The notes below the pieces were generated by a model. That model was not told the DNA's origin. It saw only the letters and a program-made list of their open reading frames with translations, and made no database searches. A DNA stretch of 63,831 nucleotides, filler included, from Welwitschia mirabilis (taxonomy: Eukaryota): NCBI GenBank assembly GCA_051453625.1. It is 4 parts of one record of this genome, joined end to end, with 100 filler letters (N's around TTAATTAATTAA, not from the genome) between each part and the next. Parts side by side here need not be neighbours in the genome. Positions count along the whole stretch, not along the records: positions 1 to 29,656 come from JBOZIK010000001.1; 3 more parts are not named here. The stretch is one strand, 5' to 3'. Positions 1 to 63,831 of this stretch are shown in pieces (positions within the stretch are counted from its first letter, which is position 1; the number at the start of each line of letters is the position of its first letter). The translations under genes and the position numbers were made by a program.

Positions 1-1915
1 CTTGTGTTTCTTCTTTCCTTTGTTATTAATGTTAAAAGGGGGAGAATCACTTAGTTGTTTATGTTGCTTTTAGATGTATCTGCTCTTCATGAGTACTTTT
101 CATTGTAATGTTCATCTTTCAGTAATAGAAATGCACTTGTTTTTATGCTCTATAATTTATGTCTCAAATTTTTAAGTGCACATCTCTTTTCACTATGAAC
201 TATAATTTCTGGTATATCTTATGATTATTTAATAATTCATGATTAAGATGTTTTTTATTGTATATATTTTGGCACTTCAAATTGTTTTTAAATATTGGCA
301 TAATTTCANNNNNNNNNNNNNNNNNNNNNNNNNNNNNNNNNNNNNNNNNNNNNNNNNNNNNNNNNNNNNNNNNNNNNNNNNNNNNNNNNNNNNNNNNNNN
401 NNNNNNNNNNNNNNNNNNNNNNNNNNNNNNNNNNNNNNNNNNNNNNNNNNNNNNNNNNNNNNNNNNNNNNNNNNNNNNNNNNNNNNNNNNNNNNNNNNNN
501 NNNNNNNNNNNNNNNNNNNNNNNNNNNNNNNNNNNNNNNNNNNCAGAAACTAAAGCAATGTTTGTCATATTTTGATCCTGAAACCTATCAAGTTTTATTA
601 CACTCTTAAGGAGTTGATCGAACTTTTAAGGGTCGACCACATCTAAAGCAAACATCCAGAAATGAACCGAATTCAGAGGGGTTAACTAAACATTTGAGGG
701 ATCGACGGGACTTGTGAATCTGAGCACTAGTACTCTTGAACTAATCATCAAGGAATCAACCGGACATTTGAGNNNNNNNNNNNNNNNNNNNNNNNNNNNN
801 NNNNNNNNNNNNNNNNNNNNNNNNAGGGGTCGATCGAACATTCAAGAACTCAACTAGAATTAAGCACTGTGCGTCTGATACTTTTTAACTGATTATCAAT
901 GGGTCAACTAGACACCTGAGGGGTTGACTGGACCTGAGAACTTAGCATCAATACTTCACCATCGATGAGCAAGGTGTTGATCAGATTCCTAAGTGATCGA
1001 CTAGATCTAGAGCAAAAAAGTTATGTTGGATTTTATCTAGACCAAATAGGTGACCAGATAGATAGGTGGGCGATTGAATGAGTGGTCGACTAGAGCCTTA
1101 GGATCAACCAGACATAGAGCAGTAAGAAACTATATCAACTAAAAAGAATACAAGGACAACCGATTTAAGTGACGGCACTAAGAAAAGTTGATCAAATGTT
1201 TAAGGGGCCAATTGACTATGATAGAAACACAAATTTTATAGCCATTAGATATCCATTTTATGGTCATTGAAAGATCTTTTTCACTAGTAAAAACCCTAAA
1301 AGTCTTCTACTATATATAGCCAAGAGTTAAATCATCGTCACATTTTTTACTGAACTTTTAAATCTTGTGGATTTATCATTATACTCATTTGGCATTACAT
1401 TCCTAATCAAAGACGAACCAAGAACTATGGTATCTTTGCATACAAAGTTAGATCTATAGCACTCCTTATTTCTAGATTGTATCATCTTTATGAGAAGTAC
1501 TTCAATACCTTTATTGAACCCAAGATTAAGTGATACCTATGCATTTGGGCATATTATCATCACTATTAAGCTTTCTTACAAAAGGTTGAGTTTGAGCCTT
1601 TAGAAAAAGTTCATCCGTAAAGGTTACAGGTGAACCTACAATACCTAGAAGAGATTAATGAAGATCTGGATCAGGCTTGAATAGAAGATGATTGTTGAGA
1701 GTGGAGTAGGGGGTTTTCCCGAATCACTATAAATCTTATGTGCTTCTGATTAGTAGTTTTGTACTTTCTATTATTTCATTTTTCAGAATAGTTTTAGTTT
1801 TCTTATACAAGTTTTTAGTGATTCATTTTAAGCAAGTTAACATTGTGAAGATATTTGAATATTTTTAGAAATGTATTAACCCCCGCCTCTTTCCTTTAGG
1901 GTTCTTGATCCTATA
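1..1915 (+). mobile_element. 3' end and LTR of a SIRE-like Ty1/Copia retrotransposon
   Basis: PPT-like AAAAGGGGGAGA at ~35-46. Decayed GGGTCGACCGGAC-like motifs repeat across ~545-1220, with a TATA-like CTATATATAG at ~1310. The end ATTAACCCCCGCCTCT...GATCCTATA (~1875-1915) resembles the LTR end of the younger SIRE at 28706-28745. Confidence 0.7.
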
Positions 1916-2682
1916 ATAACCATCCACACCCTCATGCTCACCTATAAAACAACCTTAATTCCTTTATTGTATTCATCCTTTATGTGGGTAAAGCACAGAA
2001 TCTTTAGAGCATTAAGACGTAATGGTCTTCTAACTACTTTCTTGAGGAGTGATCTTATTTCAAGGAGCTTCAGAATTCCTTTTTATTCCTTCATTTTAGA
2101 TGTAATGTATATTTTCTTGATTCAATAATTCAAAGTTATTTCCTTTTAATTGTTAGTGTCAAATTTTATTTTTTACTAAGAATACTTAAGGGATAGTTTA
2201 ACTATTAAGTTTACTTAATCAATTGAGTGAATTCATTTTGTTAATTCATTCACAGTTTTAGTAGTTTTATGGATCTTATGTACAGTAAGTTTATAATTTC
2301 CATTTTTACTTTAATGTTGTAAAGGATCAATGGCAATCAAGTTTATCAACACTCAAATAGTAAATGAGACTATGCCATCATGACTGAAGCCTTTACACTT
2401 GATGGTCTCAATTTTTATTTTAGAATATTGCTACCTATGGTCAAGTAAGAACTTGCAAGAGGATGAATCAAGTGACTTTGAACTTGCTTTCTTTCGACTT
2501 TCTAAATGAAGTTCAAAAACAAAAATTCTAGTTTCCCTTTCCTTTTTCCTTATTTTTACAACTTGCAAGTTAGTAACACTTAGTGCAATTTCTATTTAAC
2601 CAACCCTAGTTATCCCTATGGAAGAATAATAACTAAGTTTTTAACTTAGTTTTATATCTAGATCACTATAAACTATGATTAG
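1916..2682 (+). repeat. 3' part of the 5' LTR of an Athila-like Gypsy element, interrupted by the Copia element
   Basis: Aligns by eye with ~8120-9035 at roughly 85% identity and is followed directly by a PBS-like motif. Confidence 0.75.
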
Positions 2683-2686
2683 ATTT

Positions 2687-2705
2687 TGGCACTTGTTGCT
2701 GGGAA
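2687..2705 (+). promoter_or_regulatory. Degenerate Athila-type primer binding site
   Basis: TGGCACTTGTTGCTGGGAA versus the typical TGGCGCCGTTGCCGGGGA. The differences are mostly C>T and G>A. Confidence 0.6.
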
Positions 2706-5700
2706 TAATGGCATAGTAGTTGCTCAGAAACAGTAAAACTTTTCTTTCTTGAAAATTTTTAGTTAGATTTTGTTTTTTTAGTGGTGGGTATTGGAATTTT
2801 TTAGTGATACCCGAATTGATTCATTTTCTCTTTCTTTTGTGTGCTTTCTAGTGGTTGGTACTGGTTATTCTAGTGATACTTAAACTGGTTCTATTTTGAT
2901 TTTTTTCTTTATTTTATTTGCTTTAACTTGATTTGGTTATAAGTCAAATGAATTTCTTTGTAGGTTGGGACCAAGGAGAATAAAACTTAAAAATTAACTC
3001 ACTTTGCATTATTTGAATTTTTCTGCATTTTTAATTCTAGTTTTTTATGTGAGCTCACTATTAAAAAAAAGTAAAATATAAAAAAATTTAATCAATTTTC
3101 ATTAAGCATGGATTTCATGCATACTCATTTTTTTATTTTATTTTTGGTTTTTTTGTGATCCTTAATGTTATTCTATCTATAATACTTTTGAAAAATGTTG
3201 TATTTTTTTCTTTAACTGAAAATATCATCTGGACTAGTTCTATCGCCTTTCCTCTCCAGCATTGCCGACTGTTCTACATAGAACACTTTAAAAAAATCAC
3301 ACAGTTCTTTTCTCATTCTAATAAAACATTTTGTATATTAGGACCCTTTGAAAACTTAGAAAATTAATGAAAATGTGAATCTTTTTGTAAATTTCATAAT
3401 CTATTTTCTAAAAATTTTAACATAAGTTAGGCATCTAATCTAAATGAAATAGCTTATGAACCTGACTTTACCCATGGAAACTATGATAATTCCTACAACA
3501 CATCCAATGATGATCAACATAAAACTATAGGAGATTACATTTGGCCTAAGAAAACCTTAGGGGATTACCTTTAATATAATCACAACTTATATCCTTTGCC
3601 CTCCTTTCCTTATTCATTTGATCATCAAACTCCTTATTGCAAATTTGAAATACCTTGTTTACAAGAGTTTGATCCCACACCTTTCATTACATCTCATGAT
3701 CCTTATCCTTCATCATTTGATCCTAATCATCCATTATCCTTTATTCAACAACAACCTTCATCTACTCCATTTTAAGAGAGAGTAAAAACTTTCATGAATG
3801 TTCAAAGCCAAGTTAACTAAGATCATTAAAGAATTTTTAAATGATACTCCTCTTCTTTAGGTAATCTTAAGCAAAGTTTCTAAACCCCAATTCAATTCCT
3901 CCAATAAATTGCCCAAACTAATGCTCAAGTCATGGGAATCCTTAATTAGCAAAAAGTAGACTTTCACCTAAGCCTTTAAATTTTTAAAAATAATAAGGAT
4001 AGTGAAACAAATGACACTCAAACCACATTCATTAAGAATGAGGAAGAAACCAATGAAGAAGTTCATAAGGATCTTCAATCTAGANNNNNNNNNNNNNNNN
4101 NNNNNNNNNNNNNNNNNNNNNNNNNNNNNNNNNNNNNNNNNNNNNNNNNNNNNNNNNNNNNNNNNNNNNNNNNNNNNNNNNNNNAATGTTGTATTATTTC
4201 TTTAACTAAAAGTATCATCTGGACTAGCACTATCACCTTTCCTCTCTGGCATTGCCGATTGTTCTGCGTAGAACACTCTAAAAAAATCACATAGTTCTTT
4301 TCTCATCATAGTAAAACATTTTGGATATTAGGACCCTCTGAAAACTTAGAAAATTAATGAAAATGTGAACCTTTTTGTAAATTTCATAATCTGTTTTCTA
4401 AAAATTTTAACATGAATGGGGCATATAATCTGAATGAAATAGCTTATGAACCTGACTTTACCCATGGAAACTATGATAATTCCTATAACACATCCAATGA
4501 TGATCAACATAAAACTATAGGAGATTACATTTAACCCAAGAAAATCTTAGGGATTACCTTTAATATAATCATAACAACTTATATCCTTTGCCCTCCTTTC
4601 CTTATTCATTTGATCATCAAACTTCTCATTCCAAATTTGAAATACCTTATTTACAAGAGTTTGATCCCATACCTTTCATTGCATCTCATGATCCTTATCC
4701 TTCATCATTTGATCCCAATCATCCATCATCCTTTATTCAATAACAACCTTCATCTACTCCATTTCAGGAGAGAGTAAAAACTTTCATGAATGTTCAAAAC
4801 TAAATTAATTAAGATCATGAAAGAATTTTTGAATAATATTCCTCTTCTCTAGGTAATCTTAAGCAAATTTTCTAAGCCCCAATTCAATTCCTCCAACAAA
4901 TTGCCTAAACTAATGCTCAAATTATGGAAATCCTTAATAGGCAAAGAAAAGACTTTCACCCAAGCCTTTAAGTTTTTAAGAAGAATAAGGATATTGAAAC
5001 CAATGACACTCAAACCACATCCATTAAGAATGAGGAAGAAACCAATGAGGAAGTTAATTATCTGTGAGAAATCTATATTTTAAAGTAGGAATAAACATAT
5101 CAAAGGATAATTCAAAGGATGAATAATCATTTAAGGAGGGATATACCTTAGAAAGTTCTACTAGGAATGATTCATTAAGTAATATCGATGAAAAAAATAT
5201 TGAATTACAACCTTTATTAAGAGAAATCTCATAGTAACCTTAATAAGGAGGAAAACATCCATCCTAGCCTTTTTATCAATAATTTAATAAACCAACCATT
5301 GCATCTTTACTTTTATCCAAGCAAGATCTAAGCCTTAATGAAAAACCTTCTTTAGAATTAGAACCAAAGATCTTAGTTCTTCTGATGAACATTTATCTTG
5401 TTAAAAAACTTTTAATCCAACTCAAAATGATGTCTTACAAGAGTTATTGACTAAACATAAACAAGCTAAGGAATGGGCTACTACTGATTTTAAATGCATA
5501 AACTTTTCTACTTACACTAATGTTCTTTCAAATTTCATAAAACATGGCAAAAAAAAATTACTTGGATTTCCTCCTATCTCAAAATGTTTTGTAAAGTTTT
5601 GAATTATCCAACGGTCGTTTCCACACTCTTGAGCCTTTATGCATATATTGCTTTAGAGAATTTTTAACTTTTATGTTATATTTTTCTTATAGGAAAGATT

Positions 5701-7164
5701 TTCTTTAAAGGCAGATTTATTCTAAAAAAATAAAAGACCTAAAAACACATGTGCTTGATGATCTCTCTAGCCTAAAACCCCGCAAGCACTTCCATTTGTA
5801 CAATCAGCACCTTAAACCATTTCACTTAGGAATTCCCAAATTTTGTCCCTCTTAAACTTCTTCATTTACCCTTTCCATTTCTAATAATCCCTTCAAGACA
5901 AAAAACCATCTAGTTATGCCATTGATCTATGAGTTCTTATGACTTATAGACCTAGGTTAATGGCCCTTAAATTAAAAAACAATAATAGGCAATCTAATTA
6001 TTACTTAGGTTATGGTTGCGATTAAGTTCACTTATGGGTTTTTAAGGAAGAGTTACGCTTATTTCGAGCATGATAGTTAAGAGCATGTTCATTTATGATT
6101 TTTAATTTCAGTAAAACTTGATTGAAAAGGTGGAATTCACCTTTGTATATGTTTCTTAAGTCTAAAGCCTTTAACGGGGATAAGATTTGTCTTGATTAGG
6201 CTAATGAACCAATGACCCCTCTAATGTGCATAAAAAAATGGATATGAGAAGATGAATAAAAGATATATATATCTCTTCTCTAAGCACACATATCTTTAAG
6301 CACTTAATTAAGTTTAGTTAACTACATCAGGGCTATGGATACTCATTGGTGATGTAGCTCTAACAATCTATTTTATGACATGTTCAACTGTATTAGGGCT
6401 ATAGATGCTCACTGCTAATGTAGCACTGACTCTTTCATACATCAACATGTTTAGTTTTGTTGAAGGAAGATTTTATAACATCAGATGCTATATGATTCAA
6501 AGAAAATGAGGGCATATATGTTGGTAGAAATGAAAAATAAAGGAACGTAAAAGGTGGGAATTGGAGGCCTTTAGTAATTTATAGTCTTTTAACTTTCATA
6601 CTTAGGATTTACTTCAATTTCTTGAACTCATATAAGTTACTTTATCAAAATTACACTTATTTGATATTTAGGTCCATTAAAAATACAAAAATATAATAAG
6701 GGCCACTAACTTAGGTAGATTTGCTCATTTCTTCATTCATTAATGGTTAAGTCTATCTTCATTGTCCATTCCACCTCACTCCCAATTCATCAAAAGAACC
6801 TTTTTAAGGTTTGGCTCTTTACCTAGGATTTTTTATAAGTAATAAAATAGTCATTAGTTAGTTTTTCCATTTCATAGCCTAATTGCATTGCTTTGTATTG
6901 TTTTCATAAAAGGACTTATCACAATCTTTCTAAGGTCATGTTCTGAAATCTTTAAATACTTTTTATCATAAAATTTGAGAACAAATTTTAATTTTGGTTA
7001 GGGGATACAACATCCATTTTAATGCCTTACTTGCAGCAAATTAGTCATAAAATTTTTTAAAGTTATGTCATTCACACACTTTAGTACTTTTGACTTCAAC
7101 AACTTTTCCATGTTTAATCATATTAACTTTTTGCTAGGGCACTAGTAAAGGACTGGTCAGGGGA

Positions 7165-9035
7165 TGTTAACATGTAAGAATTAACATTATAACCAAGTTA
7201 AATGACCAATTAATCTTAATGAAAAACATTAATATAATCGATTTTATCATAAAAACATGTCTTCTTTTGATTTGCACAATAATTATGGAATTATCATGAN
7301 NNNNNNNNNNNNNNNNNNNNNNNNNNNNNNNNNNNNNNNNNNNNNNNNNNNNNNNNNNNNNNNNNNNNNNNNNNNNNNNNNNNNNNNNNNNNNNNNNNNT
7401 ATGATGGAAAAGTGGATTAAATGCAGTTATGGGATTGATCATATCGCAATTAAAAATAAATTACATTCTTAATGACATATGATGGTGATGATGAAGACTT
7501 GCAGAACAAAATTTAGGGGCCTAAGTGGGATAACGATGGAGATACATGATGACAGTGGTTGGTAGCAATTGCAGCATCTTGGAGCTAAGTGTTGGGATCA
7601 TCATAGGATCTCTACCAATCAGAAGAAATGAAAAATCATCNNNNNNNNNNNNNNNNNNNNNNNNNNNNNNNNNNNNNNNNNNNNNNNNNNNNNNNNNNNN
7701 NNNNNNNNNNNNNNNNNNNNNNNNNNNNNNNNNNNNNNNNTGAAAGACATGCTTAAAAATGAAGATTATTGGAGCTTAAACATTGGTGTCATTGTCTAGA
7801 ACTATGGGCACCATCAGTCTGTTTATGTCAAATAAATTAAATCTCACGTTCCTAAAATTATGATGGAAAAGTGAATTAAATGTAGTTATGGGCTTGATCA
7901 TATTCCAATAAAAAATAAACTACATTCTTAATGACATGTGATGGTGATGACAAGCTTGCAGAACAAAATTTAGGAGGGCTAAGCAGAATAACGATGGAGA
8001 TACATGATGACAGTGGTTGGTAGCAGTTGCAGTATCTTGGAGCTAAGTGTTGAGATCATCATAGGAATCTCTACCAAATAGAAGAAATGAAAAACCGTCC
8101 TACCTAATGTCATCATTATGTAACCATCCACCCAACACTACAAGCCAATAACTTGCATGCTTACCTATAAAAGGACCTTAAGTCCTTCACTGTATTCATC
8201 CTTTGTTTGGACAAAGAATGGAACATTTAGAGTGTTAAGGTGTAATGGCCTTCTGAGTACTTCCTTAGGGAGTGGACTTGTTGTAAGGAGCTTAAGGAGT
8301 TCTTCCTATTCCTTTATCTTTAATATAATGTACAGTTGCTTAATTCAANNNNNNNNNNNNNNNNNNNNNNNNNNNNNNNNNNNNNNNNNNNNNNNNNNNN
8401 NNNNNNNNNNNNNNNNNNNNNNNNNNNNNNNNNNNNNNNNNNNNNNNNTATCTTTAATATAATGTACATTTGCTTAATTCAATAATTTAGAGTTATTTAT
8501 TTTTAATGGTTAGATTTAAATTCAATTTTATACTAGGAACACTTAAGGAATAGCATAACTATCAAGTTTACTTTAATTAATCAAGTAAATTTGCTTATGG
8601 TTTTAGTAGTTTCATGAATCTTATGCATAGTGAGTTCATACTTTCCATTTTTACTGTAAGGCTATGAAGGATCAATGGTAATTGAATTCATCAACTCTCA
8701 AATGGTAAATAAGATTATGTCATCATAACCAGAGCCTTTACACTTGATGGTCTAAGTTTCTATTTTAGGATAGTGCTACATATGATCAAGTAAGGACTTG
8801 TAAGAGGATGAATCAAATGACTGAGAACTTGCTTGCTTTCCACTTTCTGAACAAAGTTTTGAAAACAAAAATTCTAAGCTCTTCTTTTCCCTTTTCTTTT
8901 CCCTTCTTTTTGTAACTTGCAAGTTAGTAAGAGTTAGTGCAATTTCTATTTAGCAAATCCTAATTATCCCTGTGGAAAAATGATAACTAAGTTTTTAACT
9001 TAGTTTTAAATCCAAATCAGTATAAATTATAACCA
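7165..9035 (+). repeat. 3' LTR of the Athila-like non-autonomous element (contains gaps and assembly duplications)
   Basis: Starts TGTTAAC right after a purine tract and ends ...TATAACCA. Homologous to 1916-2682. Confidence 0.7.
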
Positions 9036-11035
9036 ATAGTATTAGGACATCATATTTCTAATGAAGGTATCAAGATGAATCCAACCCAAATTGACATCAT
9101 TATAAATCTTCCTTGTTTAACTAATGTCAAAAAAATTAGATTCTTTCTTAGCCTTGTTGGTTTGTATAGAAGATTCATTAAGGATGATGTCAAAATATAC
9201 AAACCTCTCCACTCTTTATTTGAAAGAGATGTTACGTTTCATTAGTTTAAAGAGTGTTAACTTGCCTTTGAAAAACTTAAGGATGAAAACACTTTTAAAC
9301 CTATAGTATAAGGTCCCAATTCAAATAAAGATTTTAAACTCATGTGCAGTGCTAATAATGTGGTTATAGGCAGAGTATTGGGACAAAAACATGAAAAGGG
9401 ATATAAGATCATTAGCTATATTAGTAAAATACTTTTTAAGCCCAACTTAATTACATCACCACTAAAAAAGAAATTCATTTCATAATCTATTACCTTGATA
9501 AAATTAGACACTACCTCCTTTGCTTCTATATAAATGTCTATACGAATCATGCTGGCATTTAGATATTTGATGAGTAAGAAGGATTATAGTGAAAAACTTA
9601 TTAAATGGATTTTTCTAATGTAAGAATTCTATTTAACCATCATATATAAGAAGGGAAAATATTATGTCACTAGCCATCTCTCAGAAGTTCTTTATGAATA
9701 AAACCCTCTACATTTCTCTTCTGACCTTCCTAAAGAAGATACTTTTCAAGATAAGCAACTCTTTTCTATTAAAGAACTCTACTCTATTTCTTCTCAACAC
9801 CCCACTTCATGGTATGGAGACATTTTTACATTATCTTGTTACCATAAAAAAATCGCCAATCTTAGATCAAAAGCAAGTAAAATCTCTCTTCCATAAAGAG
9901 GAGATTATGAATGGAATGAACCCCATCTCTACTGTAGATGTAAAGATAAAACCATATGTAAGTATGTTCCATAAGGGGAACAATTCGATATCCTTACTCT
10001 TTGTTATGGTAATGTGTTTGGAGGTCACTACAGTAGTTAAACAACCATTACAAAAATCATACATGGTAGATTCTATTAGCCTACACATTTTAAAGATTTA
10101 GTTAACTTTATTAGAAGATGTGATACATGTCAATGCTTTGGTAGCATTTTATAATCACAGAAAATGTCCCTCAAACATATTATTAAGTTTAAAACTTTTA
10201 AATATTAGGGAATTTATTTCATAAATCCAATTAAACCACCTTCTAAAGATAAAAATTGCATTTTAGTGGCTATGAATTATGTAACTGATGTAGCTTCTAC
10301 TTCCTCAAATGATGCTCGAATCATTTGAAATTCTTTTAAAAATCAAAATTTTCAATACTTTGATTTTCCTCGAATAATCATTAATGATCAAAAAACTCAC
10401 TTCATTAATCATTTTTTTTTAAAAACTTCTTTTATCCATGAGTATAGAACATCATGTAGCTTATGCTTATCATCCTTAAATCAATGGATAAACTAAAAAT
10501 GTTAATCAAGAAATTAAAAAAATGATTTAAAAAATTATCTCTACCAATAAGAATTAATAGGATTTTAAATGAAATTATGTTCTTTAGGATTATTATATCA
10601 TTGGATGTAATTCACTTAGTGTATCACCTTATGAATTTGTATATAGTAAAGTCTATGTTTTATCTGTTGATGTTTGTTACAATTCTTATCATTTTACACA
10701 TCAGCGTAATCTTATGGACTTAGAAAAAATATTAAATCTCATTTAGTTTTGAATTATTTAAATGAAAATCATACTCAAGTATTGATTTTCAACTTATCCA
10801 TAAAGTCCAAAGTAAGTTCAAGAATGATAAAAAATTGATTTATAAGAACTTTGAACCTAGTCAACTGATCTTGTTATACAATACTAGAGTGCATATTCTA
10901 CATAATAAGTTAAGCTTAAAATAGTTAGTTCTTACCTTATTGAATAGTTACATTCTAATAGCTCTATTGAGATTTATGACATAACTACTAAAGAAATTTA
11001 AAAATTTAATGGATAAAGGTTAAAAATATATGAGC
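9036..11035 (+). pseudogene. Degenerate Athila-like Gypsy pol (RT C-terminus, RNase H, integrase)
   Basis: Translates across stops and frameshifts as IVLGHHISNEGIKMNPTQIDIIINLP...LVGLYRRFIKD, VIGRVLGQK...QLNYITTKKE, GGHY...TxxK and FKKFNG*RLKIYE. These match the Athila pol motifs GIVLGH, FYRRFIKD, GAVLGQ, NYTTTEKE and FKVNGQRLK. Confidence 0.85.
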
Positions 11036-11540
11036 AACCTTCTCATATAAACATGATAGAACTGCTAGTCTAAGAGGTTTCCCTCAATGAAAAGGAATTA
11101 TTTTCTATCATTATTTAAATTTTCTTTTAAATTTTTCTTTGAAGGCCATTATGACATCACTTAATCATCTTTTAGACATGACCTATGTATTTATTTCTAT
11201 GACTAGTCTTTGACTTGGGCATTTTATAGAGGTAAAATTGGATTTACCTAATCTTCAGACATTCACACATCTATGGAATTCATTTTAAAGGAGGATGATT
11301 TATTTATAATATTTTTTTTAATGATGAAAAGATCTTAGATTATTTAAGGATGTTCTTTTTTGTCTTCTATCTTATTACTTCACCTTTATCTTTTGGAATG
11401 TTTGGTCATGTGGAATGTTTTCATCTATTTATACATACACNNNNNNNNNNNNNNNNNNNNNNNNNNNNNNNNNNNNNNNNNNNNNNNNNNNNNNNNNNNN
11501 NNNNNNNNNNNNNNNNNNNNNNNNNNNNNNNNNNNNNNNN

Positions 11541-12650
11541 CAGAAAAATCAATGCCTACCATTTATAAACAAATGGTCAAGCTAAAATGCTAATAAGAAA
11601 AATAGGAAAATGTTGTAAAACCTTGTATCTCAGAATAAGAAATCATGTTCTTTGAAACTTAATGATGTTTTTGAAGTTTCACTTGGCATAATTCACTTGG
11701 TTTTTCTCCTTATGAACTTATGTATGGAAAAACTTGGGTACTTCATGTTAATGCATGCTATAATTCTTATAAAATCGTTTATCAACTTTATATTATTGAT
11801 TTTGATGAGAATCTTTAGTATATGTTAGCATAATTACAACATCTTCATGAAAAATGAACTCATGCTATCCATAAACAACTCAATCAAAAAGCCCAAGACA
11901 AATTTTACCATGATAAAAACCTTATTTCCAAATCCTTTAAACCTAGTCAATTAGTTCTTCTATTTAATACTNNNNNNNNNNNNNNNNNNNNNNNNNNNNN
12001 NNNNNNNNNNNNNNNNNNNNNNNNNNNNNNNNNNNNNNNNNNNNNNNNNNNNNNNNNNNNNNNNNNNNNNNNNNNNNNNNNNNNNNNNNNNNNNNNNNNN
12101 NNNNNNNNNNNNNNNNNNNNNNNNNNNNNNNNNNNNNNNNNNNNNNNNNNNNNNNNNNNNNNNNNNNNNNNNNNNNNNNNNNNNNNNNNNNNNNNNNNNN
12201 NNNNNNNNNNNNNNNNNNNNNNNNNNNNNNNNNNNNNNNNNNNNNNNNNNNNNNNNNNNNNNNNNNNNNNNNNNNNNNNNNNNNNNNNNNNNNNNNNNNN
12301 NNNNNNNNNNNNNNNNNNNNNNNNNNNNNNNNNNNNNNNNNNNNNNNNNNNNNNNNNNNNNNNNNNNNNNNNNNNNNNNNNNNNNNNNNNNNNNNNNNNN
12401 NNNNNNNNNNNNNNNNNNNNNNNNNNNNNNNNNNNNNNNNNNNNNNNNNNNNNNNNNNNNNNNNNNNNNNNNCCTAGTCAATTAGTTCTTCTATTTAATA
12501 CTAAAGTGCATTTAATTCATAATAAGTTAACTTTTAAATGACTAGGTCCTTATATATCGAGAAATACATCTTAATAACCTTATTGAGATTTGTGATTTAA
12601 ACTCATATGAAAAGTTAAAAGTAAATGAACAATGGTTGAAGCTATACTAA
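11541..12650 (+). pseudogene. Second degenerate Athila-like integrase C-terminal fragment
   Basis: AYHL*TNGQAK, SPYELMYGKT and KVNEQWLKLY motifs. Clearly diverged from the copy at ~10450-11035. Confidence 0.75.
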
Positions 12651-15399
12651 TTACCTAAGGTTTGTTATTATGTTAGGGATATGATTAAGATAATTAATGT
12701 ATATGATCTTATCACTCAAGAGAAGACTCTATCATTCTCTAAATAATTTCATAACCAGATTCTTTAGTTAAGTCATCTTACTACTTGATCATCTGTTGGC
12801 TTGGTTTTGTGATGGATTTTATTAGAGTTTACATGAAATTGATCCTTTACTTTAACTTATTTCTAATGATAAACATTTAATTTTAGCAAATCTAAGACAT
12901 TTCGAGACTTCAATATCTATGTTTATTTTATTCAAGTATTAATTATGTCAAATTTGTTGCTTGTTTTTAACTTGTACTCTAGAAAATTATCATTTCAGTG
13001 ATCAACCAATATTTCAAAATGAAAAATTAAGGTACTTGATAAAATAAAAGGTTTAAATTAAGAGAAAAACTTATGTATCAAGATAACTCTTATAAATTTC
13101 ATGATGTACTATCATAAGCATACTAGGGCAAATTTTCTTAAGAGGGACCTTTGCTATTACAATACGGTAGCCACAACAACTCTACTCGAGAGTTAGTTAG
13201 CCATGATCTAGCTTTTTCNNNNNNNNNNNNNNNNNNNNNNNNNNNNNNNNNNNNNNNNNNNNNNNNNNNNNNNNNNNNNNNNNNNNNNNNNNNNNNNNNN
13301 NNNNNNNNNNNNNNNNNNCAACTCTACGAGAGAGTTAGTTAGCCATGATCTAGCTTTTTCTTTATGGGTCATTACTCTCTCAGTAGTGGTTTCACTTCCC
13401 TCATCACAATGAACAATATTGTTCAACACCCTAGTGACTTGATTTTCCATAACTCTAAAGACATGGCTCTATGAAAATGTCAAAACATATTAATCATTAG
13501 ATGATGAATTCATAAGGTTTTAATGCTATTATAGTTGATTATTGGATTACTTATAGTTCTAATAGTACATTAATACTTTGTAAAATAAACATTATATGAT
13601 GTTCTAATCATTACTTTCATCACATGATGCTCTATGTTGTTTAGCACTAAACTATGCATCTTTAATGTCAACTAGTTTTATGATGTATACAAATGGATCT
13701 TAATTAGTTAGCATTTAGCAAAAAGTTGTTAATCTTCTTCATATTCCTTTATGTCCATTTTTTATTTTAACATTTCCATAGTTTTTGTTTTAGTAATCTC
13801 AAAGTTATTTCTTCATTTACTCTTATCTTTCACAGGAATGATGTCATTTGCTAGTTTTCTTGTCATCTTTAGTAGTCATATCATTCCTTCATTAACCAAT
13901 GTTTGACCATGATCATTATTCTTAGCATTGGCTATCTACTTCACAATTTTATGCATCACTAATGATAAATGCTTCCATGAAAATTTTCCTTCATAGCTTA
14001 CATTCTTGGCTAATTTTCTAGAGCATTAAGCCTTAATGGCTACTCACCACTATGTTCTTCATCTTGAATGCATTCTTTATTCTTTCATACCCTTGACTTG
14101 ATCTTTATCTCACTTTGATTATTCCTTATTAATCATTAAGTTATAAGTTAATCCTTTTAATCCTGTTTTGAGTAATATTTATCATTATTTCTTAGGTTTT
14201 AAAGCATTTTAGGGGATCCTTAAGACCTCATACCTAATTTTTTATGTTTTCTAACCTTTACCTTTCCATTTAGATGATTTTAGTAAGGTTATCCATCCTA
14301 TCTTTCACATGAAAGACTAGGCAATAAGCCTTAATGCATAATATCTATCCTCTTTCCTCTAGATTTGAGTCCTTGATGTCTCTTCTAGTCTTAGTGAGTT
14401 ATATTTTAACATTTTTTGGTCCTTATTTTTTATTTATTAACTCAGAAGAAATTCATCTAGTTGATTTTCTAGATGAAGTAGGTGGATAACTATTTTACTA
14501 ACATTATCATCAAATTAAATTAGAAGAAATTATGGGCCAACCATTTTTTTTTTCTTTATTTAATGGTAGTCATTCTAGGGCCTTCATCCAAATAAATCCT
14601 TAGATGAATATAATAGAATTATTACTAGGCCCTTTTTCTTTTCACTCTTCTAGCCATTTTTTATCATTTTGACTACTCATGAGTTCCTAAACCTAGTAAC
14701 AAGTTTCAACTTTGTTCTACTACCTTTTAACACTAGATATACATTAGTTTTATACTCTATAATTAAAATTGTTTTTAATATTCTATAGAAATTAGGTTAT
14801 TTTTTATTTTTAGCTTTATTTTTACTTATTTCTTATATTTTAGAGCCTTTTAAGATGTAGTTTTTGCACAGTACTATTAATTTTTCATTACCACTGTTTT
14901 GGTTCAAATAGTTCATGAGTTCACTGCATATTTTATGATGTATTAGTAATCTTACCTTGAATTCCTTAGAAACTAGGGTTTTTAGGATAAATTTAGATTT
15001 CTTTCTTATTTCCACTAGAAAAAAAATCATGAACTAATGATTAAAAGAATTAGATTCATGTTCGCTACCTTTCTACCATCTTAGAATTTGCATTTCTAGC
15101 CTTAATTTTTCATAGTGAATATATTTTTATGCCATTTTTTAATATATAACTACCTTTTCCCTCTTTTTCTTCCTATTTTTCATGAAATTCAAGATAAATT
15201 TACACACTTAATGGGGGATATGAGTGTATTTCAAGATTTTTGGCAAACTTCTAAAACTTTAGAGGATACATTTTTTAGTTTCATGTCTTATTTTGACACA
15301 GTCATATGAGATGGTTTTATGGCATATATTTTTAGTGGTATATGCATCACATGTACTTTTTAGTAGGCCACGAACACATGCTTAGATTATACTGATTAC

Positions 15400-17300
15400 T
15401 GAGGCTTAAACCTCTTTCCAGGAGGAGTCTCAACGATCCACTTGTCCTAAAGATGAGAAGAAGAAAGAACTTAGTTTCACAAAGTCGAAGTAGAGTCTCT
15501 AGACAGGAACTTTAAGGATTTCATGTAGAGGCTAGACCCAAAGTTAATTAGCACGTCACCTAGCTTNNNNNNNNNNNNNNNNNNNNNNNNNNNNNNNNNN
15601 NNNNNNNNNNNNNNNNNNNNNNNNNNNNNNNNNNNNNNNNNNNNNNNNNNNNNNNNNNNNNNNNNNAGCTTTAGATGAGATGCCTTTTACACATCCATGA
15701 GTCATATTACACTTGAGAGATCTATGAGTTCTATGACACTATGCATATTGATGTCTAGCATAAAGATCATGGAGATCCTATTAACAACATTAGAACTACG
15801 GTTGATGGATAAGATCTGTGTATCTTGCCTAAACACATCAGTCAAGTTATTAGATTAGGTGGTGTAGGAACCATCCACATTCACATATCTAGAGGCGAGG
15901 GTGATCGATAGGCTTATTTTTCCCTTCTTGACATTCCAAAGAATTCTAAAAGAAACCCATGTGGAGGTCTTGTTACATATTTACCCTTAGCATATAAGAG
16001 TAGTCCATAGGACTTTCATCCATAACATTAGTCCATTACTCCACGATAGTCACTGCATGATCTCACACCTCCAAATCTTATCTATATTTTAATAGATAGA
16101 CTAGACGAACCTATCATCATTTATTTGGAGGAGACTGTAGGTCATGATAAATACTAGATCTCCATGGATGTTGAGATTTTCATGTTTACTTTTAGCTATT
16201 TTCTATAGGCATGGCATGCCAAAGCCACAAGGTGTACAAGCTTAATATCATTTATAGAACATAGTCAAATGCCTTGCAGACATGGACATCTAGATCCTTG
16301 AAGAGTTGCAGTAGCCACAAATCCATAAGTTTCCCCTATTGCAGGTGTTACTGGAGGAGTCATCCTCAACTAGATACATGATCTACTTATAGGTATGGAG
16401 TAGAAAATAGGAAAGNNNNNNNNNNNNNNNNNNNNNNNNNNNNNNNNNNNNNNNNNNNNNNNNNNNNNNNNNNNNNNNNNNNNNNNNNNNNNNNNNNNNN
16501 NNNNNNNNNNNNNNNAGAACTACAATTGATGGGTAAGATATGTGTATCTTGCCTAAACACATCAGTCAAGTTACTAGGTTGGGTGGTGTAGGAGCCATTC
16601 ACATTCACATATCTAGAGGCGAGGGTGATCGATGGGCTTATTTTTCCCTTCTCGACATTCCAAAGGATTCTATAAGAAACCCATGTGAAGGTCTTGTTAC
16701 ATATTTACCCCTAGCATATAAGAGTAGTCGATAGGGCTTTCATCCATAACATTAGTCCATTACTTCACGATAGTCACTGCATGATCTCACACCTTCAAAT
16801 CTTGGAGGAGACTGTAGGCCATGATAAATACTAGATCTTCATGAACTTTGAGATTTTCATGTTTGCTTTTAGCTATTTTCTATAGGTAGGGCATACCAAA
16901 GCCATAAGGTGTACAAGCTTAACATCATTTGTAGAACACAGTCAAATGCCCTGCAGGACATCTAGATCCTCAAAAATTCGCAATAGCCATAAATCCATAA
17001 GTTTCCCCTATTGCAGGTGTTGCTGGGGGAGTCATCCTTGACTAGATACATGATCTACTTAAAGGTATGGAGTAGAAATTAGGGAAGTAATTTGACCAAA
17101 GGACGGATAGCCTTAAGAGAAAGTGTGTGATAACTATTAAGTATAGGATAGTATAGATTGAGCAAAGCATCACTATAGATCTTCCTAAGGAGATTATAAC
17201 TCAACATAATGAGACCAACAAGATCATTTGTGAGCATTTGAGTTTCTTATTTTGATGAATGATCAGCAAGCACCATCACCACCATCCCCTCTACAAGATG
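15400..17300 (+). pseudogene. Degenerate extra (env-like/ORF1-like) ORF of a Gypsy element
   Basis: A GC-richer, coding-like tract downstream of the integrase containing NPCGGLVTYLPLAY, similar to the GGLIT motif of Athila accessory ORFs. Partly duplicated across the gap at 16416-16515. Confidence 0.4.
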
Positions 17301-17310
17301 TGAAAGTACC

Positions 17311-17656
17311 CTTGAGGATTTCTCCTCATCAAGGATGATTGTTGTAGTGGCATTCCGCCATCATTGTAAAAAGATATCTAATTTTTGTACTCAAAAATAA
17401 CTTTTTATGATTTAAACACATTCACACACACACACACACATGAACACACACGTGCACACACACACACATAGACGCACACATGTTTTGAGTTATAATTTAC
17501 TACTTGAGGATCTCTCCTCATCAAGGATGATTGTTCTGGAATTCTGCCATTATTGTAAAAACATATCTAATTTTTGTACTTAAATATAACTTTTCATGAT
17601 TTACACACTCCCCTCGCGCACACACCCACACACACACATGTTTTGAGTTATAATTT
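17311..17656. repeat. Tandem duplication (~190 and ~150 bp units), each carrying a CA microsatellite
   Basis: CTTGAGGAT.TCTCCTCATCAAGGATGATTGTT...CACACATGTTTTGAGTTATAATTT occurs twice with no gap between the copies. Confidence 0.85.
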
Positions 17657-17739
17657 TCATGTCATTTTTCTTAAGATGATTTTTATCTACTTAGAATTGC
17701 ATTTTCTCATTCTCATCCATAGCAAATGTGTAGTAGGAG

Positions 17740-20165
17740 GTCTAATGTAGGGAAATCACCTTATTTGATTATTTTCATGGAGCACTTATTGCAGGATGAT
17801 TATACAGAGTTTTTAAATTCATAATTATGGTCAATGTAAGCTTTAAAGAAGTTAAGAAGATGAATCTTTTCCAGAAACTAATTGAATATATCATAGTTAA
17901 CCCCATCATTCAGATGAACCCAAGTGGACAAAGGTCTTACATTAACTATATGGACAAATGGACCTTCGCTAAATTGTCACCTTTAACCTACACAGTAAAT
18001 TACTAAAATTAATTTTGATAATCAATTACATCATTTATCTTATTAGTTTGGCTTACTACTTGTTATTCACATGCTTTATCAAAGATTGACAAATGTTCAT
18101 TGAGGGCTCTATTGTAAAGCCAATTTAGCCACATTTAAAATGGTTTTAGAGTATGTTTTTAAGCCTATTTGATAGGTTGATGCTGCAATTAGAACAACTA
18201 TGCTCAGTTATCAGGATAATTACAACAAACATAGTTTTACATCATTATTAANNNNNNNNNNNNNNNNNNNNNNNNNNNNNNNNNNNNNNNNNNNNNNNNN
18301 NNNNNNNNNNNNNNNNNNNNNNNNNNNNNNNNNNNNNNNNNNNNNNNNNNNTTTCTCATTCTCATCCATGGCAAATCTATAGTAGGAGGTCTAATGTAGG
18401 GAAATGTAACCTTTAAAGAAGTTAATAAGATGAAGCTTTTCCAGAAACTAATTGAATACATCATGGTTAACCCCATCATTCCGGTGAACCCAAGTGGACA
18501 AAGGTCTTACATTAACTATATGGACAAATGAACCTTCACTAACTTGTCACCTTTAAACTACATGGTAAATTAATTTTTATAAGCAATTAGATCATTTATC
18601 TTATTAGTTTGGCTTACTACTTTTTATTCACATGCTTTGTCAAAGATTGACAAATGTTCATTGGGGGTTCTATTGTAAAGCCAAATTAGCCACATTTAAA
18701 ATGGTTTTAGAGTATGTTTTCAAGCCTATTTAAAAGGTTAATAAGGGAATTAGAACAACTATACTCAGTTATTAGGATGATTACAACAAACATAGTTTTA
18801 CATCATTATTGATATCTTTTGGATGATTTTAAGTACTGATTGCTCTATGATCCCTTTTAATAAAACTAAAACAACAAGCAATCTAACCACACAAAGTGAA
18901 ATACATAGGAAACACTTTAGCTGATAACATTGTGATATCACATGGGAGGTGACTTAACCAATGAAGATGCCTTGAGGATGATTTTAATGGCTTGAAACCG
19001 AAGGAGTCAATGTTGAATCAAGAGATGAGGATTAAAGGTGACTTTGATAAGAAAAGATCTTCATTTACTAAGTTGTTCNNNNNNNNNNNNNNNNNNNNNN
19101 NNNNNNNNNNNNNNNNNNNNNNNNNNNNNNNNNNNNNNNNNNNNNNNNNNNNNNNNNNNNNNNNNNNNNNNNNNNNNNCATTCACAAGGTTGTTCAAAAA
19201 AAGTTAGTAAGATGACTATCAGCAGAAGCCAATAGAAACAACATTGTTTTCTGATAAATGTCCACTTAGGTCATCTAAACAAAACTGGGAGGATGCGTAT
19301 CAGTAGTTACACCAAAAAGACATGTGAAGTATAGTTACTAAAAGTTGAAGATCGTCCACTATCATTGTCCAGCCAAAGCCTAGAAGGACAACCACTCTAA
19401 TTGATGTAAAAACTAATTCAATTGTTATTAAATTCTTAATGTAATTATATATTTTTAGTTTACATCCTTTGGTATTTCAAGCTATCAATTTAAACCTATA
19501 AGTACTCCCCTTAGTATCCATTTTAGCCATCGTTTAAGCGTCAAGTAATCTTATCATAATCGAAGTTCATTTGTATAAGGGATCCATCTTAAATTGTGAG
19601 TGAAGCTTTCTTTGGTATTAGATTGAGTCTCCTTCATTAAAGGGTTACTACTTGTAAGTGGATGCTATTTCAATTTGATCAATAAATTCAATTTGTATAG
19701 TCTTAATTATTCATCTTCTCTACCTTATATTTTATGTTAAAATCAAATTGATGTTTAATTAGATTAATCTTCTTTTTGATATAGAATACAAGGGCTAACC
19801 TGGGTGACAACATGTTCTCCAAGTTGATTAATTGATTGCATTAGGAATTGCATTTCATTTCCATGTTATTGAATTACAATTCATTGCATTTTATTTCACT
19901 GCATTTTACATTTATTGCATTCCATTCATCATTGTATTGTTACTTCATTTTTATGCTTAATTTCAAAAGAACCAAAATCATTTTCTTATTTGATTAAGTT
20001 AATTTTCTAAACAATCATTGAATTCCTTAGTTTATAACATTGGATTTGACTCGCTATGCTAGTATGTGTTTATGTGAATTAGATATCAAAATGTTATAGG
20101 TTATTGATAAAAGGATTTGGAGAATAGGCTATATGCTAAATTACACACATCTCACATCTCAACCA
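17740..20165 (+). repeat. Probable Gypsy 3' LTR
   Basis: Follows the accessory ORF and a purine-rich tract. Has a TATA-like CCTATAAGTA at ~19495 and a T-rich U5-like tract, and ends ...CATCTCAACCA. Boundaries are uncertain. Confidence 0.35.
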
Positions 20166-20759
20166 GTATATACCACAAATTAAACTGAAAGGATATTATT
20201 GTAAGAGTAACTATTCACATAACTTTAAACTTCTTGATGTTGAAGTAGCTCTTATTTATATAAGTACTTTGATATGGAATAAATCCTTGTAAAGTATATA
20301 TGATAGAATAACTAAATGAACAAATAAAAACTTAGCTCATCTAGCTAACCAATTATTAGTAATTGGAAATCTTCACCTTTCTTCCCATTACTTAAATTGC
20401 TGCTCTTTTTCACTAGAACTCTTAATGTCAATAAGCAAGCAATCAAGTTTTGTGAATAATTAAAAATATAAACTTTGTGGAAAAATACAATGACCACAGT
20501 TTTTTATTTCTATTTTGTTCCATGTTGAAGGTGCCCTTTAATCTTTATTTAGATTGTGTTATCTAAACCTAGCTTATTGAAAATTTATTTTTCAAGTTTT
20601 AATATACATTAAAACACTAAATAACATAAATCTAGATTTTAAATTTTTTAATAAAAATTACACACTAAGATATTACCTCCTCTCTATGAAAAGAAATTAG
20701 CTTGAAATCTCATCCATGTAAAGTAATGTTATATGCAAATTTAAGAAATGTATAAATAA

Positions 20760-20900
20760 GCTAGTAGTCTAACTTAGTAATAACCTCATTCTTCACATAC
20801 GAAATCATGGGTTTGAAGCTTTGGAGGTTTTTCTTGGTACCAAAACTTCTATGAGGCCTTAAACATAACTAAATCATTTGTATGGGGTGCTTTTGATGAT
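20760..20900 (+). mobile_element. Possible ancient tRNA-derived SINE remnant
   Basis: A-box-like TAGTCTAACTTAGTAA (~20765) and B-box-like GGGTTTGAAGC (~20809) at tRNA-like spacing. Confidence 0.3.
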
Positions 20901-22189
20901 TGTACTTCTAAAGGGAGGTATAAGCACTAAAAGTTTTAAGGAAATGTAACCATTCCCAAAATAGGAAGTTTGTCAACATGTTACTAGTTGAGATGTTTTG
21001 TAAACAATTAAAAAATGCTCACTAAAGGACCCAAGTTACAACATGAATTTTGTAAACGAAAAATAATAGTAATGAGGATTCCTCTTTATTATTTTATTTC
21101 ATATAATTTAACCCTCAAAATTTATAAACATTACTTTTTTTAGACAAAAAATTACCACTTTCTATTAATAAGGGACTAAAATATTACACTTCATAGTACA
21201 TCACATTATATAGGATTTTGTGAAATAACATGGCAACTTTTATCAAGAGGAGATCACCCTTGAGATAAAAGAGGGAAGAAAATTCCCATTATAAGAAAAT
21301 AAAAACTTATGTAGCCAACAAAAAACCAGTCCTTATGAAACCCATAAAAATAAAGACAAACTAGAGAAAATCAACCAAAATCTAGATTTAACAAATAACT
21401 TAGTATCAAAATGGTTTATATGGTAAAATATATCAATTTCCTTTCAGAGTTATCCATAGAACTATAACAACATTATTTAACTTTTTGAAGTTTTTGGCTC
21501 TTTTTGCATTCTTATCTCTATGAAACCATATTACTTTCTCTATCAAGATCGTATTGGGGGATGCCAAACTCAAAACTTTTATTGAGCATACCTCTTCCAA
21601 AAGTACAATCATCATAGTTATCCAAATAAATGGTTGAATTATGCCTAAGTCCTCATAGTATGCTAAATAGGAAACCCAAAGTTTTGCACCTATGACCTTT
21701 TGAATGGAGCACAAGCGTTGCACGCATTAGACTACCCTACTGGCTTTGTGAAGCTTTTATTGACTTCTTAAATAATGGTAGATTGTTAATACCTACAGAT
21801 TTATATGGGCATTATATAAGTCTTTTAAAAGTATCTAAAAGCATTCTTTGCTTATTGTTGTAGTTATTTATTCTTTTTTTATTTTGTTGAAAGACTTTTT
21901 GGATAATCGAACTCTCAATGACAAAGTCACAAGAGCATTGCTTTACTATTATGATGTCTCTTTAGAGAGCCTTTTCTTTATTTATAAACATGCAAAAGTT
22001 AATAAGTTTAATAGCCTTTTTTCTTTTAAATTATAATACACGTTAAGGGGACATCAAACTTGAACCTTTCAATAACGTCAAGCAAAACATCTAAAAGTTC
22101 CAACCCAAGACCTAAAAAAAAAAAAAAAAATCCACTATAACTTACTCTCATTAGACACAACCCAACATAAGAATCTCATCCATTTGAAA

Positions 22190-23200
22190 CCACCTACAAT
22201 CGCATCGCATTTGACACTCCACAGAATTCAACTTTGAAGAAAAGCAACCCATTCCCAAAGCAGCAAGTTAGTGCAGGAGCAAGCAATGGATTCAGCATCT
22301 GAAAACAATTAAAAAAAAGCCCAACAAAAAGCCCGACGGAGGACACGAGTCACGATACAAGGTTTTGCAGGGAGAAACTTTAAGGCATGGAAATGCCATG
22401 TCATTAGAAAAAGAAAGAAAGTTCGTAGTCACTCATCTCATCTGCATATTCATCATGCATCATCCATATATCACCGATGCAATGCAGAACGCAGAGGATC
22501 CTCACACAAATTCTTAAAGCGAAGCAATGCAGATTATGATGATAATGATCAGACATTGTATGTCTGAAATGCCGATATATCATCCGGCTCTTACACGTAA
22601 CCAATAGCTCCTTTTCTTCTCTCTCACCTCCTCTCACCTGCTCCGAATTCCAACATCCCAAAGCATTCATCAGTCTATCTTATTCACGATCACAATCACA
22701 GTACATTCCCTCATTATGCGCTTCCCCTCTTCTTCTCTTTTTCGCCTCTTATCCACTTCAAAGTCTCCTCGATTTTCTCGACTGCCTCCCTCTGCAATTT
22801 TTGTCCATGGCTCCATTCTGAAAGTCGGGAAATGGGGGCAGCTCCTTATCTGGTAGTGCTTTTCGCCATTTTTTATCTCGCCACCTCTTCTTCGCCGTAT
22901 TTGATTTCGTCTGTAATTTCGGATTCGGAGGCTCCATCGCCGGAGTTACCTGTGTCGCCTTCTCCGCCGACCCCTTTCATTCCGGTGGCGACTCTCGCCA
23001 ACATATCGGTTTCCAATGGTGGAAAATTTATTCCCGATTTCGAGCCAAATCACTTCAGTTACCGTCTTTTGTTTGGATCCGATGTTCGGTATTTTACTAT
23101 CACCGTTCACTTCCCGGCATCTGAACAGGTATTACAGCTCTTTCTGCAATCATTTATATAGAGGGGTTTCGATTAGCAGGTTCAAGTCACTGTAGCAGTA
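22190..23200 (+). promoter_or_regulatory. CpG-retaining promoter/5' UTR/first-exon island
   Basis: Abrupt rise in CG dinucleotides and a CT-rich leader (22610-22800), in contrast to the CG-depleted TE surroundings. Confidence 0.7.
22832..23128 (+). CDS. Exon 1 of a secreted protein: signal peptide, Pro-rich linker and N-terminal half of a cadherin-like beta-sandwich domain
   Basis: ATG in an AAATGG context. MGAAPYLVVLFAIFYLATSSS is a hydrophobic signal-like segment, followed by EAPSPELPVSPSPPTP and ATLANISVSNGGKFIPDFEPNHFSYRLLFGSDVRYFTITVHFPASEQ. The phase-0 donor is CAG|GTATTA at 23128/23129. Confidence 0.85.
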
Positions 23201-23653
23201 TTTCAGGGTCTTTCTGTAGCTTATATTTTTTTTCCTGCTTCTGATTCATATTTAATTTAGGAGGTGTACAATCAGTCATAAACTCAAAACTACTTATACG
23301 CGATTCTTTATACCAAATTGTTGAATCCCAGCTGTGTCTTATTTTGAGACATTAGAATCGAATTTCCTGTCTTGCCTTATGAACTTCAGTCATGCCGGAT
23401 ATTTCTTGATAAGAGAGGAATAAACAGTTTCTACTTTGTTAGTATTGTAAACAAATACGTTAATTCCCAGATAAAATAGACGCGCTTGTCTGGGGTAGGT
23501 CTTACTGATCGTTCCTAGAAAGACAATATAAGCATAAAGAATTCATGCTCTCACCCATAGCAAACTGAAAAATTTAAACAGAAATGAGGCTGGGAATTGG
23601 ACTAGTATTGTAGGTTGTCAACTATTTTTTACATATGAAATCGTCTCTCTCTC

Positions 23654-23772
23654 TTTTTTTTTTTTAAGTATAAAGGTCTACGTTTCTGTCAATTGTATTT
23701 TGTTGGAATGCGAACCTATCACATGACCTCTTGTAATGGCAGCCAATCTCTTTACCGATAAACTACTTACTG
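23654..23772 (-). mobile_element. tRNA-derived SINE in intron 1
   Basis: On the minus strand: A-box TAGTTTATCGG (23765-23755), B-box GGTTCGCATTCC (23716-23705), a short body and a 12-A tail (T run 23654-23665). Confidence 0.6.
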
Positions 23773-24675
23773 AAGTCTTTTTATTTGAATCATCAAATAA
23801 TTAAAACTTGGAAAACCATTTTTAATGGAAAATGCTAATTTAACTGTACAGATTCGTTTACTACGTAAATCAATTTTGCCTTGTGAAATTGGTTTACTAC
23901 CTTAGGGTCACGATCTGAGCTATCAGCAACAAGAAAGCTTTGTCAATGGCATGCTCGAGATGCTTCATATGCAATCAGTACAACAAAATGCAGCTAGTAA
24001 TCTACGATAAGAGATTACATACAGTGCCATGACAGAGGCTATTCTTCCATGAAAACTCATCACCAAATCTGAGATTACTTACTGGTGATTTCAAAATGAA
24101 CTTGTGGCTTACCATACGATATCTAGATTTCTCTCTTAAGGAGAAAAGTCCACTACCAAATCTAGAGATCAGTTGTGCCTGAACATAAAAACATTAAAAG
24201 ATCATATGATAAATGGACTGACTGCTTACATTTTAAACAATGATTGAGTTTTCCTGCCTCCATTTGACAGGTCTCTGAGTTCAAAAATTTGCAGAGCATA
24301 AGTTTGTGAATACAAAGATCAGAACATTAACTGAAATAATGTAGTGAAATGAACATTGAAGTAATAAAATTATGCTTCAAGAGCATTAAAATCCATGCTT
24401 TATTGCCTACTTAGATGTCACAGATAACTTGTTTTGCATTTTGCATAAGCAAGAAATTTCTGTTGAAATGAACATAATTTTATTTTTCCTTTTCATCAGA
24501 TGATCCTATTATTGTTGGTGTGTTTTGTGCTTTCCTTGCCTCAAGAGTTTTCTCATTAGGCTATGATCATTCTGCCCCTAGATGCATGGAGTAAGAATCT
24601 AGAGATGTTCATTCATTTTAAGCAGAATTGTTTTCCAATATAACTAATAATTTTTATGTTGTTATAACATCCCAG

Positions 24676-24838
24676 GCTGAAAACTACTATGAAGCATCCA
24701 TTGACTCTGTACCTTTGAAAAGTGGTATTCCAAGTTCCCTACTTAAACTTGGGAAAAGAGGAGAAATCACCCCCTTCAACATTTTTGTTATGGTTGTCAA
24801 TCACAAACCTTCTATTTATCAACTAATGGCAAGTAGAG
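24676..24838 (+). CDS. Exon 2: C-terminal half of the cadherin-like beta-sandwich domain
   Basis: Acceptor CCCAG|GCT is phase 0, matching exon 1. Encodes AENYYEASIDSVPLKSGIPSSLLKLGKRGEITPFNIFVMVVNHKPSIYQLMASR. The phase-1 donor is GAG|GTAACT. Confidence 0.8.
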
Positions 24839-27391
24839 GTAACTTCCAGAATTTCTTTTGTAATTACTGGCTACTATTGCAGTGTCACTAGGATTCACCA
24901 AACCTTGCTACTTTCTGTCAAAGATATTATCTAAATTGTCTCTCGTGTGTGCAAAAATCTTGTTTAAATGCTAGATGAATGGCTTCTTCCTAAAGCATGT
25001 ATTTGCTAGTAAAGTCCAGCGTTTGAATTGAAGATTATACTTCAGAAATGATGCTTTGCATTTTCTTATTTTCATATGCTAATATTTGAATCATAAAAAT
25101 TCAGTTTTTAACTTATATGTGCTCTACAAAGATGCAACTGTTTTGATAGTTGCAGATAACCCAGNNNNNNNNNNNNNNNNNNNNNNNNNNNNNNNNNNNN
25201 NNNNNNNNNNNNNNNNNNNNNNNNNNNNNNNNNNNNNNNNNNNNNNNNNNNNNNNNNNNNNNNNATAACCCATATATTTTTTATAGTGGTGAAATAGGTC
25301 TATGGACTACAGGATTTGTACTGTATCTACTATAATGAATAAGTTGACTATTGACATTGCTTGAGCACACAATTTTAAGTCCTTTCATTGGAAAGTAAAG
25401 GATTCTTATCTTTGGCAACATGAGATGGTGCATGAAGAAGTTATAGTAAACCTCTGTTTTGTTGATTGTGTCATTGTTCAGGAAGCCAAAGTTGACCGCT
25501 TAAAGTTGTTAGCATAGTTAAGAATGATGTAAACATGAGGAGGGTAACTAGAGACCTTACAAAACGATATTTGTCCTAGGTTCTAACCAAAATCCTAACC
25601 AGAATTTTGCAATATACTTTTCACAAAGCTGATATTTGGTATTTAAGTTAGGTTTACCTTAGGTTGTTATGAATTGTGATGGCACACCAAATGTCTCTTA
25701 CTCATATTTTCTTGTGCCTTTCTTATTCTTCATTCCAATCCCTTAGATGGCTGGCCCTAGACAAGGTGATTTAACCTTACCTTATGATGACTTACAAGTT
25801 ATTTACGTACTCACCTATGTGGATATGATTGTTGTAGCTTCGTATGGTACACTTCTAGACAAGGACGCTAGTTCTTGTTTTGTTTGAATTTGACATGAGA
25901 TGGGTGATTTCTAGAGTTTTTNNNNNNNNNNNNNNNNNNNNNNNNNNNNNNNNNNNNNNNNNNNNNNNNNNNNNNNNNNNNNNNNNNNNNNNNNNNNNNN
26001 NNNNNNNNNNNNNNNNNNNNNNNNNNNNNNNNNNNNNNNNNNNNNNNNNNNNNNNNNNNNNNNNNNNNNNNNNNNNNNNNNNNNNNNNNNNNNNNNNNNN
26101 NNNNNNNNNNNNNNNNNNNNNNNNNNNNNNNNNNNNNNNNNNNNNNNNNNNNNNNNNNNNNNNNNNNNNNNNNNNNNNNNNNNNNNNNNNNNNNNNNNNN
26201 NNNNNNNNNNNNNNNNNNNNNNNNNNNNNNNNNNNNNNNNNNNNNNNNNNNNNNNNNNNNNNNNNNNNNNNNNNNNNNNNNNNNNNNNNNNNNNNNNNNN
26301 NNNNNNNNNNNNNNNNNNNNNNNNNNNNNNNNNNNNNNNNNNNNNNNNNNNNNNNNNNNNNNNNNNNNNNNNNNNNNNNNNNNNNNNNNNNNNNNNNNNN
26401 NNNNNNNNNNNNNNNNNNNNNNNNNNNNNNNNNNNNNNNNNNNNNNNNNNNNNNNNNNNNNNNNNNNNNNNNNNNNNNNNNNNNNNNNNNNNNNNNNNNN
26501 NNNNNNNNNNNNNNNNNNNNNNNNNNNNNNNNNNNNNNNNNNNNNNNNNNNNNNNNNNNNNNNNNNNNNNNNNNNNNNNNNNNNNNNNNNNNNNNNNNNN
26601 NNNNNNNNNNNNNNNNNNNNNNNNNNNNNNNNNNNNNNNNNNNNNNNNNNNNNNNNNNNNNNNNNNNNNNNNNNNNNNNNNNNNNNNNNNNNNNNNNNNN
26701 NNNNNNNNNNNNNNNNNNNNNNNNNNNNNNNNNNNNNNNNNNNNNNNNNNNNNNNNNNNNNNNNNNNNNNNNNNNNNNNNNNNNNNNNNNNNNNNNNNNN
26801 NNNNNNNNNNNNNNNNNNNNNNNNNNNNNNNNNNNNNNNNNNNNNAACATAATATTAAGTTAAAGATGAACACATATGTAAGAAGCTTCATAGTTTTATC
26901 AAGTAGAAATTGATTATGCACGCACTCAACATTAGTAAGCATAAATTCATCCCTTGGAAGCACAAAGCTTGACGATTTCTTACTTTCTCGCCCTTTCTCC
27001 TACATCCTTGTAGATAGATTAAGCACCATTCATTATAGATATGGACATAGCACACAAGAATATATTTCTTCTTAAGTAGAANNNNNNNNNNNNNNNNNNN
27101 NNNNNNNNNNNNNNNNNNNNNNNNNNNNNNNNNNNNNNNNNNNNNNNNNNNNNNNNNNNNNNNNNNNNNNNNNNNNNNNNNNNNNNNNNNNNNNNNNNNN
27201 NNNNNNNNNNNNNNNNNNNNNNNNNNNNNNNNNNNNNNNNNNNNNNNNNNNNNNNNNNNNNNNNNNNNNNNNNNNNNNNNNNNNNNNNNNNNNNNNNNNN
27301 NNNNNNNNNNNNNNNNNNNNNNNNNNNNNNNNNNNNNNNNNNNNNNNNNNNNNNNNNNNNNNNNNNNNNNNNNNNNNNNNNNNNNNNNNNN

Positions 27392-28641
27392 TAACCCATT
27401 GCCAATTGCTTCTCCTTTTATGATGCTTGTTATAATCAACTAGTTCTTTGTTTTTAAACCTAAACTTATTGTTACATCCAAAATAGGTAGCTTTCTTGTA
27501 TGGACTGAAAATTGTATGTGTCCATATTCTTGACAATAAAAACATTTGAGGCTATCCTTACCAAAAGAGTAATATGTAGTACTTGGACCAAAAAAGTTAA
27601 GGGTAGGAGACATAGCTAAAGAGCTTCCAATACCTGATTTGTCAAAAGTTCTCTTACCTAGTCCCAACAATTTGTTGAGATTCTCTTTTCCATCGGCTAG
27701 CCGCTCAGCTACNNNNNNNNNNNNNNNNNNNNNNNNNNNNNNNNNNNNNNNNNNNNNNNNNNNNNNNNNNNNNNNNNNNNNNNNNNNNNNNNNNNNNNNN
27801 NNNNNNNNNNNNNNNNNNNNNNNNNNNNNNNNNNNNNNNNNNNNNNNNNNNNNNNNNNNNNNNNNNNNNNNNNNNNNNNNNNNNNNNNNNNNNNNNNNNN
27901 NNNNNNNNNNNNNNNNNNNNNNNNNNNNNNNNNNNNNNNNNNNNNNNNNNNNNNNNNNNNNNNNNNNNNNNNNNNNNNGGGAGGATCCTCTTCTGTTTGT
28001 AAGGAAGCTTCATAGGCCATAAGAGACCCTCTGAACACTTCTACCCGGATTCTATCAATGTCCTTACTTTCCTCCATGGCTGTAACTTTGGGCTTGAATT
28101 TCTTGGTGAGGCTTCTAAGTATTTTTCGAACCACTCTATTTTCAGAGACTATTTCTCCAAGTCCCCACATGACATTGACAATGTTATTGATCTTACTAGT
28201 GTACTCAGCTATGGACTCTGATTCNNNNNNNNNNNNNNNNNNNNNNNNNNNNNNNNNNNNNNNNNNNNNNNNNNNNNNNNNNNNNNNNNNNNNNNNNNNN
28301 NNNNNNNNNNNNNNNNNNNNNNNNNNNNNNNNNNNNNNNNNNNNNNNNNNNNNNNNNNNNNNNNNNNNNNNNNNNNNNNNNNNNNNNNNNNNNNNNNNNN
28401 NNNNNNNNNNNNNNNNNNNNNNNNNNNNNNNNNNNNNNNNNNNNNNNNNNNNNNNNNNNNNNNNNNNNNNNNNNNNNNNNNNNNNNNNNNNNNNNNNNNN
28501 NNNNNNNNNNNNNNNNNNAATGTCACAATCCAGAGACTGCAAGAATATGGACATTTTGGTTTTCCAATATGCATAGTTCGATCCGGAAAATAAAGGTGCT
28601 CTTGAGATAGACTTCCCTTCAGCATAACTTGTGGATGCCAT
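27392..28641 (-). pseudogene. SIRE-like Copia gag (relatively young, gapped)
   Basis: MASTSYAEGKSISRAPLFSGSNYAYWKTKMSIFLQSLD is a Copia gag N-terminus. ESIAEYTSKINNIVN...VVRKILRSLTKKFKPKVTAMEESKD is the UBN2-type gag core. LLGLGKRTFDKSGIG and the CFYCQEYGH knuckle are typical of the extended SIRE gag. Confidence 0.9.
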
Positions 28642-28685
28642 CTAGGGTGAACCTGTAATCACAAAAAGAAATACCAATCTAGATC

Positions 28686-28703
28686 AACCAGGCTTTGATA
28701 CCA
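28686..28703 (-). promoter_or_regulatory. tRNA-iMet primer binding site
   Basis: Minus strand TGGTATCAAAGCCTGGTT matches TGGTATCAGAGCCAGGTT at 16/18 positions and lies 2 nt after the LTR-terminal CA. Confidence 0.9.
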
Positions 28704-28705
28704 AT

Positions 28706-29656
28706 TGTTAGGATCGATTGACACCCTAGAGGGGGGGTGAATAGGGTGAATCACAAAATTTAATTACTTAATTTTAAGAAACTTAAATCAGAACTTTGCT
28801 TGAGAAAGTAACTCAGAAATTACTGAATCATGGACACAATAAAACAAACTCAAACAAATAGAAAGAGTGCACCACGGTTTTATAGTGGTTCGGCAATCCC
28901 NNNNNNNNNNNNNNNNNNNNNNNNNNNNNNNNNNNNNNNNNNNNNNNNNNNNNNNNNNNNNNNNNNNNNNNNNNNNNNNNNNNNNNNNNNNNNNNNNNNN
29001 NNNNNNNNNNNNNNNNNNNNNNNNNNNNNNNNNNNNNNNNNNNNNNNNNNNNNNNNNNNNNNNNNNNNNNNNNNNNNNNNNNNNNNNNNNNNNNNNNNNN
29101 NNNNNNNNNNNNNNNNNNNNNNNNNNNNNNNNNNNNNNNNNNNNNNNNNNNNNNNNNNNNNNNNNNNNNNNNNNNNNNNNNNNNNNNNNNNNNNNNNNNN
29201 NNNNNNNNNNNNNNNNNNNNNNNNNNNNNNNNNNNNNNNNNNNNNNNNNNNNNNNNNNNNNNNNNNNNNNNNNNNNNNNNNNNNNNNNNNNNNNNNNNNN
29301 NNNNNNNNNNNNNNNNNNNNNNNNNNNNNNNNNNNNNNNNNNNNNNNNNNNNNNNNNNNNNNNNNNNNNNNNNNNNNNNNNNNNNNNNNNNNNNNNNNNN
29401 NNNNNNNNNNNNNNNNNNNNNGATAGTCGGTCGGACGTCCCAAGATAAATTGCCGGACGTCCCATTTTTAAATGGAAACTTTGACAGAGAACTGAGACAA
29501 GGTCCGGATGTCCCAAGCAGGATTGTCGGATGTCCTAATACAAATGACAGATTATAGGGTCGGACGTCCCGTGTTGTATAGTCGGATGTCCCAATATAAA
29601 GAGATAGCATACAGGGTCGGACGTCCCGGGTTGAGAGGTCGGACGTCCTAGAACAT
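28706..29656 (-). repeat. 5' LTR (3' portion) of the young SIRE element, with GTCGGACGTCC repeats
   Basis: Minus-strand end reads CTATTCACCCCCCCTCTAGGGTGTCAATCGATCCTAACA. About eight CGGA(C/T)GTCC units lie at 29430-29650. Confidence 0.85.
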
Positions 29657-29700
29657 NNNNNNNNNNNNNNNNNNNNNNNNNNNNNNNNNNNNNNNNNNNN

Positions 29701-29712
29701 TTAATTAATTAA
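29701..29712. other. Artificial scaffold linker TTAATTAATTAA
   Basis: Centred in an exact 44N+12+44N block (29657-29756). The 12-mer has stops in all six frames. Confidence 0.95.
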
Positions 29713-29756
29713 NNNNNNNNNNNNNNNNNNNNNNNNNNNNNNNNNNNNNNNNNNNN

Positions 29757-30334
29757 TTGCAGATTTTCTCAGTACAGGATGTGGTGCAAGATCGGTCTCC
29801 CTTGTGAAAATACTCAGTCGCCCTTGACTAGGTCACCCGTATCGTTATGGTAGGTCGCCCGTAATGCTATCAGTAGGACTTCTGCTACGTGTCGTAAGGT
29901 CGCTCGTTTAGATATCTTCGGTCGCCCATATCTCTATCTAGAAGGGGCTTACTGCATATCGTGCGGTCGCCCTAACTAACATTTGCAGTCGCCCTTGTCT
30001 TTAGCAGGTTGGAGTTCACTGTATATGGTGCGGTCGCCCATGTGAAGAAGCTCAGTCGGCCTTATGGATAGTAGATTAAATCAGTCTAGGTGAAATGTGG
30101 TCGCCCTTATGATTATGACAGTCGCCCTTGGGTTAATCAGTGTTCATTATGTTGTCAGTGTTTGATCACCCGGAATATAATGTAAGGTCGCCCGCATGTA
30201 AATCAGTGTTGACAGTTCTTGAACATTTGGTCACCCGATATTAAACATTAGTAGCCCGGTTCTAGAAAATACCTGCACAAAATACTAACTTACAGAAACT
30301 CGTTAAATTAATCAATGAAAATGGGTTTTCAACA
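29757..30334 (-). repeat. 5' portion of a SIRE-like LTR with GTCGCCC repeat array
   Basis: More than ten GTC(G/A)CCC units. The minus-strand start is TGTTGAAAACCC at 30334. It is separated from the previous LTR piece by an artificial linker, so it may belong to a different element. Confidence 0.65.
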
Positions 30335-31597
30335 ACATTCTCTAATTTATTTGTGAGTTTTTCATCTCATTCTTAAGAGATAGATTGTTACTTCTTAATT
30401 TAAAATAAGAGTCCTTTTATCTTTCGTAAGCTAACTCATGATTATTGAAAAAGTTACTCATTTTGACACATAATTTTTATAATTTAACAAAATCTTCAGA
30501 AATCAAATCATACATTTATTGAGGAGTTAAAATACCTTCCTCTTTAATATGCATTTATTGATTTTTCACATGTTTTAAAGTCCTTATCATCACTACTAGA
30601 TGTATTATAAACAATAACCATAAAGGAAGGATGAGTATCTTTATCATTATCATCTGAGACCTCTTCCTTAGTAATGTTTTCATCTTCATCCAAACTAGCA
30701 ACTTACTTTTTATTCTTTTTAAAATATTTCTTTTAGCATTTACCCTGTAATTTATTGGCACTTGGACATTCTAAACTAAGATTTTCTTAAACCCGATAAA
30801 TCCAAAATTCTAAGTTTGAAATGCCATTTTTGGAAGTAGATTGTGAAGATTTACCTTTGTTCTTACTCTATTTCTTATTGAAGGAAGACATTTGACCCAC
30901 TTAGAAATGAGAGGAATAAACATCATTTAGAGCATTGTCATCATTTGAGACATCAATAGGGTTTCATATGAGCTATTATTATTTATTATCACTAGCTTTA
31001 AGAACTATGGGCGTAACTATCAGCTTTTCTTTTATTTTATAAGAAATTAAAGAATCTTGAAGTTTTATAGACTTAATAGTGTAAACATTTATTTACTGTT
31101 TCATGTCAATGGTTTTAGGCTTTTGTAGTAGAGTTAATGATCTAATCACTTTTCAAATCACCTTCTCTTTGGATTGTTTCCCATCAATTCCAAGGATGGA
31201 ATTTTTGATGTTACTCACTATTATGAAGTATTCATAAATTCTTTCTTCATCATTCATTCTAAGATTTTCAAATTAATTTATTCAAATTAGCAATGTAGAT
31301 TACTTAACCACAAAAATACGTTCATAAGTACCTTTAAGAACATTCCATACTTCTTTCTTAGTGCTATAACTAGCAACTCTATTAAAATCTTTTAGTGAAA
31401 GGGCATAATAAAAAGCATTGTTATTCTTAAAATCAAACATCTAGACATCTTTTTTAGCCTTAAAATAATTCTTTCTAGTCTTATATTTAGTGATTATTAT
31501 ACCAGTAGCATTTCTGGTAGTTTATGTAGGAGATGTATAGCCATCTTTGATTATCTACCACATTTTAAACTCAAGATATTGTAAATAACTCACATCC
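30335..31597 (-). pseudogene. Old degenerate Copia (SIRE-like) gag
   Basis: Minus-strand translation YLQYLEFKMW*IIKDGYTSP...NNNAFYYALSLKDFNRVASYSTKKEVWNVLKGTYE matches the Copia gag motif EFNRVSxCxTAKEIWxxLxxTYEG. Confidence 0.75.
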
Positions 31598-32545
31598 TCA
31601 TAGAACCCAAAGGGAAGGAATAAATGAGTTTCATATAAAAATTCTATTATGAAAAATAAATGACTCATAAAAATAACATAACTACATGTAAGTAAAAATC
31701 ACAAATCTTATCAAATTTACATGGTTCCCTAATTTGGATAGTCCATATTTAGAGGGTAGAATCATGCATAACTTTGGATTTTGTTTCTTAAAAAATTTTA
31801 TGATTTGAGACTTACCACAAGCCTCACAAGGCTTAAAGTACAATGAAGTACCTCCTTATAAGGAAGCTAACTCGACCCTTAAGGATTTAACCTTACAAAG
31901 CAATATTTTCCTTAAAAACACACTAAAAAGTATCATAAAGCACTTATAGAACTTGGAATCCTTCTAGGACACAATGATGTAATCCTTTCAAGCCTAGAAT
32001 GAAGTGTACTAAAAGGAATTAGGATCCACAATGATTCCAAAATAAATCTCCACCTTTATGTATAGGGATAAAATGAAAGAAAATTAAAAAGAAAATAGAA
32101 TAGATAATGATGCTTAATTACCTAGTATTAAAGCCTATGATAAGAAGAAGTAGTAGAAAAAAATTAATGGGGCTTTGGTTCTTTATTCTTCAAGGTGTTG
32201 TACAGATTTTGTTATAAGTATGAAGTCTTATAAAATCAAAGAGAAATATTTTTAAGTGATCTTATTAAGAAACAAGAAATATTTAGTTCTTTTATACTTT
32301 ATGAAAAGTTCCCAAACTAGATCATTAAAAAAGTTGACATGTAAAAGAGATCCAAAATCATGACTTAAAATAACTAATTTTTATTTTTACATTTCAAGTT
32401 AAAGTAAACATCTTCATGATTTGTAGACATATTCATATATATAGATTTATTTATCTTTGTAAACATCTTCAAATGTTAGACATCTTCGATCTAGAACAAA
32501 ATATGATTCACAAATAATCAAAATTAGATTCTGGAATCATCTCAG
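31598..32545 (-). repeat. Degenerate Copia LTR (possible solo LTR)
   Basis: Minus-strand end TTTATTCCTTCCCTTTGGGTTCTA resembles a SIRE LTR end. Contains AGACATCTTC motifs like those in the 36672-38210 LTR. Confidence 0.45.
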
Positions 32546-33149
32546 TATAGATATTCTTAATCTTTATGTGCATATTCTATTAATTCTATTATGCTCTTCC
32601 AAGATGTATTTAGATGTGAATTTGTCTAAAATCTCAATGAAGTAATTCTCTAAAGAGTAGATGTCTTTAATCTTGGCAGATGTATATTGCACTTCTAACA
32701 AGCCTATTTTTGCACAAATACAAACTAAAAAGAGAGAAAATAATAAACCTATTTTAAGTAAAAACAAAATTATTGAGTTGTAAATACTACATACACAGAC
32801 TTAGTCATAAATAAAACAAGTTGTTATGGTCTATTCTAAGCTTTCTAAAGGTCGCATTTTATTTATTAAGACACTCCTTTTGTCAAGAATAGCTTTTCTT
32901 GACAAAACTATGTACCCATTTATTCAGATGTATATATACATATATACAAATAGAGGGGTGAAAAGTATCAACATGAAGACTGTTGGATGAATCATGTATT
33001 GTCTATTTCCAAAAAAGTTAAAAATCTTAATACTAACTTCTACTTAAATTAATATTAAGAGCAAAAAAAAAAAGACTTATAAATTCTTTTCAGACTTCAT
33101 AAAATTGATAACCACATTACATGATACTCTATTTAAAGCAATGTCTAGC

Positions 33150-34842
33150 TTTAAAGCCATAATCTATGGATCTTTTTCTTATTCCAAAATATTTATCAAG
33201 AATCTATATTTTTGAAACTCCCAAAAAGATCTTAGGTTTTTCTTCTTTCTCTCTTTTATACTGGAAGTCTATTTGAGTAACAAACTCCACTTCTTAATCT
33301 CAATGATAGTTGCTATAGTTGACTGCCTCTTTGCTGTCACATGATATTTTCTCTTCCATTTCCATCATTTTTTTGCACATATTAGTTGTAATAATCAATT
33401 AAAACAATGTGCATACTTATCAAGTTGTTAGTCCTTGAACATGCAATATTTTAATAAAGAAAAAAGAAGAATAAAAAATTAGAATAAAATTTTTAAGGTT
33501 TTGCCTTTTTGAGCTATTTCTTTAGCATAACTAGTTTGTCAACTAAATTAGACTTCTTTGCTTCTTGTAGTCCTTTCATTGCCTCCATTTATTTTTTAAG
33601 GAGAAAAAGGTATTCTAAATTTACAGTTTCTTATTCTGATCTATTCACTCTTACTTGTGATTTTTTATAATTCTCTTAGTTTTTCTTACTATTTGTATTT
33701 TTGGAAGTTCTATTTGAATTAGTTCCTTTGTTTCTGAAATAACTAAATAACTTCCATAGATTATTAAGTGAATTTGTCTTTTAGCTTCTTTCTTTAAAAA
33801 AAATATCGATGAATGTGCCTTAGAGCATTCTCATGCATTCTAATAATTGATTTCTTTGATCTTTTAGTCCTTCCAAATCCCACTTAGTTACTGCAAACAA
33901 ACTAAGATCCTTTTCAAGTTCTTCACAAGTGGTGGTTAGTTTATCTATTACTTTAGAAAGAGGGAACCTTTGGTTTCTTACTTTTATTGAGATCTTTTTT
34001 ATTCCTTTTATAGTTTTTTTTATAATTTAAATACTTCTCTTTCATCTTGCTTATATTTTCTACACTATCTCATTAACAACATTTTTACAGTAATCAAAGT
34101 AATCACACAATTTTTGTAGGTATAAGTTCACATTTCTAGGTATTCAAAATTCATCAGACTGAATCCTATTTGCTTCTCCAATCAAATTCTAATAATTTAT
34201 TTTCATAAATAAGTCTACTATTTTTTTCTTGTAATCGCATAATAAGTTCATCGTGGCTAGGGAAAATCAAAATTTCTTATATTGAATCAAAAATGTTACT
34301 ATTAATTGTTGTTGTATCAAAATTAGTTTCTATTGGTTCACTTATTTATTGGGTCATTTGAACTGTTTTCACAATTTATTCTTTAATTTCTCTCATGAAT
34401 GTATGCACATCCTCAAGGGGATTTTCTTAAAGTGATTGGAAATCCAATTCTTTTCTCTAACTAGATATCTCTTGATTAAGCATCTCTTCCCATCTCATTC
34501 TAAATATGTTATTTTCTTCTTGAATCTTCACGTATCTTTCAGGCATACTCTGCACATACATATATATTTTATTTTAGTATTTCACATTGAATGGCAATGA
34601 ATCATTGTTATTCATGAAGATAATAAAATCCTATTATTTTTGAATGTATTCTATATCAAGATGTTTTGACATAACTAAGCTTTTTAGCATTTCTACCAAA
34701 ATATNNNNNNNNNNNNNNNNNNNNNNNNNNNNNNNNNNNNNNNNNNNNNNNNNNNNNNNNNNNNNNNNNNNNNNNNNNNNNNNNNNNNNNNNNNNNNNNN
34801 NNNNNNNNNNNNNNNNNNNNNNNNNNNNNNNNNNNNNNNNNN

Positions 34843-34907
<65 letters not shown>

Positions 34908-36450
34908 TAATAAAAGAACTTTCTACATGGCTGAGAAATCTATTTTCCAACTACACTTTTTTCTCCTTAACTCTCTTAACTTCAAATTCTTAAAAAGAAC
35001 CTTTTTCATTTCAAAATTCATTTTCCATTTCTAGAAGTTTTACTTTCTCTTTTAGTTTTAAGTTATATTCTTATAGTTGATGAGTATTGGGTAATTCTAA
35101 GATCAAAGAATTAATTGCAAGACATAAAGATTCTATTTTATCATCCTCCCCTACTTTGGAAGAATTGCTTAAATTAGGTTGCGAAATGAGTCTCTTATAG
35201 TGTAAAAGAATCCAATGGTTTTATATATTTTTGCTCATAATCTTATGGTGGAGGAAGAGTTTGTTGCCTAGAGGTAGGATACTATTCTGAAGGTTTAAAT
35301 GAGGTTAATGTTCTTACCTCAAAGAGAGCTATAAAAAATAATTCTAAACTATTTTTACTTTTACAAAAGAATCTTGAAACGTTTTTCTAGAGGAGAATCC
35401 TTATAATAAATGAAGGGAATTCCAATCCAATCATCATCTATTTTGTGACATTTATCATATTAGAATTTGATTTACAAATATATTGAAAAATAGTTTTACA
35501 AGTATCAATGTTTTTACTAAAGGGATTCTAAATTGCATGTGTTAAATAAACTCCCCATATACCCATTTCTTTTTGTTTATTAATGATAAGAGCTAAGTTT
35601 AAAGATATAATTCTAGTGATTATGAATGCCTCTAGATCCTTACTTTTATCTATGTCCACCCATTCATAAGACTTTCAAAATGTTTCATACATAGACAAGT
35701 GTTGTCTTTCCTATTTACCTCTAATTGGTAGACACAAAATGATTTTAATGTCTTCTAAAGTCACTTAAATATTTACATTATTAACTCGTAAGGATAAGTT
35801 AAAATGATCATCAGCAATAATAAGATTTTATAAATTCATAAACTTCTTCATTGCTATGACTCTTAGAAAATGTTAACCAGTTCCACCATTATAACTCTAC
35901 AATTCTATCTTTCAATTTGATANNNNNNNNNNNNNNNNNNNNNNNNNNNNNNNNNNNNNNNNNNNNNNNNNNNNNNNNNNNNNNNNNNNNNNNNNNNNNN
36001 NNNNNNNNNNNNNNNNNNNNNNAAACTGCCGATAAACTCATTTCTTTTTATTTGTTAAGAATAGGAGCTAAGTTTGAAGATACAATTTTGGTGATTATAA
36101 AGGCCTCTAGATCATTACTTTTATCCATGTTCACTCATCCATCCTTATTCATAATACTTCCAAAATTTCTCATACATAGACAGGTGTCATCTTTTCCTGT
36201 TTACCTTTAATATACTTCTTCCTCCAATTATTAAATACAAAATTCTTCTAATGTCTGCTAAAGTCACTTAAATATTTACATTATTAAAAGGATAAGTTAA
36301 AATGATCATTAGCAATAATAATATTTTTATAAATTTATAAACTTCTTCATTGCTATGACTCTTAGAACATGTTAACCAGTTCCACCATTATAACTCTACA
36401 ATTCTATCTTTCAGTTTGATAAAACTTGAATTTTTAAACAATTTTGAAAA
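33150..36450 (-). pseudogene. Degenerate retrotransposon accessory (env-like) ORF with a coiled-coil-like C-terminal region
   Basis: EEVYEF...DDHFNLSLRVNNVNI*VTLEDIKIILCLP and MIGLEFPSFIIRIL parallel the motifs in 46450-49600. The downstream part is K/E-rich. Confidence 0.55.
34843..34904. repeat. (GA)31 microsatellite, truncated by a gap
   Basis: Directly visible. Confidence 0.97.
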
Positions 36451-36671
36451 ATTTGTAGTTGGAATGATTTTAACTTCTATAGAAAATAATGAATAATATA
36501 GGGTTAGATTTAAAGTTTAAAACTTCCTTGTATGAGATAATCATACAAGAAACTCAAAAGAAACCCCAAGCTTTTCCCCATACTTAACGTTCATGCAACT
36601 TAAAATAAATAAAAAATAAATATAACATGTACTTGCAAAAGAAATAACATGCATGGTGATAGTGAATGATG

Positions 36672-38210
36672 AGTAAGGATCATTGAATTCAGAGGGAAGG
36701 GGTGATTGAGTTCTACCAAATAAAAATTTCAACAATAATAAATTAGAAATACCTTATCAAGATAATATGGTTCCCTAATCTAGGTATGTTTACACACATA
36801 TGGTTCCTTCCTCTTATACCTCTAAATATTTTTAACCTATAAAGAATAGTGATTTTGGTGTACTACTAATCTTATAACAATATAGGACTCTCCTTGCAAT
36901 GCATCACTCTCTTCCCCTTAGTTAAAAACAACAATATGCTCACAAGCATAACCATAAAGTGAGATGCTCACAAGGTAGCAATCTCTTCCCCTCAAGGATG
37001 NNNNNNNNNNNNNNNNNNNNNNNNNNNNNNNNNNNNNNNNNNNNNNNNNNNNNNNNNNNNNNNNNNNNNNNNNNNNNNNNNNNNNNNNNNNNNNNNNNNN
37101 AACAATATGCTCACAAGCATAACCATAAAGTGAGATGCTCCTTACAAGGTAGTAATCTTTCCCCTCAAGGATGGACTATAAAATGATATTCAAGAATAAG
37201 ATAGTGTGACAATGTAAGATCCAATCAATAAAAATAATAATAAGATTGAATAATATAACTTTAAAGAACGCTTGAGTTTCTTTTTATTGTTGTCATCACA
37301 GGTGCTAAAGAATGATACAATGATGTTGGATCCAAGAATGAAAGATGTAGATGCTAAAATTTCTTTTACCAATAATAACATGATCCTTTGTGAGTTATTT
37401 TAATCACTTGTGTGTTCATTTCCTTTGATCTAGATTCATTTGTTGTGTTTCTTGGATGTGTTTAATCTATTCTTTTACATCATGCGTTTAAACCATTTGA
37501 GATATTGTAGCTATTTAACCTTATATGGTATCATTTGAACTTTGTAACCACCATGTAATAGATAGGAACGTCTAAGTGTTAAACACACATCTTCTTTTTA
37601 ATTTGATGTGAATGTTCATCTAAAACTCTTCAAAATTGTAGATGTCTACTAATAGTTAAAACTCTTCCTCTTGGTAGATGTCTTTAGTTAAAGTATTTAG
37701 AACTTGATGAAAATTGATTTGTATTATCTTTGACCCTCCATAATCATGAATATGTGATGCAAATCTTGATAGATTCCCTAAAACATAAATATTCATTAAA
37801 GAATAAAGTAACCTTATTAACTATTTTAGTTCTACATAGATATCTTCAAATGTGTAGATGTTTTTCATCAGCTTCAGATACATCTTTTAGCATAGTTTTC
37901 ATCATTAAGATAATTATCTTTGACCTATGATTTAAAACCTAGTATATCATAGATATTTTTGATCTCTAGACATCTTCATCATAGATGTCTTCTAATTATA
38001 GACATCTTCTCTATAAACATCTTCAATTCTATAGACATCTTTAGTCAATTGATTTTTCATTTTTAAATCTGACTTGAATTTTCAAATATCATTTTAAAGG
38101 TCTGACAATTATCTTATGCTATTCATGATCTGATTTTGTTTGCATTCACCTATCTACATAATGACACAAAAAGTTTTACAAGTGGAATCATCAAAACTAG
38201 ATTTACAAGT
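36672..38210 (-). repeat. 3' LTR of an old SIRE-like Copia element
   Basis: Minus-strand end CAATCACCCCTTCCCTCTGAATTCAATGATCCTTAC. Preceded by the PPT AAAAAGGAGGAGA (38225-38213). Contains many AGACATCT/AGATGTCT motifs. Confidence 0.65.
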
Positions 38211-38899
38211 GATCTCCTCCTTTTTGATGATGTTCAAAACTTGGTAAATCTCATTAGTATAGTCACATTCAATAAACTAAATTGAGATATTTATATTAAA
38301 GATAGAAAAGAACCTAAGATATTTTACAATGGTATTGAGAAAACATGATTTTGACCACTTGAATGAATATGTAGAGATTTAAAAAAGGCACATTAACATT
38401 TGATAATTTCATTTACGAAAATTAACAACTAATCAAGTAAAATGTGCTCATAGTAGTGTGCTAATAGTAAAATTAGAGCATACCATTTAAATTGTGTGTC
38501 AACAATACATCATATTAAAGATCATGAAAATGTGCTAATAGATAAAGTGTGCTAACAATTAAAAAAATGTCATAACATAAAAATGTATGCAAAAATCAAT
38601 CAAGAGTGATCATCAATGAATAATGATGTCACTTACGAAAACAATCCATCATCTCATAGTGAAGTCCTCCATGTCCAAGTAGGATGTCCATGCCACAACT
38701 GAATTACCCAACTGATTTGCAACTAATTTGACATTACTTCTTCTCCTTTTTTATAATAGATAAAAAAGAGATAATTGCTAAGCATAGAACCATTAGTATA
38801 ATATATGCCTTCTTCTTCTTTGTCACTGTCATAAGTAGTGAAAGTTTAAATGGTATAAGATGATGAGATGTGGTTGATAACATGTGGTGCTTTCTGGTA

Positions 38900-40390
38900 G
38901 GCTACTGAGAGGTCTTACTTGGTTCCATCATAGCCCTGTCTTCTCATATATTAATATGTTTAAGGAGTAATGAACATCTTAAAGAAGCTAGTGGTGGCAA
39001 TTTTTGGAAAGGATGATGGTACTGTGATAAGAAGTGGTACATGAATAGGCTATGTGTAAGATGGTGGTGGTGATGGCATGCATAATGAAGGTAGAGATGG
39101 TATGCATGGTAGTGACAAGGAACGAGAAGATGATGTGTGAAAAATTAGTAGCTTGTGATGTATGTTTGAACTCTTTGATTCTATCTTTTGCTATCTTCAC
39201 GATAGACCTATAGCCTATTGTCCCCTCTACACCTGTGCCTTTATGGAAGCATAGTAATCCTTCTAAATATGTGCCTTATCTCTTGATGACTCTGTAGAAC
39301 TATTATCTACTCTTCCTGAGTCATAACTTATGCCCTGTGAAGTTGGAGGTGCTTCTTCTTTTGCTTCATCCTCTGAATCTATCCATGTGGAAGTCCTCAT
39401 GGATTTTCAACTCTCTACTTGTGCTTCATCCTTACTAGCTATAGACTTGTGCTTTTATAATCTTAACAAATTTTTGCTAAATTTTCAATCATTTTTGCTA
39501 TTACTTTTATCTACTTCTTTACTAATGACAAACGGTTTGTAGCAGTGGATTAAGATCTTTGGAATTATGAAGGCCTTCTAGTTGTATCCTCACTTGGTGC
39601 ATTAGCACTCTACATTTTTCACTAAATTCAAATCTTCAACCTAGTAAGTAGATAGAACACAACAAGAGTTTGCATTGGTTTTTAGTAATTGTAAGTACCA
39701 CCTTTGACTAAAATATTATAAAATATAGTTAAGTTGAGTAAAACATTATATACATAAGCATCAGTAATCATGTTTTTACACTCTATATTTTCAAAAAAAT
39801 TCATCCTAGAGTATCCAAATAAAATATTACTCATAGTACTCCATGATACACTGATAGTTCATGAAGTGAAAATTCCTATAAATAAATACACATATAACTG
39901 AGGGAGCTCTGAATTGTTAATGCCAAGAATTAAATTTACAAAACTAGAAGTAAGATACAATGAAGTTATCTCTGACCTAAGTTTGGACATTCCTAATGTT
40001 GTCATTTATCTCGTGGATGTTGGCATAAAATTTCCTCATAACTAGATCTAGTATTCTTTGATCTAGTTGAATAATCATGTTCCATCCAAAATAAGAGAAG
40101 TAAGTCACAAGCTGATATTTCCTTATAAAATTCAAGTCTTCTTTCTACAATTATGAAGTTTCTTGTCCAAGTTCTATACCTTCTTGTAGCTACCTCATCA
40201 TAAAACTGAGGCTCATACTGAGATCTTTGTTGCTCCATCTCTTGTTTTTTCCCTCTTGAGGTACTATTATATTTTTTTCCTAACATTTTGAGATAAATAT
40301 ATAAAATTCTAAATAAAAAATAACTAAAATGTGAAGAAACAACTAAAAATGAGCACTTGAAGGAATAATAGCACCTATTCTTCCTCACTG
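38900..40390 (-). pseudogene. Degenerate Sirevirus env-like ORF between pol and the PPT region
   Basis: Position between RNase H and multiple PPT-like tracts. MLGKKYNSTSRGKKQEMEQQRSQYEPQFYDEVATRRYRTWTRNFIIVERRLEF resembles the start of plant retrotransposon accessory ORFs. Confidence 0.55.
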
Positions 40391-41019
40391 TGAATATGTC
40401 TAATAAAACGAAGACATCTTGCTAGAGAAATCGAAGAATATTAACCCTAAGAATTGCTTAAGAGGGACAACTATCGAGTGGAGACTTGAAAATGAGATTT
40501 GGTAGCCCTTTTTGTAAATAAAAAGGGTAAAACCCTAGGTTTTTGATGCATTTTAATTTCCACAATAGTACATGAAATATGTCTACATACTAAAAAACAT
40601 CTAAAATGTGAAAAGTAGATGTACACAAAGTGAAAGACATCTACTATTAAAAATTTCATAATACATTTTTCATGCTATCAAGACATCTACCTCATCAAAG
40701 ACATATATTTTGAAAATTTCAAAAAGCATACCTAACCTTGAAAGATATCTGGAAACTTAAGATGTATGCTTCAAAGACATCTATAAATCTAAAGATGTCT
40801 CTCTGATAGATGTTTATAAAATAAATATCTCTATCATGTAAATTAATGAAACTTCTAAACATTCTACAACTAACATAATCATAACAATATCAGTCAGAAA
40901 AAGTAAAATAACAAGCACATAATTTAACTTTTACTATATCTAACTATAATCTTAACTCATAGATATTTGTAAAGTGGAGTTGAGAATTAAATGTTAATAT
41001 CTAATAAATTATCTAATTG

Positions 41020-42650
41020 GGTAAAGCCCAATTTCCAAGTTCCTGTACAACTTTGTAAACCTTTCATTACGTGGAGGTTTTGTGAATACATCACAAAGTT
41101 GATTATTAGTATTGATATATTACATTGTGATGGCTATGTGCTGTATTGAATCCTTTGAGATGTTGGTGGTAAATCAACAAAAATCCTCTGTACTAATTTG
41201 AGTTTTAATGCCACAATGTGGACTACCTATTATATTATTAATGAAATGACTTTTTTTTTTAGTCTGCTCATACTTGAAGGATTTTCCTAATTAAACTTGA
41301 AGATGGATAGATGGTTGATTAATCTACATAGGAATATAATCATCTTATACATCTATAGAAGATAGATTAGTATCATTTACTCTAACATTTATAATTTCCT
41401 CAGCTACTCAGGTTCTATTGTTATACACCCCATGTGCTTTGATAATTGTAAAATATCCTAGAAAAATTCCTTCATCAACTTTTTAATTAAACTTTTTCAA
41501 CTTACCCTTTTTATTTAAGATAAATCACTTTGTTCTAATGAGGTCTTAGAATTAAATTGTCTTAACAGGGCTCTATTTGAAATGTAGAAAGCCGTGTTAA
41601 TTGCTTCTACCCAAAAATGAAAAGGAACCTTTTTATCATGTATTATCATTCTAGCCATTTCATTAAGTACTCTATCCTTTCTTTCTACTACATTTTGTTA
41701 GGGAATCATAAATGTAAAAAATTAATGTAGAATATCAAAATGTTCACAAAACTCTTTGAACCTTGCATTTNNNNNNNNNNNNNNNNNNNNNNNNNNNNNN
41801 NNNNNNNNNNNNNNNNNNNNNNNNNNNNNNNNNNNNNNNNNNNNNNNNNNNNNNNNNNNNNNNNNNNNNNTTTCTTTTAGTTACTCTATTTTGTTGTGAT
41901 GTCCTTGAAACTAAAAATTAATGTAGAATACCAAAATGTTCACAAAACTCTTTGAACCTTGCATTTTTAAGTTTTGTGCCATTATTACTTCTTATCATTT
42001 TGATCCTGTATCCTTTTTGATTATATAACCTAATACATAACTTAGAGAAAGCATTAAATACCTCATCCTTATATGTAAGGAAGGCTATCCATGTAAAATG
42101 AGAATAATCATCTATCATAGTTAAATAATACTATTTTGTACCTAAACTTTCTATAGATAAAAGACTAGTAATATCAAGGTTTAAGAGATCTAAAGGATGT
42201 TGAGTTGAGATAGTATTTTTCTTATTAAATATTACCCTTATCTACTTTTCCTTTTAACATGATTTACAAACTTGATTATCAATACTTTTTAATTTGAAAG
42301 GTCCTCTTACCATTTTTTTTATAGATAAAATTTTGAGTAAATCTGTATTTACATGTCTAAGGTTTTTGTGTCATGACACTGCTTTACCTGTTTTGCTTAA
42401 TAAACACTTAGTTTCATTATTAGAAATATCTTGTAGAGTGGTGATATATACATTTAACTTATTTATATCAATAAATCAAACTTTTATTAAATTTTATTCT
42501 CTAATGACATAATCATATTTTATAAAGGTAACAAAAAAATTTGCATTACATAATTAACTTACACTTAAAACATCATGTTGCAAACATTGTATTAAAAAAA
42601 TACATCCTTTACCTCTGGTAGATTACCTCCTTCAATAGTCCTAATTAAAG
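41020..42650 (-). pseudogene. Degenerate Copia pol (protease remnant, GAG-pre-integrase, integrase, RNase H tail), with RT missing
   Basis: HKNLRHVN...VCKSC; MIDDYSHFTWIAFLTYKDEVFNAFSKL...IKMIRSNNGTKLKNARFKEFCEHFGILH; FHFWVEAINTAFYI; then INTNNQLCDVFTKPPRNERFTKL at ~41150-41040. Confidence 0.85.
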
Positions 42651-44449
42651 GGTTTTAAATTCCTTAAAACATAGATAAAAATACATGATAATCATTAAGA
42701 GGAAACTAATAACAACATTTTACCCTGTTGGTGTATGCACTATTCAATTTCATGTTAAATATTATTTACAAATTATATATCTTCATGAAGACATTAAAAG
42801 GCTAGTTACATTCTCCTTCCAATTCTTAGAATCATTAAGAAGTTTTCTTAACATGGTCTTAAGGACTTTCTCTTTAGTCCTTCTTCACCCTACCTCCTTC
42901 TTATAAAGTGGAATACAAACCATGTAACACTAATGTAATATTTTATTCTTTTAGGCTATAAATATTAGATAAGCTTATTCACCTTGAAGCTACTTTTAAG
43001 CCTCTCACATAAACATCTTAAAATATCTAACTCCTTTATATTTTTAAAAAAAATCTTTAAGAACCAAACATGCCTATGATACTCGAAGCACATTCTTTTA
43101 ATTAGACAAGACAAAATAGAGTAATCTAAAAGGAGGAACTTCCTTTACCATTATAGGATGTAGCATGGTTACAGCACCGATCTCTTGGGAATTCATGCAA
43201 ATCCCTTCATACTTATTCCTTTCCAAATAAAACTAGCTCACTAACATCAAATAATGCTACAGAGTTCATATATCAGTTGTTTTCCATCTACCATAATATG
43301 GTTCTTTTAGCTTTAGAAATGAATAACTTTTAGTGAGAGTGATAAATAGAATAGGAAGAACTGATAATAAGAGATTCTCTATTCATAATTTAGACATATT
43401 TGTAGAGTGTTATACTAACATACCCAATACTAGTGTAGTATCTTTTATAGTTTCTCAGACGAATAAAAATAAAAAAAAATGCCTTATTTCCTAAAATTAG
43501 GGTTTTAGTGCTATAAAGAAATGAGCCATAGAGCCATATATCTAAATTTGAATCTTAAATGATTTGATAATACTAAACAGAGACACATATCAAGTTAATC
43601 AAAAAAGAATAAAAACATTTTTACTATGACTCTTCTTCATTGTTCATGTCTCATATCAGGAGTGGATTGTCCTAGGGTTTATAGTGATTTGCCTTACCCT
43701 GGGGTTTAAAGGATTTTTNNNNNNNNNNNNNNNNNNNNNNNNNNNNNNNNNNNNNNNNNNNNNNNNNNNNNNNNNNNNNNNNNNNNNNNNNNNNNNNNNN
43801 NNNNNNNNNNNNNNNNNNAGCGATTTGCCTTATCCTGAGGTTTAAAAGATTTTTTAATTTTTTTAAGACCCTCAATAACTACTCTGAGAGATCCTCTGAG
43901 CTTAAAAGTGATAGGGATGGTAGAATCCTTAGTAGAGCACTAAGATTGATTGAAAAACATACTAAATGATCTTAAGTTTAGTCATAAAAATTGACAAATA
44001 GTTCATGTTAAATCATAGATTTGTTTACTATGTAGACATCTAAGAAATCCTTAGTGTAACAGGCTCATATGACATCCATTTTTTTCCATAAAATCATTCA
44101 AAAAAAGTACTAAGAAACAAAGAAAAAAAAGATCTATTTTCACATCTCCATTGCAAGAGTCACTTATGCATTCTTCTGAAATTTACTAAGTAAACATTTG
44201 TAGTTCAATCATATGGTAAATCCATAATTAGACAAGATAATTTCCTTTTTTAAATCAAATTTCTATGAAACTTTGCAAATAAAATGTCCTTTGATCTCTA
44301 GATCGGCCTCCTCCTTTTGTGCATTTACATTGATCTTCTCCTTTATATAGGATTAGAAGGGTTTGTAGTGAAGCATGATCCCTTCATTTATGCTATAATG
44401 CTAATTATAGAATTTTAAATTCTTTAAAACATAGATAAAAAGATGTCAT

Positions 44450-45238
44450 AAGCATTAAGAGGAGAATGCATCATGTATAAAAAAATTAAAACTAAGATAA
44501 TATATCAAAAATGAAGGCCCCAATCCCTAGCCATGCTAAGGACAATGACAAGGCACATTCTTCATTAGCATTGTAATAAGAATTTATACATAAGGCTATA
44601 GAAGTACTTTCCATAATATTCTCACTCTTTTCATCATCCTTCTATGATTAAATCTTTGACTTAACTACCCACTAAAGTTAAAAGTTAAATATTTGATCAT
44701 CCATTATATTTGTCTTTTCTATCTTTGATTTTCATACCAACATTAAAATGTTGGCATCACCCAAAGAAAATTCCAAGCCTAATACCTCTAATAGGTGATT
44801 CTATATTATCTCTAAAGACTACCACTCCTTTGTCTTATTCCACTAAAGTAGTGAAGCTAGATTTATTTCTAGCCATGTATCTTAAGCATCGACTTTCAAT
44901 GTATCAAGCATGCTTCTTCATTACTCATAATGTAATTTGTGGTAGGAGTACTAGTTTTGATTTTTATATCCATACGTTTCTTGGTTTATCCCATACATAA
45001 TATTATATCATTCTACTAGGCCTCTTAGCATTGTTAGTATAATATGTATTTTTAATTTCATTAAGCACTTATATTGATAATGATCTTATTGTGGCAATAA
45101 TAGTAGATAATATTATTTGTAGTTATTAAATGTTCATACCGTAGTTCATAATTCCATTTTTCAAACAAAGAGGCTGAAGTACTAGTTAAGGCTTCATTGA
45201 GTCCCAAATCAGTTTTGTCACTTGAGATTTTACATTGC
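44450..45238 (-). pseudogene. Degenerate extended SIRE gag fragment
   Basis: QQCKISSDKTDLGLNE near 45240-45195 resembles the DKxGLG motif, and the segment lies upstream of the pol on the same strand. Confidence 0.35.
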
Positions 45239-46410
45239 TGATGAAAGTTTATGTGATGAAAAAAAACAAAAAATATTAAGAAACTATGCTAGAAAAATGC
45301 AAAAAACTATGGTGCTACTAACCTAAAATAAGCTTAAACCATTAAAGAAAAGTCAAAGGCTTACTAGAGAACTAGTTAAGTTTTTTGATACTTTTACTAT
45401 TTGGTTCAAAATGCATCATCATGATAATATCATGATGAAGTTACTTGAACTAGTTGAGTTGGTTTATTTGTTTATAGAGTTCACTATTTACATATACTAC
45501 ATTAGGAAAAATAAAGAAAAAAGAAAGATGTAATAAGAATTAGATGAATGCTAAATAATACTTATTTTTAAGCACTGTTAATTATCATAGTTTATGTTCT
45601 ACTACACAAACAAGAGAAAATAGAAGATAATATTACTTTTCTAACTAATAAAACATGCACACAATGATATTTAAAATTTTAGCTTTTTAGCTTTATATTA
45701 GAATACCAAAGTGTTACACAGAGATGTACTAATAAGGTTGTGTTTTTTTTGTAGGCAACAGTAAAGCATTAGAGATTGTGTTTTTCTTGTAGGAAACACT
45801 AGAGCATTAGAGATGTTGATATGCCCTTTATAATATGACTAAAGCTTCCTTCTTAACCTTCTTGCTGAGTCCTATTTCTAGAGCTTTTTGCTAAAAAGAT
45901 NNNNNNNNNNNNNNNNNNNNNNNNNNNNNNNNNNNNNNNNNNNNNNNNNNNNNNNNNNNNNNNNNNNNNNNNNNNNNNNNNNNNNNNNNNNNNNNNNNNN
46001 CAAAAAGATACCCATCTTTTGTGGTGATCTCCTCCTTATACTCCTTTTTGTTTTGTCATTTCTCTCCTTAAGAATAGACTTATGGTTAAGTTTGTTATCA
46101 CATTTCTACCACATTGGTATTCTCTTTCATCCTCTTGCCAAATGGTATTTTGTACCTATAACATAATGATATTACATATATATATATATATACATACACA
46201 CACATACACATATTAACCTACTAACATACTAACTAATCAACCTACTAGCTAACTAATACATTAACTTAATTACTAAAGAAAAATGTCTAACATCATCTAA
46301 AATGTATAATTATAAAAATAAAAACATTTTATTAATAAGTAAAATTTACATCAAAATTAGTTCTCACTAGTTTCCCCAAGCTCAAGGTCTTGTTAGTCCC
46401 TTAACAAATA
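45239..46410 (-). repeat. Athila-like 3' terminus (PPT region) and LTR
   Basis: Minus strand TTTGTTAAGGGACTAACAAGACCTTGAGCTTGGGGAAAA (46410-46370) parallels the motif at 7131-7164. The T-rich LTR-like tract ends ...TTTCATCA at ~45239. Confidence 0.5.
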
Positions 46411-46449
46411 TATACAAAAGAAACAGAAAGAGAGATTCATTGTTTTTTC

Positions 46450-49400
46450 TTTCTCCTTTTTAAAACAAAAGGATACTCTTGCCTGAATCCTGATTCCATT
46501 AATTTCTTAGCTAATTAAGTAGATTATTTTTCCTCTTCTAAGGTAGTCAAAATCCTCCTCTATTCCTACTGGAAAGCAGGATCATTTAAGTCTAAGGTTT
46601 CTATGTCTGTCGATTCTAGAATGGCTATGTCTATATCCCTGCCCTTTTCTCTTAAATAAGATGTTGACTTCTTTGACTTTTTCCTTTTTCTTTTAGGAGA
46701 TAGAGGAATTTTTGATCTAGGACTTTAAGACACACATTTAGCTTTAGAGCTACCTCAACTTGTAGTCCCCTTCTTGAAGTTTGTCTTATTGGAATTATAT
46801 ACATCTCTGATTAATTATTATTTTCTAATTTTCAAAAGATGTTTATAAAAGTGCCTCTCAGCATAGTCATATTTTTCACAATTCTATCTCTAAAGGTACA
46901 TAATTGATGAAAATCCTAAGAGAACACTACAAAAACTTTCATATCAGCTTCACATTAGTCTAATATCCTATAAAATTTTTAGCTCTATCATTTAAAATTT
47001 TTTTGAATTTTTAGGTGGAGAATTTAACCCGTTTTTATATAATTTTAATCTTCAAAGATTTTGATTTCTCTTTTATAATTATCAAAAAATCTACTCATCT
47101 TTGACCATTACCTTGAAGTTTTTTAAATAATACTTCAGAAATGTTCTTTAAATATATTAATAAAATCATGTAGTTTCTGAGGGTAGTAGTCAAAGCTTTT
47201 CAAAACTGTCAATTCTTTATGTCAAGATCCAATTCTCTTACCTAACTTTACCTTTATTAAGTAAAGCTTATTTGGTAGTCTCATGTTCTCTTTTTTTAAA
47301 TTTTAAATAATAAGTTCGATAGATTCTAGACATATTATTTTGATATCCTTCTTTAAATATACATGATATTCCTTCAAAACATTCATAATAATTAGCTTTA
47401 ATTTATTTTCAATGTTACCAGTCAAATTTGAAGAAGTTGAAGGTATGTTCTAAATTAATCTCATTGCTCTTTTGATTTCTTCTTTTATTTCTGAAGGCAT
47501 GTTTAATGGTTGAATCTTGAAGAGGTTAGCTAGAAGAGCTTGCTTATATCATTTGANNNNNNNNNNNNNNNNNNNNNNNNNNNNNNNNNNNNNNNNNNNN
47601 NNNNNNNNNNNNNNNNNNNNNNNNNNNNNNNNNNNNNNNNNNNNNNNNNNNNNNNNTAATAAGTTCGATAGATTCTAGACATATTATTTTGATATCCTTC
47701 TTCAAATCTACATGATATTCCTTCAAAACATTCATAATAATTAGCTATAATTTATTTTCAATATTGCCAGTCAAATTTGAAGAAGTTGAAGGTATGCTCT
47801 GAATTAATCTCATTGCTCTTTTTATTTCTTCTTTTATTTCTAAAGGCATGTTTAATGGTTGAATCTTGAAGAGGTTAGCTAGAAGAGATTGCTTATTCCA
47901 TTTGATTTTTCAGAGCCCTAGTTTCTTCCATCATCTAATTCATAACTCTCTTATTTGCTTCTAAAATGGAGTGATAGTGTCCCAACGAATTTTGGACTTC
48001 AGCCATTTGTGTCTATATTCTTAGGCCTCTACATGAATCTTCATGAATTTTTTAATTATATCCTATAGGTTTGTATAGATTTTATCTAAATATTCCTTGC
48101 TTAAGTGTAGAGGCCTTTTATTATGCATGAATATAATAAACTTTTATTGATACTCTATGTATTTAGCATTATATTTCTTACTTAAAGCCAAATTTTGCAA
48201 TAAGGATACTAATATGTCTAACCTTTTTCTTGGAAAATTTTCTAATTCACCACTGTCTTCAATAATAGTTTCTAATTTAGCAATGCATTTATAAGCTCTT
48301 TGTAATTTTTTGCTCATATTCTTGAAGGCTTCAGAAAGTTGAATATTTTCCTCTTTATTAATAATTTTCTATCATAAATTTTCATTATTTTCTCTTTCCT
48401 GATCTAATTTATGCTTTAAGAATTTATTCTTAATTCTTAAATCACCAACTTAACTCTATAATATCAAAACCTCTTCTTTTCTATTGAGATAGGTTTGAAT
48501 CTCATCTTTAACCAAATTTAAAGCACTATAAAGACTATTGATCTTGTCTTCTTCTAGTCCTTTAGAGAACTAACCAGATTATAGTGGATGGGAGGGGAAG
48601 AGTTCTTCAGTCAAGAATTGAGTTAGGTCTTGAACAATGCTTAAGGGAGGTAGCAGTAAAGGTAGACTCTAGGGATTAGAAGAGGATTCTCTCAGATCTA
48701 GTTAATTAGCTTTGTATTCTATAGTTCTTAAGAGACTTAATTCTTTAACTTCAAATAAACTTTAAATAGTTAAATCTAGACAGGGCTTATTTGATTGGAA
48801 TACAACTTTATTTTTGCTTAAAATCTAGGCTATCAAAGAGGGAAATCCTAGTCCTACTATGGAAGAAGCTCCCATTTCGGCTTTATTCATTTTTATAATA
48901 TGTCTTGCCAAATTCAAAAAGATTCCTTCTGTAATATTTACACTTGTTTGATTTATCTTATCCTTCACTGTTGTTATTATGTATAGGCTAGGTAATATGA
49001 TACTTTTATGTTTATGAAGGATTGGTACTAAGTTACTAGCCATAATTCTTGAAATAATTAAAAAAATTTGGTTCTACATCCCTATTCACCGGGATTCTTC
49101 CTTTCACCGCCATCCTGTTTAGAAGACTTATGCTCAAATTTGTGTCTTTTTTCCTGTTTATGTCATCAATAACTTTTTCTCCAGGTGGTAAGTGCAAAAT
49201 TTCCCTAATACTTTCTTAAGTAATTAATATTCTTTTATTTTTGACTATTGTTTCTAGCATATCTTTTGTGTCATTTATTTCCAAATTCTTATAAAACTCA
49301 TAAATAGATTTTAAGATGAATCTGTCATTTATGTTAAGAAATTCATACCACCGTGCTTAATGATTCTCTATTTAAACTCTATTAAGAAGGGATCAGAAAT

Positions 49401-49600
49401 TACATTTGTGAAATTCAAAGAAGAAATAATTTTGCATTCTGTCAAACTTGTCATAATTTTTGGAGTTAAATAAACTAAAAAAATGCTTTTTAACTACTAA
49501 GCAATTCTTTTCTAAAAAGAATATAAAATGTGTTTTCATAAAATATAAAATGTTCTTTCACTAAATTTACAAAAATCATGGTAAAATTGTCTTCTACTCT
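46450..49600 (-). pseudogene. Long degenerate env-like/accessory ORF (~1000 codons) of an Athila-like element
   Basis: RWYEFLNINDRFILKSIYEFYKNLEINDTKDMLETIVKNKRILIT*ESIREILHLP and RHIIKMNKAEMGASSIVGLGFPSLIA, followed by a long K/E/L-rich tract. Confidence 0.65.
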
Positions 49601-49749
49601 ATTCTCCTTTCATGTTAAATTTGGCATTCTCCTGAATGCTAAACATGAGATACTAGACATATGTAATTTTCATGTAAATATGTTCCACCATATTTAAGAG
49701 ATTTATACACAAGAAAGCATAAGAAAGGACAAAAGCACAATAGAGAAAA

Positions 49750-52700
49750 AATGCATAAGTAAAAGTGGAATTACTTACCTATTCCCTACTTAAAATAGGT
49801 AACAAATCATACTTCCTATTGCATTAAATTCACGTGTTTTAGAAGTAAGTATAAATTTTTACTAGAAAGAAAATATTATAAATGGAATTATTCCATGTAT
49901 TATTGATGCTCGAAAAATAGAATGACACAGTGGCAAGGAGGATGATTAGAAAATTTGTTAACATGGAATAGACATTACAAAGGTTGATGTGGGTTAGGCG
50001 ACATGGATGGGAGGTATTCATTAACTTATGATGGGGGTTATTAAGAATTAGGATGAGGTCATTAAGAAAAACTTTAAGTAAGAGGCTTGAGAAATAGAAC
50101 ATCATATTTAATGGTTATAACTCTTTGCAACAAAAGGGATCGATAAGGATCATCGAGAACTCTTGACTTCTCAATAAGGATTGTCGAATCCATTGTGAAG
50201 GTAAAAAAAGAATTTCAAAGATGGTCATTAGGAAATCCAAGTTATTGATGGGGTCGTTTGACTTCCTTCCACTTGGTTATAATTAAGCAAGTGAGAATAG
50301 AGAAGTGAGATCATGTGAAGAAGTTATAAAAGAAGGTTAATGGAGGTCATTAATAAGAAGACCCCACCATTCAGTAGAAAGTTTAAGAGAATAATGTTGA
50401 CTTAAAATATAATTCAAAGCTTCAACTTTGGACTAGTATCAGTCAACTCCTTAAACTTGCACCATAATGATTATGCTCAACATCTAGTTCAAAGTTCTAA
50501 CTTTAAGTTAGTGTTAGTTAACCAAGTAATTTTATTTCATTGTAGGCTAAGAAGACCATCTAGTTGACATGAAATTTGACTCAAAGTTCTAACTTTGAGT
50601 TGGTATTAGTCAACTTTTTGGACTTACATTTTGAGTTAGTTTTAGTTCAATCAAGTAATGTTGTTTTATGTAGGTTTTGAACAACAAAGAAGTTCAAAAG
50701 ATAGATCTTTACATTTATCAAGTTGTTATGAAATCTGACTCAAAGTTAAAACTTTGAGTCAGTATCAATTGATTAGATAAATGTATTCTAGAGATCTAAC
50801 TCATAGTGATATCCTATTACAGGAATAACATAGGTAACATTCAATTTCTTATTATTTCCTGAAATATATTATTTCTTTGTATTATTAATCATTGTTTCAT
50901 AGTATTATTTAAAAGTCTTTCTTCATTTAAAAATAAATTACAATGTTTTACTAATTACTTAGTAGTCGATGATGATGATAAAATCTGATGGGTCCTTGCA
51001 AAGACTTGCAGCTCAGGGAAAAACTAAATTGATCATAACTTGATTTGAAGTTTTGACTTTAGATTAAGCCTTAGCTAGCTTGGAATTCCTTGATTTTTGT
51101 CTTGTATAAAGATTATTGCTAATACTTGTCACCCTTGGTTCTTGAATAGAATAAGTATGTGGTTTCTTCTAATTCCTTTACTTCATTACTAAACATCTGT
51201 GCATTGGGTAAGTTAAAATAAATCACACTAAATAAGACTTATGTTATAAATCTCATTCTTTTATGCTAATCATTTATCATTCTCCATCTAAGCTTCATAG
51301 TTTCTTTATTTAATCATTTTTTAATACTTACAATTTCTCCTTAGTAAATCCCTATGTCTTTCATTCCTCATCACTCTCCCATTGCTGCTTCAAGATTTAT
51401 AAAGATAAAGCGTTGCCTTTTTAACTTGGGTTCCACATAGATTGATATGTGTATTAGGAGTGTAGAGCCCTAATCACTTTAAATTTTTATTAGGTCAGAG
51501 AATGAGGTATAATAGTTCTTATACTATGTCTATAATTTGACTACTAAGGTTTTGAATACCTTAGACATATTTATCACTAAGACTAGTAAAGACTATTTTG
51601 AAAATGGTATCATTCATCTAAGTTTTAATCCTATGATTCATCACTTAGTGGATGAGTACCTAAGGGTTAGGACTGAAGAGCTTCATCAACAACTCAATTA
51701 AGAAGACTTTTATTACAACAATTTTTTAGGAAAGTTAGCTAGATAGATGTAGCTATTAGAAAAAAGGGTTGATTAGCTTTAAGACATGAATCTTGTACTT
51801 AGTCTCGCTACACTAAGTTATGATAGGGATAACATAGATAAGACAATATCAAATGCTAAGTCTTATCAGAACTTTTGATAAATCCATCTAGAAGAGATTA
51901 ACATGCTATCAGAGTTCCTAAGGGAGATGCATCTACTACCCTTAGGTTAGAGTCCTATAGGATCATCATCTAAGACTAGGCATTTTCATAAAAAGAACAA
52001 GTTCTCTGATAAATTTAAGAATTGAGTTGCTTCAGTCAAAATATTTATATTTTTAGCTCTAATAGCTTTAGTAGTGTTTTTATCTTACTTATGCAAAATG
52101 ATGTAATAAACTTCTGTATCTAATAAAGTTTTTAATTGTTATTTTTATTTTAGATGAAGTTTTCTTATGGCTACTTTTATTTTCTTATGGACATATTAAT
52201 TTTATTAAAGAAAATTCAAACTAAGTAATTCATCAAATTCTTAAGATAATATGAAATAATTTTAAAACTATGAATCTTACTCTTTACTAAAATAGAACTT
52301 AATAATTGTGCATGCTATTGAATTGAAAATTTTGAATTCACATTCTACCACATATAAAATTTTTCTTCTCTCTCTTTCTCTCTTTTTTTATAAGTTGTGT
52401 TATATTAATATAGTCTCAATAAGTATCTGTATCTTAGATGACTCTTAGGATATAGTTTTTCTCAAATTTTTATTTTTACAACTTAATTTTTAATCATAAT
52501 AAAGAGAGTGCAACCACTTATAGAGGAGTAAGGACTTGTAAGATTCATTTTTTTAAACCTTTTTTTTAATCTAGGTTGTAAGTAATTAATCCCTTAGTGA
52601 ACTTCTCATAGCTACTATATTGCACTACCAAAGCCCCTCTTAGGAATTTTCACCCTAGTGCACTTGTAGTAGAACATTGTATTTTTTTTAAAATTTACAT

Positions 52701-52891
52701 TCATCAAAAGATATTTTACCATGTAATGAAATGTTTCTCCTTAATCTTTTCAATAAGGATAATGTACAATCCCCTATTAAAGGCTTACTCAGTTAGCTTC
52801 CTATTTCACAATCATTAGATTTATGTTAAACAACTTTGTGAATTAATAGTTTAAATAAACTTTAAGGAAATGACACATCATTTTTTATCTA
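49750..52891 (-). mobile_element. Possible Tat/Retand-like Gypsy remnant
   Basis: Weak integrase-tail-like motifs at 52510-52890 (minus), a coding-like plus-strand tract at 51150-52050 and a repeat array. This arrangement recalls Tat elements with antisense ORFs. Very decayed. Confidence 0.3.
50410..51065. repeat. Array of five palindromic ~28 bp units
   Basis: Best copy is CTGACTCAAAGTT-AA-AACTTTGAGTCAG (50735-50762). Decayed copies lie at ~50412, 50487, 50578 and 51041. Confidence 0.8.
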
Positions 52892-53444
52892 NNNNNNNNN
52901 NNNNNNNNNNNNNNNNNNNNNNNNNNNNNNNNNNNNNNNNNNNNNNNNNNNNNNNNNNNNNNNNNNNNNNNNNNNNNNNNNNNNNNNNNNNNNNNNNNNN
53001 NNNNNNNNNNNNNNNNNNNNNNNNNNNNNNNNNNNNNNNNNNNNNNNNNNNNNNNNNNNNNNNNNNNNNNNNNNNNNNNNNNNNNNNNNNNNNNNNNNNN
53101 NNNNNNNNNNNNNNTTGAATGTATCTTTTTAGGGTCATAGATTAATATAGAATATCCTACATTTGTTTTTATAATTCTATTATCATGATATATTTTGATT
53201 TTCTGTTGTATAAGTTCTTTACGTAAAAGAGCTTATTTTCTATTTTCATGTAAAATATTTATATTTTCTATCCATTCATTTTGAGTTGTATCCAAGTTAC
53301 ATTTTAATTATTTAGCCAATTTAAATGAGTTTGTTTTAAATTTAATTAATAAAATAGCTCTTTTTTAATAAACTAATTCATATGATGTAAACCATATGCT
53401 NNNNNNNNNNNNNNNNNNNNNNNNNNNNNNNNNNNNNNNNNNNN

Positions 53445-53456
53445 TTAATTAATTAA
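53445..53456. other. Artificial scaffold linker TTAATTAATTAA
   Basis: Same 44N+12+44N block (53401-53500). Confidence 0.95.
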
Positions 53457-54357
53457 NNNNNNNNNNNNNNNNNNNNNNNNNNNNNNNNNNNNNNNNNNNN
53501 GACAGCACGCTTTGCTTCACAAAACACCAACCAAGGCTCCAAAACCATCTCTTGCAAAAACAATGAAAGAAATAACAAAGACAACAAGAACAAATGAAAA
53601 AAAGTCAAGTTCAACCCTTTCCCTTAAGTCTTCAGATCCTATTGTCAAAATAAACTTTATCCCTAGCGTCATAAAGAGAGGTCCAAATAAAACTAGGGTT
53701 ACAGATCCAACCCTCTAAAAAGGCACTAAAACTAAACACACTCTTATTTTAATATGCTAAAAAAAATACCCCTAAGGCAATTTTATAACATAACCACCTC
53801 TTACAACATTACAATGATTCAGTGTTAAAATATATTATTATAAGCAAATTACAAGAGAAATGAATCAATCCAACTTCACTTTTAGCCCTTGGAAGCAAAA
53901 TCAAAATAGCTAGATGCAAAAACCATTATTCTGAATGGTGTTCTTAAAGAGGAAATTAACAACATAACAACCAAAGGGATTTGTATGTTTTGAAATAATG
54001 AACATAAGGTTATCATTAAGGAATCAAGTCACATCCACTGGCACATAGGTCCTATTTCAAACCTCATAAATCCTTCTCCTTCGCAAATAATGGGAGAAGC
54101 CAATACAAAAACTCATGGTGTTCATATGTGCCACAGCTAAAAATATTCCATCAAAATTAGCTAACTCAGGAATAATCCTTCACTAGCAATCTAACATCAT
54201 CTTTCAATATTGTCAATTATATGTTTGTATAGCTTGATAATCTACTCACTCCCGAGGATGATTCCTTCCATTGGAAATACCACAACGTTGCATGCTTCTT
54301 TTGATGCACCAATGTCCATTTCCATAGACTTTTTGAAATCCCCTACAAAACCCTCAT

Positions 54358-54506
54358 CTTATGCAAGGGCTGCAGAACATTATCTACAATTTTACCAGTA
54401 GACACTTCTATAATTTTTCTTTGTAATCTCCTAGAAAACAAACTTCTTATGCAAGAGATGCAGGAACATCATCTACCTTTTTACCAGTAGTCTCTTCTAC
54501 AATTTT
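54358..54506. repeat. Imperfect direct repeat (~60 bp unit, ~88 bp period)
   Basis: CTTATGCAAG.G.TGCAG.AACAT.ATCTAC..TTTTACCAGTAG..CTTCTA.AATTTT occurs twice. Confidence 0.75.
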
Positions 54507-56132
54507 TGCTGGTTCCACTTCATGCTTCATTAAATTTGTTTGAAAACAGAATTTAACCAATGAATGACATCCACATCTAAGGTCCATGGTACTCTCATCA
54601 ATTAAAAACCTTGAATATGTGGTAACNNNNNNNNNNNNNNNNNNNNNNNNNNNNNNNNNNNNNNNNNNNNNNNNNNNNNNNNNNNNNNNNNNNNNNNNNN
54701 NNNNNNNNNNNNNNNNNNNNNNNNNNNNNNNNNNNNNNNNNNNNNNNNNNNNNNNNNNNNNNNNNNNNNNNNNNNNNNNNNNNNNNNNNNNNNNNNNNNN
54801 NNNNNNNNNNNNNNNNNNNNNNNNNNNNNNNNNNNNNNNNNNNNNNNNNNNNNNNNNNNNNNNNNNNNNNNNNNNNNNNNNNNNNNNNNNNNNNNNNNNN
54901 NNNNNNNNNNNNNNNNNNNNNNNNNNNNNNNNNNNNNNNNNNNNNNNNNNNNNNNNNNNNNNNNNNNNNNNNNNNNNNNNNNNNNNNNNNNNNNNNNNNN
55001 NNNNNNNNNNNNNNNCACTTGCATGATAGGTTTGAGTGCCACTTAGAGAACGTAGTCCTTTGTGGACAAGTTTGTGCGCATGAACATTCATTCACAGAAG
55101 TCTCGGGCCTTTCAATGAATTCTTACTTTGATGAGTTGTTCTCATGCTATCAAACTTTCCCCTCAAATAGCATTGTATTTTAAACTTTGAATTAGATGTA
55201 AAATTTTCATGCATACAATTGAATTAACATATACTTTTTACTACTAGAAGAACTCCGAGAGTATTACAAATTTATTAGCATCTGAATTATGTATAAAGTG
55301 CACTTACACATTCATTTATCTTGTGTTTGCCATATCTATTCATTTTTTGCTTCTGTGTTACATTGTTTCTCTGATGTAAACATTCATCGAATTTTAAAAC
55401 AGCAACACCAATTACACCAAACACCGAAAAAATGAAATATCTAAAATGATTTAAATCCAACATCACACAATTACAAATACAAATAAAGTATCAATCATTG
55501 ACCACTGGCCAAATTCATATAACCCACACAATGAAAGAAATGTGTGTTCTCAATTAAAAAGGAAGATAGTCCATGACCTCAAAAAACACAAAGGAAGGAG
55601 GGAAGGAGAACAGAAAAGAAAAGGAAAGAAAAGAAAAACCTTGGCACTTAAAAAAAAATTGCATGAACAATAGCTGAAGCAGTCTTATCAGCATTTCTCT
55701 AACCTATAATAAAACCTTCTATACCATGTGCCAGATAAGAACAAATGAGGTTTAGCATGTTATGCAAACTTTCTATATATAGCCATGAATCAACTCAATG
55801 ATATTTTTAGATGGATAATAGAAAAAGCAATTTTTCAGTTATACTTTTTGCTAAGTCATGGTTACCATTGACAACAAATATGTTTAGATGAAACAGACAT
55901 TGCAAACACATAATTTCACTTTAAAGATTCTATTAAGATTTTCATGTTTCATTTTTTCATTTTATTAATCTTAAAGATTATGATTGGTATAAAATATTGT
56001 CCAAAACAAGCTTTTCTAAACTCATTTAATTTTTGAGTCCTTTTTAAAATATTGTGGAGCATTTTATAAGTTGTAGACATTTTTAAATAAAAGTTGATAA
56101 GTAATAAATTTGATGGGCTGGGTAATTGCAAC

Positions 56133-56200
56133 CTTCCACTTTACTGTTGCAGTTTTTCCATTCCCCATTTCTGGTGTCATGAGTTCAATTTTGTGCACTT
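56133..56200 (-). CDS. Candidate isolated 68-nt internal exon of an unidentified gene
   Basis: Minus strand TTTACTTTTCTGTGGTTAG|AAGTGCAC...GTGGAAG|GTTGCA, with a single open frame xVHKIELMTPEMGNGKTATVKWK. The flanks are T-rich on the minus strand. Confidence 0.3.
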
Positions 56201-58984
56201 CTAACCACAGAAAAGTAAAGCTTTGTACCACAGTATCTTGTAACTTGGCTGCATTATTGACACAGGGAAACTTTGTGCTTCCAATTAACATAAATGGATA
56301 GGCCCAGTAAAATGTAACCCATAAAAAAAAAAAAAAAAAATCATCCAATGATTGTGCCCAAAATGACCATTAGGAGCTAAGCTCGGATGTAAGCTCTTAT
56401 GTATTTCCTAACAAACTATTTAGAGTAACAAGAAGTCAATTAAGAAGAGGAATTTCATGACCTTAGGTGGGGAATTTGTTAGCAAACTACAACAAAGAGG
56501 ATAGGACTTCCCCTTCCAATAGAGAATACAAATCTAGTAACGGAAATCAATTAATTCCAATAGTCCGAAAAAAGAAGTTATTTCCGAGGACTCGGTGCCT
56601 AGACCACTTAGCACATGCCAAACAAGCAACAAGAAAAACGTACCAAATAGTAGTAATCTGGTCAAGAATAAAAAGTGTGAGCAATAAAATAGGTATCAGA
56701 AAAGGACTTTTTGGCTTAGATTTCAACCGTTAGTAAACGTAAAGAAGGGAGTTCCATTCAAAGATGGAGCAGGCTAAACACTATAATATCTCATATTAAA
56801 TAAGGTGTACAGCTAGAATGCACACCACAAGTTTCAAATTCTATGCTACTTGTCATCACCTCACCTCAATGCATGTAGTACATAACTTGGGAGGCAGTTT
56901 AGCTTCTTCGATTAAAAATAAGTGTACTGTGCCACTTTCGTAGTAAANNNNNNNNNNNNNNNNNNNNNNNNNNNNNNNNNNNNNNNNNNNNNNNNNNNNN
57001 NNNNNNNNNNNNNNNNNNNNNNNNNNNNNNNNNNNNNNNNNNNNNNNNNNNNNNNNNNNNNNNNNNNNNNNNNNNNNNNNNNNNNNNNNNNNNNNNNNNN
57101 NNNNNNNNNNNNNNNNNNNNNNNNNNNNNNNNNNNNNNNNNNNNNNNNNNNNNNNNNNNNNNNNNNNNNNNNNNNNNNNNNNNNNNNNNNNNNNNNNNNN
57201 NNNNNNNNNNNNNNNNNNNNNNNNNNNNNNNNNNNNNNNNNNNNNNNNNNNNNNNNNNNNNNNNNNNNNNNNNNNNNNNNNNNNNNNNNNNNNNNNNNNN
57301 NNNNNNNNNNNNNNNNNNNNNNNNNNNNNNNNNNNNNNNNNNNNNNNNNNNNNCGTGCAGCATAGTTTCTTACTATACTAGTGGATTTTGGCTTCTTTTG
57401 AGTAGTCGAAGCTTTTACTAGCATTGAAACCCTCATGTACACAAACTAGACACCAATGTTTCATTTTGAAAAGGTTTTTGCAATAGCAAGGCAGCTCCAT
57501 TCGATTCCGAACATGAATCTATAAGCATTCCTTAAGAAAAAATCAATATATAGAATAGTAAAAGCATCGTAAAGAGTTCTAAATCCCTCAACATTTCTAT
57601 GCTATTCTTCTTTCTTAAAGTAGAGTAGCTACTAGGTTTAAAAAATAAANNNNNNNNNNNNNNNNNNNNNNNNNNNNNNNNNNNNNNNNNNNNNNNNNNN
57701 NNNNTTGAGGGTTTGAAGGAGAAGCAAACAAACTTAGCAATCCTTTTTTGCCGTGTTTTAAGAAGAGATGTATGCGAGGTAAAGAAGAGATGCGCACGAG
57801 GTTTTTTTCAACATGTTTTAAGAAGAGATGCACACTAGGTAATTAAGAGGTATGCACAAGGTTTTTTTTCCATGTTTTAAAAAGAGGTGTGCGTAAGTTT
57901 TTTTTAAATTTTTTTTTAAGCGGCCTTTTTTATAGCTTTAAAGGGATAAATGCCTTAAAAACAATCGGAAGTAGCATTTAGGTGTTTGTTTAAACAAAAT
58001 CCTTAAAAAGATTCCTATGTTTTTTTTTTCAAGTTATTTCTTAAAATAAACACCTTAAAAGGGCTGTNNNNNNNNNNNNNNNNNNNNNNNNNNNNNNNNN
58101 NNNNNNNNNNNNNNNNNNNNNNNNNNNNNNNNNNNNNNNNNNNNNNNNNNNNNNNNNNNNNNNNNNNNNNNNNNNNNNNNNNNNNNNNNNNNNNNNNNNN
58201 NNNNNNNNNNNNNNNNNNNNNNNNNNNNNNNNNNNNNNNNNNNNNNNNNNNNNNNNNNNNNNNNNNNNNNNNNNNNNNNNNNNNNNNNNNNNNNNNNNNN
58301 NNNNNNNNNNNNNNNNNNNNNNNNNNNNNNNNNNNNNNNNNNNNNNNNNNNNNNNNNNNNNNNNNNNNNNNNNNNNNNNNNNNNNNNNNNNNNNNNNNNN
58401 NNNNNNNNNNNNNNNNNNNNNNNNNNNNNNNNNNNNNNNNNNNNNNNTATTTGATTTATAGATTTACCTAAAGAGCTTCAAGGTTGCATAAATTCACACT
58501 GCAGCAAAGTACCTAATGAGGAAGTCACCTAAGAAAGAGGGAGGAAGAGATGAGAGAAGAGTTGGTAGAGAGAGAATATGAATAGATGAAATAATTTTTT
58601 GTTGTTTCTCTTGATTTATTTTCTTCAAACTATAAAAGATTAGCTCTTATAAGAAAATTTAATATACTCTATAATTTCTAGAAGAAACGAAAGAAAATAA
58701 AATAAGAAAAAGAAGGGACTAGATCACGTTTTATTGATTAAGTGCTAGGCATGATCAACACTAATGCATTGGTAATAAAAAGAAAAAAGAAAAAAAAGGC
58801 ACTAGAAAGGGACTAGTGTAAAATATAAAAAAAGAAAAAGTAAAAAAACAAAATGAAAGAAGAGAAGTAAAAACAAGTATAGAAATGTGAATTTTGTGCA
58901 TATCTCACTATAGCTACCATGTCACTATCACTAATAATGANNNNNNNNNNNNNNNNNNNNNNNNNNNNNNNNNNNNNNNNNNNN

Positions 58985-58996
58985 TTAATTAATTAA
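58985..58996. other. Artificial scaffold linker TTAATTAATTAA
   Basis: Same 44N+12+44N block (58941-59040). Confidence 0.95.
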
Positions 58997-59040
58997 NNNN
59001 NNNNNNNNNNNNNNNNNNNNNNNNNNNNNNNNNNNNNNNN

Positions 59041-62000
59041 ACTTTTTAAAAATTAGTGGTTACTCCATGTAAAAAGTTGGTTTATAGATACATTCCATCA
59101 CTTCATAAAAGTAAGCAACTATACAATATGAACTTTAACACACTCAATAAAGATCTTATTACCATAGAAGCATAATTTAACTTCATAGGCTCTTCATCTT
59201 CTGATGTAGCATTCAAAGTTTCTCCTTCTTATGACCCCTCCATTGACCTAAATAGTATACTAGCAAATTTTACTACAAAATGAGTCACATCATAATAAGA
59301 CTCCACAAAAATAGTAAAACAAGAAGCCTAATTATATTAAAAAAAAAGAACCAAGTTCAAAATACTATTAACCCTAAGAAGAACAAATATCAGTGCTTAT
59401 GATACATAAGACAAGGTCATTCCTTGGACTTTTGTGGAATACCTTAAGACAAGATTAATTCTATACATAAGGTAAATGCAATTACTAAAGAATTTAATTC
59501 CCTTAATGATATTGAAATATTTGAGTTTAATGTAATGTTTAACAACTTTANNNNNNNNNNNNNNNNNNNNNNNNNNNNNNNNNNNNNNNNNNNNNNNNNN
59601 NNNNNNNNNNNNNNNNNNNNNNNNNNNNNNNNNNNNNNNNNNNNNNNNNNNNNNNNNNNNNNNNNNNNNNNNNNNNNNNNNNNNNNNNNNNNNNNNNNNN
59701 NNNNNNNNNNNNNNNNNNNNNNNNNNNNNNNNNNNNNNNNNNNNNNNNNNNNNNNNNNNNNNNNNNNNNNNNNNNNNNNNNNNNNNNNNNNNNNNNNNNN
59801 NNNNNNNNNNNNNNNNNNNNNNNNNNNNNNNNNNNNNNNNNNNNNNNNNNNNNNNNNNNNNNNNNNNNNNNNNNNNNNNNNNNNNNNNNNNNNNNNNNNN
59901 NNNNNNNNNNNNNNNNNNNNNNNNNNNNNNNNNNNNNNNNNNNNNNNNNNNNNNNNNNNNNNNNNNNNNNNNNNNNNNNNNNNNNNNNNNNNNNNNNNNN
60001 NNNNNNNNNNNNNNNNNNNNNNNNNNNNNNNNNNNNNNNNNNNNNNNNNNNNNNNNNNNNNNNNNNNNNNNNNNNNNNNNNNNNNNNNNNNNNNNNNNNN
60101 NNNNNNNNNNNNNNNNNNNNNNNNNNNNNNNNNNNNNNNNNNNNNNNNNNNNNNNNNNNNNNNNNNNNNNNNNNNNNNNNNNNNNNNNNNNNNNNNNNNN
60201 NNNNNNNNNNNNNNNNNNNNNNNNNNNNNNNNNNNNNNNNNNNNNNNNNNCTCCAGCTCTAGTGGAAGGCTATGATTTAGTTTCCCTTAACTTAACATTA
60301 CTCTCTTAATAGACTATTTCTCATGTTCTGTCTGTTCCTTCTTTGAGGTTGCATCTTCTATTATTTTTCACTCTAGTATAATAAGATCATTCAATTTCTA
60401 TGATAAAGTACTTAATTAATGTTTATGATAACAATTAGTAACTAATCATGAAAGATTACATGAAAGAAAAGCTCTTTTATCTTCATGGTTATGTTCAAAT
60501 GTAGGAGATTGCTTGCAAAGTTTTCTAAGAAAAGATATCTTCCTCACTATTATGGCATGCTCGATAGGGACAACATGCTCCTTGTATGATGAATGTTATG
60601 TGTGTGAATGGCCACCAAATTCTTCCATAGAATTTTCCTTACTGTGAAGCATGTATTATAGATAAAGTGACTCGATAGTAGTTTGCATAAAATAAGCAGA
60701 TGTTGATCAAACGATTCTTCTTATTATAGTAATCTATGTGAATCTATGCTAGTTTCTACTCTCCATAGTTTTCATTATTTTACCTCTTTTACTAATGAAC
60801 ATTCCCAAATAACTTGGGTGTATTTTATCAAATCTAAATCTCAAACTTTAAACATCTTCAAGAAGTTCAAAACTAAAGTGGAAAAGCAAGCTAACTATTA
60901 GATTAAAAGTTTCCACTCAAGTAATGATGGTATGTAAACCTCTGCTGAGTTTAAGGATTTTTTCACTTCTAAAGGGATATGACATTTGAAGATCTACCCT
61001 AGAATACCTTAACAAAATGGCATTGCTAAGTGATTTAATCATACTATCATGGATATGGTATGTTTGATAACATATTTTAGTGATCACAAGAACTATCTTT
61101 GGGGTGAAGCAGTGNNNNNNNNNNNNNNNNNNNNNNNNNNNNNNNNNNNNNNNNNNNNNNNNNNNNNNNNNNNNNNNNNNNNNNNNNNNNNNNNNNNNNN
61201 NNNNNNNNNNNNNNNNNNNNNNNNNNNNNNNNNNNNNNNNNNNNNNNNNNNNNNNNNNNNNNNNNNNNNNNNNNNNNNNNNNNCTTGCATCAACATCTTT
61301 ATGGGATATCCAATGAACTAGATCAGTTATCAAGCGTATTTCCTAGAGCATTATAAGATCAATTTTTTTTCATGACATCATCTTTTTAGAAAATTTCTGT
61401 AGTGATTATTAGCTTGATCCTTTAAAGCTTCCTCCTTATTTTAAACCTATAGCCATATTGGATGCATAATGTCCTATGGTTAATAGGGAAGACCTAGTCA
61501 CAAGTCATGCTTTAGTTTCTTATATTGGTACAACTACTTTGTAACCTATAGGAATTAAGAAATTTGATTCTTTAAATACACTTACTCATGGTTCTAGTAG
61601 CAATTTATTAGGTTTTCCAATTGAAAAAGATGATACTATCTAGAGATAACATTGAAATACTTGGTTACAGTATGCTCTCTAAGATGTTTATAATGATAAG
61701 ATGGGTAGAACTAGAACTAAGTATGACTCACATAAATATCATGATGATAATGATAACTAGCTTTATTTGACTTTTGATGGTGCCTCAATCTCATTTAAAA
61801 ATGCTATTCAACATGATCATTAAATAAAATTCTTGCACAAAGAATATGATAGTCTTGATGAAAATAATACTCTAGAGTTAGTAGATATTCCATTAGGATA
61901 CATAACATTACCTAGAAAATGGATTTTCTATAATAAATATAATGCAAATAAACCCTTGAGTGATATAAAGCTTTGCTTGTTGTTGTAGGCCTATGATAGA

Positions 62001-63725
62001 ATAAAGGACTTGACTATAATGAAGTATTTTCTTTAATACTAAAATGGGATATTATTAGAATAGTGATTTAATTGGTAGCATAAAAAGCATGGAAGCTTCA
62101 TCAATCTGAAATAAGGACTTCCGTTCTCTATGAAGACTTAAATGAAGAAATTTACATAATGCAGCCAAATGGCTTTGGAAAAAAAGGCAAAGAATATAAG
62201 ATGTAAAGATTGATTAAATCTCTATATGGGCTAAAACAAGTATCAAAAGCTTGGTACCAAAGGCTTGTAGAGTATTTAAGTTTCAATNNNNNNNNNNNNN
62301 NNNNNNNNNNNNNNNNNNNNNNNNNNNNNNNNNNNNNNNNNNNNNNNNNNNNNNNNNNNNNNNNNNNNNNNNNNNNNNNNNNNNNNNNNNNNNNNNNNNN
62401 NNNNNNNNNNNNNNNNNNNNNNNNNNNNNNNNNNNNNNNNNNNNNNNNNNNNNNNNNNNNNNNNNNNNNNNNNNNNNNNNNNNNNNNNNNNNNNNNNNNN
62501 NNNNNNNNNNNNNNNNNNNNNNNNNNNNNNNNNNNNNNNNNNNNNNNNNNNNNNNNNNNNNNNNNNNNNNNNNNNNNNNNNNNNNNNNNNNNNNNNNNNN
62601 NNNNNNNNNNNNNNNNNNNNNNNNNNNNNNNNNNNNNNNNNNNNNNNNNNNNNNNNNNNNNNNNNNNNNNNNNNNNNNNNNNNNNNNNNNNNNNNNNNNN
62701 NNNNNNNNNNATTTAGATTATGTGATTACGAATATGTGGATGTCATGTTATTCATAAAATATAATGGATGTGAACCTCTATACATAGTCATTTAGATAGA
62801 TGATATTTTGATAACTGGAAGTGATGAAGAAGATGTATAAAGATCAAAAATTGCTTTAAGTAAGGCATTTAAAATTTCTAGTTTTGCATTAGTCAAATTC
62901 TACCTAGGTGTAGAAATTATTCAATAAAATCATGGAATCTTCTTAACAATAAGAAGTACATTACAGATGTGATCCGAAATTTTAGACTAGAAGGCATAAA
63001 ATAAGCTATAATACCTTTAGAGAAGAATGATAAGATATCTACTAATAAAGATTCCAAACCTGCAAATGAAATAGAATATAAAAGAATAGTGGAAGTTTTG
63101 ATTTATGAAACCAACACTAAACTAAACATATCATATGCTATTGATGTATTGTTAAGGTATCTTCATGTACATAATGTCACTCATCTAAATGTTGCAAAGA
63201 GAGTACTAAAATATTTAAGGAAGATAATAGATTTAAATCTAACCTATAAAATAAAATCTTAATTCATCCTCAAGGCATACTTTAACTTAGATTATATTAT
63301 AGAAACTAATATCTAATTGTCAACATTCAAGTATATCATGTTCTTCGTAACATCACCTTTACTAGTTAAAGCATTAGAAAATTATAAAGTGATCTTTTAT
63401 CAAATCCAAATATATAGATCCTTCCAAAGCATGTAGATAAATTTAGTGGATGAGGAATTAAAAGTAATAAACTTAAAATTGACTAAGGTGAAAGTGATCT
63501 TCATCAATAATCAGTTATCAATTTGCATGGAAAAAGATTCAGTGCACTGTGACAGTATAAAACACTTTTGTATTAGTATCCATAAAATCATAAAAATCAT
63601 CCAAAATGAAGTTATTATACTAGTATAGTATCTAAACATGGAGAAAATTGCTAATATTCTTACTAAATCACTTGATCAAGAGAAGTTCTAGTATTTCCAA
63701 TCCAAGAATGGATTGATAATGAGTT
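59041..63725 (+). pseudogene. Degenerate Ty1/Copia gag-pol
   Basis: Knuckle QCL*YIRQGHSLDFC (~59390); LWHAR (~60550); integrase TWVYFIKSKSQTLNIFKKFKTKVEKQ...QNGIAK...LWGEAV; RT LNEEIYIMQPNGF...LIKSLYGLKQVSKAWY and IDDILITGSD; RNase H tail IANILTKSLDQEKF. Confidence 0.9.
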
Positions 63726-63831
63726 GATTCAAACTCATTCTTTCTTAAACATTGTGAACTTCATTTGACTTTTAAGTCTATAATTAAACTTACTCATAAT
63801 CCTACTATTATAAAATGTATAATACAATTAT

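Follow-up and report, generated by a model that had tools for sequence, protein, structure and literature searches.

The window analysed here, a stretch of 63,831 nucleotides (filler included) joined from four parts of one Welwitschia mirabilis record, contains the 5′ two-thirds of an expressed W. mirabilis gene. Our overall reading is that this gene probably, if by no means certainly, encodes a gymnosperm single-pass membrane protein, in which a divergent PF12733 (cadherin-like β-sandwich) domain would equip a receptor or tether facing the cell wall.

All features of the gene lie on the plus strand. The transcribed leader (5′ UTR) covers 22358..22831, its start being approximate: the first bases of the contig pieces are 22358, 22548 and 22578, raw-read depth is seen from the bin 22396-22491, and two upstream ATGs fall within the leader, at 22716 and 22807. 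The start codon at 22832 is the first in-frame ATG of an open frame running over 22601..23161, and coding exon 1 (22832..23128, 99 codons) ends at a GT donor at 23129-23130. Intron 1 (23129..24675; 1547 bases, GT..AG, phase 0) interrupts the middle of the coding sequence for the β-sandwich domain, and the AG at 24674-24675 stands directly 5′ of coding exon 2 (24676..24838, 54 codons and one base), which ends in phase 1 with a GT donor at 24839-24840. Both coding exons are supported by their translation, by RNA depth and by a match to the transcript protein P0003, and exon 1 by the junction as well.

A search of sequencing runs gave four contig runs with 0.16-0.24 of words; two of these (X1 and X2) were mapped to the window along with two raw-read RNA runs (X5 and X8). 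The junction between exons 1 and 2, skipping 23129-24675, is crossed by 18 raw reads in X5 and 13 in X8, that is by 31 reads from two RNA-seq studies, and by one transcript contig in each of X1 and X2; none of the four runs has any read depth over 23164-23643. A two-exon structure with a spliced junction exceeds chance, and the gene is real and expressed. The sequence-only reading had proposed an intron-containing plant gene with two phase-compatible exons joined at 23128-24676, and the RNA bears this out; the two exon peptides are exactly those it had quoted. It had also expected coding sequence beyond 24838. Indeed, 16 and 13 raw reads and two contigs continue past this position, as the P0003 transcript does, into sequence absent from the window, which shows that the phase-1 donor at 24839 is used. 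The start of intron 2 (24839..25164) is marked by loose RNA ends at 24838 and by zero depth over 24892-25164; N runs begin at 25165, and 40 such runs interrupt the readable window. Per 2-kb bin the GC content of the window is 0.10-0.39, mostly about 0.27-0.30, which fits the 29.07% reported for Welwitschia (PMC8275611). Apart from two retrotransposon pieces, a scan of 41 other open frames of at least 70 aa in the window turned up nothing. A copia element lies at 27443-28641, and intron 2 may contain it.

The remainder of the protein comes from the transcript. P0003, a Trinity-assembled complete ORF of 211 aa from W. mirabilis in EukProt, spans the junction and agrees with exon 1 in 97 of its 99 residues and with exon 2 in 54 of 54. 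Its residues 154-211 gave only chance words when sought in the readable window with tblastn and a 4-6-mer scan, and the third coding part that encodes them falls either in an N gap or outside the window. The architecture of P0003 is that of an N-terminus, a Ser/Pro stretch, one domain, a transmembrane helix and a tail. Exon 1 encodes a hydrophobic, signal-peptide-like N-terminus (residues about 1-21) and a proline-rich, extensin-like Ser/Pro stretch (about 33-51), in line with the signal peptide and linker of the sequence-only reading. The β-sandwich domain then starts at residue 52, its first half (52-99) being encoded by exon 1 and its second half (residues 100-153) by exon 2. The domain comprises ~100 residues, is β-rich and has no cysteines.

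A two-sequence profile search brought the family to six members: Welwitschia, Taxus and four transcript-like contigs. The Taxus member (P0023), annotated merely as a partial ‘hypothetical protein’, ends exactly at the exon 2 boundary; the other full-length members can be compared with P0003 over the region that follows. Here, the expectation of a soluble secreted protein, with a further module after the phase-1 donor, gives way. Such a protein, with more extracellular modules downstream, might have been suggested by the hydrophobic N-terminus and by a phase-1 donor placed just where the domain ends, but the complete transcript ORF, whose course the RNA reads beyond 24838 follow, adds just 58 residues after exon 2, taken up by a hydrophobic helix and then a short tail. 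In P0003 the 19-residue Kyte-Doolittle window exceeds 1.6 at 161-169, and AlphaFold places a helix at 157-194 (block pLDDT 84-94). The four other full-length members share this layout, each exceeding 1.6 on the same hydropathy scale at the matching place; the juxtamembrane and transmembrane helix is conserved in the family, and the tail that follows measures about 20-45 residues. Since the domain is succeeded by a transmembrane helix and a tail and by no other globular module, we take the protein to be membrane-anchored, not secreted, and regard a soluble secreted form as extremely improbable.

We posit a type I topology for this 211-residue single-pass protein, in which the domain would be directed toward the secretory lumen or the cell wall. 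The opposite orientation deserves consideration, at least for the conifer-like homologues: the domain would face the cytosol on a C-terminal helix anchor, and no signal peptide would be cleaved. Just two of the six members (Welwitschia and Taxus) have a clearly hydrophobic N-terminus, and one more may have one, leaving three for which a cytosolic domain could be argued; the best 10-residue hydropathy is 3.09 in Welwitschia (residues 7-16) and 2.74 in Taxus, and 1.3-1.74 in three of the four other homologues. Against this arrangement stand the strength of the hydrophobic N-termini in Welwitschia and Taxus, an N-x-S/T sequon kept at the start of the domain in 6/6 members, and the Ser/Pro-rich stretch, which is typical of secretory-pathway proteins. 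Positive charges also speak against it in the four other homologues, where they are more numerous after the helix than before; in Welwitschia this excess is small, which counts against our type I topology. A cytosolic domain is distinctly unlikely on this evidence, and a domain on the luminal or wall side remains our preferred orientation.

As to what the domain is, we can say from sequence comparison that a divergent relative of the PF12733 cadherin-like β-sandwich unit is supported. PF12733 is the top Pfam match of P0003 (E 0.032), its residues 55-149 aligning with positions 1-84 of the 89 in the profile. The assignment made by the sequence-only reading holds in the profile alignment and in the proteins that exon 1 retrieves, but not at the level of Pfam itself, where the score of 15.1 bits stays under the gathering cut-off of 24.2 bits, and where PF12733 appears at E ≤ 1 in just one of the six members. 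Scanned separately against Pfam, the two exon peptides gave no relevant match, nor did an NCBIfam scan; the classical cadherin repeat PF00028, with its calcium-binding motifs, is absent from the P0003 families at E ≤ 10, a list from which most matches above about 0.1 are lost to the filters of HMMER. No PC-esterase, ATP-grasp or other Pfam domain was found in the six members, and no characterised plant family was matched in Pfam, in keeping with the earlier suggestion of an uncharacterised family.

One could suppose instead that this is a generic Ig-like sandwich of the E-set type, sharing an N-terminal strand motif with PF12733 by convergence or chance. Several lines of evidence lead us to think this rather unlikely. 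When exon 1 by itself was searched with phmmer against 1.84 billion protein representatives, 17 matches reached E ≤ 0.001, two from plants and 15 from long non-plant repeat proteins, with identities of 32-43% over about 30-45 residues; 12 of the 14 non-plant matches that were scanned are PF12733 repeat proteins, with 3-13 units each (E ≤ 4e-26). Outside the family these are the nearest relatives, repeat proteins of bacterial type that carry type IX secretion tails, an autotransporter domain or a cohesin. A profile built from 117 of their PF12733 units scores 20.6-23.0 bits on 6/6 family members, the N-terminal contribution being inflated by the origin of the units in proteins that exon 1 had picked. 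With hhalign, the family domain aligns in register to these units end to end over 83 columns, at 29% identity (probability 96.5%, E 8.5e-10, score 51.6), whilst 100 column shuffles of the comparison score 10.1 ± 2.0 with a maximum of 14.6.

The two halves of the domain contribute unequally, with similarity to PF12733 concentrated in the first 40 residues. The N-terminal half, with the sequence signature of the first three strands, scores 49.0 against a maximum of 19.8 in 100 shuffles. The exon-2 half played no part in choosing the bacterial proteins. Its hhalign match is in register and covers positions 60-83, the final 24 of the 83 in the profile, where the last two strands of a unit end in the Tyr ... 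Arg pattern; the score is 15.6, against 8.8 ± 1.7 and a maximum of 15.0 in shuffles; this match is weak (E 0.01, probability 4%), and exon 2 alone reaches 1.7 bits against the unit profile in HMMER. None of 100 shuffles attains the score of either half, which again argues against the generic sandwich, as does a protein-language-model search in which the nearest clusters are all PF12733 (domain alone: score 0.89, 174 shared features).

Structure prediction lends the sandwich fold weak support; a PF12733 unit is a seven-stranded β-sandwich of about 85-90 residues. The best AlphaFold model of P0003 has a mean pLDDT of 65.6 and the other four 51-54; placing the Taxus member first lowers the value to 40.2. 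One model has eight strand elements over residues 58-153 (block pLDDT 65-81), the remaining models and the Taxus run being of low confidence. Structural comparison of the 65.6 model, a check that the sequence-only reading had proposed, gave Ig-like matches of a generic kind only, and the Taxus run did not reproduce the fold. Among PDB sequences, the sole matches to the family profile were two PknB PASTA chains (E 1.8), which we take as noise, and phmmer with the PF12733 repeat protein P0004 found no PDB chain at E ≤ 0.001.

Comparison with known systems shows how far this protein departs from the usual context of its putative domain relatives. The Welwitschia domain resembles a PF12733 unit in length, carries the start motif of the unit profile and may match its last strands in register; it differs in an insertion of 14-15 residues before those strands and in a score under the Pfam cut-off. 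Typical PF12733 proteins are large bacterial surface proteins with 3-17 tandem copies, whereas here one copy is found in a plant membrane protein of 211 aa. Also among the closest known systems are Ig-like domains of Bacteroides, from its hybrid two-component sensors and its proteins for glycan utilisation (for example 3v9f_A and 8aa2_T). Some single-pass proteins of plants, among them the class I formins and the PERK kinases, have an extracellular stretch that is extensin-like, and vacuolar sorting receptors carry the Tyr-based tail motif YMPL. The Welwitschia protein would have the same layout as the former (putative signal peptide, outside Ser/Pro-rich stretch, one membrane helix, cytosolic tail), and a Tyr-x-x-hydrophobic motif, YRPI or YQPL, of the same form as YMPL is found in the tails of 5/5 full-length members. 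However, kinase, FH2 and receptor domains are all absent from the Welwitschia tail, and the likeness to all three groups is one of layout, with no sequence similarity. CPED1-type proteins are likewise eukaryotic and combine an N-terminal signal with a single PF12733-type domain (PMC2824669), but ours is far smaller, membrane-anchored and free of PC-esterase or ATP-grasp domains; CPED1 is set apart here by description.

What could such a protein do? By analogy with bacterial units, the domain may bind glycans or the wall without being catalytic; carbohydrate binding was proposed for it by Anantharaman and Aravind 2010 (PMC2824669). Perhaps adaptor complexes would sort the protein through its Tyr-x-x-hydrophobic motif. 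Both roles are inferred by analogy, and would make the protein a small wall-facing receptor or tether and not an enzyme.

The distribution of the family bears on its origin. The sequence-only reading had set the domain against flowering-plant proteins, but Welwitschia is a gymnosperm, and the family seems, by limited searches, to be detected only in gymnosperms. Word-indexed protein searches (exon 1 against longer proteins, then the full protein) returned only the protein itself; since distant relatives escape this kind of search, and exon 1 was the sole query of the exhaustive one, divergent plant orthologues may have been missed. Among the literature matches listed for cadherin-like β-sandwich, PF12733 or CPED1, no land-plant PF12733 member is described; the matches for the domain name or PF12733 are bacterial or phage, and those listed for CPED1 are animal. 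PMC2824669 lists the domain in eukaryotes for metazoa and chlorophyte algae only.

The sequence-only reading had offered patchy retention or old horizontal transfer as possible origins. It is tempting to imagine that a bacterial PF12733 unit moved horizontally into the gymnosperm stem lineage, where it would have acquired its introns, signal peptide and membrane anchor afterwards. A family found only in Welwitschia, Taxus and four transcript-like contigs, whose nearest other relatives are the bacterial-type repeat proteins described above, would suit such a history, as would the published view (PMC2824669) that the metazoan and chlorophyte occurrences derive from bacteria. Yet no close bacterial donor was found, given the low identities reported above, and the reach of our searches allows for missed orthologues in other plants; we hold this transfer to be rather improbable. 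A fuller version, in which the ancestor of living gymnosperms captured the unit more than 300 million years ago, intronised it and domesticated it as a wall-facing receptor or tether cycled by clathrin adaptors via the tail motif, giving a gymnosperm-only class of cell-surface proteins with no angiosperm counterpart, is a speculation that we consider quite unlikely.

The finding is modest in itself, and what it says of distribution rests on limited searches. If our reading of an expressed, membrane-anchored protein with a divergent PF12733 domain is true, it would extend PF12733 to land plants, where the founding paper has only animals and green algae among eukaryotes (PMC2824669). It would also add a new minimal PF12733 architecture, a single unit on a membrane anchor, and an uncharacterised gene family that is seemingly confined to gymnosperms. 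In this family one would have a candidate for a cell-wall or surface protein specific to the lineage, and an example on which the idea of ancient domain transfer from bacteria to plants could be tested.

The locus is a real, spliced and expressed Welwitschia gene. Its coding frame starts at 22832 on the plus strand, where the open frame beginning at 22601 has its first in-frame ATG; exon 1 (22832-23128, +) holds 99 codons and is followed by GT at 23129, while exon 2 (24676-24838, +) is preceded by AG at 24674-24675, holds 54 codons plus one base and is followed by GT at 24839. The two exon peptides quoted in a sequence-only reading are exact translations of the window, and the intron-containing gene that it proposed, with a 23128-24676 junction, is borne out by RNA reads, contigs and a transcript-derived protein. 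A word-indexed search of a protein database with exon 1 gave one match, P0003 (211 aa, 98% identical), which EukProt records for Welwitschia mirabilis as a complete ORF assembled by Trinity; full-length P0003, searched in the same way, matched only itself. In tblastn against the window, 97 of 99 residues match in exon 1 and 54 of 54 in exon 2, and P0003 is continuous over the junction. RNA was examined over 22300-25164 in two transcript-like contig runs (X1, X2) and two raw-read RNA-seq runs from two studies (X5, X8): the sole joint listed there skips 1547 bases with GT..AG ends; 18 X5 reads, 13 X8 reads and a contig from each of X1 and X2 carry it. All four runs have zero depth over 23164-23643, and again from 24892 on. 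The source plant is a gymnosperm, not a flowering plant.

Inside intron 1 (23129-24675), the raw-read runs show low depth (at most 3.4) over 23644-24603, which in X5 comes, over 24124-24603, solely from pairs with a minus-strand first mate; either unspliced precursor or a weak transcript of its own could account for this signal. The transcribed leader holds two upstream ATGs. The frame opened by one spans 46 codons (22716-22856) and runs, out of frame, over the main start; that of the other has four codons (22807-22821). The main ORF may be translated less efficiently on their account. RNA and window differ at 22665, 22868, 22882 and 22914, probably as alleles: A>T at 22665 is present in both contigs and 5/5 X8 reads, A>T at 22868 (12/28 X5 reads) alters one signal-peptide residue, and T>G at 22914 (3/23 X8 reads) is one of the two differences between window and P0003.

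Beyond the phase-1 donor a further module had been expected, yet the transcript adds 58 residues only, which comprise a hydrophobic helix preceded by a conserved juxtamembrane stretch and followed by a short tail. Both contigs, together with 16 and 13 raw reads, continue past 24838 into sequence outside 22300-25164, in frame and like P0003 from residue 154 onward, with one conservative difference. The hydropathy window of P0003 exceeds 1.6 at residues 161-169, within the helix that AlphaFold predicts for residues 157-194 (block pLDDT 84-94). A soluble multi-module protein, as first envisaged, is contradicted by this transcript and is now very improbable. P0003 shows instead a small protein, in which one PF12733-like domain is followed by one membrane helix near the C-terminus.

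The third coding part (residues 154-211) is absent from the readable window, where tblastn and a scan with words of 4-6 residues returned scattered chance words only; it must lie in an N run from 25165 on, or outside the window, and cannot be placed because 25165-29756, 3' of exon 2, is heavily interrupted by Ns. In all, 40 N runs break the window, 18 of exactly 100 bases and the others of 44-924 bases (e.g. 25165-25264 and 25922-26845). Downstream of exon 2, a copia-type LTR retrotransposon piece (27443-28641, -) has an open frame starting at 28641, broken by N runs, and holds a gag fragment (PF14223, 27979-28224, -, E 6.5e-12); this piece may sit within intron 2 of the gene. A second copia-type piece (41515-42130, -) includes an integrase-core piece at 41921-42130 (-), at 31.0 bits slightly under the 32.6 cut-off. 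A GA/CT dinucleotide run lies beside an N gap at ~34843-34910, its translated frames reading ERER.../SLSL.... The window is AT-rich, with GC mostly 0.24-0.31 per 2-kb bin and highest (0.387) in the bin containing this gene, and agrees with the 29.07% given for Welwitschia in PMC8275611.

Against 1.84 billion representatives, phmmer with exon 1 found one more plant-like protein, P0015 (241 aa; 50% identity over 143 residues, helix included), and a profile of P0003 and P0015 brought the family to six members. Four (P0015, P0020, P0021 and P0022) come from Logan contigs of ~1.1 kb, and the only named member besides Welwitschia is P0023, an unannotated partial 'hypothetical protein' of Taxus chinensis, whose model stops exactly at the end of exon 2, which suggests that Taxus shares this exon boundary. 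The domain core, the juxtamembrane stretch and the membrane helix are conserved across members, and the domain is free of cysteine; an N-x-S/T sequon opens the domain in all six, and a Tyr-x-x-hydrophobic motif (YRPI or YQPL) is found in the tail of all five full-length members.

The domain itself distantly resembles PF12733, the cadherin-like beta sandwich. Pfam ranks PF12733 first for P0003, over profile positions 1-84 of 89, yet the score of 15.1 bits (E 0.032) lies under the 24.2-bit cut-off; the Pfam scan listed it at E <= 1 in none of the other five members, and matched no further Pfam or NCBIfam family in any of the six. Independently of Pfam, the exon-1 phmmer search also returned 15 non-plant proteins, 524-5855 aa long, in each of which query residues ~53-94 match at 4-11 places. 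Among the 14 scanned with Pfam (P0011 being left out for its size), 12 carry 3-13 PF12733 units (E 4e-26 to 3e-232), with such bacterial features as type IX secretion tails, an autotransporter domain, subtilase and cohesin as neighbours; P0009 and P0010 are without PF12733. A profile of 117 units from 14 of the 15 proteins gave each of the six family members 20.6-23.0 bits, with an end-to-end alignment in four. Using hhalign, the whole domain scored 51.6 against these units (probability 96.5%, E 8.5e-10, 83 columns, 29% identity), where 100 column shuffles gave 10.1 +/- 2.0 (maximum 14.6), and the exon-1 half 49.0 (maximum 19.8 in 100 shuffles). Since the bacterial proteins were picked with exon 1, selection inflates the N-terminal score. 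A fairer test is given by the exon-2 half, which scored 15.6 against 8.8 +/- 1.7 in 100 shuffles (maximum 15.0), a weak match (E 0.01, probability 4%) in register with the last 24 profile positions. A language-model atlas, taken as a lead only, puts PF12733 clusters nearest, at 0.79 for whole P0003 and 0.89 for residues 49-155, with 174 shared features.

With an input of six sequences only, the best AlphaFold model (mean pLDDT 65.6; the other four 51-54) has eight strand elements over residues 58-153, in domain blocks of pLDDT 65-81; with the Taxus protein first, pLDDT was 40.2, too low to use. The modelled fold is probably an Ig-like sandwich, without family assignment, and PDB searches by sequence yielded no relative of the family, or of a PF12733 repeat protein, with a solved structure. 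That the domain is generic Ig-like and its motif convergent is unlikely beside the phmmer and hhalign relation. Of the PF12733 domain originally read here, the sequence relation stands and membership by the Pfam criterion does not: we consider the domain likely to be a divergent relative of PF12733 units.

The architectural part of our best reading is, on balance, fairly probable. A type I topology, in which the domain lies outside, is suggested by the N-terminus, strongly hydrophobic in both Welwitschia and Taxus (hydropathy 3.09 and 2.74), the conserved sequon, a Ser/Pro-rich stretch resembling the wall-protein type, and a positive charge greater after the helix than before, an excess clear solely in the Logan-contig homologues. 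Plant wall proteins carry hydroxylation and glycosylation on Ser/Pro-rich stretches of this kind. Three of the four Logan-contig homologues are without a strongly hydrophobic N-terminus (1.3-1.74), and for such members a cytosol-facing orientation could be entertained, improbable as it appears next to the features favouring type I. In P0020 the hydrophobic stretch lies solely in a 41-residue upstream extension (residues 1-41), before a shared MG start, and the three homologues similar to P0020 have neither this extension nor a clear signal peptide, so the start and topology of the Logan-contig homologues are uncertain.

Tyr-x-x-hydrophobic motifs are recognised by adaptor medium subunits, and the family's tail motif is similar in form to YMPL, found in the vacuolar sorting receptors of plants; by analogy, the protein may be sorted or endocytosed. 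The founding paper argues from bacterial partners for carbohydrate binding by the PF12733 domain (PMC2824669), and ours could similarly be a non-catalytic surface protein that binds wall or glycan. This functional part of the reading, binding together with tail-based sorting or endocytosis, is tentative.

According to the same paper, metazoa and chlorophyte algae were the only eukaryotes known to have the domain (PMC2824669), and the parts of the literature searched describe no land-plant member. An origin of the family by bacterial transfer into the gymnosperm stem would be compatible with a divergent PF12733 relative on a membrane anchor and is rather unlikely; orthologues in other plants, if divergent, might have been overlooked by the searches. 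The gene itself is real, and the link of its domain to PF12733 is reasonable; one PF12733-like unit carried by a membrane anchor is a new arrangement, in a family detected in gymnosperms only.
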